Shown here: in pieces, positions 1 to 64,000 of the stretch
Layout of the letters: each line of letters starts with the position of its first letter
How positions within the stretch are numbered: position 1 is the first letter of the stretch
NCBI GenBank assembly: GCA_965218435.1
Contig: CBDCKW010000009.1
Coordinates: 1,376,001 to 1,440,000, forward strand
Source: Truepera sp.
Lineage (GTDB): Bacteria > Deinococcota > Deinococci > Deinococcales > Trueperaceae
DNA length: 64,000 bases
Direction of reading: 5' to 3'
The notes under the pieces: model-generated
The model's database searches: none
Seen by the model: only the letters and a program-made list of their open reading frames with translations
What the model was told of the DNA's origin: nothing
Made by a program: the position numbers and the translations under genes

Positions 1-642
1 CTGTTTGACTTCACTCTGATAGTACACCGGAAACGTTTCGTGACCGGGCCGGAAGTAAAACACTTTGCCCTGCCCCCGGTTGTAGCACGCGCCGCTGCGA
101 AAGACCTCGCCGCCTTCAAACCAGCTCACAAAAACAAGTTCGTCGGGTGCCGGGATATCAAAGGGTTCGCCGTACATCTCGGCTTGCGGGACGACGAAGC
201 TGTTTTCTAATCCTTCAGCAATCGGGTGCTGCGGCGCGACGACCCATAACCGTTCGCGCTCCCCTTCGTCGCGCCACGAAAGGTTACAGGTCGTTCCTAA
301 AAGCCGCTTGAAAATCTTGGCAAAGTGCCCGGAATGGAGCACCACGAGTCCCATACCCTCCAAGACTCGCTCGTGAACCCGCTCGACAACTTCGTCGGAG
401 ACCTCGCCGTGGGCGCGGTGGCCCCACCAGAACAGCACATCAGTCGTGTCGAGCACGTCGGCACTTAGCCCGTGTTCGGGCTCGTCTAGCGTGGCGGTAT
501 GGACCTCAAAACCGCCGTCTCGTAATCCTTCGGCAATCGCGGTGTGAATGCCGTCCGGATAGATGGCCTTAACGACGGGATTTTCCTTCTCGTGGTGAAA
601 CTCGTTCCAAACGGTAATGCGGGGCAAATTTATGCGTGTCAT
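1..642 (-). CDS. thuA: ThuA-domain (trehalose utilisation) protein, runs off the window edge
   Basis: Manual translation [19 protein letters not shown]...IYPDGIH...[10 protein letters not shown]...LVVLHSGH...[10 protein letters not shown]...[19 protein letters not shown] before ATG at 642. Confidence 0.9.
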
Positions 643-663
643 CTAAGCCTCCTTGACCTAACG

Positions 664-675
664 GAAAACGTTACC
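664..675. promoter_or_regulatory. Possible LacI-family operator upstream of thuA
   Basis: GAAAACGTTACC is one mismatch from the GnAAnCGnTTnC LacI-type consensus and lies next to sugar genes. Confidence 0.3.
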
Positions 676-1033
676 GCACCACGTAGGAAAGGCTCAAGGC
701 CATTTGAACACCTTCCGTAAAAGTCCCAAACAAGGTGTTGGCCTAACACAGTAGATTAAGGAACAATGAACGAAATTTAGCTTTCAAACCTCCCTCAAGT
801 CAGTACGATGTGTATCAGGAGTGCATCACACGACTCCGCAGCAATACGGCGCAGCACGCTCTTTTGGGGAGGCCACCACAATACCGACGCGTGCTGCGCC
901 CCTTTTTGTTGTGTTTTATCTTTTCGCGTAACTATGCTACACCAAGCCAACGAGGGGCGTCCATGAGAGGTGTTCTAGCGTCTCTCACCGCACTTACGCC
1001 TAAACCAAGTAAGGTACGCCTGGGAGGAAATCT

Positions 1034-1555
1034 GTGGGATCAACCCTAAAAACCCTGAAAATACTTTTTTGCCTGGTTGTGCTCGCCCTACCGGTGAGTT
1101 TTGCGCAACACGTTTATCTAGGCGGTACGGTCGGCACACCGCTCTCGTCAACCTTTAACAGCCCACTCGACTACGCTGAACTCGGCGCACAGCTGGGGTT
1201 TGACCCTTTGCCCGGTTTCGGGGTACGCGTTTCTGCTGAGGGAAACCCTGTGAACGGCGGCCTCAAACTAGCGAGCGGCGACGCGGTGTTCCGCTTTTTT
1301 TTACCGCTTTCGTATCACTCGTTTTATACCGGCCTCGGCGCCGACGCCCTTTTTAACGCACCACCGACCTCGCTCAGTTCTCTGCAGGACGCTCAGTTGG
1401 TCGCGCACGCACTCGGCGGGTTCGAGCTGCGACTGATCGGTGGGTTCGGCGTTTTCGGCGAAATCGTCCCGAGTTACCTCATCGGCTCAGACTTTATCAG
1501 CCGTAGCGCCTATTTTGTACGGTTGCGGGGTGGTCTCAACTTTCACTTTTTTTAG
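1034..1555 (+). CDS. Secreted protein, probable small outer-membrane beta-barrel
   Basis: Signal peptide (..PVSFAQ), alternating aromatic/Gly strands, C-terminal GGLNFHFF; GGAGG RBS. Confidence 0.65.
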   Translation: MGSTLKTLKILFCLVVLALPVSFAQHVYLGGTVGTPLSSTFNSPLDYAELGAQLGFDPLPGFGVRVSAEGNPVNGGLKLASGDAVFRFFLPLSYHSFYTGLGADALFNAPPTSLSSLQDAQLVAHALGGFELRLIGGFGVFGEIVPSYLIGSDFISRSAYFVRLRGGLNFHFF

Positions 1556-1585
1556 TTCGCTCGAGCCAGTTTAGTCGGCCTTATT

Positions 1586-1612
1586 GGGGGGTGCTGCGGC
1601 ACCCTCTTTTTT
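1586..1612 (+). terminator. Intrinsic terminator
   Basis: GGGGGTGC-TGCG-GCACCCTC followed by T6. Confidence 0.7.
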
Positions 1613-1747
1613 GTCGGTCTGACGCTGCTAAGCCAAGCTGCAAGCAGACCTCGCCGAGGTCTGTGACCTGAGTGGGTAGCCTCGAGACGCTCCCACAGGG
1701 TAAAGTGCGGAGACGCTACTGAGCGACAGTTCTTTAAGGAGGCGAAG

Positions 1748-3001
1748 ATGAAATTTGTCAAGGCGCTGTGCCTTACCCTCGTGGGTACGCTGGCAGGACT
1801 TAGTTTCGCGCAGGTACGGGTTTTTATCGGCTCGACGCTGCGCCCGGACGTGATCGGCCCGATTTTAGAGCAGTTCACTGCCAAAACCGGCATCAAGACC
1901 GAACTCGAGGAGGGCGGCGCCACGTCGGAGGTGCGCGACCAATACCTCAGCACGATTTTGACCAGCCGTAGCGGAGATATTGACCTGTACCTGATGGACG
2001 TGGTGAACCCGCCGCAATACGCCGCGGCAGGCTGGGCCGAACCGTTAGACGGCTATTTCAAGTCACCGGAAGCTGAGCAAGGGTTTCTCGAGCCCTTTTT
2101 AGACAGCGTGGTTACGGCCAATACGGTAGACGGCAAACTTTACGGCATCCCCGGTTGGACGGACGCCCAATTTCTCTACTACCGTAAAGACTTGCTCGAT
2201 AAATACGGCTTCAAGCCGCCGAAAACCTGGGAAGAACTTAAAACACAGGCACTGGCCATTACTAAGGGTGAAGGCAACCCCAACTTGCAAGGCTTTAACT
2301 ATCAGGGCGCAGCGATTGAGGGCACCAACTGCACCTTTTTAGAGGCGCTTTGGACAGCGGGTGGCAACTGGCAAGCCGACGACGGCACCGTTACCGTAGA
2401 TTCAGACCCCGGTCATACTGCGCTTTCCTGGTACGACGAAACCCTTTCGTCCGGCATCACCAAACCCGGTATCGCCGAAGAGACGACCGACCTGAGCCGT
2501 CAGGCGTTTCAGGCGGGCGACGTGGTGTTTATGCTCAACTGGGGCTACGCCTGGGCGCACTTTCAAGAAGACGACGACAGCGAGGTCAAAAGTGCGGTCG
2601 GCGTTGCGCCCTTGCCTGCGTTTGCCGACAACAGCTCAGCGACGTGTGTGGGCGGCTTCCAGTGGGCGATGAACCCGTTTAGCGGCAACAAAGACGAGGC
2701 GTTTCAGGTGATGCAGTATATGGCTTCTTACGACTCGCAAAAGCAGTTGGCGATTGCCGCCAGTCATATCCCGGCCCGCGACGCTCTCTATCAAGACAAA
2801 GAGGTGTTAGCCGCCGCGCCGCAGTTCGGTCAGTTTTTCGACGTGATTAAAAACGCGCGTCCGCGCCCCCTGACGCCTTTTTACAGCGAGGTCTCGGAGC
2901 TCATCCGCACCAACATGAACGCCTTTTTCGCCCGCGCTCAAGACGCCGATACGACGCTTTCAGAGATGCAGTCGGGACTGACAGACATCCTCGAGCAGTA
3001 G
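1748..3001 (+). CDS. Sugar ABC transporter substrate-binding protein (trehalose/maltose-like)
   Basis: Signal peptide, GKLYGIP..TDAQFLYYRKDLL, PKTWEEL, MLNWGYAW, ARPRP motifs; AAGGAGG RBS. Confidence 0.9.
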   Translation: MKFVKALCLTLVGTLAGLSFAQVRVFIGSTLRPDVIGPILEQFTAKTGIKTELEEGGATSEVRDQYLSTILTSRSGDIDLYLMDVVNPPQYAAAGWAEPLDGYFKSPEAEQGFLEPFLDSVVTANTVDGKLYGIPGWTDAQFLYYRKDLLDKYGFKPPKTWEELKTQALAITKGEGNPNLQGFNYQGAAIEGTNCTFLEALWTAGGNWQADDGTVTVDSDPGHTALSWYDETLSSGITKPGIAEETTDLSRQAFQAGDVVFMLNWGYAWAHFQEDDDSEVKSAVGVAPLPAFADNSSATCVGGFQWAMNPFSGNKDEAFQVMQYMASYDSQKQLAIAASHIPARDALYQDKEVLAAAPQFGQFFDVIKNARPRPLTPFYSEVSELIRTNMNAFFARAQDADTTLSEMQSGLTDILEQ

Positions 3002-4114
3002 ATGGCGACAGCGTCACCTAAAAAACCCTATCAGCGCCCAGGTTTCTGGGCGCGTTTAACATCCGGGAACCCGACTGAAGCGCAACTCGGGTATCTTTTG
3101 CTGGTTCCTACCTTTTTGGTCCTGGCACTCGTGATGTTCTACCCGATTGTGAACGTCGTGTGGAAATCGCTGCACTACGAAAAGCTCAACCTGCCTGCGC
3201 GGGGGACGCCGTTCGTGGGCCTAGACAATTTCCGCGAGATGGCGTGGGGTGAAGGGCTCAGCTGGAGTGTGACGCACTTGCTAGTGTGGCGTTCACTTCT
3301 GTTAGCCGCGCTCGTGGCACTCTGGGCGCTGGTATGGCGGCGTTTCTCATGGACGGCGCTCGTCTGGACTGCCCTGCTTGTCGCGGTGTGGGCGCTGCTC
3401 GGCGTCTACCCAGGCCCGGAAGGGTCGTGGAACGACCCCCGCTTTTACAACGCGTTCGGCGTCTCGCTCCTGATCATCTTCGTGACCGTGATCGGGTCGT
3501 TTTTAGTCGGGTTGCCGCTCGCGCTCATCGCCGACCTCAAAACGCGTTGGCGCTGGCTGGTGCGCGTTGCGCTGCTGTTACCGTGGGCGATGCCGCCGGT
3601 TCTGACCGGTCTGATGTTCGCGTGGCTGTTTCAAGACCGTTACGGCGTCGTAAACGACCTCTTAGCCCGCGTCGGCATTGACGGCCCCATCTGGCTGGCT
3701 CGTGTGACGCCTGCGATTGTCGCGGTGAACTATACGCTGATTTGGAAAACCTCGTCGTTCGTCGGGCTCGTTCTGCTTGCCGGATTGCAGTCTATTGACC
3801 GTGGCCTCTATGAAGCCGCTGAAGTGGACGGCGCGAGTGTGTGGCAACGGTTCTGGCGGATTACCCTGCCGCTGTTGCGTCCAGCGATTGCGGTGGCGCT
3901 CATCTTCCGTACCCTGACCGCGATTCAAGCGTTTGACGTACCGTTTGCCATGACCCGGGGGGGGCCGGGCCGGGCTTTAGAAACGCTCGGCATCTACGTC
4001 TATAACACGACGCTGACGCTCGACATCGGTTACGCGGCAGCCCTTTCGGTCGCACTCTTTTTGCTGAGTTTGGGCATCACCCTCTTTTATCTGCGCTGGA
4101 TTTATACCGAATGA
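3002..4114 (+). CDS. Carbohydrate ABC transporter permease (MalF-like)
   Basis: FVGLDNF, LLPWAMP, EAA loop LYEAAEVDGA, TRGGP. Confidence 0.9.
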   Translation: MATASPKKPYQRPGFWARLTSGNPTEAQLGYLLLVPTFLVLALVMFYPIVNVVWKSLHYEKLNLPARGTPFVGLDNFREMAWGEGLSWSVTHLLVWRSLLLAALVALWALVWRRFSWTALVWTALLVAVWALLGVYPGPEGSWNDPRFYNAFGVSLLIIFVTVIGSFLVGLPLALIADLKTRWRWLVRVALLLPWAMPPVLTGLMFAWLFQDRYGVVNDLLARVGIDGPIWLARVTPAIVAVNYTLIWKTSSFVGLVLLAGLQSIDRGLYEAAEVDGASVWQRFWRITLPLLRPAIAVALIFRTLTAIQAFDVPFAMTRGGPGRALETLGIYVYNTTLTLDIGYAAALSVALFLLSLGITLFYLRWIYTE

Positions 4115-4974
4115 ACCGGGTGTTCAAATACGTGGCTGTTCTGCTCGTCATTGTCAACGGGCTGTTTCCGGCAATTTGGTTGCTCCTCACCTCATTTAAG
4201 ACCGACGGCGAATTGCGGCAACTCCCGATTACCTACTGGCCGGAAAAGTTTACGCTGCAAAATTACGTCTCGGTCTTTACCGAAAATCCGTTCGGGCGCT
4301 TTTTGCTCAACTCGGCGGTCGTGTCCGTCATAGCGACGCTTCTCTGTGTTTTGTTCGCCGGACTCGCCGGGTACGCGCTCGGGCGGCTCAAGATGCCGGG
4401 ACGCCGCGTGCTGCTCACGCTTATCGTCATGACGAGTATGTTTCCGGCGCTCGTGCTGCTCGTCCCGCTCTACCGGCTGTTTGTCGGCGTTGAGATTCCT
4501 TTTTTAAGCGACTTGTTCGGCTCGCCGATTTTCACGCCTAATTTGCTCAACACCTATTGGGCGCTGATTATCCCGTATGTGGCCCTCAGTTTGCCGATTG
4601 CCACTCTTATCTTAACGAGCTTTTTTCAGCTGATTCCGGCCGATTTAGAAAGTGCCGCTTTAGTGGACGGCTGTACCCGTATTTCGGCCCTGTTTCGTAT
4701 CGTCGCCCCGGTGAGTGCGCCGGGTATCGTTACGGCGGCAATTATCGTCTTCGTCAACTCGTGGAACGAATTTTTGCTGGCGCTGACTTTTAATACCAGT
4801 TTGCAGATGCGCACCGTACCGGTCGGGATTACGCTCTACCAGGGTGAATATGCGTTTCCGTGGGCGATTATCAGCGCGGCGATTATGCTGGGAGTTTTGC
4901 CCCTGGTACTGCTCATTATCTTTTTTCAGCGGCGGATTATCAGCGGGTTGACGGCGGGGGGCGTCAAAGGTTAG
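4111..4974 (+). CDS. Carbohydrate ABC transporter permease (MalG-like)
   Basis: LESAALVDG, WNEFL, C-terminal GLTAGGVKG; ATGA overlap. Confidence 0.9.
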   Translation: MNRVFKYVAVLLVIVNGLFPAIWLLLTSFKTDGELRQLPITYWPEKFTLQNYVSVFTENPFGRFLLNSAVVSVIATLLCVLFAGLAGYALGRLKMPGRRVLLTLIVMTSMFPALVLLVPLYRLFVGVEIPFLSDLFGSPIFTPNLLNTYWALIIPYVALSLPIATLILTSFFQLIPADLESAALVDGCTRISALFRIVAPVSAPGIVTAAIIVFVNSWNEFLLALTFNTSLQMRTVPVGITLYQGEYAFPWAIISAAIMLGVLPLVLLIIFFQRRIISGLTAGGVKG

Positions 4975-5687
4975 CAGCTACCTAAACCATTGTGAGCGTA
5001 AAAAACTGTGCGCTGAGCCAGCACGTCGGTCGAGTTGACCAGCGGGCAGGGAAGCGCGTCCGCTGTTAAGACCAGCGGCACTTCGGTACACCCGGCGACG
5101 ATAACTTGAGCGCCCCGAGCAACCAGTGAATCCGTAAGGGCGCGCATCACCCTGCAGACCTCGCTGCTTTTGTCCCCCGCTTTGATGCGGTAAAGGAGCG
5201 TCATAAAGATGTCTCGTTCGCCGCCCTCGAGAACCAAGGGGGTGACGCCGCGTTCTGCAAAGGCCGTCTGATAGAGACCCGCGTCGAGGCAGCCGCTCGA
5301 GCCCAACACACCGACCGTTGTAAGCCCTGGTACCGCCTGCAGCGTCGCCGCGCACGTCTCCTCGATAAGGCTGATAAAAGGTACCGACACTGCCGCTTTA
5401 ATCTCGGCTTGAAAGGCGTGGGCGGCGTTACAGACCATCACCAAAAAGTCGGCCCCGGCGTGCTCGAGCCGCGCGGCCATCGCTGCTAGGGCCGGTCCCG
5501 GCGACGGCCCTGTCCCAGCAACCGCATCGTTACGGTTCGGCACCCCCGGATTGCTGTCGATAAGAAGGTGCAGATGCTCCTGATCACGCTGCGCGGGCGT
5601 CAGCTCGAGCACCTTCGCGTAAAAGTCGAGCGTCGCCTCCGGGCCGAGCCCCCCCAAGACGCCAACGACCAGCGGCTCGTCAGTCAC
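4971..5687 (-). CDS. Asp/Glu racemase family protein (cysteate racemase CuyB-like)
   Basis: GVLGGLGPEATLDF, MVCNAAH and AGCTE two-Cys catalytic motifs; GTG start at 5687 overlapping the upstream stop. Confidence 0.85.
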   Translation of the reverse strand: MTDEPLVVGVLGGLGPEATLDFYAKVLELTPAQRDQEHLHLLIDSNPGVPNRNDAVAGTGPSPGPALAAMAARLEHAGADFLVMVCNAAHAFQAEIKAAVSVPFISLIEETCAATLQAVPGLTTVGVLGSSGCLDAGLYQTAFAERGVTPLVLEGGERDIFMTLLYRIKAGDKSSEVCRVMRALTDSLVARGAQVIVAGCTEVPLVLTADALPCPLVNSTDVLAQRTVFYAHNGLGSC

Positions 5688-6678
5688 GCAACACGTCCTG
5701 ATAAGCGTAGAGTGCCGGAGCGCCACCGGTATGTAAAAACAGCACCCGCTCGCCCTGCTTGAAATGCCCTTGACGCACCAGATCGATAAGCCCGGCGGCT
5801 GCTTTGCCGGTGTATACGGGGTCTAAAAGAATCCCTTCCAATCTGGCAAAAAGCTTGACCGCCTCGACCATCTCTTCGGTCGGTCGTGAATAACCCGGTC
5901 CCACGTAGTTGTCAAAGACGGCGAACGCCTCGCGTGGTACACCGCCCCGAACAGCTAAGTTCGCAGCGACTTCAGAGGCTAGAGCGTGCAGCTTCGCTTC
6001 TTGCGGTTCCTTTTTCGCCCTGACACTAATTCCGATAACCGGAACGCCCGCGTTAATGCCGACCATGCCGGTAACCAGCCCCGCGTGGGTACCCCCGGAG
6101 CCGCTCGCGCAGACCACTTGATCGAAAGCTACGCCCAGCTCGAAACTCTGCTGCATCAGCTCTTCGGCGCACGCCACGTAGCCGAGTGCGCCCAGCGCGT
6201 TCGAACCACCGCCGGGGATAAGGTAGCCTCGCCGCCCCGCTGCGTTCAGCTCGTCGGCTTCGGCCTGTAGCGCCGCGCTCAAGTCGCTACCCCCCTGAAC
6301 GACCGTAAGTTTTTCAGCCCCCAAAAGGTTAAAGAGGAAGTTGTTACCGCTCGCCTCCGGGTTGTATGAGTGGGGTACGCGCTCTTCTAGAACAAGACGG
6401 CATTTGAGGCCCTCTTTAACGGCGGCCGCGAGCGTCAGGCGGCAGTGATTGCTCTGCACTGCGCCCACCGTGACGAGGGTGTCGGCCCCTTGCGCCAAGG
6501 CGTCGGCGACCAAGAACTCGAGCTTACGCGTTTTGTTCCCGCCCCCGCTGAGCCCGAGCAGGTCGTCGCGTTTAATAAAAAGCTGCGGCCCACCCAAGTG
6601 CTTGCTCAGGCGCTCGAGCGGTTCAATAGGTGTTGGGGCCGGGGTGTAGCGGCGGCGGGGAAAGCGGGCGAGGTTCAT
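5680..6678 (-). CDS. D-cysteine desulfhydrase / cysteate sulfo-lyase family PLP enzyme
   Basis: KRDDL..GGNKTRKLEFL, QSNHCR, GSGGT, LDPVYTGK, FLHTGG (Thr/Thr rather than the ACC-deaminase Glu/Leu); ATG at 6678. Confidence 0.9.
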   Translation of the reverse strand: MNLARFPRRRYTPAPTPIEPLERLSKHLGGPQLFIKRDDLLGLSGGGNKTRKLEFLVADALAQGADTLVTVGAVQSNHCRLTLAAAVKEGLKCRLVLEERVPHSYNPEASGNNFLFNLLGAEKLTVVQGGSDLSAALQAEADELNAAGRRGYLIPGGGSNALGALGYVACAEELMQQSFELGVAFDQVVCASGSGGTHAGLVTGMVGINAGVPVIGISVRAKKEPQEAKLHALASEVAANLAVRGGVPREAFAVFDNYVGPGYSRPTEEMVEAVKLFARLEGILLDPVYTGKAAAGLIDLVRQGHFKQGERVLFLHTGGAPALYAYQDVLRD

Positions 6679-6932
6679 GCCGGCTCCTGCGGCATAAGCC
6701 ACCAGAGCAGTATATAGCCAATTGCCAAAATCCCCCCGGATAAAAAGGTCGCCACCGAAAAGATAAGCCGCACAGCCCTGGGGCTGGTCCCGACGAACTC
6801 GGCGATTCCGCCCAAAACGCCCACGAGCACCCGGTCGTCACGTGAGCGCGTTAGTTTAGCATTCGTTTGCGGCCGACGGGCGCGGCGTTGGTCGTGCAAA
6901 AGTGGGTCGTCGGAGGGGTGTTCTCGGTTCAT
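6675..6932 (-). CDS. PspC domain protein
   Basis: KLTRSRDDRVLVGVLGGIAEF..VRL..YILLWWLMP. Confidence 0.85.
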   Translation of the reverse strand: MNREHPSDDPLLHDQRRARRPQTNAKLTRSRDDRVLVGVLGGIAEFVGTSPRAVRLIFSVATFLSGGILAIGYILLWWLMPQEPA

Positions 6933-7282
6933 ACCGTCACCTTAGCAACTGGGAGTTGGGGAAACAGCGACGCGTCTTGCAGGGCAGCGTGAACCTCGGC
7001 CTCGAGCCGCCGCACTTTGATTCCCTCATAGTCGTCAGGCAAAAGAGCGAGGTGCGCCAAAGCTTTGGCGTAGTTGCGCCGTCCGCCGCGGGGGTTGTCC
7101 ATCTTGCGGGCTTTGTGCAGCGCCGCCGCGAGCAAAATCACACCTGCACAGAGGCGTTTCTCGAGTCCCTCAGAAATCATCCACAAAGGCTCTAACGCCT
7201 CGTGCGCTTCCCAATACTCACCTGCGTTAAAAAGTTGCACGCCCTCTACCCATGCTGGACTCGTCGTGGTAGCTCCGGTCAT
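6929..7282 (-). CDS. DUF309 domain protein
   Basis: GVQLFNAGEYWEAHEALEPLW signature. Confidence 0.85.
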   Translation of the reverse strand: MTGATTTSPAWVEGVQLFNAGEYWEAHEALEPLWMISEGLEKRLCAGVILLAAALHKARKMDNPRGGRRNYAKALAHLALLPDDYEGIKVRRLEAEVHAALQDASLFPQLPVAKVTV

Positions 7283-7665
7283 CTGCCTGCCTGCCGAAAG
7301 GCTCGGTTACGCCTTAAATCGTCTTCAATCAAAGACACGTCGCCTGCTTGCGACTCGACGTGGTGACGCAGCTCGTGTGTAAGCGTCTCCCAGAGCTGCG
7401 CGTCCCAATCAAACGTCGGGTCGTTTTGGGCGATGGCGGCAAACGAGCCGTAATAGAGCGCGATATGCCGTCCCAGCCCTTCACCTGCGCCGAGAAAGTT
7501 ACTGGGGCCGGGGTCTAAGTACTCGCCCAACCGGTAGACCTCGTGAAAGTGAGGCTCGAGCCTCACCTCAGGCAGTGCGTGAACGCCCTGCAGCTGGGTT
7601 AAAAACTCGTCCGGGATGTCTGCGACCATCTCGGCTAGGGTGTTTCCAAATTCGTCAAACGTCAT
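7279..7665 (-). CDS. Zincin-like metallopeptidase family protein
   Basis: IALYYGSF...WETLTHELRHH (HExxH); leaderless TAAGCT-N6-ATG. Confidence 0.8.
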   Translation of the reverse strand: MTFDEFGNTLAEMVADIPDEFLTQLQGVHALPEVRLEPHFHEVYRLGEYLDPGPSNFLGAGEGLGRHIALYYGSFAAIAQNDPTFDWDAQLWETLTHELRHHVESQAGDVSLIEDDLRRNRAFRQAGR

Positions 7666-7720
7666 GGGTTAAGCTTACGCGCCGGACGCGCAAGAAAGCG
7701 TAGTAGGGTATCTTAGAGAC

Positions 7721-8302
7721 GTGCCTGTTGCGAGGTCAGTTGCGCCCAAACGTGTCGTCGTGGGAGTTTCCGGTGGCAGCGGGCTGCGTTACGCGCTCGA
7801 TTTGCTGAGGGCGCTTCAAACCCTGCCGGTTGAAACACATCTGGTCATTACCAACGGGGCCAAACAGGTGATTCCTACGGAGCTTGATGAGACTTTACAA
7901 GCGTTTGAGGCTCTAGCTGAGGTGGTCTACAAAGATGCTGACCTCGGCGCGGCCGTCTCGTCGGGGTCGTTTCGGGCCTACGGGATGGTCGTCGTGCCGT
8001 GCTCTGCCGGAACCCTGGCGAAAGTGGCGCACGGCTTCGCCGACAACCTGCTGTCGCGGGCGGCGCATGTAACGCTTAAAGAACGCCGTCCGCTGGTTTT
8101 GGTGGTGCGTGAAGCGCCGTTTTCGCGGCCCATGCTGCAAAATATGCTCGCCGCGCACGACGCCGGGGCCGCCATTATGCCCGCGTCGCCGGGGTTTTAT
8201 CACCGACCGGAGACGGTAGACGAACTCGTCGGGACGGTCACGGCCCGGACGCTCGATCTGTTGGGGCTCGAGAACACCCGCGCCCCCAGATGGAAAGATT
8301 AG
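7721..8302 (+). CDS. ubiX: Flavin prenyltransferase UbiX
   Basis: VVGVSGGSG, SSGSF, PCSAGTL, LKERRPLVLVVRE, PGFYHRP. Confidence 0.92.
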   Translation: MPVARSVAPKRVVVGVSGGSGLRYALDLLRALQTLPVETHLVITNGAKQVIPTELDETLQAFEALAEVVYKDADLGAAVSSGSFRAYGMVVVPCSAGTLAKVAHGFADNLLSRAAHVTLKERRPLVLVVREAPFSRPMLQNMLAAHDAGAAIMPASPGFYHRPETVDELVGTVTARTLDLLGLENTRAPRWKD

Positions 8303-8303
8303 G

Positions 8304-8987
8304 GTGGAAAGAGTAAGGGTGAAGGTTGCGGCGCTGATTCCGGCAGCCGGTGAGGGGCTGCGGCTCGGGCGCGGTCCGAAGGCGCTCGTCACGGTAGCAG
8401 GGGAGACGCTGCTGAGCCGTGCGGTTCGGGCATTTTTAGGCTTAACTGATGAGGTTGTCGTAGCAGTCTCACCGGCGATGCAACTAGCAATGCAACCGGT
8501 GGTGCAAGGTGGGCTCGAGCTTTCCGCTGTGCGTTTTGTTCCAGGCGGCCCTACCCGTCAGGAAAGCGTTTATAACCTCTTGCAGGCGACAACCGCCGAC
8601 ATCGTGCTGATTCACGACGCCGCACGACCTTTTTTAAGCCGCGAGGTTATCGGTGCCGTGATTGCGGCTGTAAAAGCGCATGGCGCGGCTTCAACGGTTT
8701 CTGCCGTTGCCGATACGCTGATAGAAACCCAGACCGGGCGCGTGGTAGACCGGCAAACGCTCCGCGCGGTGCAGACGCCGCAGGGCTTTCGCCGAGAGCT
8801 GATTTTAGCAGCGCACGACTACGCGTTGCGCTCAGGTTACGCCGCCACCGATGACGCGGCGTTGGTGCGGGCGCTCGGGCACGACGTCGCGCTCGTCGAA
8901 GGGAGCAGCTGGCTGCTGAAAGTCACGACCCAAGCCGACCTCGAGCTGGCCGAAGCTCTAGCCACCGTTTGGGACGCAAGATGTTAA
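8304..8987 (+). CDS. ispD: 2-C-methyl-D-erythritol 4-phosphate cytidylyltransferase
   Basis: IPAAGEGLRLG..PKA, GGPTRQESV, IHDAARPF, QTPQGF, TDDA. Confidence 0.93.
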   Translation: MERVRVKVAALIPAAGEGLRLGRGPKALVTVAGETLLSRAVRAFLGLTDEVVVAVSPAMQLAMQPVVQGGLELSAVRFVPGGPTRQESVYNLLQATTADIVLIHDAARPFLSREVIGAVIAAVKAHGAASTVSAVADTLIETQTGRVVDRQTLRAVQTPQGFRRELILAAHDYALRSGYAATDDAALVRALGHDVALVEGSSWLLKVTTQADLELAEALATVWDARC

Positions 8988-9805
8988 TCAACGCCTACGC
9001 CAAAGTCAACTTAGGGTTGAGCGTGCTGGGTCACCGCGCCGACGGGTTTCACGACGTTGACACGTTGCTGGTAAGGCTCGAGCTGCACGACGTTTTGACC
9101 TTAGACCCGACTGAAAAAGGGCTAACGCTCGAGCTGACCGGCGCAGACCTCGAGCTTCCGCCCGAACAAAACCTCGCCTACCGCGCTGCTGAGCTATATC
9201 TGCGTAAAGCCGGAGTCACGAGCGGCGTAGAGATTGGACTCGAGAAACGCATTCCCATTGCCGCTGGTCTAGGCGGCGGTTCAGCCGATGCCGGGGCCGT
9301 CTTACGAGGCTTGAAACAGCTCTACCCGGCAGACCTAGACATTTTGACACTGGCGGCACAACTCGGCTCAGACGTGCCGTTTTTTGCCGCTGACTTGGGC
9401 GCGGCCCGAGCTACCGGACGTGGGGAACGGCTCGAGCCCGTTGTTATTCCCGAACTCCATTTAGTCTTGGTCAATCCAGGTGTGGGGGTAAGTGCGGGGG
9501 ACGCTTATGGGCGTTTGGAGAAGATAACGGAGCCGCTCGAGCTGGAGACTATTTTGCGGCAACTCGCGCGGAACGAAGAACCGGGTTATTTCAATACACT
9601 GACGGACGGGGTGGTGGGACTCGAGCCGGTCATCGGTGAAGTTCTGGCGGTGCTGCGTCAAACCGGTCTCAGAGGCGTCTTGATGTCGGGGTCGGGTTCG
9701 ACGTGTTTTGGTCTGGCCGAGAGTCAGCACGAGGCTCAGCTGCTGGCAGCGACGTTACAAGAGGCGTATCCGGAATGGTGGGTATTGGCGACGCAGACGC
9801 CTTAA
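8981..9805 (+). CDS. ispE: 4-diphosphocytidyl-2-C-methyl-D-erythritol kinase
   Basis: AKVNLGL, KRIPIAAGLGGGSADA, LGSDVPFF, MSGSGST. Confidence 0.93.
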   Translation: MLINAYAKVNLGLSVLGHRADGFHDVDTLLVRLELHDVLTLDPTEKGLTLELTGADLELPPEQNLAYRAAELYLRKAGVTSGVEIGLEKRIPIAAGLGGGSADAGAVLRGLKQLYPADLDILTLAAQLGSDVPFFAADLGAARATGRGERLEPVVIPELHLVLVNPGVGVSAGDAYGRLEKITEPLELETILRQLARNEEPGYFNTLTDGVVGLEPVIGEVLAVLRQTGLRGVLMSGSGSTCFGLAESQHEAQLLAATLQEAYPEWWVLATQTP

Positions 9806-10335
9806 CGGTGCTCTAATGTACGTTGTAAATTGATAAGAAAACGTGGATCAGAACTTGTGTATATGAAGTCCGGCTTGCCATGAGGATAGAACCACACATG
9901 CAAGTCAATGTCTTTGAGGTGATACCTTACTCTTCCAAAGCGTTGCTTGCTCAAATCAGCCACAACCGCGTTGCCAATCTCAATACTCCCTTTCAGCAAA
10001 TCTTCAAGACTCTGACTATTTATGCGAGGGTCTTTTGCTCTCCATGCTAAAACATTTGGCACTAGATGCAAAGGATTAACAGACTTGAACTGTTTACTGG
10101 CCCTGATGATCTTGTCTGCAAGGCTATTGTGTAAAGCATTTGGAAAGATGCTTTTATTAGAGTCCAACTCAGGTAATGACTTTGCTTCACAATAAAAAAA
10201 GGTTCCGTTAGTTGCTGAGACCTTGAAGTCGGGAGTTTTAGTTGTACCCAATGTTCTTCCCCTGTAGCTTTCAACTAGCAGCTCACACGATTGAAAAAAC
10301 TCTTTTGCTTGGGCTTCACAGATTTCTTGAGCCAC
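9802..10335 (-). CDS. Hypothetical low-GC protein with PD-(D/E)xK-like motif
   Basis: KTPDFKV...FYCEAKS; GGAGG RBS; AT-rich relative to flanks. Confidence 0.55.
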   Translation of the reverse strand: MAQEICEAQAKEFFQSCELLVESYRGRTLGTTKTPDFKVSATNGTFFYCEAKSLPELDSNKSIFPNALHNSLADKIIRASKQFKSVNPLHLVPNVLAWRAKDPRINSQSLEDLLKGSIEIGNAVVADLSKQRFGRVRYHLKDIDLHVWFYPHGKPDFIYTSSDPRFLINLQRTLEHR

Positions 10336-10418
10336 CTATCTAAAAACCTCCGTGTATTATGCTGTATGCGTTAAGCGTCTGAAAGTGTTTCCTTAGCAAA
10401 AGTGCGATTAGCTTCCAT

Positions 10419-11466
10419 TAAATCATCTGCGAAATAAGTACACGATCAGAATAAAGTAGCTAGGCTTAGAGAAAGGGTTTAAGTCGGCTTACCAAGCCAG
10501 AGCATCTAACTTTCTGAAGTTATGAAGCCCCGCGATAGCTAAGAAAGTGTCATCATAAACAGCTTTTGGGCCTCGGTAGATACCCGCTAAGAGCTTAAAG
10601 CGTTTCAAGTGAGCCAGTGTGTGCTCGACAGGAAAACGCAGGCTGTTTTGAACTTTGTTGAGGCATTTCTGGATGAAGTCCAGGGGTTTGTTTCTTCTAG
10701 CTTTGCTGGGCTGATGGAAGGTTCTATGGGGAAAATCCTTATCAATACCGTCATATCCTTTGTCCACTCGGACCTCGGTAGCCGTAGGTAAAGCTCGTAA
10801 CACCCCGGTACCTCTAAGGACGTTGACGTCGCTGAATTTGCCTGGTAAAGAACGTGTCACATGAAGGATAAGCTTTGTGTTGGTGGCAGTGATTTGGGTC
10901 TTGAGCGTATGTCGCTTTTTCTTACCTGAATACTTGTCTCTGCGTTCTTGCTTGTCTTTGGGTTTCTGGATTTCTTGCTCGGTAGCATCAACCAAGACTT
11001 CCTTGAACTCAGGATGCTGCTCAAGCAGTTCTTCTAGGCTTGCGATACGCTTTCTTTTAGCTTGACCAAAAAGAACTGTCTCGTGCGCTGGTAAGGGGAG
11101 AACCTCAAGTAGTACAGGTCGAAGTTTGCTGATCAAACGGCTGACGTTACTATCATCCAAGTTGAATAAGTAGCCTAGTAGCAGCTGGGTCAGGTACAAA
11201 CGGTAATACAGCAGCACCCCTAAAACCTGATCCTCTACCCCTAGTTCTGCCTTGCGTCCCCCGCCTACTGCACGTTGACGTAATTTGCCCTGGGTGCCTT
11301 TTGGTTCGGCAAGGCGTACTTCGACCGCTTTACTAAGCAACTTGAACTGCTCGACGCTTAAACCTGTGAAGTTATACAGATGCTTGGGCTTTCTCTTTAA
11401 GCGGCTCGCTTTCATCCTGCTAGTTTAGTCCTTTGACTCCTTCGGCGCTATTTCGCAGATGATTTA
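10419..11466 (-). mobile_element. IS5-family (ISL2/IS702-like) element, copy 1, 1048 bp including flanking TA
   Basis: Terminal inverted repeat (TA)AATCATCTGCGAAATA at both ends; TA duplication; matches 31087-32134. Confidence 0.92.
10489..11415 (-). CDS. DDE transposase (HTH_Tnp_4 + DDE_Tnp_4)
   Basis: FTGLSVEQF, GGGRK, VDATEQ..YSGKKKRHTLK, DKGY, VEH. Confidence 0.92.
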   Translation of the reverse strand: MKASRLKRKPKHLYNFTGLSVEQFKLLSKAVEVRLAEPKGTQGKLRQRAVGGGRKAELGVEDQVLGVLLYYRLYLTQLLLGYLFNLDDSNVSRLISKLRPVLLEVLPLPAHETVLFGQAKRKRIASLEELLEQHPEFKEVLVDATEQEIQKPKDKQERRDKYSGKKKRHTLKTQITATNTKLILHVTRSLPGKFSDVNVLRGTGVLRALPTATEVRVDKGYDGIDKDFPHRTFHQPSKARRNKPLDFIQKCLNKVQNSLRFPVEHTLAHLKRFKLLAGIYRGPKAVYDDTFLAIAGLHNFRKLDALAW

Positions 11467-11602
11467 GTACAAGTGTAACGGCTTCTTGTAAATTTGATCT
11501 GGCCTCTCCAAGCGTAGTGCCCTGTGTATTTGCTCCCGGTAACTCTTCGACGAAAGTGATGTAGCCTTCGTCAAGTTTTTGAAAAACAGCTGTAAGTTTC
11601 AT

Positions 11603-13288
11603 CTAATCTGTCACCGCTCCTTTAGACGCGCTCGAGACCAACTTGGCATATTTCGCCAATACGCCCGTCTGGTACTTGATGGGTGGGGCTTGCCATTCGG
11701 CGCTGCGCTTGACTAGCTCGTCAGCTTCGATGTTGAGCTGGAGCAGCTGTGCCTCGGCGTCAATTGTGACGCTATCGCCTTCATGAACGAGCGCAATCGG
11801 CCCGCCAACTTGCGCTTCGGGGGCGACGTGCCCGACGACGAGCCCATACGTCCCACCGGAAAAGCGTCCATCTGTAATCAGCGCAACCGAATCGCCCAAC
11901 CCTTTGCCGATAATCGCCGAGGTAGGGGAGAGCATTTCACGCATTCCCGGCCCACCTTTGGGGCCTTCGTAGCGGATGACGAGCACATCGCCCGCGCCGA
12001 TACGGTCGTTCATAATCGCGTCCATCGCGTCTTCTTCGGAGTCAAAGACGCGGGCGGGACCGGTAATTTTGGTACTCCGCAAGCCGCTGATTTTAGCGAC
12101 TGAGCCTTCGGGTGCGAGGTTGCCCTTCAAGATGGCGAGGTGGCCCCGCGGGTACATCGGCTGGTCAAAAGGCAGCACCACATCTTGGCCTTCAGGCAGC
12201 ATACCGGAGACGTCTCTAAGGTTTTCCGCCACAGTCTCACCTGTCACGGTCAGGCAGTCGCCGTGTAGTAACCCTTGGTCTAAAAGCATCTTCATAATGA
12301 GCGGAATCCCGCCGACTTCGTGCAGGTCGGTCGCTACGTAACGGCCCGAGGGTTTGAGGTCTACGAGGTGCGGCGTGCGTTCACGGATGCGTTCAAAGTC
12401 TTCTAAGGTCAGCTCAACCTCGGCTGCGTGTGCGATAGCGAGCAGGTGCAGCACGGCGTTCGTTGAACCACCAACCGCCATCACGGTGGTAATCCCGTTT
12501 TCAAACGCTTCTTTGGTCAAGATTTTACGGGGGGTGAGGTCTGATTCAATGAGTTTAAGTAACGCTTCACCGCTCTGCGCTGCACTCTCGAGTTTCTCGT
12601 CGTCTTCTGCCGCCATCGTAGACGAGTACGGCAAGCTCATCCCCATCGCCTCAAACGCGCTCGACATGGTGTTCGCGGTGTACATCCCGCCGCACGACCC
12701 TTTGCCGGGACAAGCGCGGCGTTCGACTTGCTGGTAGGTCTCGAGCGGAATCCGACCCGCGTTGTACTCCCCGACCGCCTCGAACATGCTGACAATGGTC
12801 AGGTCTTTGCCGTCATAGTGGCCCGGTTTGATGGTGCCGCCGTAAACGAACACCGCCGGAATATCGAGGCGCGCCATCGCAATCATCGCCCCCGGCATGT
12901 TCTTGTCACAGCCGCCGACCGCGAGCACGCCGTCCATACTCTGCCCACGGCAGACGGTCTCTACCGAATCGGCAATCACTTCGCGGCTGACAAGGCTGCA
13001 CTTCATCCCTTCAGTCCCCATTGAAATACCGTCTGATACGGTAATCGTCCCGAACGTTTGCGGCATTCCGCCGGCTCTGCGAATGGCGTCTACCGCTGCG
13101 TCGCTCAGTTCACCGAGACCCGAATTGCACGGGGTAATGGTTGAATGTCCGTTGGCCACGGCGATAATCGGCTTCTCAAAGTCTTCATCGGTAAAACCGA
13201 CCGCGCGCATCATGGCGCGGTTGGGGCCGCGCTCCACGCCTTCGGTGATGGTGCGGCTACGGCGGTTGAGTCTGGGTTTGGTCGTCAT
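11603..13288 (-). CDS. ilvD: Dihydroxy-acid dehydratase
   Basis: [55 protein letters not shown] before ATG 13288. Confidence 0.96.
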
Positions 13289-13454
13289 CTGAGCCTCCAC
13301 GAGTAGCGCCACGGTTAAAAAGCATCACGGTTAGAAAGACTGCTGCGGCGCTACGAACGCACTATCTTACCGCAGCTCGTTCTTTAGGGGCATGGGCTGC
13401 TTGGCCTTATGCGGGTAGAGATACGGGTCTGGCACAGGGGCTGAACGAAAACGA

Positions 13455-13590
13455 ACTCCTGATCCTGCTGGCACTCACCGTTGGCCCCGGTCTAACACAT
13501 AACGTTTGCCACGGATCGGAGACATCTTGGTAACTGCCAGCTGTGAAGTTATCTGCGGCGCAGACTCGTTTGTAGAGACTGAATACGCAC
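13455..13590 (+). mobile_element. Highly degraded ISAs1-type transposase fragment
   Basis: Translates ..PDP..RIGDILVTASCEVICGADSFVETE, resembling the ISAs1 N-terminus DILVIAICAVICGADSWVEIE. Confidence 0.45.
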
Positions 13591-13973
13591 AGGGTAGGTC
13601 TACTCGTAGCAAAGGTCATGGACGTACTGAAACCAGAGACACGTGGCTACTGACCTCAGCTTCTTAGCCAACGTTTTACCTGGCGCGAGCTTGCGGGTGT
13701 CGGGCGGGTCAGGGGTACACGAGTAAACGGAGAGACTACCGTGTATAACCGTTACTTGCCCGCTCGAGTGACGCTGAAACGCTTTCCTACGCCATGCGTT
13801 CACCATCTAGCTTTGAACCAACTTAAACAAGAAAAGCTCTGAAAGCGAGTATCAAAACTAAACGCAAGAGAGCGGGCCGGGATGACGGCTGTCTGCTTAG
13901 AGCGTTGTATGTGTAAGCCCTGGTCCGGGGCTTGGCATAAACGCGCGTGGTTTGATATACTCCGTAGTCTTGT

Positions 13974-14049
<76 letters not shown>

Positions 14050-14072
14050 TAAGAAAGCCGTCAGAGACGTAA

Positions 14073-14107
14073 AAGAGAAGCCCCGCTAAGTGCGGGGCTC
14101 TTCTCTT
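14073..14107. terminator. Terminator hairpin after the tRNA
   Basis: AAGAGAAGCCCCGC-TAAGT-GCGGGGCTCTTCTCTT. Confidence 0.75.
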
Positions 14108-14145
14108 GTGTGCCGATTTACAGCTTAATTACAGCTACAAGATTT

Positions 14146-14270
14146 TTAGTTTGCCGTGCTAGGGTCGCCTTTAGGGAGAAAGTCCAAGAGCAAGACGGCG
14201 CTGTTTGCCCGCTGTTCGTCGAACAGATGTGTGTACGCGTCGAGGGTAAACGAGGCTCGAGCTGAGTCCC
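14146..14270 (-). pseudogene. Tyrosine integrase C-terminal remnant
   Basis: Manual translation ..SARASFTLDAYTHLFDEQRANSAVLLLDFLPKGDPSTAN* matches the LGH..ASFTLDxYTH catalytic-Tyr box; points toward the tRNA. Confidence 0.7.
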
Positions 14271-14486
14271 GAGTACACTACTTTAGCTGAAGCTGAGGAC
14301 GCCTTGACAGAAGCCCGCTGTGTGTTTGAACTCGCACGGCTTGAAGGGCAGGCGTAGCTGCCCTTCACTGTTTGTGTCCTTGTAACAACTTTTGCAAAAA
14401 TCTAGTGAGAGAAACTTGAGTTATCATGGTTTTGCAACCATAGTGCCGGGGCTAGAAGCTGCACACCTTACTTGACGGGAGACCTT

Positions 14487-15548
14487 ATGAAGCGTTCAGT
14501 ATTTATTGTCCTCACCCTGTTACTCGCCGCCTGTAGCGGTACTGGTACCATTGTTGACCCGGTACCAGTACCACCGCCCAGCATCGGCAGCTTTACCGCC
14601 TCACCGCCTACTATCGCAGCACCGGGCGACCCGGCTACCCTTAACTGGCAAATTACGGGCGGTTTCGACACGTTGCAACTTACCGACAGCACCTCAACCA
14701 ACGTCTTAAATGTCGTCGGTACGTCATTCACGGTCAATCCGCAAACGACCACAACCTACCGCCTCACGGTGACAAGTCCCAGCGGCAGCGCCTCGAGTGA
14801 AACGACCGTGGTGCTTCAGGGCACCGACCCGACACCCCAACCTACGCCCACGCCGCCGACGCCAGACCCTGGCCCCCCCAGCACACCTAAACCGGCAAAG
14901 CCGACGATCAATAGCTTTCGTGCAAGTCCGCTCACCATCCAGCCGGGTGATAGCGCCGCTCTCGAGTGGAACGTTTCAGGGGCAACAAGCCTCAAGATAG
15001 ATAAGGGCGTCGGTGCGGTCACGGGTACAAGTACAAACGTCAGCCCGAGCAAGACCACCACCTACACGCTTACAGCAACCAACGCTGGAGGAAGCGTGAG
15101 CGCCAAAGCCACCGTGACGGTTGCTGGTGCTCCTGAGGAGCCGCAGAGCTTTGTAGGTCGCTGGCTGGTGACGTTTACGGGTGGCAATGACGAAACACCA
15201 GAAGTTATTTATGTTTATGAGCTAGACATCATGACTGACGGCAGCGGTAAATATCTGTTTTGCCATACCGAGCTTCGCGGTAGGCTTTGCAGTGAAGTCA
15301 ACACAGCTGATGGGAACGGGTACATTACAGGAAACCCAAACACGCAAGATATCACCTTGGCTTTGGAAAACGACCCCGACGATTATGGCGGCACATACGT
15401 TCTTTTTGCAGGCGGCTTGACGCTCAGTATAGGGGAAAACGGTAGACAGTATTTAGATGGTAACGCTAGGCATATAGGCACACAGGACGTTCGATTTGAA
15501 GGCACAGTTCACGCCGAAAACGTCAGCTCGCCCCGTCAGCTCAACTAA
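14487..15548 (+). CDS. Lipoprotein with two Ig-like repeats and a Pro-rich linker
   Basis: Lipobox LLAAC; two PxIxSFxASP..ATLxW..TTTYxLT repeats; PTPQPTPTPPTP linker. Confidence 0.8.
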   Translation: MKRSVFIVLTLLLAACSGTGTIVDPVPVPPPSIGSFTASPPTIAAPGDPATLNWQITGGFDTLQLTDSTSTNVLNVVGTSFTVNPQTTTTYRLTVTSPSGSASSETTVVLQGTDPTPQPTPTPPTPDPGPPSTPKPAKPTINSFRASPLTIQPGDSAALEWNVSGATSLKIDKGVGAVTGTSTNVSPSKTTTYTLTATNAGGSVSAKATVTVAGAPEEPQSFVGRWLVTFTGGNDETPEVIYVYELDIMTDGSGKYLFCHTELRGRLCSEVNTADGNGYITGNPNTQDITLALENDPDDYGGTYVLFAGGLTLSIGENGRQYLDGNARHIGTQDVRFEGTVHAENVSSPRQLN

Positions 15549-15849
15549 TGCCCGACGACCCCGGTCCCAGGGTTCTCTTTTGTCATGTCCCCAGGGGCTA
15601 TGAGTATGGGGATATGACGTTTTAATGACCACAAGGTATACCCTCACCTGAAGCTGCTCACTGTAGCGTCATGAGATAAGACAGCCCCGCACATAGCCGC
15701 GATGAGAGTGCAGGGCTGACCCGGTAAGGGACGTTTAGCGTAGCAGATGAATGTCAGCGTAAGTATGGGGTATTTCGCCTAGCTTAGAAGCTGGAAAAAC
15801 TAAACGACATCGGTTCGGACATCGTTACCGGCTTAACGTTCTCCCAATA

Positions 15850-16730
15850 CTAAGCAGCTAAGGCTACGGCTAACACCATGTCGTCATGCGGGTTCTCACG
15901 CCACGGCCCGACGTCGTTTCCGTAGGAGTCGTGACCTTTTAAGCTAATTGAGACTTTGAACGCCAGCTCACTTGTCAGGGTTGACGCTTCGGATGAGCCC
16001 TTAGCGATCTCGAGCCGCTCACTCTGTAACGAGACTTGTACGGTGCAAGGTCTTGCTTGGGGACGCGGTAGTCGCTCCCGTCGCTGCTCACCGTGTCACC
16101 TCCGGTCATCGTTACAGACACCGGCCTAAGCTCCGCACTTCTCAGCGTGTCCATGACCGGACAGCCCGTTCCGGTTGCGTCGGCCGCAAGGCGCGGACGC
16201 GTTCCAGTTATCTTATATAGCTCGTCCGATAACTGCTCGAGCTGAGCCGGGTCGGGCGTGCCGAGAGGGAGACGCCCGCGGCGGCGTGCGGCGTAGGGGT
16301 GTTTATAGACCGGGTATCTCTTATGAGCGCCCCCGGCGATAAGCCGCCCATTTCTGTAAACCGTTGAGTTCGGTTTGCCTCTCATAGCTTTGCCCGTGTT
16401 ATACGAGGTGCGCTCGAGTATCGTTAGCGCGGTGTAATCAGCACTTTGCCTTGAATCAACGTTCAGGATAAACCCCTTTACAGCGCCTCCAAAAAGTAGG
16501 TGCACATCATCCGAGAGTGCCCCTATCACGTCGTCATAACTAAATACTGAGGCGGTACTTTCGTTGAACTGACACAGATATTCCTGTTCAAATCACCACG
16601 AGTTCATACTCGAGCGTTCCTCTGCTGGAAACGCCTGTGAGATGTGCGGTACGTCGGTAGCAGAACCTCTACCTTCTGCCGGGTTGTCCCGGTGTCCCAT
16701 TTATTCCAGAGATAGCTTCTTTTGCCAAAA
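15850..16730 (-). pseudogene. Degraded phage terminase large subunit (ATPase C-terminus plus nuclease domain)
   Basis: ATDVPHISQAF..EERSSMNSW*FEQEYLCQF..VFSYDDV; D..QSADYTAL; LPLGTP; DATGTG.PV.D.LR; V..TGGD; YRVPK.DL; frame-shifted FKVSISLKGHDSYG..WRENPHDDMVLAVALAA*. Confidence 0.75.
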
Positions 16731-16924
16731 GTATTTCTTAAAGCTTACGGCGTCACTGAGTTAGATAGGGCCATGCTAGACGTTTACCGAATGTCGGAGT
16801 TTTTTCGCTGAGTGCATACGCTACATAGTCTCTCAACTCGAGATATTGACGGCATGTGGCTAAATACTGACTTACAAACGGTAGGGCGACGACGTTGGGA
16901 TTTGGAACAGCTTAAACTAAAGGT

Positions 16925-17143
16925 ATGAATGTGATTTCTGTCCTTATCGGGATCGTCGCCCTGATCATCGCGCTCGTCGGGTTTATTCCCCTTTTAGGTA
17001 TCATCAACTGGATTGCGATTCCTATCGCCGTTGTCGGGCTGATCGTCGGGATGTTTGACGCACGCACGACCGGGCGTAACATCAACGCGGTGGTGCTCGT
17101 GTTTGCCGTCATCCGTTTGTTTTTAGGCGGCGGTCTGCTCTAA
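16925..17143 (+). CDS. Small membrane protein
   Basis: 72 aa, hydrophobic, FIPLLGIINW and RLFLGGGLL. Confidence 0.75.
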   Translation: MNVISVLIGIVALIIALVGFIPLLGIINWIAIPIAVVGLIVGMFDARTTGRNINAVVLVFAVIRLFLGGGLL

Positions 17144-17423
17144 TACTGATCTCATGCCTGCGACCTTACTCTTTTACCGTTCAGCGGACTCTGCAACGCA
17201 CCACGAATATTTCGGCGCGGTGACGAGCGGCCCGCCTTACGCGCAGCACTATCAGGTCAAAAGGCGAGAGGGCGGCGCACCCGATTGGCAGCGGTGGTCG
17301 GTGCAGGCTTTGACCCGTGATCAGTTTGACGCACTCGAGACCACCCAACCCCCTTACGAACCCCTATCCTATCGAGCAAACTGCGTTTTTGCAGCTCCTG
17401 AAAACCTTCGTACTGCCGCCGCT

Positions 17424-18206
17424 CTAGCTCGCCTCGCTCAGCTCCCGCGCCCGGACGCTCGCGTCTTCCACGGCCTGCATCGTCGCGTAGCGGAGACCGT
17501 GTTTCTCGAGCGCCTTGACCCCGGTAATCGCGGTACCGCCTGCACTTGCCACCTCATCTTTGAGGCTGCCGGGGGTACGGGTCTCGAGCAGCACCGCGCT
17601 CGCCGCCAAAACCTGTTGGGCGAGCCTTTGCGCCACCTCTCGGCTCAGTCCGACCCGGACCCCGCCGTCGGCCAACGCTTCGGCAAAAAGGGCGGCAAAC
17701 GCAGGGCCTGACCCGGCGAGTCCGGTAAACGCGTCGAAGAGCCTTTCGGGGACCTCGTACACGGTACCGACAGCGGCGAAGAGCTGATGGGCGGTATGAA
17801 GGTCTTCCGGCGTCGCTTGAGGCAGTGCGGCAACCGCCGTTGCTGAGAGGCCGACCCGTGCGCCCAAGTTGGGCATCGCCCGGACGACCCGGCTGCTCCC
17901 GACCCGCCGCGCGATGACCTCCGCCGACACGCCCGCCATCAGCGACACGTAAGCGGCTGAACGCCGCGCAATCAGGGGCGCAACCTCGGCAAATGATTGG
18001 GGTTTGACGGCGATCAAGATGCGCTCGGCCCCGTGAACCCCATCGTCGGATAAGGGCGCGACGCCGAACATGTCAGCAAGCGCATTTCGCCGCGCTTCGT
18101 CCGGATGATAGATGCCGACTTCGGACGCTTCTAACACACCTGCTCGCAGCGCCCCGGTTAGGACCGCGCCGCCCATCTTGCCCGCGCCGACCAACGCGAG
18201 CTTCAC
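17424..18206 (-). CDS. proC: Pyrroline-5-carboxylate reductase
   Basis: GAGKMG, IAVKPQ, SLMAGV, RAMPN, GSGPA, VASAGGTA. Confidence 0.93.
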   Translation of the reverse strand: MKLALVGAGKMGGAVLTGALRAGVLEASEVGIYHPDEARRNALADMFGVAPLSDDGVHGAERILIAVKPQSFAEVAPLIARRSAAYVSLMAGVSAEVIARRVGSSRVVRAMPNLGARVGLSATAVAALPQATPEDLHTAHQLFAAVGTVYEVPERLFDAFTGLAGSGPAFAALFAEALADGGVRVGLSREVAQRLAQQVLAASAVLLETRTPGSLKDEVASAGGTAITGVKALEKHGLRYATMQAVEDASVRARELSEAS

Positions 18207-18256
18207 CGGGTAGCCTGAATGACGTAGAGAACGGTCAGTTGAAAAGGTACTCGCAT
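18203..18256 (-). CDS. Putative 17-aa leaderless uORF coupled to proC
   Basis: TAGACT-N6-ATG; MRVPFQLTVLYVIQATR*; its TGA overlaps the proC GTG (GTGA). Confidence 0.4.
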   Translation of the reverse strand: MRVPFQLTVLYVIQATR

Positions 18257-18274
18257 CCCCCTAGTCTAGCCTGC

Positions 18275-18679
18275 TTACGCTTTACGGCGTTGCCACAGAC
18301 GGATAAGCAGGTAAACGACTAGGGCAGCGGCGCTCGCCCCGAGCGTGTCGGCCACCCAGTCCCACGCATCTGAATCGCGCCCCGGTACATACGACTGATG
18401 AAGCTCGTCCGAGACGCCGTACGCCGACGCGAGCAGCACCGCCAGCCAAACGCGGCCTGTCGCCAGATAAAGAAGCCCTGCCAGCACGCCGAAGTTGCCT
18501 GCGTGATAGAACTTGTCCCACGGCGGCGAGAGGTCTAAAAAGCCGCCGACCCCCTGCGCGTCGGGTGACGACGAGAGCCAAAAGGTCAACCCGGCCCAGA
18601 GCACGGTGGCGATGCCGAATACTATTCTGTAGGACGGTTTAAGCGTGCGGATACTCGACCAACTCCACAAGCACCCCAC
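18275..18679 (-). CDS. VanZ family membrane protein (start uncertain)
   Basis: FWLSS, DKFYHAGNFGVL, YGVSDELHQSYVPGR, DWVAD. Confidence 0.85.
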   Translation of the reverse strand: MGCLWSWSSIRTLKPSYRIVFGIATVLWAGLTFWLSSSPDAQGVGGFLDLSPPWDKFYHAGNFGVLAGLLYLATGRVWLAVLLASAYGVSDELHQSYVPGRDSDAWDWVADTLGASAAALVVYLLIRLWQRRKA

Positions 18680-19049
18680 CGGTCCAGTTGGGGTGTAAAA
18701 AGATAACGCGGGTACCGTGCCGTCCGGGGCGAGGTGTCCCGATTAGCTCGGCACCTCGAGCGGTCAAACGCTCAATATCTGCATCCAAATCAAGCGTGCG
18801 AAACGCGGCGTGGTGCAGTCCGGGGCCGCGCTTTTCTAAAAACCCTTGTAGTGGACTCTCAGAAGTGAGGGGCCCGAGTAGCTCTACCAAACTTTCCCCC
18901 CCGCGCAACATTCTTACCCGGACGCCTTCACCTGCAACCTCTTCGTCGTCGCCGTCTCTGACAAGTCCCAAAAGCTCATAGGTCTGTGAAGCGGCTTCCA
19001 AATCACGCACGGCAATCCCGAGATGGTCTAGAGGTAAACCGACCGACAT
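18639..19049 (-). CDS. mce: Methylmalonyl-CoA epimerase (VOC family)
   Basis: DHLGIAV, ELLGP, FLEKRGPGLHH, FLHP..GGVLVELVE. Confidence 0.82.
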   Translation of the reverse strand: MSVGLPLDHLGIAVRDLEAASQTYELLGLVRDGDDEEVAGEGVRVRMLRGGESLVELLGPLTSESPLQGFLEKRGPGLHHAAFRTLDLDADIERLTARGAELIGTPRPGRHGTRVIFLHPNWTGGVLVELVEYPHA

Positions 19050-19057
19050 AACGTAAT

Positions 19058-19390
19058 TTAGCCTCTAACGTGGCTCGGTTTCGGAGCCATCATGACGAGC
19101 AAGACGACCTGTGTTCCCGAATCGTTACGGACGCCGTGCGGCACCCCGGCACGGGCAATCACGGCGCTGCCCTCCGCGAGCAACTCGCGTTCACCGTCAA
19201 TCTCGAACAGTGCTTCGCCTTCTAACACGACATAGACCTTATCTTCAGCTACGTGCGTATGAACGCGCTGCGCTTGCCCCGGCCCCAAGCAGTACTGGTC
19301 ACAGAGCAGCCGCTCGGACGCAAAAACCGGAACCTTTTGCATTTTTCCCGCCGCAAACGACCGTTGGCCGAAGAGGTCAATGTATTCCAT
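19058..19390 (-). CDS. Cupin domain protein
   Basis: PGQAQRVHTH..DKVYVVLEG, GVPHGVRN; leaderless TATGCT-N6-ATG. Confidence 0.85.
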   Translation of the reverse strand: MEYIDLFGQRSFAAGKMQKVPVFASERLLCDQYCLGPGQAQRVHTHVAEDKVYVVLEGEALFEIDGERELLAEGSAVIARAGVPHGVRNDSGTQVVLLVMMAPKPSHVRG

Positions 19391-19434
19391 AGCGCCAGCA
19401 TACTCTTTTGGGTCATCCGCACTTTAAGGTAGGG

Positions 19435-20424
19435 TTAGCTCACCGCGCAAATTTTTTGCAGCTCGAGCCGCACTACCTCCGGCGCAAGTCCCAAACCGAG
19501 CAAGTAGGTGAGTTTAGTTAGCGCCGTTTCGGGCGTGAGGTCGTAACCGCTCGAGACGCCCGCCGCTGCCAGCCCTTGCCCGGTCGCGTAGCTCGCCATC
19601 ACTACACCGCCCTGCCAGCACTGCGTACAGTTGACGATCACGACGCCCCGCGCCGTAGCTTCGCCTAAAACAGCTAAAAAGTCCGGGTCTTGCGGGGCGT
19701 TGCCGCTGCCGTAAGTTTCTAGCACCAAGCCCTGCAACGGTTCCCGGAGCACGTTGCGTAAGATGTTCGCGCTCATTCCGGGAAACAACCTGAGCGACCC
19801 GACGTTGACAGGTGTCAGCGGCGTGAGCGGCGCGGTCGCCGGGGGTAAGCGGTGGGTGGGCTCGAGCACCACCTCCACGCCAACTCGTCCGAGCGGCGGC
19901 GCGTTCGGCGATTCAAAGGCTCCAAAGCCCGACGCCGACACCTTACGGGCACGGTTCTCCCGTAAAAGCACGCCGCTAAAATACAAACACACCTCGTCGA
20001 GTGGCGCGGTTGCCGCTAAGAGCAGCGCCGTAATGAGATTTTCACGGCCGTCGCTCCGCAGCTCTGAAAGCGGAATCTGTGAACCGGTCAGGACGACGGG
20101 TTTGGCGAGGTTTTCTAACATAAACGACAGTGCCGACGCGCTGTACGCCATCGTATCGGTGCCGTGGAGCACGACAAAACCGTCAAAGGCGTCGTAATTC
20201 TGGGCGATGTCCCCGGCAATCACGCCCCAGTCGCGCGGCGACATTTCGGCGGAGTCCAGGAGCGGCGCGTATTCGTGCAGCGTTATTTGGGGCAGTTCAG
20301 CGGCGTCAAAGGGCGATGCCCGGAGTTGTTCCGCCAAAAAACCGGGCGCAGGCCGGTAACCTCCGGCTGTTCGTTCCATCCCGGTAGTGCCGCCCGTACA
20401 GGCGATGTAAACGGAACGTGTCAC
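19435..20424 (-). CDS. ansA: Type I L-asparaginase, with probable 1-nt frameshift near the C-terminus
   Basis: TGGT, DS, HGTDTMAY, LTGSQIP, YGSGN, DLTPE; the expected NLRGELT ending lies in another frame after an A6 run. Confidence 0.88.
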   Translation of the reverse strand: MTRSVYIACTGGTTGMERTAGGYRPAPGFLAEQLRASPFDAAELPQITLHEYAPLLDSAEMSPRDWGVIAGDIAQNYDAFDGFVVLHGTDTMAYSASALSFMLENLAKPVVLTGSQIPLSELRSDGRENLITALLLAATAPLDEVCLYFSGVLLRENRARKVSASGFGAFESPNAPPLGRVGVEVVLEPTHRLPPATAPLTPLTPVNVGSLRLFPGMSANILRNVLREPLQGLVLETYGSGNAPQDPDFLAVLGEATARGVVIVNCTQCWQGGVVMASYATGQGLAAAGVSSGYDLTPETALTKLTYLLGLGLAPEVVRLELQKICAVS

Positions 20425-20616
20425 GTGGGTCAGACGTACGCCCACACGCAATGTGCCTGAGCTTTCGCTGTTTAGCTAAGCTGGGTTGATTGCTCTTATC
20501 GCCACCTGTTGAGTGTCTGAGAGACGCTTTTCTTCGTCAAACCGGTAGCTACCAACTTCTGACACCTGACGCTTGAATGCTTACTTCTGGATTCCTGCTT
20601 CTTACGCCTTGCCGAA

Positions 20617-21180
20617 TCAGCGAATTCCCGGCGGTACCTGGGTCGGCGGCGGCTCCGGTAGGTTGCGCGGTTCAGGGACGCCCTCGAGCCGCTTCACTAC
20701 CCCATTTTCGTTACACCCGACAAAAAACGGGCAGCGCAGACACTCTGACCAGACGCGCGGGTGCAGCTCTTTGGTCTTGTCAAGCAGCCGAAAGCCGCAC
20801 CGCTCAAAAAAGCCGACCGAGTACGTCCAGGCGAACAGCGTCGGCACCCCGATACGCCGCGCCTCGAGTTCACACGCCGCGACCAGCTCACGTCCGACGC
20901 CCTTTGACTGCACCCCCGGCCGCACCGCTAGCCCACGCACCTCGGCAATGTCACCCCAGAGGATATGCAGCGCCCCGCACCCGGCAAAGTGTCCATTTAC
21001 TTCGGCGACAAAAAAGTCGCGCAGGTTTTCAAAGATGTTCTGCATGGGCCGCACCAACATCTTGCCCTGACCCGCCCAGTAGCCGATGGTTTCAAAGATG
21101 TCTACGACATCTTCGGCTTTGGCAGGCCGTACCGTAACTAAACCGAATTTTGCTCTCGGTGCGGTTTCAGTCGTCTCCAC
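20617..21180 (-). CDS. argA: Short-form amino-acid N-acetyltransferase (ArgA-like GNAT)
   Basis: MLVRP..IFENLRDF, GCGALH, AEVRGLAV, WSECLRCP; directly after argH. Confidence 0.75.
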   Translation of the reverse strand: METTETAPRAKFGLVTVRPAKAEDVVDIFETIGYWAGQGKMLVRPMQNIFENLRDFFVAEVNGHFAGCGALHILWGDIAEVRGLAVRPGVQSKGVGRELVAACELEARRIGVPTLFAWTYSVGFFERCGFRLLDKTKELHPRVWSECLRCPFFVGCNENGVVKRLEGVPEPRNLPEPPPTQVPPGIR

Positions 21181-22561
21181 GTAACATCTCCTTGGCCATT
21201 TCTACTTGCATTTCGACCTGACCGAGCGCCGTGCCGCCGTAGCTCGAGCGCACGTTTACGACGGTCTCGAGCTTCAGCACCTCGTATACATCTTCGCTAA
21301 TAAGTTCCGATACCGCCTGCATCTGCCCTAAACTCAGCTCCTGCAAATCTTTACCCTCACGCACCCCGAGCGCCACCAGCTTGCCGACGACCTCGTGCGC
21401 AGCGCGGAAGGGGAGACCTTTTCGGGCAAGATAATCGGCCAAGTCCGTCGCGTTCGAGTAGGCACGTCCGGCCGCGTGATACAACCGTACCTCATTGACC
21501 TTAAGTTTCGGTAGTAGATCAGCCGTCAGCCGCAGGCAGAGCCGCAGCGTATCCGCCGTGTCAAACGCGCCCTCTTTATCTTCTTGCGTGTCTTTATTGT
21601 AGGCGAGCGGCAAACCTTTAAGCGTCGTCAAAAGCCCTAGCAAGTGCCCGTAAACGCGCCCGGTTTTGCCCCTTGTGAGTTCAGACACGTCCGGGTTTTT
21701 CTTTTGCGGCATGATGCTTGAACCTGTCGTATGCGAATCGGGCAGGGTGACAAAGCCGAACTCTTGCGACGACCATAAGATGAGTTCTTCGGAGAGTCTC
21801 GAGAGGTGCATCATCACGAGGCTGGCCGCACTCAAAAACTCGACGACAAAATCGCGGTCGGACACCGCGTCGAGCGAATTGCGGGCGGGCCGGTCAAAGC
21901 CGAGCAGTTCGGCGGTGCGGGTGCGGTCAATCGGAAAACCCGTCCCGGCAAGCGCCCCGGCCCCGAGCGGTGAGACGTTCAGGCGTTTAAGAGAGTCTTG
22001 CAGCCGCTCCGCGTCACGTGAAAACATCTCGAAGTAGGCCAACAGATGATGCGATAAGAGCACGGGTTGGGCAACCTGCAGATGTGTGTACCCCGGCATA
22101 ATAACGCCCAAATGTCTGTCGGCAGCCTCTACGAATGCCATACGAAGGTCGTGCAAAAGTGCAATCAGCGCGTGCGTCTCGTCCCGGAGCCAGAGCCGAA
22201 AGTCGGTCGCTACCTGGTCGTTGCGGCTGCGGGCGGTGTGCAGTTTGCCGCCGACCGGCCCGACGCGCTGTGTCAGGGCGGCCTCGAGGTTCATATGTAC
22301 ATCTTCTAATTCAGTGCGCCAGCTAAACGTCCCGGCTTCAACTTCTTTTCGTAAGTCCTCGAGCCCTTGAACAAGCTGCGCGGCCTCATCCTCGCTCAAA
22401 ATACCGGTTTCACCGAGCATCGTCGCGTGCGCGATCGAGCCCTGGATATCTTGCAGGGCCAGCCGCCGGTCAAAGTTGATCGAGGCGTTGAACTGTTCGA
22501 CCAGTGCGTCGGTGCTCTCAGCAAAGCGTCCGCCCCACATGCGTTTGGTTGGTTTAGTCAT
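21167..22561 (-). CDS. argH: Argininosuccinate lyase
   Basis: WGGRF, HTARSRNDQV, PGYTHLQ, GSSIMPQKKNPD. Confidence 0.96.
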   Translation of the reverse strand: MTKPTKRMWGGRFAESTDALVEQFNASINFDRRLALQDIQGSIAHATMLGETGILSEDEAAQLVQGLEDLRKEVEAGTFSWRTELEDVHMNLEAALTQRVGPVGGKLHTARSRNDQVATDFRLWLRDETHALIALLHDLRMAFVEAADRHLGVIMPGYTHLQVAQPVLLSHHLLAYFEMFSRDAERLQDSLKRLNVSPLGAGALAGTGFPIDRTRTAELLGFDRPARNSLDAVSDRDFVVEFLSAASLVMMHLSRLSEELILWSSQEFGFVTLPDSHTTGSSIMPQKKNPDVSELTRGKTGRVYGHLLGLLTTLKGLPLAYNKDTQEDKEGAFDTADTLRLCLRLTADLLPKLKVNEVRLYHAAGRAYSNATDLADYLARKGLPFRAAHEVVGKLVALGVREGKDLQELSLGQMQAVSELISEDVYEVLKLETVVNVRSSYGGTALGQVEMQVEMAKEMLRGDD

Positions 22562-22569
22562 CTGGTCAT

Positions 22570-23106
22570 CTATTTTTTCGCGAGTTCGTCAATGGTTCCC
22601 AAGATAGTGTCACCCTCAGGGTAAAGGCAGTCTTCCCACGAAGCTACAGCGCCTGAAATGATAACGGCACCATACGCCCTCGGCTCTTCTGGATAAACTC
22701 TATAGCCAGCTGAGCCGTATATTGTGCTGCCGCAGATTGTGTAGGTCACACCTGGGTTATTCGTCAGCTTGATCAAATAATCTCCAAAAACACCTCTTAC
22801 CTGCGGTTTGAGATAAGCCAGGTCGCCATATTTACTCTCTTCATAACCCGTCATCGCGTAGACCTCGCCGTCCAAGCTGACGGTTCCTTCAAAATCGTAA
22901 CGGGTTGAGGTCGTGCTAACCAGACGGCTTTCGGTAGTGATAGGTGGCATCGGCGGATTGACATCGTTGATGTAATCTTCAGGATTTCCAGGATAATACG
23001 TCCCTACAAACGTGCCAATCAGATAAGGCTGAGTATCTATAACTTGGTCGCAGCCCGCTAAACTTGTTACGAACAGAAGAACTAAAAGAGCTTTCAAAAA
23101 GTTCAT
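22570..23106 (-). CDS. Hypothetical lipoprotein inserted in the arg operon
   Basis: Lipobox SLAGC; lower GC; ATG 23106 overlaps the upstream stop. Confidence 0.65.
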   Translation of the reverse strand: MNFLKALLVLLFVTSLAGCDQVIDTQPYLIGTFVGTYYPGNPEDYINDVNPPMPPITTESRLVSTTSTRYDFEGTVSLDGEVYAMTGYEESKYGDLAYLKPQVRGVFGDYLIKLTNNPGVTYTICGSTIYGSAGYRVYPEEPRAYGAVIISGAVASWEDCLYPEGDTILGTIDELAKK

Positions 23107-23324
23107 TTTCTCCACTCGCCACGCAGAAGCCTCTGATATTGCACTCCGTCTATAGTTTTGCCACGCCATAAATCAAATGACTCAGATAGGTCACCTATCC
23201 GGTGAGTATTCAGATATTCGGTCACAGCCTCGCGGATAAGTGCTGTGCTCGAGACCCCTTTTTGCTCACCGAGTTTAGTTAGGGTCTCGAGCTGCTCGTC
23301 AGTCAAATCTACGGCGATTTGCAT
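23103..23324 (-). CDS. Ribbon-helix-helix (CopG/VapB-like) antitoxin without toxin
   Basis: MQIAVDLTDEQ..L..GVSSTALIREAV..YL..FDLW..DGVQYQRLLRGEW. Confidence 0.75.
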   Translation of the reverse strand: MQIAVDLTDEQLETLTKLGEQKGVSSTALIREAVTEYLNTHRIGDLSESFDLWRGKTIDGVQYQRLLRGEWRK

Positions 23325-23337
23325 ACAAATGAGCGTA

Positions 23338-23808
23338 TCATCCCTGCCGCTGCCACACCCCACCGACCCGTTTGGAAAGCTCGAACGGCCTCTCAGCGTC
23401 CTTGGGCCGGTAGCCCATCCGGGTGTAGTAAGGGAGCAAGTCGGTTTGGGTTTCGCTTAGCCTCAGGCGCAACTCGGGGATATTGTGCTGAATGGCGAGG
23501 GCTTCTAAACGTGTCGTCAGCCAGCGCCCGAACCCCTGTCCCCGGTATTCGGGCAGCGTCGCCAACCGCCCGACCTCCCAGCCGTAAGGGGCTTCGTGCC
23601 AACGTAGGGCGCTGATAAAGATTCCCTCACAGACGAAGGTCAGTGCGCCGCCTTCCTCTAACCACGCTGCTATTCGTGCTTCATTTTCAGCAGGGTCATC
23701 CCAGGCTTTTTGGTAAAGCACGGCGAGTGCGTCAGCGTCGGCGTAGGTGGCCCGTTTGAGGTGCGCGGCTTGGGGCTGAGGTTCGGTTGCCACAGGTTGC
23801 GTAATCAT
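23338..23808 (-). CDS. GNAT family N-acetyltransferase
   Basis: [20 protein letters not shown]. Confidence 0.85.
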
Positions 23809-25091
23809 TCGCTGTACTGGGAAATCTTGAGCGGCGGCGTTTTGGTTTCGGCCCCTTGCTGCGCCGCAATTCGCAGCCGGAGCGCGTTCAGTTTGATAAA
23901 CCCGTCGGCGTCGGCTTGGTTGTACACCGTGTCTTCTTCAAAAGTTACGACGTCTTGGCGGTAAAACGAATTGGGCGATTTGCGCCCCGTTAGGGTAACG
24001 CTGCCTTTGTAAAGCTCGAGCCTCGCTGTGCCCGTCACCGGTTTTTGAATGTCGTCCATGAGGTTTTGCAAGGCGACGCGTTCGGGCGCGAACCAGAAAC
24101 CGTTATAGACGATTGAGGCGTATTTGGGCATCAGTTCGTCGCGGAGCTGCATCACTTGTCGGTCTAGTGTCAACGATTCGACCGCTTTGTGCGCGTGAAA
24201 AAGGAGCGTGCCGCCAGGGGTTTCGTAACAGCCTCGAGATTTCATCCCCACAAAGCGGTTCTCGACAATATCCACGCGGCCGATTCCATGTTTGCCGCCT
24301 AAGGCGTTGGCCTTCTCCAAAAGTTCAACCGGCCCTAATGTTTCGCCGTTAATCGCTACCGGATTGCCCGCTTCAAACTCGAGTTCTATGGTCTCAGGCG
24401 TGTTCGGCGCGTCTTGCGGGTCGGTCGTAAGCCGCCACATATCTTTGGGCGGCGCAGCCCACGGGTCCTCTAACACGCCGCCCTCGTACGAGATGTGGTA
24501 CAAATTCGCGTCCATCGAATAGGGCTTTTCTTTCGTAACGCCGACCGGGATGCCGTGCTCGCGAGCGTAGCGCACGCAGTCTTCGCGGCCCCGCAGCGTC
24601 CACTCGCGCCACGGTGCAATCACCTTGATGTCGGGTTTGAGTGCGTAGGCGGAGAGTTCAAACCGTACCTGGTCGTTGCCCTTACCCGTAGCGCCGTGCG
24701 CTACGGCGTCGGCTCCCTCACTTTCGGCAATTTCGACCATCTTTTGCGCGATCAAAGGGCGGGCAAACGAGGTACCGAGCAGATAGTACCCTTCGTAAAG
24801 TGCTCCCGAGCGCAAGACCGGGAAGACGAAATCCTGGACAAACTCACGTTGTAAGTCTTCGGCGTAGGCGCTCACTGCGCCCGTCTGCAAGGCTTTTTCT
24901 TTGGCCTCGGCGACCTCTTCACCCTGGCCGATGTCGGCGGTAAAAGCGACGACTTCAGCGCCGTAGGTATCTTTTAGCCACCGCAAAATAACTGAGGTAT
25001 CGAGGCCACCGGAATACGCGAGGACAACCTTTTTGATCGTGCCTTGGGTTGAGCGGGGATTAGCTTGTGATGAGCTGGGTTGGGCTGACAT
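23805..25091 (-). CDS. argG: Argininosuccinate synthase
   Basis: [40 protein letters not shown]. Confidence 0.97.
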
Positions 25092-25147
25092 TCGGTTCTC
25101 CTAAGTTGTGGTGATTAACGTTGTGGTAATTAGCGGCGAAGCGAGAC

Positions 25148-25180
25148 AAGAAAAAACCTCACCCGAGTTGGGCGTAAGGC
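25148..25180 (-). terminator. Attenuator-type intrinsic terminator in the argG leader
   Basis: Minus strand CCTTACGCCC-AACTC-GGGTGAGG followed by TTTTTTCTT, upstream of the argG RBS. Confidence 0.7.
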
Positions 25181-25205
25181 GGTTGCGCTCGCTTGATAGC
25201 GGGCG

Positions 25206-25241
25206 TTAACGTCGGACGCGGCGGGTAAGGTGTGCACTCAT
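25206..25241 (-). CDS. Putative Arg-rich leader peptide MSAHLTRRVRR
   Basis: 11-codon ORF with 4 Arg in its last 5 codons, 25 nt before the terminator. Confidence 0.65.
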   Translation of the reverse strand: MSAHLTRRVRR

Positions 25242-25261
25242 AATTTTGACCGCAGGTTTAG

Positions 25262-25279
25262 CTTAGATAAATATGCAAA
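25262..25279 (-). promoter_or_regulatory. ARG box (ArgR operator) candidate
   Basis: TTTGCATATTTATCTAAG resembles TGmATAwwTATkCA and lies upstream of the arg operon. Confidence 0.55.
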
Positions 25280-25377
25280 CCGTGCGATAACCTTGCAAAC
25301 TCTAGCATGTCCTTTTGAGAGGGTCAAGCATAGGCGTTTCGTATCGGGGTAAAGGTTAGCTGGGGAGGCGGTCAAAC

Positions 25378-26445
25378 GTGACCGGGCGCGTTTTGCAACT
25401 CCTATTTACAGGTAGCATAGCCGGGTGGGTAGGGGGTTTAGTGACCAGGCAGGATAGGCAGCGAAACGCCCAGGTAAGCCTGGGGCTTCGGATAGTTGCA
25501 GGACTTCTTTTAGGTGTAACCGTCGGGCTCCTTTTGGGGTGGTGTGCGCCGCTTCTACTCTGGCCGGTCGCGCTTGTATTCGTGGCAGTGTGGCTGGGCC
25601 GCTGGCCGCGGCCGGGGGTGTGGCTGCTGGCTGCGACGCTCGGTGTGGTAGTGGTGATTCCCTTTGCACAGATTTTCGTCCAAACGCTCGAGCCAGCTAG
25701 CAAACCGAGTGCTTTTGTGCGGGCCGTCTCGAGCACCCCCCGAGAAGCGCAAGCGTGGACTGGTGTCCAGCGTCTCACAGTTCGCAATACGGACGGCAAC
25801 ATCACGGTGACCGGCGGCCCTTGGCGGCTCCGGGCGCGCTACCGTTGGGGCGCACAGGCAAGCGGCGTCCCGGACGCTTTACTTACGGCGCAGCGCGGTC
25901 AAACGCTCGCCTTTACCGGGCTCGAGCCCGCGTGGGATCAAACACCGCTACGGGCGGCTGAGGCTCAGCTCCGGGCTAGGGTACCGCGCCGGGTCGCGCT
26001 GTCGGTAGACGCCCGGAGCGGCGACGTGACGGCCCGCAACCTCGCTTCAGCGCGGGTTGATACCAACTTGGGTGATGTGACGCTCGTAGGTATTGCGGGT
26101 GCGGCGGTCGCCCTGACGGACGTCGGCAACGTGTTCGTCTCGGACGCAGGCGGGGGCGTCGAAGCCAAAACGCTGATGGGCGACATCTGGCTCGAGCCCC
26201 GCCCTAGTCAACCCGGTGAAGGCGTTGCAGCCCCGATCTTAGCTCAAGCGGACGTCGGCGATATTGCGCTCCTCTTACCGTCCGGTACGGACGCCCGCAT
26301 TATGGCGACGTCGGTCTCGAGGCAACTGCCGGAAAACTTTAAGCGGTTGTCACCCACCAAAGGCGAGCTGGTGCTGGGGCAGGGCTCGAGGCTCATCGTC
26401 TTAAAGACTCGAGTCGGCGCAATCCGCGTCGTGCAGCGCCGGTAA
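25378..26445 (+). CDS. Membrane protein with DUF4097-like beta-strand repeats
   Basis: N-terminal TM helices; repeated NTDGNI/ARSGDV/TNLGDV/TDVGNV/TLMGDI/TRVGAI motifs. Confidence 0.7.
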   Translation: MTGRVLQLLFTGSIAGWVGGLVTRQDRQRNAQVSLGLRIVAGLLLGVTVGLLLGWCAPLLLWPVALVFVAVWLGRWPRPGVWLLAATLGVVVVIPFAQIFVQTLEPASKPSAFVRAVSSTPREAQAWTGVQRLTVRNTDGNITVTGGPWRLRARYRWGAQASGVPDALLTAQRGQTLAFTGLEPAWDQTPLRAAEAQLRARVPRRVALSVDARSGDVTARNLASARVDTNLGDVTLVGIAGAAVALTDVGNVFVSDAGGGVEAKTLMGDIWLEPRPSQPGEGVAAPILAQADVGDIALLLPSGTDARIMATSVSRQLPENFKRLSPTKGELVLGQGSRLIVLKTRVGAIRVVQRR

Positions 26446-26676
26446 AAAGTAAGAACTTACACAGCTTGTTCTCGCTAGACGAGTTTGGGGAATAAAGAAT
26501 ACAGGAGGGAGAATAGAACAAGCATTATGTGCTCTGCGTTCTCTATTCCCAAGCTTTTCGGCAGATTTTGTGTACCTTTGACCGCTTGTAGGTAAGCTGA
26601 GTCAAGAATTAAAAAGTAAGAACGTCTTTCTGGCATTTGCCGCACGAAGTTCAAACGCGCCCGACCCAAAAACCGG

Positions 26677-27558
26677 CTAATCTGTACTGGCTTCAGCCTC
26701 GGCCAAGGCGGGCGTACGTGTCGGCAAGCTCGCGGTCAGGGCTGCGCCTAAAATCAGCGCCCCGCCCAGCAGTCCCCAGAGCCCTAGACGCTCACCAAAA
26801 AGTGACGCGCCTAAGAGCGCCGCCACTACCGGCTCGATACTCGCCACGAGCACGGCCCGCGACGCTTCGACCTGTTTGAGACCGGCGTAGTAGAGGCTGT
26901 AGGCGGCGTAAGTGGACAACACGGCGAGCAGCACGAGGAGTCCCCATACCGCCGGAGACTTGGGCGCAAAGTTTACAAACGGCAAGAGTCCGAGCGCCCC
27001 CAAAGGCATCACGAACGCGTTGATAGTGACGGGGCTGTAACGCGACAACGCCCATTTGCCGAAGATGTAGTAGCTGCTGTAACTCAGCGCCGCCGCGAGC
27101 CCCCACAAAAGCGCGGGCGCTGAAACCGTCACGCCTGCGCCGCCACCCTGGGAGACGAGCACCACGCCCGTCAGCGTCAGGGTGAGGAGCCCGAGTTTGC
27201 GGAGCGTCAGCGCCTCGCGCAGAAAAAACCAGGCGGCGACCGCCACGAACGCCGGGGCGCTGTAGAGCAAAATAGACGCTAAACTGACCCCGCCGTACTG
27301 CACGGCGAGGGTATATGAGGCGTAAAAAAGCGTGATGCCGACGAGTGAAAAGGCGGCGAAAGCGAGTAGGTCACGTGGTTGGGTCACGCCGAGTTGCCGA
27401 GTCAAACCTGCCTGAGCAACGAACAGACCACCAGCTAGCAGCGCCCGCCAAAAGGCCAGCTCGAGCGGCCCTACCCCTGCGCCCAAAATACCTTTGGAGA
27501 AAACCCCGATCAGTCCCCAGAGCACGGCGGCAAAAAAGATGAGCAGGTAGCCTTTCAC
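26677..27558 (-). CDS. EamA/DMT family transporter
   Basis: About 10 TM helices, LWG, LLYSAP, IEPV..FGE; leaderless TACGCT-N6-GTG. Confidence 0.9.
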   Translation of the reverse strand: MKGYLLIFFAAVLWGLIGVFSKGILGAGVGPLELAFWRALLAGGLFVAQAGLTRQLGVTQPRDLLAFAAFSLVGITLFYASYTLAVQYGGVSLASILLYSAPAFVAVAAWFFLREALTLRKLGLLTLTLTGVVLVSQGGGAGVTVSAPALLWGLAAALSYSSYYIFGKWALSRYSPVTINAFVMPLGALGLLPFVNFAPKSPAVWGLLVLLAVLSTYAAYSLYYAGLKQVEASRAVLVASIEPVVAALLGASLFGERLGLWGLLGGALILGAALTASLPTRTPALAEAEASTD

Positions 27559-27597
27559 CTACTCAGCGTACCGTTAGCAGGTAGCATCCGTATATTA

Positions 27598-27840
27598 ACC
27601 TCGAGTGCTAGTTGGTTATGAGATATCTAGAAGACTCAAAAAGTTCACCGATTGCGTCATAGACGTTGTTTCCAGCTCACTCAGAAGGGTTAAGAAAATA
27701 ACCACGAGCGGCAAGCAGCCTTGAAGATTCACCGAAAGTATTTGTTCGGGTAGGCCAGCGGTCATGGTTGAAATACCATTTTGTGTCACAGACGCACTTC
27801 CTCGGTTGCAACGGGTCGTTTGTCTACCAGCACTCGAGGT
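27598..27840 (-). mobile_element. 243-bp non-autonomous IS982-derived element (MITE)
   Basis: TIRs ACCTCGAGTGCTAGT / ACCAGCACTCGAGGT; 5-bp TATTA direct repeat on both flanks; ends nearly match the IS982 end at 61367-61383. Confidence 0.75.
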
Positions 27841-28314
27841 TATTAAGAGAAGCGAGGTGTTGGCCAGGTAGCATCAGCTTTACCAGCCAAGACCAGAACT
27901 GCAGACCTCGCTTTTTAGGCTACGCTGCCGTTGCCCGATACCGAGCCGCTTTACGCTTGATAGCCGGATATGCACCGCTAGGTTAGAGCAAAACTCTCTA
28001 GGTTCTTAGCCTTGACCTGTGCGTGCATTAACCCGGAGGTTGTATGGTCATGAAGAGTCCTCAGCAGGGCGTCCCTAGCGGGGTACTTCGTGCAGTTACG
28101 CCGTTATAGACACTCGTTGCGTCGCTTAGAAGATGACACCTCTTGCTGAAGCCTCCTCTAGTCGTCAACCCGTATCCAGCAAGCCACATGGCGGTTGAGT
28201 AGAGGCAAGAAAGAGCCTCTGACAGTAAATAAGAAGTCCAACACTCTGAAATAAGCTTAGTGCAATCTCTCTTGGAAATGCTACCAGTAGCTGCGCGGCT
28301 CCTATACTTGAGCT

Positions 28315-29823
28315 ATGCCTGAAGATACAACGACCAAGCTCGAGCGCCCCGGCGCTTACCCCTACACGCGCGGCATCTATCCGCAGATGTACTCGGCGGG
28401 CCGCCTCTGGACGATGCGCCAGTATGCCGGTTTCGGCACCGCCGAAGAGTCGAACGCCCGTTACCGTTACCTACTCGAGCAAGGTACGACCGGTTTGTCC
28501 GTCGCTTTTGACCTGCCGACGCAGCTCGGCCTCGACCCGGACGACCTGCTAGCACACGGCGAAGTCGGAAAAGTCGGGGTGTCGATCGCTACGTTGGACG
28601 ATATGCGGCGGCTTTTTAAGGACATTCCGCTAGGGGAGGTCACCACCTCGATGACCATCAACGCGCCCGCGATGATGCTCTTGGCGCTCTATATTTTAGT
28701 CGCTGAAGAGCAGGGCGTCAGCAGCGATAAGCTCGGCGGCACGGTTCAAAACGACATCTTAAAGGAGTACATCGCGCGCGGCACCTATATCTATCCGCCC
28801 GAGCCCTCGGTGCGGCTCGTCACCGATATGTTCGCCTACTGCGCCGAACACGTCCCCAACTGGAATACGATTTCGATTTCGGGCTACCACATCCGTGAGG
28901 CAGGCGCGACAGCGGCGCAAGAAATTGCGTTTACGCTCTCAAATGCTCGAGCTTACGTGCGGGCGGCGCTGGCGAAGGGGCTCGAGGTTGACGCTTTTGC
29001 GCCTCGGTTGTCGTTCTTTTTCGCGTGCCACAACGACATTTTAGAAGAAGTTGCCAAGTTTCGGGCAGCGCGGCGGCTCTGGGCGCAGATCATGCGTGAC
29101 GAGTTCGGCGGGAACGCCCGGTCACAGCAGCTTAGGTTTCACACCCAGACGGGCGGCAGCACCCTGACCGCGCAGCAACCGGAAAATAATATCGTGCGGA
29201 CGGCGTATCAGGCGCTGGCAGCGGTTTTGGGCGGCACGCAGTCGCTCCATACGAACGGGATGGACGAGGCGTTGGGGCTTCCAACTGACCGTTCGGCGCG
29301 GATTGCCCTTAGAACGCAGCAGATTTTGGCGTATGAGTCGGGCGTGACACGGGAACCTGATCCGCTCGGCGGCAGTTACGTGATCGAAGACCTGACGGAC
29401 AAGTTAGAACAAGATGCCCTCACGTTGATGCAGCAAGTAGAAGATTTAGGTGGGTCGGTGCGGGCGCTCGAGTCCGGGTTCATTCAAGAAGAGATCGAAG
29501 AGGCAGCGTTTAGGTTCCAGCGTGAGGTTGAAACGGGGGCGCGTGTGGTCGTCGGCGTCAACCGCTTTCGGCTGGATAGAGAAGCGGGCGTGCCGGTGCA
29601 AGAACTCTCGGCAGAGACCGAAGGGGTTAGGGTCCAGGAGGTTCAAAGTTACCGTGAAAACCGCAACCGAGCCGCCACTGACGAGGCTCTGGCTGCTCTA
29701 GCAGCAGCGTCGCAAACATCTGAAAATCTCTTTCCGGTTGTTTTAGCAGCGTTTCGTGCCGGGGCAACGCTCGGGGAAGTGTGCGGGGTATTGCGCCGCG
29801 AATGGGGCGAGTATCGGGGTTAG
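28315..29823 (+). CDS. Methylmalonyl-CoA mutase family, substrate-binding subunit
   Basis: [51 protein letters not shown]; no B12-binding domain; leaderless TATACT-N6-ATG. Confidence 0.93.
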
Positions 29824-29946
29824 GCTGCCGGTCGTTGCTCACGTCTTTTTGGTGTTTGTTGTGAACTTATGACACAAAGCTTGACCTGTACCTTGTGAGC
29901 GGCATTCCAAGACTTTTCTGTAAGTACCAAGACGTTAAAATATCTG

Positions 29947-31089
29947 ATGGGTGGAAAAAATCAGCATTACGTGCCTCAGTTTTATCTTAGGCAGTTCAAG
30001 ACTCCTGAATCCCGTGAGGGTAAAGAACGTGTACACACATATTTCAAGGGAAAAGACCGATACATAGGCGATAAAATGGTCGAGGACATCGCGTCGGAGG
30101 ACTGGTTTTACCGAATCACGGGTGAAAAACCTCAGATTATTGACGATAGCTTAACGGCTCTCGAGAACCGTGTCGCACCACTACTGAAGAAGCTGATAGA
30201 GGCAAAAACTACGGACGGTCTAACTTACTCTGACCTACATGACTTAGCACTCTTTCTGTCCGCTCAGCATTACCGAACCCGGAAGTTTCGGGATTTAGAA
30301 GTGGATAGTCTACGAGAGATTTTGGTTGGGGCGACCAAAGACCCGAAAGGTTTTGAAGCGTTCATCAAGGAAAATAGCAGGTATACGAGACCCTTGATAG
30401 AACAACGTTTGTCGAATATGCATATTGACATCGCAACCCGTCGCCTTGAAGTGATGAAGCTTTCTCCCGAAGAACGGGATAAACAGCTTCCCGCTTTAGA
30501 CGAAGAGCTGAGACAGTTTGAGTCTTCCTCTGCTGAGGTTAAAGCGGGGTTAGACTTACTTGAACGAGGCCAGGTTCCCGAGGGCTATTTAGAGGGGATT
30601 GAACAACGTCTGAAAGTGCCTACAGATATCCACGCACAAGCTATTTCGTCATCTATACCAAAGTTTGCCGAGAGGCTACTAGGTATGGAATGGTCAATTC
30701 AAAGATATGCTGACGATGTATACCGCTACACGTCTGATAATCCACTCGTTTTGTTTCCTTTATCAACGTCCAGTTCTAAAGATGCTGAGGCTTTCCGTTT
30801 AGTCATTGCGGCTGTTCTCGGTGAAGTTGATTTTTACCTTGATGAGTTGGTAGAGACCTATCCTCCGATAGCATTTTTCCTTCCTATAACACCGCACTTA
30901 GATTTGGTTGTAGCGCCTCACAGCTTACTTGGCAAAAACGGAGGGGTTCAGAGCAAACGAAATGCTTTCAGCCTCAACACTTTTCAACTTATGCAAGCGA
31001 AACGGTTTATCTTCTCCGGCCGAAACAATTTCTCTGATATTCCCAAGATGAGGGAGGAAGAGTCAGGATGGCGGCGACTTTATCACTAA
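29947..31089 (+). CDS. DUF4238 domain protein
   Basis: N-terminal QHYVPQFYLRQF, TSDNP, FLPITP; low GC. Confidence 0.8.
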   Translation: MGGKNQHYVPQFYLRQFKTPESREGKERVHTYFKGKDRYIGDKMVEDIASEDWFYRITGEKPQIIDDSLTALENRVAPLLKKLIEAKTTDGLTYSDLHDLALFLSAQHYRTRKFRDLEVDSLREILVGATKDPKGFEAFIKENSRYTRPLIEQRLSNMHIDIATRRLEVMKLSPEERDKQLPALDEELRQFESSSAEVKAGLDLLERGQVPEGYLEGIEQRLKVPTDIHAQAISSSIPKFAERLLGMEWSIQRYADDVYRYTSDNPLVLFPLSTSSSKDAEAFRLVIAAVLGEVDFYLDELVETYPPIAFFLPITPHLDLVVAPHSLLGKNGGVQSKRNAFSLNTFQLMQAKRFIFSGRNNFSDIPKMREEESGWRRLYH

Positions 31090-32134
31090 ATCATCTGCGA
31101 AATAGCGCCGAAGGAGTCAAAGGACTAAACTAGCAGGATGAAAGCGAGCCGCTTAAAGAGAAAGCCCAAGCATCTGTATAACTTCACAGGTTTAAGCGTC
31201 GAGCAGTTCAAGTTGCTTAGTAAAGCGGTCGAAGTACGCCTTGCCGAACCAAAAGGCACCCAGGGCAAATTACGTCAACGTGCAGTAGGCGGGGGACGCA
31301 AGGCAGAACTAGGGGTAGAGGATCAGGTTTTAGGGGTGCTGCTGTATTACCGTTTGTACCTGACCCAGCTGCTACTAGGCTACTTATTCAACTTGGATGA
31401 TAGTAACGTCAGCCGTTTGATCAGCAAACTTCGACCTGTACTACTTGAGGTTCTCCCCTTACCAGCGCACGAGACAGTTCTTTTTGGTCAAGCTAAAAGA
31501 AAGCGTATCGCAAGCCTAGAAGAACTGCTTGAGCAGCATCCTGAGTTCAAGGAAGTCTTGGTTGATGCTACCGAGCAAGAAATCCAGAAACCCAAAGACA
31601 AGCAAGAACGCAGAGACAAGTATTCAGGTAAGAAAAAGCGACATACGCTCAAGACCCAAATCACTGCCACCAACACAAAGCTTATCCTTCATGTGACACG
31701 TTCTTTACCAGGCAAATTCAGCGACGTCAACGTCCTTAGAGGTACCGGGGTGTTACGAGCTTTACCTACGGCTACCGAGGTCCGAGTGGACAAAGGATAT
31801 GACGGTATTGATAAGGATTTTCCCCATAGAACCTTCCATCAGCCCAGCAAAGCTAGAAGAAACAAACCCCTGGACTTCATCCAGAAATGCCTCAACAAAG
31901 TTCAAAACAGCCTGCGTTTTCCTGTCGAGCACACACTGGCTCACTTGAAACGCTTTAAGCTCTTAGCGGGTATCTACCGAGGCCCAAAAGCTGTTTATGA
32001 TGACACTTTCTTAGCTATCGCGGGGCTTCATAACTTCAGAAAGTTAGATGCTCTGGCTTGGTAAGCCGACTTAAACCCTTTCTCTAAGCCTAGCTACTTT
32101 ATTCTGATCGTGTACTTATTTCGCAGATGATTTA
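31087..32134 (+). mobile_element. IS5-family (ISL2-like) element, copy 2
   Basis: Same TIRs and length as copy 1; TA duplication. Confidence 0.92.
31138..32064 (+). CDS. DDE transposase, same protein as 10489-11415
   Basis: Identical 308-aa translation. Confidence 0.92.
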   Translation: MKASRLKRKPKHLYNFTGLSVEQFKLLSKAVEVRLAEPKGTQGKLRQRAVGGGRKAELGVEDQVLGVLLYYRLYLTQLLLGYLFNLDDSNVSRLISKLRPVLLEVLPLPAHETVLFGQAKRKRIASLEELLEQHPEFKEVLVDATEQEIQKPKDKQERRDKYSGKKKRHTLKTQITATNTKLILHVTRSLPGKFSDVNVLRGTGVLRALPTATEVRVDKGYDGIDKDFPHRTFHQPSKARRNKPLDFIQKCLNKVQNSLRFPVEHTLAHLKRFKLLAGIYRGPKAVYDDTFLAIAGLHNFRKLDALAW

Positions 32135-32193
32135 ATAGCTTAATCTAACTTAGCTCAAAAAGTATTTGCCATAGCTGTCAAGTATAGTCACCG

Positions 32194-33171
32194 CTAATCC
32201 GCAACCGGATAAACCCGCACGGCCCGCTCAACCTCGCGGCAGATCAGCCGCGTCATCGTCTCGACGGTCGCGTCTAGGTAGCTGCGCCCGTCGGGGAGCT
32301 TGCTCGAGTCGTCTAAGTAGCCCCCCGGTCCGGTGTGATCAGGCGGCCCCATAAAGATAAGTTCAACCACGCCGCGTTTTTTAGCGGTGTTCCACGGAGA
32401 CGGGATGAGAGGCCAGCGCCCCGGAAAAAAGATGCTGCCGAGGCGCTGCACGTTGTCGCGGACGCCGTAAAGGTGATAGAGGTGCTCGAGCGTCAGCAAG
32501 CCGGGGTCGGCGCTCATCACCCCGCCGAGCGAGATGATAGACACCGGCACCCGGACGGTCCGTTTCAGGTGCGGCGCGGCTCCGAGCGCAACTTGTCCCC
32601 CACCGGAATACCCGATGAGCGTAACCGGCACACCACTGCCGAGCGTGTAACCGTTGCGCCGCAGGCCGTGAAGGATCATCTCAGCAGAGCCCTGGTTGTA
32701 GATTGGCCCGTAACGGCTGTCCGCTGAGACCGCGACCTGCCAGAGGTTACGGATATTGATCAAAAACCGTGCGGCTCCCGCACCGCTGATTTTGGTGCGG
32801 AGCGCCCACCGCCAAAACCAGGCAAAGACCCGGCGACCGGTCAAGGGGCGTTCGGTCACCGAGTAGGGAAAAACGTCATCGACGAGTACCGTATCCGAAT
32901 CGGCCAATTCGCGTTTTAAGCGTTGTAAAAAAGTGATCTCGCGTTCGGCCAACGACTCGCCGGAGACGCTGTTGATGCCTGACAAAAAGACGACGAAACG
33001 TGCCGCGTGAACCGGTTCTATGTTTGTGAGCGGTTTAGGCTTGTCCTTGATGCCACTCTCTTCGTCGCCGTACCACCCGGCCCACCAACCGAGCGCCTCA
33101 AAGGGGGAGAGCACGCCTGCCAGCAAAAACGTCAGTACGAGAACGCCTAAAAAGAGGAGTAGCTCGAGCAC
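32194..33171 (-). CDS. Uncharacterised alpha/beta-hydrolase-like protein
   Basis: N-terminal TM and PFEALGWWAGW; nucleophile elbow IGYSGG; C-terminal D and H; GTG just after the upstream stop. Confidence 0.6.
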   Translation of the reverse strand: MLELLLFLGVLVLTFLLAGVLSPFEALGWWAGWYGDEESGIKDKPKPLTNIEPVHAARFVVFLSGINSVSGESLAEREITFLQRLKRELADSDTVLVDDVFPYSVTERPLTGRRVFAWFWRWALRTKISGAGAARFLINIRNLWQVAVSADSRYGPIYNQGSAEMILHGLRRNGYTLGSGVPVTLIGYSGGGQVALGAAPHLKRTVRVPVSIISLGGVMSADPGLLTLEHLYHLYGVRDNVQRLGSIFFPGRWPLIPSPWNTAKKRGVVELIFMGPPDHTGPGGYLDDSSKLPDGRSYLDATVETMTRLICREVERAVRVYPVAD

Positions 33172-33172
33172 C

Positions 33173-33844
33173 CTACTCTTCCTCTCTGGATTTGCGAAAC
33201 GCTTTGGGTTTTTGCGGCAAATCAAAGAGTTCACGGAGTTCTTGGCGACTTGTAGCCAAAGGCGCACCGGCCACCCGCCGCCGCAGCCAGCGGACGCCGC
33301 CGACAAAAGGCCGCCCGACGGTGCGTTGCAGTAGCTGGAGCAAAAGCCACCCTAAAAAGGTGCAGAGCAGGGCCTGCTCTAAAGTCAGGCCCAGTGAAAC
33401 CTGTATCCCCCGGTTGACCGCCACCAGGCTCCAAACCGCTAAAAGCAACCCGATAGGGTTGCCGAAATAGGGCGCGAGCACAAAAAATGAAAATAAGTAC
33501 GGTGCGTAGCCGAGCCCGACCGCTCGCATCACGGTGTCAAAGCCCACCGTTTCAAAGCCGGTGGCGCGGCCAAAAACCTGCGTGCTGACAAGCCAGATGC
33601 TGAGCGCCAAAAAAAAGAAGCTAAAAGTATAGATAAACGCCGAAAAGAGGAGCGAAAAGACGAAGCGCCGCTTTTTAACCCGGCTGGCAAAAAGGACCAG
33701 CGACTGCCCGAGCGCCTCGGAAAACCCTGCCAAGACGACAATCAGCGTAACAAACGTATTACGCCACGGGGCCTGATTGATCAGCACGTAAACGCTGTTG
33801 TCGAGGGCTAGGGCGCGGCCCACGAGGGTTAAAAAGTCAAACAT
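33173..33844 (-). CDS. Polytopic membrane protein (Yip1-like)
   Basis: AGFSEALGQSLVLF, VGLGYAP, about 5 TM helices. Confidence 0.65.
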   Translation of the reverse strand: MFDFLTLVGRALALDNSVYVLINQAPWRNTFVTLIVVLAGFSEALGQSLVLFASRVKKRRFVFSLLFSAFIYTFSFFFLALSIWLVSTQVFGRATGFETVGFDTVMRAVGLGYAPYLFSFFVLAPYFGNPIGLLLAVWSLVAVNRGIQVSLGLTLEQALLCTFLGWLLLQLLQRTVGRPFVGGVRWLRRRVAGAPLATSRQELRELFDLPQKPKAFRKSREEE

Positions 33845-33966
33845 AGTAAAAGCGTCATCTAGGTGCGGGGCAAGGATAGGCGAAAAGGCGCTGTCATGAA
33901 GTGGGCCGTTCTAAACCAAATGACGTCGGGCACTGCAGCTGTAAGGCAGATACCGAGTGGAGCTGA

Positions 33967-34350
33967 TCAGGTACCCTGGCACTCTGGGCAGAGGCCGTAA
34001 AGCGTGAGTTCATGGTGTTTGACGGCAAAGCCTCCGGGGAGCGTGACGCCCTCTAACACCGCAACCGGGCAGGTCGCCGTAAGTTCAAAGACGTTGCCAC
34101 AGGTTTCGCAGCTAAAGTGATGATGATGGCCGCGTCCGGCTACCTCAAACCGGGCGCTCTCACCGGGGAGGTGGACCGGCACGACCGCACCGTCTGCCTC
34201 GAGCGTACCTAAATTACGGTAGACCGTCGCTAGTCCGAGTCCCGCGTGCGTTTCACGGGCCGCGTCTAATACCTCTTGCGGGGTCAGCGGGCCGGGTGCG
34301 TGCGTGAGTGCGTCTAAGATGGCGCGGCGCTGGGCGGTCTGGCGTTTCAT
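33967..34350 (-). CDS. Fur family transcriptional regulator
   Basis: TAQRRAIL, GLATVYRNL, HHHHFSCETC, GLCPEC; leaderless TAAACT-N6-ATG. Confidence 0.92.
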   Translation of the reverse strand: MKRQTAQRRAILDALTHAPGPLTPQEVLDAARETHAGLGLATVYRNLGTLEADGAVVPVHLPGESARFEVAGRGHHHHFSCETCGNVFELTATCPVAVLEGVTLPGGFAVKHHELTLYGLCPECQGT

Positions 34351-34420
34351 AGGGGTAGTTTAGCAAACCACAAGCAAACCACAGTATGCTGCTGAGTATG
34401 GGCGCTGCGAATACCCGTTG

Positions 34421-35293
34421 CTAACGCCTGCCGCGCGGGTCGAGGATGTCGCGGAGACCGTCGCCCAGCAGGTTAAACGCTAGCACCGTCAGCAAAATAG
34501 CGAGTGCTGGCGCGGTCGAAGCCCACGGCGCTTCGGCGATAAAGTTGCGCGTTTCAGAGACCATCGCGCCCCACTCCGGGGTCGGAGGTTGTGCCCCGAA
34601 GCCGATAAAGCCGAGTCCGGCAGCCGTCAAAATCGCGCCGCCGACATCGAAACTCGCTTGCACCAAGAGGGGAGAAAGGCTGTTGGGCAAGAGATGCCGC
34701 CACGCGATCCGCCCGCCCGAGGCCCCGAGGGAACGGGCCGCGTCCACGAACTCGAGCCCCCGAATCCCCAAAACCTGCGCCCTGGTCAGCCGCGCGTAGT
34801 TCGGCCACGAGACGGCGGCTACCGCGATCATCACATTGGTTAAGCTTGGCCCGAGCGCCGCTGAGATCGCCATCGCCAAAATGAGTGCAGGGAAGGCCAA
34901 AAAGATGTCGGTTACGCGCATCAACACGTTGTCCCAGAAGCCGCCCAAGGTACCCGCCAGAAGTCCGACGGCTGTACCTACTACGAGCGACAACGCCACA
35001 ACCAAAAAGCCGATGGCGAGTGAAATCCGTGAGCCCCACAACACGCGGTCTAAAACGTCGCGGCCAAGTTGATCGGTGCCGAATAGATGGGCGCTGCTCG
35101 GCGGTAACAGCCGGTCTGAGAGGTTTTGCGCTAACGGGTCACCGGCTAACAGGGGGGCGAGGGCGGCGAGCAGCATCAGCAGCAATACGATCACGAGGCC
35201 GATCACTGCGCCGGGGTCGCGCGAAAAGCGGCGTACGGCGCGGCTCTGCCAAATCCCGCCTAAAAAGGGACGTGTAAGTCTGCGAGTCCTCAC
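34421..35293 (-). CDS. Peptide/nickel ABC permease (DppC-like)
   Basis: HLFGTDQLGRD, EFVDAARSLGA, PPTPEWG, GDGLRDILDP. Confidence 0.92.
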   Translation of the reverse strand: MRTRRLTRPFLGGIWQSRAVRRFSRDPGAVIGLVIVLLLMLLAALAPLLAGDPLAQNLSDRLLPPSSAHLFGTDQLGRDVLDRVLWGSRISLAIGFLVVALSLVVGTAVGLLAGTLGGFWDNVLMRVTDIFLAFPALILAMAISAALGPSLTNVMIAVAAVSWPNYARLTRAQVLGIRGLEFVDAARSLGASGGRIAWRHLLPNSLSPLLVQASFDVGGAILTAAGLGFIGFGAQPPTPEWGAMVSETRNFIAEAPWASTAPALAILLTVLAFNLLGDGLRDILDPRGRR

Positions 35294-35308
35294 GCTGTCC
35301 CCATAGGC

Positions 35309-36316
35309 TCAGGCATAGCTGATCCGGGGGTCGAAAAAAGCGTAGAGCAGGTCAACGACGAGGTTGATCAGCGCGTAGGTCAGTCCGGCGACGAGGGTGA
35401 CGCCCATCACGGCGGGAAAGTCTAAGGCGGTGGCGCTCGAGGTCGCGTAGCTCCCGATTCCCGGCCAGGAGAAAATGGTTTCAGTTAAAACGGCCCCGGT
35501 TAAGAGGCTCCCCAAGACGTTCGCCGAAACCGTCAGAATCGGCAAGGCTGCGTTACGAAGGCCATGTTTGAGGACGACCTGCCCTTCACGCACGCCTTTG
35601 GCCCTAGCCGTGCGGATAAAGTCTTGCGACAGGGTTTCTAACATGGCGCTCCGCACCATCCGGGCCAAAAGCGCCGTTGAAAATGCGCCGAGCACCACAG
35701 CAGGTAAGACGAGGTGCCGGAGGCTGTCCCAATAGACTTCGTAGTCGTGGGCCAAAAGCGCGTCAAGACTCAGCATCCCGGTGACGGTTTTGGGTTCGAA
35801 TAGGTAGGCGTCCAACCGGCCCGGTCCCGGCAACCAGCCCAGGCGGGCGTGAAACAAATAGAGCATCACAATCGCCAGCCAGTACACGGGCGTCGCGCCG
35901 CCCAAGAGGGCGAAAGTACGAACGATCAGGTCGGCGGGACGGTTTTGATAGAGCGCCGCAATCAGACCGGCGGGCAGCCCGAACACGAGCGAGATGAGCA
36001 TCGCCGCGAGGGTGAGCTCCAAGGTCGCCGGAAAAAAGTCTTTGAGGTCGTCTACAATCGGACGGCGCGTTCGCAGTGAAACGCCCAAATCACCCCTAAA
36101 CAAGTTACCCATATAGTTTGCGTACTGCACAAGAATCGGATCGTTTAAGCCGAACTTTTCACGGTACGCCTGAATCTGCTCTTCACGGGCGTTTTGCCCC
36201 AGCGCGGCGGCAGCAGGGTCGGCGGGAACGACTCGAGAGATAAAAAAGGCCGCAAACCCCACGCCCCAAATCACAAATACCAGATACCCTAAACGCCGCA
36301 GTAGATAGGCCAGCAA
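35309..36316 (-). CDS. Peptide/nickel ABC permease (DppB-like)
   Basis: GDLGVS, FPATLEL, DFIRTARAKG, LYAFFDPRI; TTG after GGAGG. Confidence 0.9.
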   Translation of the reverse strand: MLAYLLRRLGYLVFVIWGVGFAAFFISRVVPADPAAAALGQNAREEQIQAYREKFGLNDPILVQYANYMGNLFRGDLGVSLRTRRPIVDDLKDFFPATLELTLAAMLISLVFGLPAGLIAALYQNRPADLIVRTFALLGGATPVYWLAIVMLYLFHARLGWLPGPGRLDAYLFEPKTVTGMLSLDALLAHDYEVYWDSLRHLVLPAVVLGAFSTALLARMVRSAMLETLSQDFIRTARAKGVREGQVVLKHGLRNAALPILTVSANVLGSLLTGAVLTETIFSWPGIGSYATSSATALDFPAVMGVTLVAGLTYALINLVVDLLYAFFDPRISYA

Positions 36317-36459
36317 ACGTACCTCCGGGTGTTCCCAACAATTACAAAATACGTGCTCTACCAAACGTTTCTATGCTCAAAAATAACTTGTCCGGCTGAG
36401 ATTTTTACGGCGTCGCTGTAAGGCAAAAGAGGGACCCGGAAGTCCCTCGTAGTCACCTT

Positions 36460-38031
36460 TTACTCGGTTTTGCTCACGGCCGTAAAGTCTACGTTACCCT
36501 GCGCATTGCGGATGAAGTTCTCGACTGAGGCGAGCGTGACGATAGGTTTTAACGACTGATACAGAATCGCGTAAGGACCTTGATCAGCGACGAGCGTGGT
36601 GAGTTTTTTATAGACGTCCTTGCGTTTAGCGGGGTCGGTAGCCGTGGCACCCTCCTTGGCGAGCGTTTCTGCTTCTTTGTTTTCCCAAACGTTACGCCAC
36701 GCGAGGCTCTGGGCGTTGTAGTCCGCTAGGGGCGTCGCGTTGCCATCGGGGTCGGGGTAATCGGGGCTCCAGTTGATGAGCACCAGCTGCGCCTTTTGTG
36801 CGCGGTAGATGTCTAACAGCTCGGCCTGGACGGTCTGGGTGATGTTGGCCTGAATACCCACGGCGGCGAGGTCGCTCTGCACCTTCGCGGCGAGGTCGGC
36901 GCACGGGACGCCGCCGAAACACGCCCCGGTCGGGACTAAAAAGTCAACGCTCAGCCCGTTCTTAACGCCCGCCTCGGCGAGCAGTTGACGGGCACGGTCT
37001 TGGTTTTGCTCGTAAAAAATCTTTTCGTTTGCGCCCAAGAGCCCAATTGGGATAATCGTCTGGATTTTGCGGCCCAGCCCGCCTAAGAGCCCTTCGACCA
37101 TGCCGTCTTGGTCGAGCGCGTAGCGCACCGCCTGACGAACCCGGTTGTCGGCAAAAGGTGAGCCCTCACCGGAGTTCATGCCGAGATACTCGAGCACAAA
37201 CGTGTCAGAACGGAGCGCCTTAAACTGGCTGCCGGACTCGGCCGCCTTAAACGCGTCCGGAGTGAGGTCGTAAGCGACGTCAATCTCGCCGGATTCTAGC
37301 GCCGCCCGTTGCGCCGACGACTCTTGAATGTTGCGCAAGATGACCCGGCTGATGCTGCCGGTGCGAGACGCGTTGGGATTGGCCTCGAGCCCGACCTGTG
37401 CGCCCCGGTCCCAGCGCACCAGCACATACGGCCCCGACCCTGCCGAATTCTCGGTCAGCCACGCGGAACCGTAGTCGCCGCCCTGCTCGTGTTCTTTGAC
37501 GGTTTGCGAGTCCACTACGCCGCCGACGTTAAAGGTCAGCAGGTTGAGGACAATCGTCGGGTTGACGCCTTTGGGCAGATTGAGCTGTACGGTTTTATCG
37601 TCTACTGCGACCGTCGAACCGACCTTTAAGCCTGCGACGTCAGTTAAAAGAAACGACGAGGGGCTCTGCAACTCGATCACCCGGTCGAACGAATACACCA
37701 CGTCTTGCGCGGTCACCGGATTACCTGAGGCAAAGGTCGCGTCCCGGAGCTTAAAAGTCAAGGTCGTGCCGCTGTCCGCCTGCGCCACGTCCCAAGACTC
37801 GGCGAGCCCCGGTTTGACCTCGGTTAAGTCAGTGCCCTCGAACCGCACGAGCGTCTCGTAGAGGTTATCTGTAATAAGTGACCCCGAAAACTCGTACGAG
37901 ACGCCGGGGTCCATCGTGATGAGGTCGGAGAGGTCGGCCCCGATCACGAGCGTGGACTGACGCGCACTCTGCGCTAGAGTGGCGGGTAAACCCGCGAGCA
38001 ACACTAAAAGAAACCACCGATACGCACGCAT
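36460..38031 (-). CDS. Peptide ABC transporter substrate-binding protein (family 5)
   Basis: MDPG, LYETLV, PGLAESW, GSGPY, VRQAV, WSPDYPDPD. Confidence 0.92.
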   Translation of the reverse strand: MRAYRWFLLVLLAGLPATLAQSARQSTLVIGADLSDLITMDPGVSYEFSGSLITDNLYETLVRFEGTDLTEVKPGLAESWDVAQADSGTTLTFKLRDATFASGNPVTAQDVVYSFDRVIELQSPSSFLLTDVAGLKVGSTVAVDDKTVQLNLPKGVNPTIVLNLLTFNVGGVVDSQTVKEHEQGGDYGSAWLTENSAGSGPYVLVRWDRGAQVGLEANPNASRTGSISRVILRNIQESSAQRAALESGEIDVAYDLTPDAFKAAESGSQFKALRSDTFVLEYLGMNSGEGSPFADNRVRQAVRYALDQDGMVEGLLGGLGRKIQTIIPIGLLGANEKIFYEQNQDRARQLLAEAGVKNGLSVDFLVPTGACFGGVPCADLAAKVQSDLAAVGIQANITQTVQAELLDIYRAQKAQLVLINWSPDYPDPDGNATPLADYNAQSLAWRNVWENKEAETLAKEGATATDPAKRKDVYKKLTTLVADQGPYAILYQSLKPIVTLASVENFIRNAQGNVDFTAVSKTE

Positions 38032-38154
38032 ATAGCCTCCTGAGGGGTGTGAAGAGGGTTTGACGACCCTGCGGTAAGTATACCCGGTGTTCGCCCGGTC
38101 ACCTCAAATTCTAAAAAATCGGCTACGGTAGAACGAACCCGAAAGGAGTTCCTG

Positions 38155-39399
38155 ATGGTTTACGCCTCTCGAGTCCACGCTGCAAGCTTAGCTGCAAAGT
38201 TACTCGCAAGCTTTCTGCTCGTTTCCTGCAATACCGACGAAGCAACTGCGTCTCCAACGAACCGCGCTCCCACGGTGTCAACCGGCCCTGACCGAACTGC
38301 ACCCCCAGCGACAGGTGTCGCGTTAAACGGCGTCGCTAGCGACCCGGACGGGGACCCGTTGCAAGTGCTGTGGTCAGGTGACGGTGCAACGTTTGCCGAT
38401 GACGCTGCCCTAGAAACCACGGTGACCTTTTCGGGGGTGGGTAGCTACACGCTCACCTTGAGTGTGTCCGACGGCGTGCTTAGTGCCGAGGATAACCTCA
38501 AAGTAAGGGTTGCCGAAACGCCTACGGGTACAGGGATGTGGAAAACACTGCCGCCCACATCAGCGGCGCGGCAAGAGGTCTCTTACGTGCAGCTCGGCGG
38601 TAAGTTTTACCTGGCAGGCGGGAGCACCTTGCATGAAGTCTACGACCCGGTGGCGAAGACGTGGAGGAAGCTCGAGCCCCTCCCCAAAAGTCTCGACCAT
38701 ATTCAGGGCGTAACGCTCGGCGGCAAGGTCTACTATATCGGTGGACTCGCAGGTTGGCCGGGTCCAGCGGTTGCCACGGTTTATAGCTACAATCCGGCGA
38801 CCGACAGCTTTGCCGAGGGTGCGCCCCTGCCCCAAAGCCGAGGCGCGGGCGGCGTCGCGGTATATGACGGCAAGATTTACTACGCGGGGGGCCTGAAAGA
38901 CGCCGAAGTGCAACCCTCGTTTTATCGCTACAACCCGGTTGCCGACAGTTGGTCTGAGCTACCTGATATGCCCCACCCCAGAGATCACTTTCACGCGGCG
39001 GTCCTAAACGGCGTGTTTTACGCCGTCGGCGGACGAGAAGCGGAGATCAACGCGACGATTCCTTTTGTTGACGCCTTTGACTTTGCTACGCAAACCTGGA
39101 CGACACTCGAGACGAGCCTCCCGACCGAACGTGGCGGCTTCGCTACGGCGGTGCTGGGCAACGAAATCTTGATTATCGGCGGTGAGAGCGGGGGCACGCA
39201 CGCCGAAGTCGAGGCGTACACCCCGGCGACCAACAGCTGGCGAACGCTCTCTCCTCTCCCTACCCCCCGTCACGGGATTCAGGCGGCAGTTTGCAGCGGC
39301 GGCGTCTATCTCGCGGCGGGCGGCGTCAAACAGGGTATCGGGCCGTCTACGGTCCACGAGGTTTTTTCGTTCGGAGAACTCGAGCCCTGTATACCTTAA
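38155..39399 (+). CDS. Lipoprotein with PKD-like domain and Kelch beta-propeller
   Basis: LVSC lipobox; ASDPDGDPL; repeated GG..YxP..W Kelch motifs. Confidence 0.8.
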   Translation: MVYASRVHAASLAAKLLASFLLVSCNTDEATASPTNRAPTVSTGPDRTAPPATGVALNGVASDPDGDPLQVLWSGDGATFADDAALETTVTFSGVGSYTLTLSVSDGVLSAEDNLKVRVAETPTGTGMWKTLPPTSAARQEVSYVQLGGKFYLAGGSTLHEVYDPVAKTWRKLEPLPKSLDHIQGVTLGGKVYYIGGLAGWPGPAVATVYSYNPATDSFAEGAPLPQSRGAGGVAVYDGKIYYAGGLKDAEVQPSFYRYNPVADSWSELPDMPHPRDHFHAAVLNGVFYAVGGREAEINATIPFVDAFDFATQTWTTLETSLPTERGGFATAVLGNEILIIGGESGGTHAEVEAYTPATNSWRTLSPLPTPRHGIQAAVCSGGVYLAAGGVKQGIGPSTVHEVFSFGELEPCIP

Positions 39400-39487
39400 A
39401 GGTTATACAGCAGAGGTTGTACAGCTACAGTCGGCACTCGGTAAGACCTACTTAGGTCAAGTTTGGGGAACTGCACTACAATGGTCT

Positions 39488-40489
39488 ATGCAGCTTTTTT
39501 TGCTCCTTTTGACAGCTCTGGTTACATTCTCTTTTAGTACCGCCCAAACGCCGAAACTCCCGGACGGCTACCGTGCTGAAACTCTCGTAACCGGGCTACG
39601 CAGTCCCACGCAGATGACCTTTGGCCCGGACGGACGACTCTGGGTTGCCCAACTTGCCGGGGGTGAAAACGCCGGAACGGGTCAGATTGTCGCGGTTGAC
39701 CTCGAGACTCAGCAGCAGACAGTCTTGCTGCGTGACCTGTTCAAACCGACCGGTCTGGCGGTTACCCAAACTGACCTCTGGGTGATGGCCGGAAACCAGC
39801 TTTTGCGTGCGCCGCTCTTAAGAAATGGGACTGAGGGTGCGGGGAGGCTCGAGGTCGTCTTGCAAAATTTGCCTAACAACGGGCGTTCGCTAGGGACGTT
39901 GACTCTCACGCCGGACGGCGGCCTGCTCTTTGAAACGAGCGGCGCACTCACCGCCAGCGGCCCACAAAAAGATTCCGGTATCTTGTGGCGTGTAAACCTC
40001 GAAAATCCCAACAACCCCGAACCGTTAGCTACCGGCTTTAAGGGAGCCTATGGTCACACGTTTGCCCCTGACGGCGCACTCTACACCACCGAGATCGGTG
40101 ACGACCCGATGAACGGTGCGCCCCCATCTGACGAGCTTAACGCTGTTAAACCGGGCGCAAACTATGGCTGGCCCAAATGCTATGGGCGGCGGCTCCCGGC
40201 AAAAAATACCGGCGGAACGTCTGAATTCTGCCAAATGACACAGGCTCCGCTTGCCCTGTTCGCCCCCGGCGCAACCCCGACGAGCGTCGCCGCGTCACCA
40301 TTTTCGCCGGGCAAACTCTTCGCCTCACTCTGGACGCTTTCAAAAGTCGTTCAAGTAGACGCGCAAACGGGCAAAGTGACGCCGTTTATAACCGGCATCA
40401 CGCTGCCGCAAGACCTGCTCGTTGACGGCAACACGCTGCTCGTCAGCAGCTTTGCCACCGGGACGGTCTACCGCGTGAGTAAAAATTAG
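39488..40489 (+). CDS. PQQ-dependent sugar dehydrogenase-like (GSDH) beta-propeller
   Basis: LPDGY, GLRSP..FGPDG, DELN..PGANYGWP; TACAAT-N5-ATG at 39488. Confidence 0.8.
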   Translation: MQLFLLLLTALVTFSFSTAQTPKLPDGYRAETLVTGLRSPTQMTFGPDGRLWVAQLAGGENAGTGQIVAVDLETQQQTVLLRDLFKPTGLAVTQTDLWVMAGNQLLRAPLLRNGTEGAGRLEVVLQNLPNNGRSLGTLTLTPDGGLLFETSGALTASGPQKDSGILWRVNLENPNNPEPLATGFKGAYGHTFAPDGALYTTEIGDDPMNGAPPSDELNAVKPGANYGWPKCYGRRLPAKNTGGTSEFCQMTQAPLALFAPGATPTSVAASPFSPGKLFASLWTLSKVVQVDAQTGKVTPFITGITLPQDLLVDGNTLLVSSFATGTVYRVSKN

Positions 40490-41414
40490 TAGACCTCCGG
40501 CGAAAGTCACACAATGGCTTGTAGATCATGGTTGTAGAGAGCAGCAATGAGATTAAGCCGAAGTCCAAAGCGCCTGCGCCGATGACGATAGGTTTCTTTG
40601 AGGATACGCCAGACCTTAAGCTTACGAATGACGTGTTCAGCGAGGATGCGTTCTTTAGCTAGGATGCGGTTATGTAGCTGTTGCTCTGGGGTAAGTACGT
40701 TACCCTTCCAACGTTTATGCGGGGTACGACTTTTGGGATGAAGCTTAGCCACGCCCTGAAAGCCGCTATCAGAAAGAAGTTCGGTGTTTGGCGCGAGCAC
40801 CGTAGCGCAGCGGCTTTGTGTCAATAACTTGAAGTCGTGTGCTCGGCCTTTGCCATAAGCCGTACATAGGATGCGCTGACTGTTTTGTGCAACAAATACT
40901 TGGCTCTTTTGCGTGTGTCGTTTCTTCTTACCCGAGTAGTAACGCCGCTACCCTGCCGCTGCGCTTGGGGCACTTTGTTTTTTTGGGACGTTCAACCGGC
41001 GACTCGGCAATATCCACTACCACAACTTCTAGCGTCTGGTCGTCACGCAACGCTTTGCGTCCCGGCAGTGTGAACTTACCCGAGCTGATGAGGGCGTCTT
41101 CGACGCGTTCTATGGTGCGCCGCACGGTGCTCTCGTCTACGCCCCAATCTTCTGACAAGTGAAAGTGGGTTCGGTATTCTCGTAAAAACGATAGGGTCAG
41201 TACAAGTTGGTCTTCAAGACACAGCGCGGGAGTTCGTCCGCGTTTCTTCTTCCGCCCCTCTCTCGCTTTAAGTAACTCCAGCATCGTTCTGAAAGTGGTG
41301 GGCTTGACCCCAAGTTTGCGTTTGAACTTCTCAGGTGACAACTTTAGACTCCGTGCTGTTTGTTCGCGCATCTTTACATGTTGTCATCTTCGAGCTACTT
41401 TCGCCGGAGGTCTA
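40490..41414 (-). mobile_element. Second IS5-family (ISL2-like) element with a two-ORF frameshift transposase, probably inactive
   Basis: TIR TAGACCTCCGGCGAAA at both ends; ORF1 40928-41371 (HTH, LREYRT, VDIAESPVERPKK), A7 run, ORF2 YYSGKKKRHT..DSGFQG..EHV with an in-frame TAG at 40948. Confidence 0.88.
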
Positions 41415-41550
41415 GTGTATCTGTCGGCCTCTTCATCTGAATAACAGCGTGGGTCATTAAACGTTATGACCGTAACCTTAAATGGGAAACGCTGCGCAAG
41501 GTAGAAAAGAAGCTCGAGCAAGCCAAATAAGCGTATGGTAATTTAGCGCC

Positions 41551-42345
41551 ATGTATACACTTGACCTAAGCGGCAAAAAAGGCGTTGTTTTTGGCGTCAC
41601 CAATCAGCGTTCGATCGGCTGGGCCATCGCCGAAAAACTCTCACAAGCAGGCGCACAACTCGCGTTCGGTTATCAAGGCGAAAGACTTAAAGGCACCTTA
41701 GAAAAGCTCACCGTCGGGTTTAATAATCCCCTGCTTTTACAGTGTGACGTCACCCAAGACGATGAACTCGACGCAGCTTTCTCAACCCTGAAAAGCGAGT
41801 TTGGTGAACTTGATTACCTCATTCACGCCGTTGCTTTTGCCCCACCAGCAACGTTTGAACGACCCTTTTACGAGGTTTCCCGCGAAGACTGGGCGCTGGC
41901 GATGGACGTGTCGGCCTATTCACTCGTGGCGATGGCGCAGCGGGCGCAGCCGCTACTGAAAGAGGGCGGCGGGATGTTGGCGCTCTCGTATCTGGCGGCT
42001 GAACGTGTGGTGCCGCACTACAACATGATGGGCGTGGCGAAGGCGGCGCTCGAGGCCAGCGTCAGATTCCTCGCCTACGACCTCGGCGCGCAAGGTGTCC
42101 GGGTCAACGCGATTAGCGCGGGGCCGCTGCGCACCGTGGCAGCCCGGAGCATTTCAGGGTTTGGCAGCATGTTTGAAGCCGCCGGTAAACTCTCGATGCT
42201 AAAGCGCAACATCACCCAGGATGAGGTTGCGGGCGTTGCCTTGTCGCTCCTGACTGAAGAACTAGGCGGCGGCGTCACGGGGGAGACCGTGTATGTAGAC
42301 GCCGGGTACAATGCGATGGGGATGTTTTTGGACGAGCAAAAATAA
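41551..42345 (+). CDS. fabI: Enoyl-ACP reductase
   Basis: GVTNQRSIGW, SAYS, YNMMGVAKAALE, RVNAISAGP. Confidence 0.95.
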   Translation: MYTLDLSGKKGVVFGVTNQRSIGWAIAEKLSQAGAQLAFGYQGERLKGTLEKLTVGFNNPLLLQCDVTQDDELDAAFSTLKSEFGELDYLIHAVAFAPPATFERPFYEVSREDWALAMDVSAYSLVAMAQRAQPLLKEGGGMLALSYLAAERVVPHYNMMGVAKAALEASVRFLAYDLGAQGVRVNAISAGPLRTVAARSISGFGSMFEAAGKLSMLKRNITQDEVAGVALSLLTEELGGGVTGETVYVDAGYNAMGMFLDEQK

Positions 42346-42349
42346 CTTT

Positions 42350-43270
42350 TCACTTCGGACGATTCGTTATGGAAGCTTCAATCCTTAATTGGAGCTTCTT
42401 ACGTAAATCGGCAGCGTCTGTCCAAACTATGTGATTGTACTGCCGGGTATCGAAATGAAGATTTCCTATGTCTTCTTCTTTACAAGTCCAGATAACGGGG
42501 ATGCCAAGCCCCATAGCAAATCCGGCTTCAAAGTAGACGCCACCCCGCTGTCCCGTAAAATCTGCTATTAACAAACCACTTTTGCGGATTTCTGCGATGA
42601 TGAGGTCGTCAATTTTGCCGTTGTGCTCTTTCATATCTACACGAAAGGGCTTATAGGCTGTGGCCTCAAGCGCCGGTAGAAAACCCTCCGAAAAAGCCGT
42701 GTTCATATCTTCGCTGAACCACATAGCGACAAAAGCCTGATGAGAATCACTTTGTTGAAGGCGAAGGTTTGAAACACGTTCCCATCCTCCGAGTGACAAG
42801 CGAAAGTCTGCGAAACTCCAAGTTTCTGGGACTTTGGCTTCTAAATAATTGAGTTCTTTGGCCTTTTCTACAAGAAACTTAAAATCGTCAGAGTTTCGTG
42901 CATATCCGATAGGATAATCGGTCTCAACATCTAAATGTACCCAACTTGTGAAAGTCTCTGCTTTTCGATAGGTATGTAGAAGGATACGATCTATGGACGC
43001 TAAAGGGTCGTCCCTAAAAGGAATCTGTGCTTGAAGTTCACTGAGACTGTGAAGTATTGGTATTACACCTGTCTCGGATTTTTCTCTGATTACTCCGGAT
43101 AGAAGATAACTTGGTTCAATATTTGGGCTTTGAAACGGGCTTGCTGGCTCAATCTCCATTAGAAAGCGTTCCGTGGGACGATACGTACCACATATCTTGC
43201 ACTTGATGTCATCTTGCGAAGGTTGAAATTCTAGTACCGAGTTTCTACAAACTGGACATTCGTAAGACAT
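42350..43270 (-). CDS. Zn-finger plus nucleoside 2-deoxyribosyltransferase/TIR-like domain protein
   Basis: CPVC..CKIC; QAFVAMWF, IDDLIIAEIR, IADFT..RGGVYFEAGFAMG, HFDTRQYNHI; low GC. Confidence 0.75.
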   Translation of the reverse strand: MSYECPVCRNSVLEFQPSQDDIKCKICGTYRPTERFLMEIEPASPFQSPNIEPSYLLSGVIREKSETGVIPILHSLSELQAQIPFRDDPLASIDRILLHTYRKAETFTSWVHLDVETDYPIGYARNSDDFKFLVEKAKELNYLEAKVPETWSFADFRLSLGGWERVSNLRLQQSDSHQAFVAMWFSEDMNTAFSEGFLPALEATAYKPFRVDMKEHNGKIDDLIIAEIRKSGLLIADFTGQRGGVYFEAGFAMGLGIPVIWTCKEEDIGNLHFDTRQYNHIVWTDAADLRKKLQLRIEASITNRPK

Positions 43271-43354
43271 AACAGAACTATATTCCGCACTTCTTTAATT
43301 CGGAGCAAAGTAAACTAATGTCGCATGTTACATACATGTGCTAATGTCATAAAC

Positions 43355-43585
43355 ATGTCTAAGATGATTCAAATTCGCAACGTACCGGACGACCTGCACC
43401 GTAAACTTAAAGTGCGAGCCGCCGAACTTGGGATGACGCTTTCAGACTATCTGCTCTCCGAGGCGCGGCAAGCAGCGGAAAAACCGACTCTACAGGAGAT
43501 GTTGGCGCGGCTTGCGGAAGAGGAGCCCATCGCCCTAGATGAAGACCCAGCCGTGACGATTCGCCGTCACCGAGACAGTGACTAG
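43355..43585 (+). CDS. FitA/VapB-like RHH antitoxin
   Basis: IQIRNVPDDLHRKLKVRAAELGMTLSDY. Confidence 0.85.
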   Translation: MSKMIQIRNVPDDLHRKLKVRAAELGMTLSDYLLSEARQAAEKPTLQEMLARLAEEEPIALDEDPAVTIRRHRDSD

Positions 43586-43988
43586 CGTGGTTGTTATTGA
43601 CGCGTCAGCAGTCGCCGCTTTACTTCTCAATCAGCCGAATGCGGCGCAGCTTCGTGAACGTTTGGCGCACGAGAATACTTTGCACGCGCCGCACCTGCTC
43701 GACCTCGAGGTTACGCAAGTTTTACGGCGTGCACTCAGGCAGGGTCTACTAAATGAGACGCGTGCAGCGTTACGGTTAGTTGCGCTCAAAGAGTTGCCGC
43801 TGACGCGTTACCCTCACGAACCGTTTCTGGACCGAATCTGGGAGCTGCGCGGGGCGGTTACCGCTTATGACGCAGCCTATGTCGCCCTCGCCGAAGCTCT
43901 CGCTGCGCCGCTTGTCACTACCGACAGACCTTTAAGCCGTGTACCGGGACTTCGCGCTGTGGTCGAGTTTTACGGCAACCCTGAGTAA
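43578..43988 (+). CDS. vapC: VapC PIN-domain toxin
   Basis: VIDASA, APHLLDLEV, TAYDAAYVALAE, LVTTD. Confidence 0.9.
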   Translation: MTSVVVIDASAVAALLLNQPNAAQLRERLAHENTLHAPHLLDLEVTQVLRRALRQGLLNETRAALRLVALKELPLTRYPHEPFLDRIWELRGAVTAYDAAYVALAEALAAPLVTTDRPLSRVPGLRAVVEFYGNPE

Positions 43989-44037
43989 ACCAGCCTAAAC
44001 GGTGACTCTGACCGGTAGAAGCCTGTTATACTGCCTT

Positions 44038-44085
44038 ATGTCTAAGCTGTCTTCTCAGCTCGAGCCTCAGCGATGGCGTCTCTGA
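44038..44085 (+). CDS. trpL: Putative trp leader peptide MSKLSSQLEPQRWRL
   Basis: Leaderless TATACT-N5-ATG; single Trp codon near the end; 56 nt upstream of trpE. Confidence 0.6.
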   Translation: MSKLSSQLEPQRWRL

Positions 44086-44141
44086 CCCAAGCTTTATATA
44101 TTGGCGTCACCCTGCTGTTTTCTCGAGCCTGAAAAGGAGAC

Positions 44142-45578
44142 TTGCTTATTACCCCGCTCAAGTTGCCCCGGATTAAACCTGTTTACAAAGAAGTTCTAGC
44201 CGACCTAGAAACCCCGCTGACTGCGTACCTTAAAGTTGCCGGACACCCGAGTTTTCTTTTAGAGAGCGTCGAGCAGGGTGAACGCGTCGCCCGTTATTCG
44301 TTTATCGGCACCGGCGAGCGCCGCCGGATTGAAGCGCGGGGGGACGCGGTGCAGGTCAGCACGCCTGAAGGTGCGGAGAGTTTCGAGAGTGCCGACCCTT
44401 TACGCGTCTTATGGGACCTGACCGTCCGTGACGCCGAACATGATCCCAATTTGCCCGACTTCTGGGCGGGCAGCGTCGGTTACGCGGCCTACGACCTGAT
44501 TCGGCAATACGAAAAGCTGCCGGATACTAATCCTGACGAGTTAGGTATTCCAGACCTACTCTTCATCGAACCCGAAGCCCTGATTATCTTTGACCACCTC
44601 AAGCGGCGTATCTTTTTAGTTGCGCCCGCCGAAGTTGATAATGGCGCGGATGAAGCTAGGGCACACACCCTCATTGAAGGACTTTACGGCAAACTGCGCG
44701 GGCCACTGCCGGGGGTTCCCGGCGACCGGGCGGGCAGGCGCGTGACATTCACGCCGAACGTGACGAAAAAGCAATATATGGACGCCGTGACCAAAGCCGT
44801 TGACTACATTCACGCCGGAGACATCTTTCAAGTCGTGCCGAGCCAGCGTCTGAGCGCCGAGTTGGGCGTCCATCCGTTCGCGCTCTACCGGGCGCTCCGC
44901 GTCGTCAATCCTAGTCCGTACTTAGGCTACTTAGACCTCGGCCCGGTAACTTTAGTGGCGAGCAGCCCTGAAAGCTTGGTGCGGAGTGACGGCTTACGGG
45001 TTGAAACGCTGCCGATTGCCGGAACCCGCAAACGTGGAAAAGATGCCGCCGAAGACGACGCTCTTAAAACCGAACTCTTAGCCGACGCAAAAGAGTGCGC
45101 TGAACACATCATGCTCGTGGATTTGGGCCGTAACGACCTCGGGCGCGTGTGCGAGTTCGGCAGTGTCAAGGTTACCGACCTGATGCGCGTTGAACGTTAC
45201 AGCCACGTCATGCACATCGTCTCGAGCGTTGAGGGGACACTCTCCCAAGACAAAACGCCGCTTGACGCACTCGCCTCAACGTTGCCGATGGGTACCGCTT
45301 CGGGCGCACCCAAAATCCGGGCGATGGAGATTATTGATGAGCTCGAGACCGTCCGCCGTGGTCCCTACGCGGGCGCGTTCGGTTACGTGTCGGTTTCCGG
45401 TGCGATGGACATGGCGCTGACGCTCCGCACGGCGGTGATTACGGGTGGCAAGATTCACCTGCAAGCCGGGGGCGGTGTGGTGGCCGATTCCGACCCGGAG
45501 TATGAATATCAGGAGAGTATGAACAAGTTGGCGGCGCTCGTGCGGGCGGTAGAGTTAGCAACCGAAGGTTTAGCGTAA
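44142..45578 (+). CDS. trpE: Anthranilate synthase component I
   Basis: FLLESVE, GDIFQVV, NPSPY, PIAGTR, EH.MLVDLGRND, SGAPKIRA. Confidence 0.95.
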   Translation: MLITPLKLPRIKPVYKEVLADLETPLTAYLKVAGHPSFLLESVEQGERVARYSFIGTGERRRIEARGDAVQVSTPEGAESFESADPLRVLWDLTVRDAEHDPNLPDFWAGSVGYAAYDLIRQYEKLPDTNPDELGIPDLLFIEPEALIIFDHLKRRIFLVAPAEVDNGADEARAHTLIEGLYGKLRGPLPGVPGDRAGRRVTFTPNVTKKQYMDAVTKAVDYIHAGDIFQVVPSQRLSAELGVHPFALYRALRVVNPSPYLGYLDLGPVTLVASSPESLVRSDGLRVETLPIAGTRKRGKDAAEDDALKTELLADAKECAEHIMLVDLGRNDLGRVCEFGSVKVTDLMRVERYSHVMHIVSSVEGTLSQDKTPLDALASTLPMGTASGAPKIRAMEIIDELETVRRGPYAGAFGYVSVSGAMDMALTLRTAVITGGKIHLQAGGGVVADSDPEYEYQESMNKLAALVRAVELATEGLA

Positions 45579-46051
45579 TGGCCGCTACCATCCGCGCCGT
45601 AAAACTAGAAGATGCCCCGGCCCTCGCCGACTTGGTACGAGACCTCGGCGAGTTCTCGAGCGTCACCCAAGAGGTTCCCGCTGTGACGTTTAGGCGGGTA
45701 GAGCAGCACTTGGGGATTATTACCACGAGTGAGCGGCACACCTTACTCGTCGCTGAAGAGAACGGCGAGCTTATCGGCTACTGCAGTGCACACTGGATTC
45801 CGATGATGTCGCAGCTCAGTGGGTTTGTCAGCGAACTTTTTGTCAGACCTTCACGCCGCGGTGAAGGGATAGGGACAAGGCTGCTCGGGCACATTGAAAC
45901 CGAAGCCAGAGCGCGGGGGTGCGGGCGGTTACATCTCGAGAACTTCCGCACCAAAGCGTCGTATAAGCGCGGTTACTATGCTAAGCACGGTTTTAGCGAG
46001 CGGCCCGCCGCGGCCAGTTTTATTCTCGATTTACGGGAGACGACGCCGTGA
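45578..46051 (+). CDS. GNAT family N-acetyltransferase
   Basis: [20 protein letters not shown]. Confidence 0.85.
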
Positions 46052-46635
46052 GTAGAACAGCGAAACGCATCCTCATCATAGACAACTACGACTCGTTTAC
46101 CTATAACTTGGTGCAATATTTGGGCGAACTCGGCGTGGAAATAACCGTCTGGCGTAACGACCAATTTGACCTCGCCGACATTGACGACTTAAACCCTGAC
46201 GGTATCGTCGTGTCACCGGGGCCTTGTACCCCTACGGAAGCGGGCCATTCGGTCGAGGTCATCCGGCAGTACGGCGCAAACACACCCGTTCTGGGCGTAT
46301 GCCTAGGCCATCAGAGTATCGGCGCAGCGTTTGGCGCGAAGGTCGAGCGTGCGCCGCTGATTATGCACGGCAAAACGAGCGAAGTAGCAAACGACGGTAG
46401 CGGGGTTTTTATCGGTCTGCCAGAAACGGTGACGGTGACGCGTTATCACTCGCTGATTGTCCGCGATTTGCCGGAGGTTTTAGAAACGAACGCCTGGGTA
46501 GACGAAGCGGGCGAGCGTGTCGTGATGGGCCTCAAGCATAGAGACTATCCGATCTGGGGCGTGCAGTTTCACCCGGAGAGCGTGCTGACCGAAACCGGTA
46601 AGGCGATGCTGAAAAACTTTTTGGACCTCTGCTGA
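46048..46635 (+). CDS. trpG: Anthranilate synthase component II (glutamine amidotransferase)
   Basis: [32 protein letters not shown]. Confidence 0.95.
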
Positions 46636-47135
46636 TGCACGCCGTAAAAACGTCAACATGTGACCTCTTGGCTCAAACGCATGTTGTAACGCGCGGAGCA
46701 TTTGCCGTTGACCGCTTTGAGGAGGGCGACGGCTGGCTTTATATGGCGCGGCCTTCTGTCGGTCATCCGCACATTGCCTATATGGAAGCGTATTTGTTGC
46801 CCGCTTTGGGGATTCAGGTCAACCGCTGGCAGCATCATCCAGGCAGTGAGTACGCCTGGTATGACTTTTATGTCGATGTGATGACGTTTGAGACAGGGGA
46901 AACGTATTGGACGAGCCGTGACCTTTACCTCGACGTGGTGGTCGTTGAAGGGCAAGCTGCATACATCGATGATACTGATGAATATCTAGCCGCTATAGAG
47001 GAGGGTCATCTGGACACTGAAGAAGCGGCTTACGCTCTAACGACGGCGCATACTTTGCTAAACGGTCTAGCAAAGTTTGACTACAGTTTGCACGCATGGC
47101 TCAAAAATGTAGCGGGACTCGAGGCAACCTTCTAA
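46635..47135 (+). CDS. DUF402-like protein, paralogue 1
   Basis: YDFYVDV, RDLYLDVVV, DTDEY acidic motifs. Confidence 0.7.
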   Translation: MHAVKTSTCDLLAQTHVVTRGAFAVDRFEEGDGWLYMARPSVGHPHIAYMEAYLLPALGIQVNRWQHHPGSEYAWYDFYVDVMTFETGETYWTSRDLYLDVVVVEGQAAYIDDTDEYLAAIEEGHLDTEEAAYALTTAHTLLNGLAKFDYSLHAWLKNVAGLEATF

Positions 47136-47668
47136 TGCATCCGGTTACCGAAGCTGTTTACAACTTTGAGAAGCGTCAACGTCTACGTCATAAAGTTGAA
47201 GGAGTTGAAATCAGTCGGCTCGTGTATTACAACGTAGGCTCAAATGAGCTTGTGTATGTCGCTGAATACGATGACCATCCAGAGTCTTTAGCGATGCGTG
47301 CTCAGGTACTGCCAGATTTAGGGCTTCAGATCGTACGGTTTGACTACCGTAAACCTAAACGTCCACACGCCAACTTTGATTACTACGTGGATATGGTGCG
47401 CGTTGTGGAACAGGGTGAACGCTGGGTTGTCCGTGACCTTTACTTAGATGTCTTGGTTTACGAGGGCAAAAGAGCCGAAATCATTGATACCGACGAATAT
47501 CTGGCTGCTATCGAGGAAGGTCATCTAAACGCTAAAGAAGCGGCTTACGCCCTCGAGACCGCTCACCAACTCCTCAACGGTTTAGCAAAGCACGAGTACA
47601 GTTTAGAAGCGTATTTACAAGCTGAGGGGGTGACTTTAGCGTGGCCCAAGTTAAAATCTACGCTTTAG
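47135..47668 (+). CDS. DUF402-like protein, paralogue 2
   Basis: FDYYVDM, RDLYLDVLV, DTDEY; TAATG coupling. Confidence 0.7.
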   Translation: MHPVTEAVYNFEKRQRLRHKVEGVEISRLVYYNVGSNELVYVAEYDDHPESLAMRAQVLPDLGLQIVRFDYRKPKRPHANFDYYVDMVRVVEQGERWVVRDLYLDVLVYEGKRAEIIDTDEYLAAIEEGHLNAKEAAYALETAHQLLNGLAKHEYSLEAYLQAEGVTLAWPKLKSTL

Positions 47669-48030
47669 CTTCGACGCTTTCCGGGCAAAGAGAAAAGCTC
47701 TCGGACACCGTCCACAGCTGCTTGGTAGACGCGTTTGCACTCCCTGAAGATAAACGCTTTTACAGGTTTTTCCCCTTGGCCAACAAAGACTTTATCTTTC
47801 CGGCAGGGCGTTCGGAACGCTATACGATTTTAGAAATCTCTATGTTTGAAGGGCGCTCAGATGAGGCGAAAAAGCGGCTGATTCGGCTGCTGTTCGAGCG
47901 TTTTACGGCTAAGTTGGGGTATGACGTAAGTGATCTCGAGCTGACTCTCACTGAAACGCCGCGCACAAACTGGGGGATTCGCGGTTTGCCGGGGGATGAG
48001 CTGGAGCTCTCCTACAAGGTTGAGGTCTAA
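47641..48030 (+). CDS. Tautomerase family protein
   Basis: LPEDKRF.RF, ISMFEGRS..AKK, ETP..NWGIRG. Confidence 0.85.
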   Translation: MAQVKIYALASTLSGQREKLSDTVHSCLVDAFALPEDKRFYRFFPLANKDFIFPAGRSERYTILEISMFEGRSDEAKKRLIRLLFERFTAKLGYDVSDLELTLTETPRTNWGIRGLPGDELELSYKVEV

Positions 48031-48031
48031 A

Positions 48032-48847
48032 ATGAGCGTTCAGCTGAGCGTCATTACGGTGACGCACAACCGTGCCCCGCTTTTACGGCAAAAACTAACG
48101 GCCCTGGCGCAGCAAACGTTGCCGCCTGAGCAGTTTGAACTCGTCGTGCTGGAGAACAGCTGTACGGACGAGACAGCAGCGTTATTGGAGAAAACCCAAA
48201 CACCTTATCGTCTACGCGTAGAGAAATCTCAAGTGTTGTTGAGCCCGGCTGAGGCCCGGAACCGCTGCGTAGCGGCAGCGGCGGGCCGGGTGCTCTACTT
48301 CTCGGATGACGACTGTTTGCCCGCGCCGGAAACGTTGCAAAAACATCTGCAGGCACAAAAACATCCGTGTGTGGCAGTGGGGGGGCTCGAGTTTATCTCT
48401 AAAAGCAAAACAGAAGTTTGGCAGCCCAAGCGGGTAGGTTTTTGGAACCTCAACGGGGCCAACACGAGCGTCCCGGCGGCGGCGTTTCACCGTGTCGGCG
48501 GCTTTGATACGTCACTGTCGGGGTACGGTGGGGAAGACATTGCACTCGGGTACGCCCTAAAAAGGCTGCCTTTTGTAGCCTTACCGGACGCAACCGCGCA
48601 GCACCTTGGTCCTAATCCGGCGCGTTCCGGCGACCTCAGCAAAGCGTATAGTGCGGGCCGAAACGCACAGCAGCTGGCAAAACGTTATCCGGCACTTGCC
48701 TACCGGCTGGGCGTTCACCGGGCGCTGCTGGCGCTTAAACGCTTTGCCTTGTTGGGGCCGCCGCGTTTTTTGTGGCGGCGGCTGGACGCTCGGTACGCTT
48801 ACGAACGCGCCTATCTGCTCGGCGCTCTGGAGGAGAAACGTGTCTAA
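48032..48847 (+). CDS. Family 2 glycosyltransferase
   Basis: SVITVTHNR, ARN, FSDDD, GGFD, YGGED. Confidence 0.88.
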   Translation: MSVQLSVITVTHNRAPLLRQKLTALAQQTLPPEQFELVVLENSCTDETAALLEKTQTPYRLRVEKSQVLLSPAEARNRCVAAAAGRVLYFSDDDCLPAPETLQKHLQAQKHPCVAVGGLEFISKSKTEVWQPKRVGFWNLNGANTSVPAAAFHRVGGFDTSLSGYGGEDIALGYALKRLPFVALPDATAQHLGPNPARSGDLSKAYSAGRNAQQLAKRYPALAYRLGVHRALLALKRFALLGPPRFLWRRLDARYAYERAYLLGALEEKRV

Positions 48848-49883
48848 AGCACAAACCGATTTCGATATTACGACGCTTTTGGGTGACGTCTTTGATGGTC
48901 AAACGCTCTCGCAGGCGCGGGCCGAGTGGGTCATGGGTCACCTGATGGACGGGCAGCTCAGTCAGATGCAGGCGGCGGCCCTGTTAGCGGCGCTGCGCAC
49001 GCGGAGCGAAACGGTAGACGAGATTGTCGGGTTCGCGCGGGCGATGCGGGAGCGGGCCGTTCACGTTCCGGTTAAGGTGTCGGGGCCGCTGCTCGATACC
49101 TGCGGCACGGGCGGCACGGGGTTAAGTACCTTTAATATCAGCACGGCGAGCATGTTTGTCTTAGCTGCCGGAAATGTCAAAGTAGCCAAACACGGCAACC
49201 GTGCGGCGACGCGTAAGTCGGGGGCAGCGGATGTGCTCGAGGCGTTGGGAGCACGCCTTGACGGAACCCCCGAACAGCTCGCCGCGTGTATCGAAGAGGT
49301 GGGTTTGGCGTTTATCTTTGCCAAAACGCACCACCCCGCAATGAAATTTGTCGCGCCGATTCGCGCCGACTTGCGGGCGCGTACCATTTTTAACAGCCTT
49401 GGCCCGCTGACGAATCCGGCGGGGGCGAATCGGCAGCTCTTGGGGGTGTACGACCCCAAGTTGACCGAACCGCTCGCACGAGTTTTGGCGGGTCTCGGCG
49501 TCGAGCGGGCGCTCGTTGTTCATGGGGACGGCTTAGACGAGTTGAGCGTCTGCGGCGAAACGCGCGTCACCGAACTTGACGAGGACGGGACGCTGCGTAC
49601 CTACACGGTGCATCCCAAAAGCTTGGGGCTGGGGTTGTACGACCGGCTCGAGCTCTCCGGCGGCACCCCTGAAGAGAACGCCGTCACCATTCGTGCTTTA
49701 TTAAACAACGAGTTGCACGGAGCCAAACGCGATGTGGTTTTGCTCAACGCGGGGGCGGCACTTTATTTGGGTGACCAAGCACCGGATTTAGAAGCGGGCG
49801 CTGAACTGGCTGACGAGTTACTAGACACTGGGGCCGCAGCGGAAAAGTTAGAGGCGTACCTCGAGTTTACGCAGCGGGCGTAA
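48840..49883 (+). CDS. trpD: Anthranilate phosphoribosyltransferase
   Basis: DTCGTGG, FNIST, KHGNR, HPAMK, FNSLGPLTNP, GLDE; GTG 48840 after GGAG. Confidence 0.95.
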   Translation: MSKAQTDFDITTLLGDVFDGQTLSQARAEWVMGHLMDGQLSQMQAAALLAALRTRSETVDEIVGFARAMRERAVHVPVKVSGPLLDTCGTGGTGLSTFNISTASMFVLAAGNVKVAKHGNRAATRKSGAADVLEALGARLDGTPEQLAACIEEVGLAFIFAKTHHPAMKFVAPIRADLRARTIFNSLGPLTNPAGANRQLLGVYDPKLTEPLARVLAGLGVERALVVHGDGLDELSVCGETRVTELDEDGTLRTYTVHPKSLGLGLYDRLELSGGTPEENAVTIRALLNNELHGAKRDVVLLNAGAALYLGDQAPDLEAGAELADELLDTGAAAEKLEAYLEFTQRA

Positions 49884-49959
49884 AGTATTTCAAATGTATA
49901 GCAAGGAGCAGTCCAACGCCTTGCCCTTACACAGAAGATGAAACCTCAGGAAGAACGAC

Positions 49960-50448
49960 GTGAGCGTTAGCCAACTGGTTAGAGAAACTTGGCGCGTCAA
50001 TGACGGGATGAACAAGGTGCTGCTCGAACACCTTACCCCTGACATGCTTAGCGTTCAAACACCCGACAAGAACGGGTCGGTTGCAGGCTACCTAGCACAT
50101 TTGGCGGGGAGCAAAAAGTGGTGGGCGTCGCATCTTAGTAAGGAAGACGCGGCTGGTTTGCCGGACCTCTATCAGGAAACAGAAGGAACCTTCATTGTTG
50201 AAGAAGACATAGAGAAAATCAAAGCGGTGTTCGCGGAGACCAGTCGAACCCTCCTCGAGACTGCCGAACGCGCCGATAACAAAGGGGGGTTACCTTACGC
50301 CTCTATTGATCTCTACCTCGTCCATATGCTGATCCATGACGCACATCACCGGGGACAAATTTTACTGGCACTCAGAGCGGCAGGTCACGCGCCCCCTGAT
50401 GAAGACACATTTTGGGGAGGGTGGTGGCCTGAGCAAAGTTCGTCATAA
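49960..50448 (+). CDS. DinB family protein
   Basis: LAHL...HMLIHDAHHRGQI. Confidence 0.85.
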   Translation: MSVSQLVRETWRVNDGMNKVLLEHLTPDMLSVQTPDKNGSVAGYLAHLAGSKKWWASHLSKEDAAGLPDLYQETEGTFIVEEDIEKIKAVFAETSRTLLETAERADNKGGLPYASIDLYLVHMLIHDAHHRGQILLALRAAGHAPPDEDTFWGGWWPEQSSS

Positions 50449-50600
50449 CACTTAAGTCGAACATAGCAGGGTTTATAAAGTAGCAATTCGTTAGAGGACC
50501 AACGAGTCACGTCGCCTCAATAAGCAAATGAACCATGACCTACTCGGGCCAGTGCTTCCAAATACATTTGAACCAAAGTGAACCGCGAGAACGAACTGTT

Positions 50601-50630
50601 AACGCCGCCAGTCTCCCGGCGGCGTTTTTT
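50601..50630. terminator. Terminator between convergent dinB and ftsH
   Basis: AACGCCGCC-AGTCTCCC-GGCGGCGTTTTT. Confidence 0.7.
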
Positions 50631-50644
50631 GTACAGCAGATAAG

Positions 50645-52543
50645 TCAGCTCGGTTTTGGCATCATCCCCGGCGGCAACATCGGCCCTTTCGACGGTTTGT
50701 CGGGTTGGCTGGGGGTTGGCGGCGCTACGTCGAGCGGCGCTTCGTAAGGGACTTCGGGGAGCGTTTCACCCCGCATGACGGCCGCGAACTCTTCAGCGTG
50801 GAGCGTTTCGCGCTCTAACAGGACGCGGACGATGGTCTCGAGCCCTTCCCGGTTTTCTTTTAAGAGATTCAAAATGCGGGTGTACTGAACGTCAATAATC
50901 TCTTTGATCTCATTGTCCACCATCCGGGCGGTCTCTTCACTGTATGAGCGCATCCCCTCCATCTCACCTAAGTAAGACTCGGAACCGCTCGAGAGGGCCA
51001 CGCGCCCAAGTGCGTCACTCATGCCCCAGTTGGTGACCATCCGTTTGGCAATGTTCGTCGCTTGCTGAAAGTCGCTCTGTGCCCCGGTGGTGATGTCGTC
51101 GAAGATGATCTCTTCGGCGGCGCGTCCGGCTAGCGCGACGCCGACGGTATCTAGGAGCATGTCGCGCGACATATACATCCGGTCCTCTTCGGCGACGCGC
51201 ATCACGTAACCGCCTGCACGTCCACGCGGGACGATCGTAATTTTGTGAACGGGATCGGCGTGCGGCAGCAAAAATGCAGCGAGCGCGTGGCCCCCTTCGT
51301 GGTAGGCGGTGATCTTTTTCTCTTTCGGGCTGATGATCCGGCTCCGGCGCTCGGGTCCCATCACCACGCGGTCGGCGGCCTCATCGAGGTCTTTGGGCAA
51401 AATCTCTTTACGGTTTGCGCGGGCCGCCACGAGCGCCGCTTCGTTGAGGAGGTTCTCGAGGTCAGCTCCGACAAAGCCCGGTGTGCGTTTGGCCACGGTT
51501 TTAAGTTCAACACTTTTCGCGAGCGGTTTACCGCGCGAATGAATCTGCAAAATGGCTTCGCGGCCCCGCATATCGGGCGCGTCTACCACAACCTGCCGGT
51601 CAAAACGGCCGGGGCGCAAAAGGGCCGGGTCGAGCACGTCGGGGCGGTTCGTCGCGGCGATGATGATGATGTCATGCTTCGACTCGAAACCGTCCATCTC
51701 GACTAACAGCGCATTTAAGGTCTGCTCGCGTTCGTCGTTGCCGCCGTTGATATTCATCCCCCGGCGACGCCCCACTGCGTCAATCTCATCAATAAAGACG
51801 ATACACGGCGCACTCTTTTTGGCGTTTTCAAACAGGTCGCGGACACGGGCTGCGCCGACGCCGACAAACATCTCGACAAAATCCGACCCCGAGATGCTAA
51901 AAAATGGCACTTTGGCCTCACCCGCGACGGCTTTAGCGAGGTGTGTTTTACCCGATCCGGGCGGACCGACCATCAACACGCCGTGCGGAATTCGCGCTCC
52001 GAGCGCGTGAAATTTGCTGGGATTTTTAAGAAACTCGACGACTTCAAAAAGGTCGTTTTTAGCCTCTTCGACCCCCGCAACGTCTCGAAAGAGCGTCTGC
52101 GAGTTTTCTTCGGTGATGACGCGGGCTCGAGACTTGCCAAACTGCATCGCGCCGTCGCCGCCCGAACGCATCCCGCGCATCAAGTACCACAAAAAGGCGA
52201 CCATCAAGAGAATCGGCAACAGAGCAATTAACAGTCCACCCCAGTTCTGGCTGCGCGGGGCGACCTCGAGGTTGGGGACTTGTTTCTCGAGCGCGTTAAG
52301 TTCGTCGGTCGTTAAGGGCGCGTTGACGCGGGTGGTATAGGTTTCGCCACTTTTAGCTTTCACGTCTAGCGCGAGGTCTTTAACGGTGATGGCGTCAATC
52401 TGGGCACCGGCGAGCTGCCGGGAGAAGTAGGTGTAACTCTGCGTATCGGCACGGTTACGGGCGTTATTTTGCGAAGCGACGAAGACGACAAACCCTAAAA
52501 CTGCAGCTCCGATCAGAAGACTGCGTATCGGAAATTTCCCCAT
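50645..52543 (-). CDS. ftsH: ATP-dependent zinc metalloprotease FtsH
   Basis: 2 TM helices, [26 protein letters not shown]. Confidence 0.97.
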
Positions 52544-52633
52544 AGGTTAGTCTACTCTGTCCAGCGCACAAATGTATGGGGGAAAAGTAGCAATATACAA
52601 GGACTTTGCTACCTATGACTCATTGCTGCTTTG

Positions 52634-53965
52634 TTATTGCTGTTTGGCCAGGTCGTTAAACCGCACGTGCGCGTTGTGAAACTGCAGCTCAACGGTTCCC
52701 ACCGGGCCGTTACGCTGTTTGCCCAAGATGATCTCGGCGATGCCCTGCTTTTCCGAATGCGGGTCGTAGTATTCGTCGCGGTAGATAAACATCACCAAAT
52801 CTGCGTCTTGTTCAATCGCGCCTGATTCACGTAAGTCTGAAAGCATCGGGCGTTTGTTGGGCCGCGACTCAACGGCCCGGGAGAGCTGCGATAAAACTAA
52901 AACCGGAATATCGAGTTCACGAGCTAGAGCTTTAAGACCCCGTGAGATGTTTGAAATCTCTTGCTGCCGGTTTTCTCCGCCCCCGCTCCGACTCGAGCCC
53001 TGCATCAGCTGCAGATAGTCAATCACGATCAGTCCCAGATTGTGTTCAGCCATCAGTCTGCGTGAACGGCTCCGCAGCTCCATCACCGTCATGTCGGCCG
53101 CGTCGTCAATAAAGATTTTGGCTTCGGACATCCGTCCGGCAGTGTCGGCCAAACGCTGAAAATCGCGGTCTGAGAGCTGTCCGTTCCGGACCCGGCTCAT
53201 GTCTACGCGGGCTTCGCTGCAGAGCATCCGCATGACGAGCTGGACGGCGGACATCTCGAGCGAAAAAATGCCTACGGTTGTGCCCTCACGGAGTGCTACA
53301 GCCTGACCAATGGTCAGGGCTAGGGCCGTTTTGCCCATACTTGGCCTTGCTGCCAATACATTCAGGCTCGAGGGTTGCAGCCCCGCCGTCATATTGTCGA
53401 GTTCCTTAAACCCCGTTCTGAGGCCGGTAATCGGATCGGGGTTGGTAAACAGTTCGTTAATCTGCGCAAACGAGTCGGCAACCAAAGACGGCATCCCCTC
53501 GAAGGCGTGAGTGCGCTTGTTTGACGACAGTTCAAAGATGCCCGACTCGGCCTTATCTAAAATCTGCTCTAAGGGTAGCGCCTGGTCATACGCCGTCTGC
53601 ATAATCGAGCCAGACGCCGAGATCAAATCGCGTAACACCGCTTTTTCGGCAACAATCCGGGCGTAACTCTCGGCGTAGGCGGCGGTCGGTACGCTGTCGG
53701 CCAAACCGATCAAATACGGAACGCTGCCGACAGTCTCCAACTCACCTGTTTGCCGCAACTCTTCAGTCAAGGTCACCAAGTCCATCGGTTCGTTGCGCCG
53801 GAAGAGCCGTTCGCACGCCCGCCAGATTTTACGGTGCGATTCTTTGTAAAAATGCTCGGCTTGGAGCGTGCCTTCAATCTGCGCGTAGACTTCGTTATCT
53901 AACAAAATGCTGCCCAGCACGCTCTGTTCGGCCTCGAGGTTTTGCGGTGGGGTGCGACTTTCCAT
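52634..53965 (-). CDS. dnaB: Replicative DNA helicase
   Basis: AARPSMGKT, FSLEM, IDYLQL, SQLSR, DLRESGAIEQDAD; no intein. Confidence 0.97.
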   Translation of the reverse strand: MESRTPPQNLEAEQSVLGSILLDNEVYAQIEGTLQAEHFYKESHRKIWRACERLFRRNEPMDLVTLTEELRQTGELETVGSVPYLIGLADSVPTAAYAESYARIVAEKAVLRDLISASGSIMQTAYDQALPLEQILDKAESGIFELSSNKRTHAFEGMPSLVADSFAQINELFTNPDPITGLRTGFKELDNMTAGLQPSSLNVLAARPSMGKTALALTIGQAVALREGTTVGIFSLEMSAVQLVMRMLCSEARVDMSRVRNGQLSDRDFQRLADTAGRMSEAKIFIDDAADMTVMELRSRSRRLMAEHNLGLIVIDYLQLMQGSSRSGGGENRQQEISNISRGLKALARELDIPVLVLSQLSRAVESRPNKRPMLSDLRESGAIEQDADLVMFIYRDEYYDPHSEKQGIAEIILGKQRNGPVGTVELQFHNAHVRFNDLAKQQ

Positions 53966-54061
53966 TACAGATGACCGAGGGTAGATAGATAAGAGCCGGG
54001 TGGGGGAGCGAGTAGGGTCACGACTAAGAATTGTACCGGATTGACAAATGCCCGGAAAAGG

Positions 54062-55237
54062 TTATAGCAGCTTGAGGAGTAGACGCAAAAAGTAAGGCAC
54101 ATATTGAGGTCGCCAACCCAGGACCGTACCCTGCCAGTCGCGAAAACGCCCGTGGTAGACGAGGGCGCGGTGAATCAGGGCGAGTACCATGACATCGTTT
54201 AGAAGGTCGGCGTCGTCGGGTAAGTCCGACGCTCGCAAGTAGGTCTGCCACAGCTTAGGTGCGGCGTCCGGGTACCTTTGACGTAGCGGCAACGTATGCC
54301 GCGCCGGAAGTGACAGCCACGCTAAAAACCAGCCGAGGTCGAGCAGCGGATGAGCTACGCACGCTTCACTCAGGTCAAACCACACGAGGTCGCAGCCGAC
54401 AAGCGCGTTCATCGGATGCGCGTCGCCGTGTGCCGGTAACAGGGGCAAGTTCAGCGCCGACACCCGGTTATGTGCGTTTCTGATACGAGGCAGCTGTGCT
54501 TGTAGATGAGACGTTTGCGCTTCGGTTAAGCCCCAGCGACGCAAGGTGTCGGTAGCGTGTAAAAAGCCTTCGGCCTGATTTGCCAGCGCCGCAAAATCGT
54601 AAACCGGACACCCTAACTTTTGCAGTGCGGCCGCGTCTGCCCGGCGCTGCAAGTGAGCGAGCTTAGTCACGGCTGTGTTCCAAAGGGCTAGTTCCCGTGT
54701 TTCGCTCAGCCGGAGGCCGCAGTCTCGTGTGACTAACACGCTGCGCTTTTCGTCCCAAGTGATGACGTTCGGTAGTAAGTCGGGGTGCTGCGCCGCCAGC
54801 TGAGCGGTTAGGGCGGCCTCGAGCCCCGTCTCCGAAGCTTTGAGATAAACGGTTTGCTGCTCAGTTTTCACCCGTAAAACACAAACGAGATCATTGGTGC
54901 TGACCTGCTCCGTTGTCTCCAGCGGTTCACCAAGCGCCTCACTTAACCAGTCCAGCGTGTCCCTATACCAACCCGGTTGCTGCCACGCTCTCGCGTGCTC
55001 GAGCCCCGGATAATCTGGGGCCGCGCCGGAATCCTCGAGCCTCACCACAAAACTCTCTCGGTCTAAACCCAAACGGTCTAAGCCTAACTCGAGACCGCCG
55101 CCGTGAAGCACAAAGGCGTCCCGGCCCGTTCTCTCGAAAAAAGCTCTCCGCAACCCCTCCGGTGTGGTCTGCTCGGGAGTCACCTCGGTAGGGGGCAGCG
55201 TTATTCCGGCGGAAGAAACAAAAGTGACGCGGGGCAC
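54062..55237 (-). CDS. Aminoglycoside phosphotransferase-like kinase
   Basis: VYLKA, HGDAHPMN, WFD; leaderless TAAGCT-N6-GTG. Confidence 0.75.
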   Translation of the reverse strand: MPRVTFVSSAGITLPPTEVTPEQTTPEGLRRAFFERTGRDAFVLHGGGLELGLDRLGLDRESFVVRLEDSGAAPDYPGLEHARAWQQPGWYRDTLDWLSEALGEPLETTEQVSTNDLVCVLRVKTEQQTVYLKASETGLEAALTAQLAAQHPDLLPNVITWDEKRSVLVTRDCGLRLSETRELALWNTAVTKLAHLQRRADAAALQKLGCPVYDFAALANQAEGFLHATDTLRRWGLTEAQTSHLQAQLPRIRNAHNRVSALNLPLLPAHGDAHPMNALVGCDLVWFDLSEACVAHPLLDLGWFLAWLSLPARHTLPLRQRYPDAAPKLWQTYLRASDLPDDADLLNDVMVLALIHRALVYHGRFRDWQGTVLGWRPQYVPYFLRLLLKLL

Positions 55238-55291
55238 GCGCCCAGCTTACCGCCCAGCTCGCTCTTCTCGGCCGCTATACTGGTCTTGACT

Positions 55292-56062
55292 ATGGCGGTA
55301 GAAACGCGTCAGACGCTGATTGATGGGGTTGAGGGGGCTTTAGCAGAGCAACCGTTCGTTTACGCCGCGTGGCTCGAGGGGGCCGACGCTGCCGGAACTG
55401 CCGATAAGTATTCGGACATTGACCTCTGGGCTGACGTTGAAGCGGGAGCTGAAGCGCAGGTCTTTGCGAGTATTAGAGCGGCGCTTCTGGGGCTTGGCCC
55501 GTTGGATTTAGAGCAAGACGCCGCGCATCCTCACCCACAGCTCGAGCAACGGTTTTACCGGCTCGCAGACGTGTCACCATTTTAGTTTATTGACGTGTGT
55601 TTGCAGCAGCACGGGCGTGAGACCGTATTTACCCCGGCTGACCCGTTTCTCGTACTTTTTGACCGGAGCGGAGTCATCCGAACGGCTGAAATGCAGCTAG
55701 ACCGTACCGAAATCGAGCGCGCCGTGCAGTTATTAACAGCTGCCTGGTGGCGGCGGGTGCTCGTACTTAAAGAAATTAGAAGAGGCCATCTGCTCGAGGC
55801 GCTCGGCTACTATCACACAGAAGTTTTAGACCCGCTGACCGAGCTTTTACGGCTGCGTTACTGCCCTGCCAAACGGGGCTACGGCCTCAAGCATCTTTAC
55901 GCCGACTTGCCGGGTGAGGTTATAGGGAGGCTCGAGGCGCTTTACCGCGTCTCTACGTTGAGCGAGTTGCCCGCTGCTACCCAACAGGCTGATGAATTTT
56001 TTAGAAGGGAGCTCGAGGCTTTTTGTCTGACCAATCTGCCTCATCCGGGGCGAGTACAATAG
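55292..56062 (+). pseudogene. Nucleotidyltransferase-like protein with an in-frame TAG at 55583
   Basis: WLEGADA.G..D.YSDID; ORFs 55103-55585 and 55595-56062 share a frame across SPF*FIDVC. Confidence 0.75.
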
Positions 56063-56066
56063 GCCC

Positions 56067-57773
56067 GTGTCAGTTTTTACTGCCCTACTCGCCCTCGTCG
56101 TCTCTTACGTCGTCGGGTCGTTGCCGTTAGGTGGACGCTGGGTGGCGCTCCTGAGCGGCCAAAATCCGGCGACGACGAGCGCCCATAACTTAGGTGTTGA
56201 AAACCTCTTGCGCTTCGTCGGTGTTCCGGCGGCGCTCGGCTCATTTTTACTCGATGTGGTTAAGGGGAGCTTAGCCCTTGCGTTTTTTGCCGGTAACCCT
56301 TGGGCGGCGCTCGGCGTTTACGCAGGGCATCTGTATCCGCTCTCACTGTATCTCCCGTGGTGGCGCGGTGAGCTTCCGCGTGGGCGCGGGAACGGGGTGC
56401 TGCTGGGCATTCTCGCAGGACTGTGGGCTTACGGCGGTGTTCCTTTTGTCTTGACGCTGGTGCCGCTGCTTTTTTACGTCGCGCTGCTGAGCTGGTACCG
56501 TTACGTCTCGCTAGCGACGACGGCGGGGCTGCTGAGTTTGCCCCTGCTCGCTTTGGGCGCACCCGGGTATCTGCCTGCGTTACTCGGCGTGACCTTGCTG
56601 GGGCTCTGGCGTCACAAGGTCAGTCTGGCCCGTATTTTGGACGGGACCGAGGCGCAACTCGGTGACCCGCTGCCGGTACGGGGCGTAGACCCGAACGTGG
56701 TTTACGCCGCGTTTATGATCCATCCGCTGACGCTGGACGACCTCTGGGGGTCGCCGAGTACACACTGGTTGGGGCCGTTGGTTCGGCGTGGCTGGCTACC
56801 TGAACCGCTCGTCCGGCTTTCGGTTCGCTGGCTCCGCCCGCAGTGGCGCGGCGATATTCGTGGGGTGACCCTTGCTGACGGGCGCGAACTGCGGGTGATG
56901 CTCATCGGTGGCCCGATGCTGCCCGACCAGATTCGGCGTTACCCGGACGAAGCCCTGCGGATGGCGACGCAGGGTGCGCGGCTCGCCTTTGAACTGGGCG
57001 CTGAAGCGTTCGGGTTGGGCGCGTTTTGGTCTACGGTCGGCCACAAAGGTCTGGACGTTCAGGTGGCGGTGCCTGAACTGCCCGTAACCAACGGTGGCGC
57101 GTACACCGCCGGGACGGTGCGGGCTGCACTGCCGGGGTTGCTGAGGCGGTTTGAGGCTTCGGGGGCGGCGCTTGCCGGGGCAACCGCTGCCGTTGTCGGG
57201 GCCAATGGGGTCGTCGCCTTCGGCATCGCCCGCACCGTGGCCCCCGAAGTGGCGCGGCTGATTCTAATTGGCCGAGACGCCGAGCGGTTAGCTAAAAGCG
57301 CCCGTACGCTCCTGCGTAAATATCCACAGACCGACATTCTCGTCTCGACCGATATAGGGCGGGCTTCGGGAGCTGACCTGGTTTTTACCGCCACATCCGA
57401 CCCGGAACCGGTAATTTTCGCGCAGCACGTCAAACCGGGCGCGTGGGTCTTCGACCTGGGTCGCCCCGCCGACGTAGACGAGAGCGTCCGTCAGGTACCG
57501 GGTGTGGAGCTGATTCCCGGCGGCGTCGTGCGGCCACCGGGCGCGGCGCGAAGTTCACTCGATCTGCACTTCGGCGACGGCCTGGTCCCAGCGTGCCTCG
57601 CTGAAACGATGATTATGACGGCGAGTCGCGCCTTTGAACGCCAATCTCTTGGAGAGCACACGAAAGAGGCAAATATCGCGTTTTATGTTGCCGAAGGGGA
57701 GCGGCTCGGCTTTGAAGTGGTGACCGGCGACCCGCAGCGGCCCGTAGCAGCGCCTATATTAGAGGTTACGTGA
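56067..57773 (+). CDS. PlsY-like acyltransferase fused to an acyl-ACP-reductase-like NAD(P)-binding domain
   Basis: N-terminal SYVVGSLP..NLG..N, DVVKG, GHLYP, GRGNG; C-terminal GLGAF, TNG..YTA, AVVGANG, D.GRP.DV, GGVV, ACLAETM. Confidence 0.8.
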   Translation: MSVFTALLALVVSYVVGSLPLGGRWVALLSGQNPATTSAHNLGVENLLRFVGVPAALGSFLLDVVKGSLALAFFAGNPWAALGVYAGHLYPLSLYLPWWRGELPRGRGNGVLLGILAGLWAYGGVPFVLTLVPLLFYVALLSWYRYVSLATTAGLLSLPLLALGAPGYLPALLGVTLLGLWRHKVSLARILDGTEAQLGDPLPVRGVDPNVVYAAFMIHPLTLDDLWGSPSTHWLGPLVRRGWLPEPLVRLSVRWLRPQWRGDIRGVTLADGRELRVMLIGGPMLPDQIRRYPDEALRMATQGARLAFELGAEAFGLGAFWSTVGHKGLDVQVAVPELPVTNGGAYTAGTVRAALPGLLRRFEASGAALAGATAAVVGANGVVAFGIARTVAPEVARLILIGRDAERLAKSARTLLRKYPQTDILVSTDIGRASGADLVFTATSDPEPVIFAQHVKPGAWVFDLGRPADVDESVRQVPGVELIPGGVVRPPGAARSSLDLHFGDGLVPACLAETMIMTASRAFERQSLGEHTKEANIAFYVAEGERLGFEVVTGDPQRPVAAPILEVT

Positions 57774-57811
57774 CAGGTTTTAGATGATAGGTTCTAAATG
57801 ACAGGCTTTAG

Positions 57812-58618
57812 ATGACAGCCTCCAGTCAAAGCGTAGCCTTTCGGATGACCGGAAGTCCCGAAAACCCGGACGTCGCGCGGTTGTGGGACTACGGTTGTAC
57901 CGGCATTTTAGAAGTGGACGGTGAACTCGTCGCGTATTTTGACGCGCTCATTGACCTTCCTTTTGACGGTCAGTGGGAAACGGTCGGCGATACGGATTGG
58001 GTGGCGGATTACCACCGGACGCTGCAGCCGGTCACTATCGGGCGGCTCGTGGTTGCGCCGACCCATCATACGGTGACGCTTGCCGCGCCGCAACGCCCGC
58101 TCTGGCTCGATCCGGGGATGGCGTTTGGCAGCGGGCATCACGAAACGACCTATCTGGCACTCGCGGCGCTCGAGCAAACCCCCCTGCGCGGTCTCCGAGT
58201 TCTCGACGTGGGCTCGGGGTCGGGTGTGCTAGCCATCGCTGCCGACCTGCTGGGCGCAGCCGACGCCGAAGGTTTAGACATTGACCCCGATACGGTGCCG
58301 GTAGCCGCAGCGAACGCCGTGCTCAACTTGTCCAGAGCGCATTTTTCCGTCGGGACACTGAGAAACGAGGTAGAGCCCGCCGACCTTATCGTCGCTAACC
58401 TCTTTGCCGAACTGCACGCGGAACTGGCCCCGGCCTACTTCGCCGCCCTTAAACCGGGAGGCTCGCTCTTTGCAACCGGGATTTTAGCTGAACGTGAACA
58501 GATTGCCAGAGACGCGCTGAACGCGCTTTTTAGTGACCTCGAGACCCAAACTAAAGGCGAATGGGTGCTCTTCAAGGCGCAAAAACCTGTGCGAGCACAA
58601 GAACAGGGACGCGTGTGA
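57812..58618 (+). CDS. prmA: Ribosomal protein L11 methyltransferase
   Basis: LDPGMAFGSGHHETT, VLDVGSGSGVL, VANL. Confidence 0.92.
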   Translation: MTASSQSVAFRMTGSPENPDVARLWDYGCTGILEVDGELVAYFDALIDLPFDGQWETVGDTDWVADYHRTLQPVTIGRLVVAPTHHTVTLAAPQRPLWLDPGMAFGSGHHETTYLALAALEQTPLRGLRVLDVGSGSGVLAIAADLLGAADAEGLDIDPDTVPVAAANAVLNLSRAHFSVGTLRNEVEPADLIVANLFAELHAELAPAYFAALKPGGSLFATGILAEREQIARDALNALFSDLETQTKGEWVLFKAQKPVRAQEQGRV

Positions 58619-59316
58619 GGACGCACCGGGTTTTCGTTCCTACGCTAAAGCTGGGTGAAACGGCGTTGACGGGGGGTGAAGCGCAACATCTCGCGCAAGT
58701 TTTGCGGGTTCAACCTGGGGCCAAAGTCCGGGCGTTTGACGGTGCGGGGCTCGAGGCGGACGGGCTCGTTTCTGAAGTTGACGCCTTCCGTGTAACGGTG
58801 CAACTAGGAGACCCGGAGCCGAGTACGGTCGAGGCGGCGTTAGACATCACGCTGGCGGTGGCGCTCCTCAAAGGTGACAAACTGAGCGAGGTTGTCCGGC
58901 GCGGGACTGAACTCGGCGTAGACCGGTTTGTCCTCTTCGTCAGCGAACGTTGCGACGCGCGGGCGCTCTCGCCGAACAAGTTGGAGCGGCTCCGGCGGGT
59001 TGCCCAAGAAGCGTCGAAACAGTCAGGGCGGAGTGTCGTACCCGAGGTGACGGTCGTAGGAGGGCTGGGGGCGCTGCCCTTAGATGGGCTTTGCGTCGTC
59101 GCGGACCCCAAAGCTAAACAAACGCTGCGTCACCTCGACGACATCACCGAGCCCGTGACCGTTATTACCGGACCCGAAGGCGGCTTAAGCGACGCTGAAA
59201 TCACTGACTTAACCGGACGCGGCGCTCACAGCGTGCGGCTCGGCGCACGTATTTTACGCGCGGAGACGGCCCCGATTGCCGTCGCTGCCGCGCTGCTCAT
59301 CCCGGAGGCGTTATGA
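58615..59316 (+). CDS. rsmE: 16S rRNA m3U1498 methyltransferase
   Basis: HLAQVLR, TELGV, EASKQSGR, GPEGG, LGARILRAETA. Confidence 0.94.
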   Translation: MRTHRVFVPTLKLGETALTGGEAQHLAQVLRVQPGAKVRAFDGAGLEADGLVSEVDAFRVTVQLGDPEPSTVEAALDITLAVALLKGDKLSEVVRRGTELGVDRFVLFVSERCDARALSPNKLERLRRVAQEASKQSGRSVVPEVTVVGGLGALPLDGLCVVADPKAKQTLRHLDDITEPVTVITGPEGGLSDAEITDLTGRGAHSVRLGARILRAETAPIAVAAALLIPEAL

Positions 59317-59705
59317 CCCGCATTTTCCTTGTCTGCGCGTTGCTGCTACTCGGTGGCTGCACCTTCACCTATATTCCGCCCTTACGTGAGGCTAGGGCTC
59401 CCGAACCCCGGTTGAGTATTTTGGATCAGAGTGCGCTTAAGCAAAGCGAAACCTCACTCGAGCTCAACTTGAGGCTGGCCACGGTTCCTGAAGCTGACTG
59501 GCTGACTGTCCAGTGGTTTGACCCCGCGAACGACGAGGTGGCCGCCGAGTCGGTGTGGATAGGGCCTGCCCCTAAACCGCAAGCGGTCGCGGTGTCTTTA
59601 CCGGCGCGGACGGCGCTTAAAGACGGCCTTTGGCGCGCGGTGGTGTCGTATCAAGGGGAGTTGGCACGGCAGTTTTCGGTGACGGTTAGAGTGCCGCGTA
59701 ACTAG
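59313..59705 (+). CDS. Hypothetical lipoprotein
   Basis: Lipobox LGGC; ATGA coupling to rsmE. Confidence 0.7.
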   Translation: MTRIFLVCALLLLGGCTFTYIPPLREARAPEPRLSILDQSALKQSETSLELNLRLATVPEADWLTVQWFDPANDEVAAESVWIGPAPKPQAVAVSLPARTALKDGLWRAVVSYQGELARQFSVTVRVPRN

Positions 59706-59869
59706 AATTTTGTTGGCGATCAGAAGCTAAAGCGGGTCATCAGGCGGCGGGGGCCGTTTACAGAACCGAAGATTAGCGTCTACCAAAACAGCCTACGGCA
59801 ACAGTGTCAGTTCAGAGTAAGCCGTTTTGTAGCGGTTCCCGTCCGACGTGAGTAACTGCTCAGCCTGTA

Positions 59870-60210
59870 AGAGCGCGTGCGATCAAAAGGGCGGCTGAAG
59901 GGGCGTTTGCCAAGCTGAACTTATCGCCCAGTGAAGCGGTGAAGGTGTTTTATCGTCAGGTGGAGCTGCGCTGGGGCTCTCCTTTGAGCTGCGCGTCCCC
60001 AACGAAGAGACTGTGTGGGCGATTCGTGACCTCGACGAACGCCGGGGCGTAACGAGCTATGAGGGTCTCGAGGCGTTCGCAACATTGCTAGCTGAGCTGT
60101 AGTTGCGGAAAATCGTCCAAACTACGACGTTTCGGCGCGACAAAAAGCGGGGCAAGGACTTGGGTAAGCTCACAGAAATCGTCGCCAAGCTGGTGCAGGA
60201 GAGACCCCCG
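59870..60210 (+). pseudogene. Decayed dinJ/relB-yafQ toxin-antitoxin pair
   Basis: AEGAFAKLNLSPSEAVKVFYRQV..(frameshift)FELRVPNEET..; then RKIVQTTTFRRDKKRGKDLGKLTEIV, truncated. Confidence 0.7.
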
Positions 60211-60266
60211 AGCACGCCAACGCTGTTCTGCTACGATAGCCTCAGAGCCATAAAGGAGTTGACAAC

Positions 60267-60422
60267 ATGCCGGACCAAAAAGACAAAGCTCAAGACAAAA
60301 AGGCGATGGAGCAAAAAGAAGCGCAGGGCGAAGACCTGTCTGAAAATACGGTACATGAACCGCAACCCGGCAAGAAGCCCAAACTCGAGCGGGACGAGGA
60401 CGGCAACGTCAAAGAGGACTGA
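60267..60422 (+). CDS. Small, highly charged protein (51 aa) missing from the ORF track
   Basis: AAGGAG RBS; MPDQKDKAQDKKAMEQKEAQGEDLSENTVHEPQPGKKPKLERDEDGNVKED*. Confidence 0.6.
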   Translation: MPDQKDKAQDKKAMEQKEAQGEDLSENTVHEPQPGKKPKLERDEDGNVKED

Positions 60423-60554
60423 GCAAATAAGTAGGTAAGCAAATACTCAGATACTCATTTGCTTATCTACTCAGATGATGTTTCGGCACACAGACGGTTT
60501 TAGGCGCACGTCTTACTAGCTGAGCCTCTGCCGAGCCTTTAATCCTTTACCTTA

Positions 60555-60758
60555 TTAAGCCGCGCGGTTAGCAGCGTCAACTTGTAAATCGCCTAACCTC
60601 TCTAGCAAGTCTTCCCGCTGAGCACTTGTCAACCTCGAGCTCTTACCCTCTTCTTCGATACGCTTGGCAATCGCTCTAAGATCATCGAAGCTGCGGTGAG
60701 CACGGTGGCTGATGAACTCGAGCCATTCGCTGTAGGTCGGACCTGAATCAAACGTCAT
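60555..60758 (-). CDS. Hypothetical 67-aa protein
   Basis: Helical charged sequence; G-rich RBS; TTGCCA-17-TATAGT promoter upstream. Confidence 0.6.
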   Translation of the reverse strand: MTFDSGPTYSEWLEFISHRAHRSFDDLRAIAKRIEEEGKSSRLTSAQREDLLERLGDLQVDAANRAA

Positions 60759-60790
60759 AAAGACCCCCTGGTGATTTTTAAGCCTTTTTG

Positions 60791-60905
60791 ACTATACGCC
60801 ATATTTGCATCGTTGGCAATATTCTTGCCAACATTACGTTTTTGAGAACCGACTTTCCAATTTTTGCTTACCCTAAGTGAAGTGTTGGCAATATTTCTGC
60901 CAACA
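60791..60905 (-). promoter_or_regulatory. Sigma70-type promoter with twin palindromic operators
   Basis: -10 TATAGT 60791-60796, -35 TTGCCA 60814-60819; GTTGGCA-N7-TGCCAAC at 60812-60832 and 60884-60904. Confidence 0.6.
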
Positions 60906-60942
60906 TAGATTTAGGCGGATTAAGGGCGCATCATGCAGAAAC

Positions 60943-61383
60943 CTACCGGACCAGCTTAGTTGAGGCTCGAGCCTTGCTAGAACCGGTAGCCGCGCCGACC
61001 TGCTCAGCAATCAGTAAGGCTAGGTCTGCATAGATACGCTCGAAATTACGGCTTATGCGGTGGAACCGGCTCAGCTCAGGCAATACGGGAAAGAGCGGTT
61101 GACAGTCTGACTTGACGAGTAAGTACCACAACCCTTGGTTATTCTGTTGCAATACTCCACCTACCAAAACAATCGTCAAAAGTTCAGCGTAGCTTACCCG
61201 CTGATTACACTTTCGCGGGAGCTTGAAGCGTCCGAGCTGTTGCGCCGCTCGTAAGTAATCGTCTACCAGCACATATACAGCTGTGAAGATGTCTGTTACT
61301 GTTTGTTTCGAGAGAAGTTCTTTGGTTCGCATAAACCTGAGCTTCTCTCGTTCTCTTACAACCTGTCAACTAGCACCCGAGGT
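60943..61383 (-). mobile_element. Truncated IS982-family element (left end and N-terminal transposase)
   Basis: IFTAVYVLVDD, SYAELLTI, LFP.LPELSRF.R; end sequence ACCTCGGGTGCTAGTTG. Confidence 0.75.
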
Positions 61384-61390
61384 AATAAAT

Positions 61391-61692
61391 TAAATCATCT
61401 GCGAAATAGCGCCGAAGGAGTCAAAGGACTAAACTAGCAGGATGAAAGCGAGCCGCTTAAAGAGAAAGCCCAAGCATCTGTATAACTTCACAGGTTTAAG
61501 CGTCGAGCAGTTCAAGTTGCTTAGTAAAGCGGTCGAAGTACGCCTTGCCGAACCAAAAGGCACCCAGGGCAAATTACGTCAACGTGCAGTAGGCGGGGGA
61601 CGCAAGGCAGAACTAGGGGTAGAGGATCAGGTTTTAGGGGTGCTGCTGTATTACCGTTTGTACCTGACCCAGCTGCTACTAGGCTACTTATT
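61391..61692 (+). mobile_element. ISL2-like element copy 3, 3'-truncated
   Basis: Matches the start of copy 2 up to ..GGCTACTTATT, then diverges. Confidence 0.9.
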
Positions 61693-61877
61693 TAGAGGGT
61701 ATTTGAGAAACAACCCCTACTCGTGCTTGAGTAGGGGTTGATGATGAATCGAAAGCAGTATACAACGGACTTAAAGGATGAAGAATGGGCGTGGGCGGTG
61801 CTTACGCCCTATCTACAACGGTTAATGCCTGCAAAAGAGAGAGGGCGACCTTTAGACCATGAGCTACGCTTGTTGAT
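61693..61877 (+). mobile_element. IS5-family (IS1031-like) left end and transposase fragment
   Basis: Starts TA|GAGGG; ORF MMNRKQYTTDLKDEEW..L.P.....GRP. Confidence 0.7.
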
Positions 61878-62309
61878 AAGTGACAGACCGAGCAGGGCAA
61901 ACACCGACACCGCGTAATCCACCAGGTGGCCGCGCCTAAGCGCCGCCGCAACCCCGGCAGGGACTGCGACAAGTAGGGCAACGCAAAGGCTTAAAAAGGT
62001 GAGTTGTAAAGTCACCGGAAACCGCAGCGCCAGGTCGAGGCTGACCGAGCGGCCCATCCGGAGCGAGCTGCCGAGGTCGCCTTGTAACGCCGCTCCAAGC
62101 CACTGGACAAACTGCACGTGAACCGGCAGGTCGAGCCCGAACATACGCTGCAACTCGGCGCGGCGTTCGGGGGTGACGTTGCCCTCGAGCCCCACGAGGT
62201 TCGTTACCACGTCCCCCGGTACGGCCCACATCAACAGAAAGACCACGAGCGCAACGCCTAAAAGTGCAGGCAGAGCAAGTAAGATGCGGCGAGTGAGAAA
62301 GGCAAGCAT
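61878..62309 (-). pseudogene. 3'-truncated DppB-like ABC permease
   Basis: MLAFLTRRILL..PGD..GDLGSS..RFPVTLQL..GLSL then fuses into IS sequence. Confidence 0.85.
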
Positions 62310-62461
62310 AGAGCCTCCGAACGTGAGGCAGTCTATCATTCTGTTTTGAAAGGGCTACACCAGGTTGCCGTGAGAGTGTCGCAGTCGCCAACTACAGCTT
62401 GAAATGGCTACACTGTCAGTAACGACCCAATCTCAATCTCACGTGTATCAAGGAGACCACA

Positions 62462-63664
62462 ATGACCGTCGCCGAAAACCTTGCTCAGCCGATTAGCGCC
62501 GCCGAGTACGCCCAAAGGCGACAAACTTTAGGCGAACACCTCACTCAAGGAGACAGCGGCTTTGTCTGGTGGGGTAGTGCAGCGATCTTCTACTTGACCG
62601 GTTTTCCGTTTGTTCCGACCGAGCGCCCGATTGCGCTGGTCATCAGCCGCGCGGGTGAGGCAGTTTTGCTGGTGCCCCGGCTTGAACTCGAGCACGCTCA
62701 AGCTTACGCCCAGGTCAAGCGCGTCGCGTTTTATCCTGAATATCCCGACGTGCGTCACCCGCTTACTTACCTCGCCGACCTGCTTAAAGAACTCGAGATA
62801 GGGCAAGGCAACCTCCTCGGTGACGGCGATGGGTACGGCGCAGTGATGGGCTACCGAGGGCCGAAACTCTCTGAGCTGCTCAGCGTCAAAATTAAACCGT
62901 TTGGCACCGCCTTAGACGAGACGATGTACGTCAAAAGTGAGCACGAGGTTGCGCTGATCCGCGAGTCCGCGCGGTGGGCGAGCAAAGCGCACCGGCGGTT
63001 GCAAGACTACACTGAAGTCGGCCTGAACGAAAGTGACGTGGCAGAACGGGCGAGTTTCGATACGAACCGTGAGCTGCTCGCCGAATACGGCGGCGCGTAC
63101 CGGGCACTCGCCTGAGGGCGGAGTGGCCCGTTTGCGACCTATCGGGGTCAGGTCGGGGAGCACAGCGCGTTGCCGCACAGCCTCAACGTCAACGCGGTTT
63201 TTAAGGAGGGCGACACGCTCGTCACCGGCGCGAGTTGCCCGATGTTCGGCTACTACAGCGAACTCGAGCGCACGATGTTTATCGGTGAACCGAGCGAAGC
63301 GCAGCGGCGCTACTTCGGTCATATGTTAGCCCTACAAGATTTGGCAATTGACCTGTGCCGAGCAGGGCAGCCGTGCAGCAGTGTTGACCGGGCGGTACGC
63401 GACTATTTTGAGCGACATGACCTGATGGAAACGTGGCGGCATCATACGGGGCACAATATCGGGATTCGCTATCACGAAGGGCCTTTTTTAGACGTGGGTG
63501 ACGACACGTTGATGGAAGCTGGGATGCTCTTTACGGTTGAACCCGGTCTTTACGTGCCGGGTCTCGGCGGCTTCAGGCACTCTGACACGATCCTCGTGAC
63601 CGAAGGCGAGCCTGAGTTTTTAACGGAGTATCCACGGGGGCTTGAAGACCTAATCATCAGCTGA
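62462..63664 (+). pseudogene. M24 Xaa-Pro peptidase with a single in-frame TGA at 63113
   Basis: Both ORFs share a frame: YRALA*GRSGPFATYRGQVG..PH..YYSELERT..HHTGH.IG..HE..TVEPG..GFRHSDT. Confidence 0.85.
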
Positions 63665-63678
63665 CCAAGATGTAGCCC

Positions 63679-64000
63679 TAGTACAGCGACCAGGTAGCAA
63701 TTTAAGACAAGAGCTGATACCTTTTCTCACATGCCAGCGACGATAAAGATAAGTTTGCAAGCCGAAGAACGTAGAGAACTTGAGAAGATAGCGCGTGCGA
63801 ACAAATGCTCAGTCAGAGAAAAGACGCGAGCACGTATCTTGCTGCTGTCGGACACGAACCGTGAGGGAAGTAGTATGCAAGTCGAGGCGATAAAAGCGAA
63901 GCTACGGGTTAGCCCACCCACGGTGGTACGAGTGAAGAAAGCTTTTCTTGAACGAGGGATAGAGTCGGTTGTTCGTAAAGCGCAGAAGCGTCGCAAAGCT
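63679..64000 (+). mobile_element. IS630-family element, left end and HTH N-terminus (runs off the window)
   Basis: TA|GTACAGCG end; ATG 63731 MPATIKISLQAEERRELEKIAR..RARILLLSD..TVVRVKKAFLERG. Confidence 0.8.

Follow-up and report, generated by a model that had tools for sequence, protein, structure and literature searches.

The argG operon of this Truepera genome is preceded by a short, unannotated upstream open reading frame (uORF) that carries a nearly invariant CGA codon before its stop. We favor, with somewhat better than even confidence, the interpretation that this uORF belongs to a ribosome-dependent transcription attenuator, which would sense charged tRNA-Arg(ICG) by way of a long-range RNA helix and would act downstream of likely ArgR repression. 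Sequence comparisons indicate that the uORF and the argG leader form a real conserved cis-regulatory element, held by selection and more than a product of chance. Arginine is the textbook case of an amino acid with repressor control of its synthesis and no leader-peptide attenuator. A conserved arginine attenuator would fill this gap, in a group with genetically tractable members. If the interpretation is correct, selection has kept one synonymous codon (CGA, decoded by I:A wobble) nearly unchanged from family to family for use as a starvation sensor, and inosine modification of tRNA-Arg is linked to operon control.

In the window (the whole stretch of 64,000 nucleotides analysed), the proposed first controlled gene is argG (argininosuccinate synthase; 23805 to 25091, minus strand), which matches TIGR00032 over the cut-off, starts at ATG 25091 and has a Shine-Dalgarno (SD) sequence, AGGAG, readable at 25098-25102 (minus strand). 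The genes that follow on the same strand (20617 to 23808) are probably co-transcribed with it: a GNAT-like ORF (23808-23338), then argH (22561-21167) and a short N-acetyltransferase, PRK07757 (21180-20617). Between the GNAT-like gene and argH lies a 199-aa ORF (22570-23169, minus strand) with a lipoprotein-like N-terminus and no NCBIfam match. The leader uORF, MSAHLTRRVRR, extends from ATG 25241 to TAA 25206 (minus strand) and contains the Arg run CGC CGC GTC CGA CGT; it begins about 51 nt after the predicted transcription start and lacks an SD. The original prediction had described an ARG-box-like site, the uORF, a small hairpin, a stem with a U-tract and the argG ribosome binding site (RBS), and all of them lie exactly where it placed them on the minus strand. 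It had missed the promoter, further ARG-box-like sites, the SD-less nature of the uORF and the invariance of CGA. A fusion of uORF and argG by read-through or frameshift was also considered and rejected, because an in-frame TAG precedes argG here and uORF-to-argG distances fall in all frames across relatives.

Conservation was assessed on 140 argG upstream loci of the order, this genome included, among the matches listed. They fall into families f1 (71 loci), f2 (21), f3 (14), f4 (29) and f5 (5), the first four of which are taken, by inference only, as Trueperaceae, Deinococcaceae, Marinithermaceae and Thermaceae, respectively. The control set comprised 80 argG loci, 78 from other groups and two from inside the group (L057, Meiothermus; L071, Thermus). 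A uORF was counted if it had an ATG start, 6-26 codons and tandem Arg codons within its last five codons, CGA not being demanded. Conservation of an Arg-rich uORF in relatives, proposed as a check of the original prediction, was indeed found: such a uORF precedes argG in 90 of the 140 order loci, among the matches listed, versus 1 of the 80 controls. By family, again among the matches listed, it is present in 55/71 (f1), 20/21 (f2), 9/14 (f3), 3/29 (f4) and 3/5 (f5) loci. Two of 93 automatic uORF picks (L151 and L014) were dropped as non-homologous before structure counts were made.

Several features point to a translated reading frame. Starting from the nucleotide motif alone, which was itself chosen after the data had been seen, the motif lies in the ATG-to-stop frame as CGA in 85 loci, versus 1 and 6 loci in the other frames. 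The ATG-to-CGA distance ranges from 4 to 18 codons across relatives and changes in whole codons. Otherwise the peptides have little in common, reading xRARRR up to the stop in f1, MQTLTSRR or similar in f2 and MKRRARRLx in f3. Speaking against translation, among the matches listed the uORF is without an SD in 80 of 82 loci (an SD is seen in 2/82), and the first AUG is in frame with it in only 47 of 82. Within this genome, argG alone among 3327 called genes is preceded, at a distance of 55-200 nt, by the strict pattern R-x-CGA-R immediately ahead of a stop codon (the pattern having been chosen after the relatives had been seen); the looser CGA-R pattern occurs before 9 of 3327, and no similar uORF was found before argF, carA, argS or argR.

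Family f4 contains two further arrangements. The three loci of genus g48 (L193, L203 and L204) carry near-leaderless 23-codon uORFs in which CGA CGA comes early (codons 4-6) and a GC hairpin follows the stop; this variant was missed by the uORF count because the count was anchored to the uORF end. The 13 loci of genus g38 (L037, L039, L044, L195, L198-L202 and L225-L228) are without an Arg uORF and share a G/U-rich motif (TTGT ... GTAsTGT ... GCTT ... GAGGTGA) about 90 nt before argG. This motif has little consensus structure, keeps no single reading frame, and is possibly a second control element, protein-bound or of another kind.

The proposed sensor is the CGA at codon 10 (25212-25214, minus strand), as indicated by codon conservation and by the tRNA set. 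Among the matches listed, 86 of 90 uORFs have CGA as the first codon of the terminal Arg run. In this genome CGA makes up 6.2% of Arg codons, counted over 1800 long ORFs, and 4.1% of first codons in Arg-Arg pairs; in family argG genes it makes up 3.0% of Arg codons. The tRNA-Arg set of this genome consists of ACG, CCG, CCT and TCT only; a tRNA-Arg(UCG) pattern was found in 0 of 61 genomes, the ACG control pattern in 56 of 61. Decoding of CGA by an ACG-anticodon tRNA goes through inosine wobble and, as tRNA-Arg(UCG) was not found, CGA must be read here by the ACG tRNA through such I:A pairing. The Arg-rich uORF of the original prediction is conserved, but the sensor looks like one wobble-read CGA by the stop and not like a generic Arg run. 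In the his leader of Salmonella, ribosomes pass CGA more slowly than CGC or CGU, and CGA de-attenuates more than CGC/CGU pairs (PMC4046918). Two loci depart from the CGA rule and are worth checking as natural mutants or assembly errors: in L155 the uORF ends R-A-R-R with CGG replacing CGA, and in L188 a TGA apparently occupies the CGA position.

The leader would be transcribed from a sigma-A-type promoter, TTGACC-17-TAGAGT (25299-25327, minus strand; -35 TTGACC at 25327-25322, a TG, -10 TAGAGT at 25304-25299), with a start predicted near 25292 (minus strand). The same promoter form lies upstream of the uORF in 82 of 91 uORF loci among the matches listed. Relative to the predicted start, the uORF begins 38-66 nt downstream in f1 and 31-42 nt downstream in f2; in f3, one f4 genus and two f5 loci it begins 0-4 nt downstream and is near-leaderless. 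Transcription starts mapped for D. deserti argG lie at +1 (117 reads) and -152 (264 reads; PMC4007540 supplement), the latter inside the -133 to -230 range predicted for f2, taken as Deinococcaceae. ARG-box-like sites lie over the -10 and start site (25283-25308; 9.9 bits at 25308-25293 and 3.2 bits at 25298-25283). The 18-mer noted in the original prediction, TTTGCATATTTATCTAAG (25262-25279), contains a 16-mer of 10.7 bits (25278-25263), which is not unique alone, because 457 sites genome-wide exceed 10 bits with the ARG-box position weight matrix (PWM). This PWM was trained on relatives from a seed motif, from which the palindrome TGCATAATTATGCA emerged across relatives. The two best ARG-box-like sites are spaced 20-21 nt in 43 of 90 relatives (among the matches listed), and a genome scan for tandem ARG boxes gave 11 matches that do not include the argG promoter, whose tandem boxes are below the tandem cut-off. 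Sites scored with the same PWM in this genome reach 7.6 bits at argF, 9.5 at carA and 10.4 at argR; the last overlaps the start of the apparently leaderless argR (near 2462771 of the contig, minus strand), which suggests argR autoregulation. As the genome encodes argR and the additional ARG-box-like sites cover the promoter, ArgR binding and control at argG are plausible, in line with the original prediction. In f1 genus g6 (L009, L142, L145, L152 and L167) and in genus g35, the promoter and ARG-box-like sites directly precede argG with no leader uORF, so that these genera have apparently lost the attenuator and kept the operator. In g35, which is taken as Thermus, 0 of 8 loci have such a uORF among the matches listed.

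The structural elements of the leader, all on the minus strand, are as follows. A 5' arm (25222-25231; folding and genus alignment) lies inside uORF codons 4-7, and a hairpin (25186-25205; -9.4 kcal/mol) with two-sided changes in the family alignment directly follows the uORF stop. A middle segment (25170-25181) can pair either with the Arg codons, in a rod, or with a 3' arm (25156-25165; folding and genus alignment), as a local hairpin. The local stem (25179-25157; -11 kcal/mol, z -2.0) was flagged in two analyses. The U-tract (25148-25156, with U6 at 25156-25151) places the predicted termination site near 25150-25148. The minimum free energy (MFE) fold of the whole leader (-32.1 kcal/mol, z -1.95) takes the form of a rod, where a 10-bp helix (25231-25222 with 25165-25156) joins the uORF to the arm preceding the U-tract. 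The consensus fold of the five loci of the genus is the same rod. In these five sequences the long-range helix has 92.3% of cells paired and two two-sided changes, versus 79.5% and none for the local hairpin, a comparison that is not significant alone (52 of 500 shuffles). In all five, a long-range helix of 8-12 bp is followed by a U-tract (6-7 T of 8 after the helix) and 8-9 nt separate the end of the 5' arm from CGA. The distance from the helix end to the argG start is 64 nt here and 35-64 nt in the genus, and the SD lies outside the rod.

Support from the wider family is uneven. An alignment of 27 of the 55 f1 leaders (MAFFT/RNAalifold) gave short consensus helices only; as varying leader lengths limited this consensus, we relied on per-locus folds and duplex swaps. 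In 24 f1 genera, the duplex between a uORF and its own downstream region is stronger than non-cognate duplexes (-19.0 versus -14.4 kcal/mol; permutation p 5e-5, kin not being independent), and the cognate partner is the best one in 7 of 24. This partner specificity is absent in f2 (p 0.81) and f3 (p 0.06). A helix of at least 6 bp is present in 42 of 55 f1 loci, versus about 31 of 55 (maximum 35) after shuffling of the uORF 5' part, and native f1 folds are 3.7 kcal/mol more stable than shuffled ones. At least five T are present at the helix end in only 19 of these 42 helices, including all five genus members, and the output may consequently be translational in some relatives. An Rfam scan gave no match on the leader and two weak ones (E about 4) inside argG.

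These results qualify the layout of the original prediction, which had described a classical leader-peptide attenuator with a GC stem as terminator and, at the same time, suspected an unconventional switching logic. The suspicion was well placed: the arm preceding the U-tract has its conserved partner in the uORF itself, and the predicted pairing of the leader with the terminator 3' arm is present in the MFE fold and better kept in the genus than the local hairpin, which is not the conserved structure. A helix followed by a U-tract, as expected of a terminator, is present in all five genus members and in 19 of 42 family helices. The clean classical antiterminator that the original prediction could not see is likewise absent from our consensus folds, where no separate conserved pairing of the 2:3 type occurs; the alternative pairing amounts to only about -5 kcal/mol and leaves the hairpin undisplaced. 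The uORF:3'-arm helix outdoing the local hairpin, together with the apparent single-CGA sensor, thus makes the layout other than the classical four-segment one.

Under the attenuator model, ArgR-arginine would repress the promoter through the ARG boxes over the -10 and start site, and on transcripts that are made ribosomes would initiate on the uORF without an SD, as frame conservation suggests. When arginine is plentiful, the ribosome would pass CGA-CGT, reach the stop and release; the freed uORF and downstream RNA would then fold into one rod, whose bottom helix (25231-25222/25165-25156) abuts U6, and RNA polymerase would terminate near 25150. When Arg-tRNA is scarce, the ribosome would wait at CGA, for which there is no exact-match tRNA and I:A wobble is needed. 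The waiting ribosome would cover the 5' arm of the rod, acting as the antiterminator itself, and only the weaker local hairpin would remain, allowing transcription of argG-argH.

Folding simulations partly reproduce this behavior. A ribosome with CGA in its A site covers the 5' arm, and in this genome it lowers the pairing force on the 3' arm from -13.4 kcal/mol to values of -7.5 to -8.8 kcal/mol. A drop occurs in 19 of 20 hand-picked loci, though it is partly built in, as the arm is defined by that very pairing. Because the local hairpin keeps the 3' arm paired in all stalled simulations of this genome (P 0.88-0.96), equilibrium folding gives no clean switch. With 10 nt covered upstream of the P site, uORF:arm pairing is 0.02 in the stalled state versus 0.97 at the stop. 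The corresponding values are 0.00 versus 0.08 with 12 nt and 0.00 versus 0.01 with 15 nt; these larger footprints leave the long-range pairing unrestored at the stop, and release from the stop is therefore needed. At the genus level, the stop state comes out stronger in 11-12 of 20 cases and weaker in 4-7. In the simulations, dwelling at CGA would thus disfavor, and run-off favor, the helix at the U-tract whatever the footprint, which is the right sign for a biosynthetic operon.

The same CGA sensor and rod could instead act on translational access to the argG RBS region, on Rho-dependent termination or on mRNA decay. Such outputs would suit the 23 of 42 family helices without a good U-tract and the 24 of 42 that end at most 24 nt from the argG start; the genome encodes rho, its trpE and cysS leaders pair the uORF with the downstream SD region, and speF orf34 is a precedent for a non-intrinsic output. 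In this genus, however, the helix ends 35-64 nt before the start (64 nt here), always at a U-tract and with the SD outside the rod, and we consider these outputs unlikely for this operon. A near-classical scheme would assign the terminator role to the local hairpin; a ribosome held over the final Arg codons would open the hairpin after the stop, whose 3' strand would then pair with the terminator 5' arm as antiterminator. This scheme can draw on the -11 kcal/mol of the local hairpin and on stalled folds of L001-L003, where such pairing appears before the 3' arm is made. At about -5 kcal/mol, though, this antiterminator loses to the hairpin at equilibrium, and the local hairpin has no two-sided changes and is badly preserved in L004 and L005, which makes the scheme distinctly improbable.

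Two other readings dispense with codon sensing. R/K-x-R/K arrest motifs are known, and the nascent peptide might stall the ribosome as a sensor of free arginine, ornithine or citrulline similar to SpeFL or the fungal AAP, or as an R-x-R arrest motif reporting translation stress in general. R-A/V-R-R is well kept in f1, and an Arg-Leu-Arg arrest case is described in PMC8632094. Yet the uORFs differ freely in length and at the N-terminus, the CGA-Arg pair is the only part shared across the order, R-x-R is absent from f2, and conservation bears on a synonymous position that a peptide sensor does not need; we give peptide arrest little credence. It is very improbable that the leader goes untranslated and acts as an RNA or DNA motif or as a constitutive terminator, with CGA kept for pairing or protein binding and arginine control left to ArgR alone. 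Such an element would fit the pairing of the CGA adenine with a U in 35 of 55 f1 folds, the lack of an SD for the uORF and the absence of the uORF from most Thermaceae-like loci (3/29 have one, among the matches listed). Against it, the ATG, the frame and a nearby stop persist as the ATG-to-CGA distance shifts in whole codons, the codon specifies the very amino acid that the pathway makes, and no other gene of this genome has the strict pattern before it. The CGA-sensing transcription attenuator thus remains our preferred reading.

Other genes of this genome have leaders of related design. Upstream of trpE, whose match starts at 44199 of the window, a leaderless uORF encoding MSKLSSQLEPQRWRL (44038-44085, plus strand) has one Trp codon and folds with a distal arm that includes AAGGAG at 44134 (-40.4 kcal/mol); it is a candidate trp leader of the same rod design, perhaps with a translational output. 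Upstream of cysS (contig position 1668486, minus strand; L238), the apparently leaderless uORF MSPFFFNPRCC pairs through its 5' end with the cysS SD region in the MFE fold (-16.1 kcal/mol). As both leaders pair the uORF with a distal arm, the rod design recurs in this genome. Upstream of ilvB (contig position 1024938, plus strand; L237), a leaderless 38-codon uORF rich in Leu, Ile and Val is followed by a strong GC hairpin and U7, and would represent a classical-looking ilv attenuator with a classical terminator.

More tentatively, and with rather less than even confidence, we propose that the order as a whole has an attenuator for arginine biosynthesis whose sensor is one wobble-read CGA codon next to the stop. 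Termination would be decided by whether the ribosome occupies one strand of a long-range terminator helix, with no RNA antiterminator taking that role. Such an attenuator would have begun as a leaderless uORF that was placed behind transcribed ArgR operators at a later stage, the same rod being re-wired between termination and translation outputs in different genera.

In the full-text literature we found no arginine-codon leader before an arginine biosynthesis operon, though subscription papers and some supplements may hold one; the main text of PMC2965389 contains neither "arginine" nor "argG", and argG does not appear in PMC4833913 and its four supplements. If the ribosome itself serves as antiterminator, it would be understandable that searches aimed at four-segment attenuators or at leaderless peptides could overlook this leader. 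In Thermus thermophilus, which belongs to what we take as the same order, the lys leader reportedly uses leader-peptide attenuation, for lysine and not arginine, and ArgR control of argG is said to operate as well. Within the order as we delimit it, D. deserti is predicted to have SD-less short leader peptides before amino-acid genes (PMC4007540, Table S9), but the 14 listed there include none for arginine or argG. They also begin at the transcription start or 1 nt after it, whereas the argG uORF begins 31-66 nt downstream in f1 and f2; only f3 and parts of f4 and f5 have a near-leaderless one.

Compared with the classical attenuators (trpL, hisL, thrL and leuL of E. coli/Salmonella, as presented in PMC4007540), the argG leader shares a short uORF whose codons specify the amino acid that the pathway makes, together with hairpins and a U-tract ahead of a biosynthetic operon and, as in trp (PMC6345581), would combine a repressor with an attenuator. 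It differs in its amino acid, arginine, for which E. coli is described as using a transcription factor only (PMC6345581), in control codons that abut the stop with one wobble-read codon near-invariant, and in the lack of a separate conserved antiterminator, the uORF itself partnering the arm before the U-tract. As modeled, the argG leader therefore functions in the manner of a leader-peptide attenuator, yet it lacks the separate antiterminator that marks the classical family. The Salmonella orf34/SpeFL leader of speF (PMC6386406; see also 10.1101/604074) senses arginine through tandem Arg codons and remodels RNA, but it controls ornithine decarboxylase, is 34 aa long with a conserved peptide domain, is Rho-dependent, worked alike with rare and frequent Arg codons, and favors expression on complete translation, the opposite of what we propose for argG. 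In S. aureus rbfL (PMC13009471), a very short leader, rare Arg codons by the stop pause ribosomes under arginine limitation, but the leader overlaps and blocks the rbf RBS so that stalling represses, the codons are AGA/AGG and the target is a biofilm regulator. Arginine-codon leaders are thus already known for speF and rbf, with other targets and the opposite sign.
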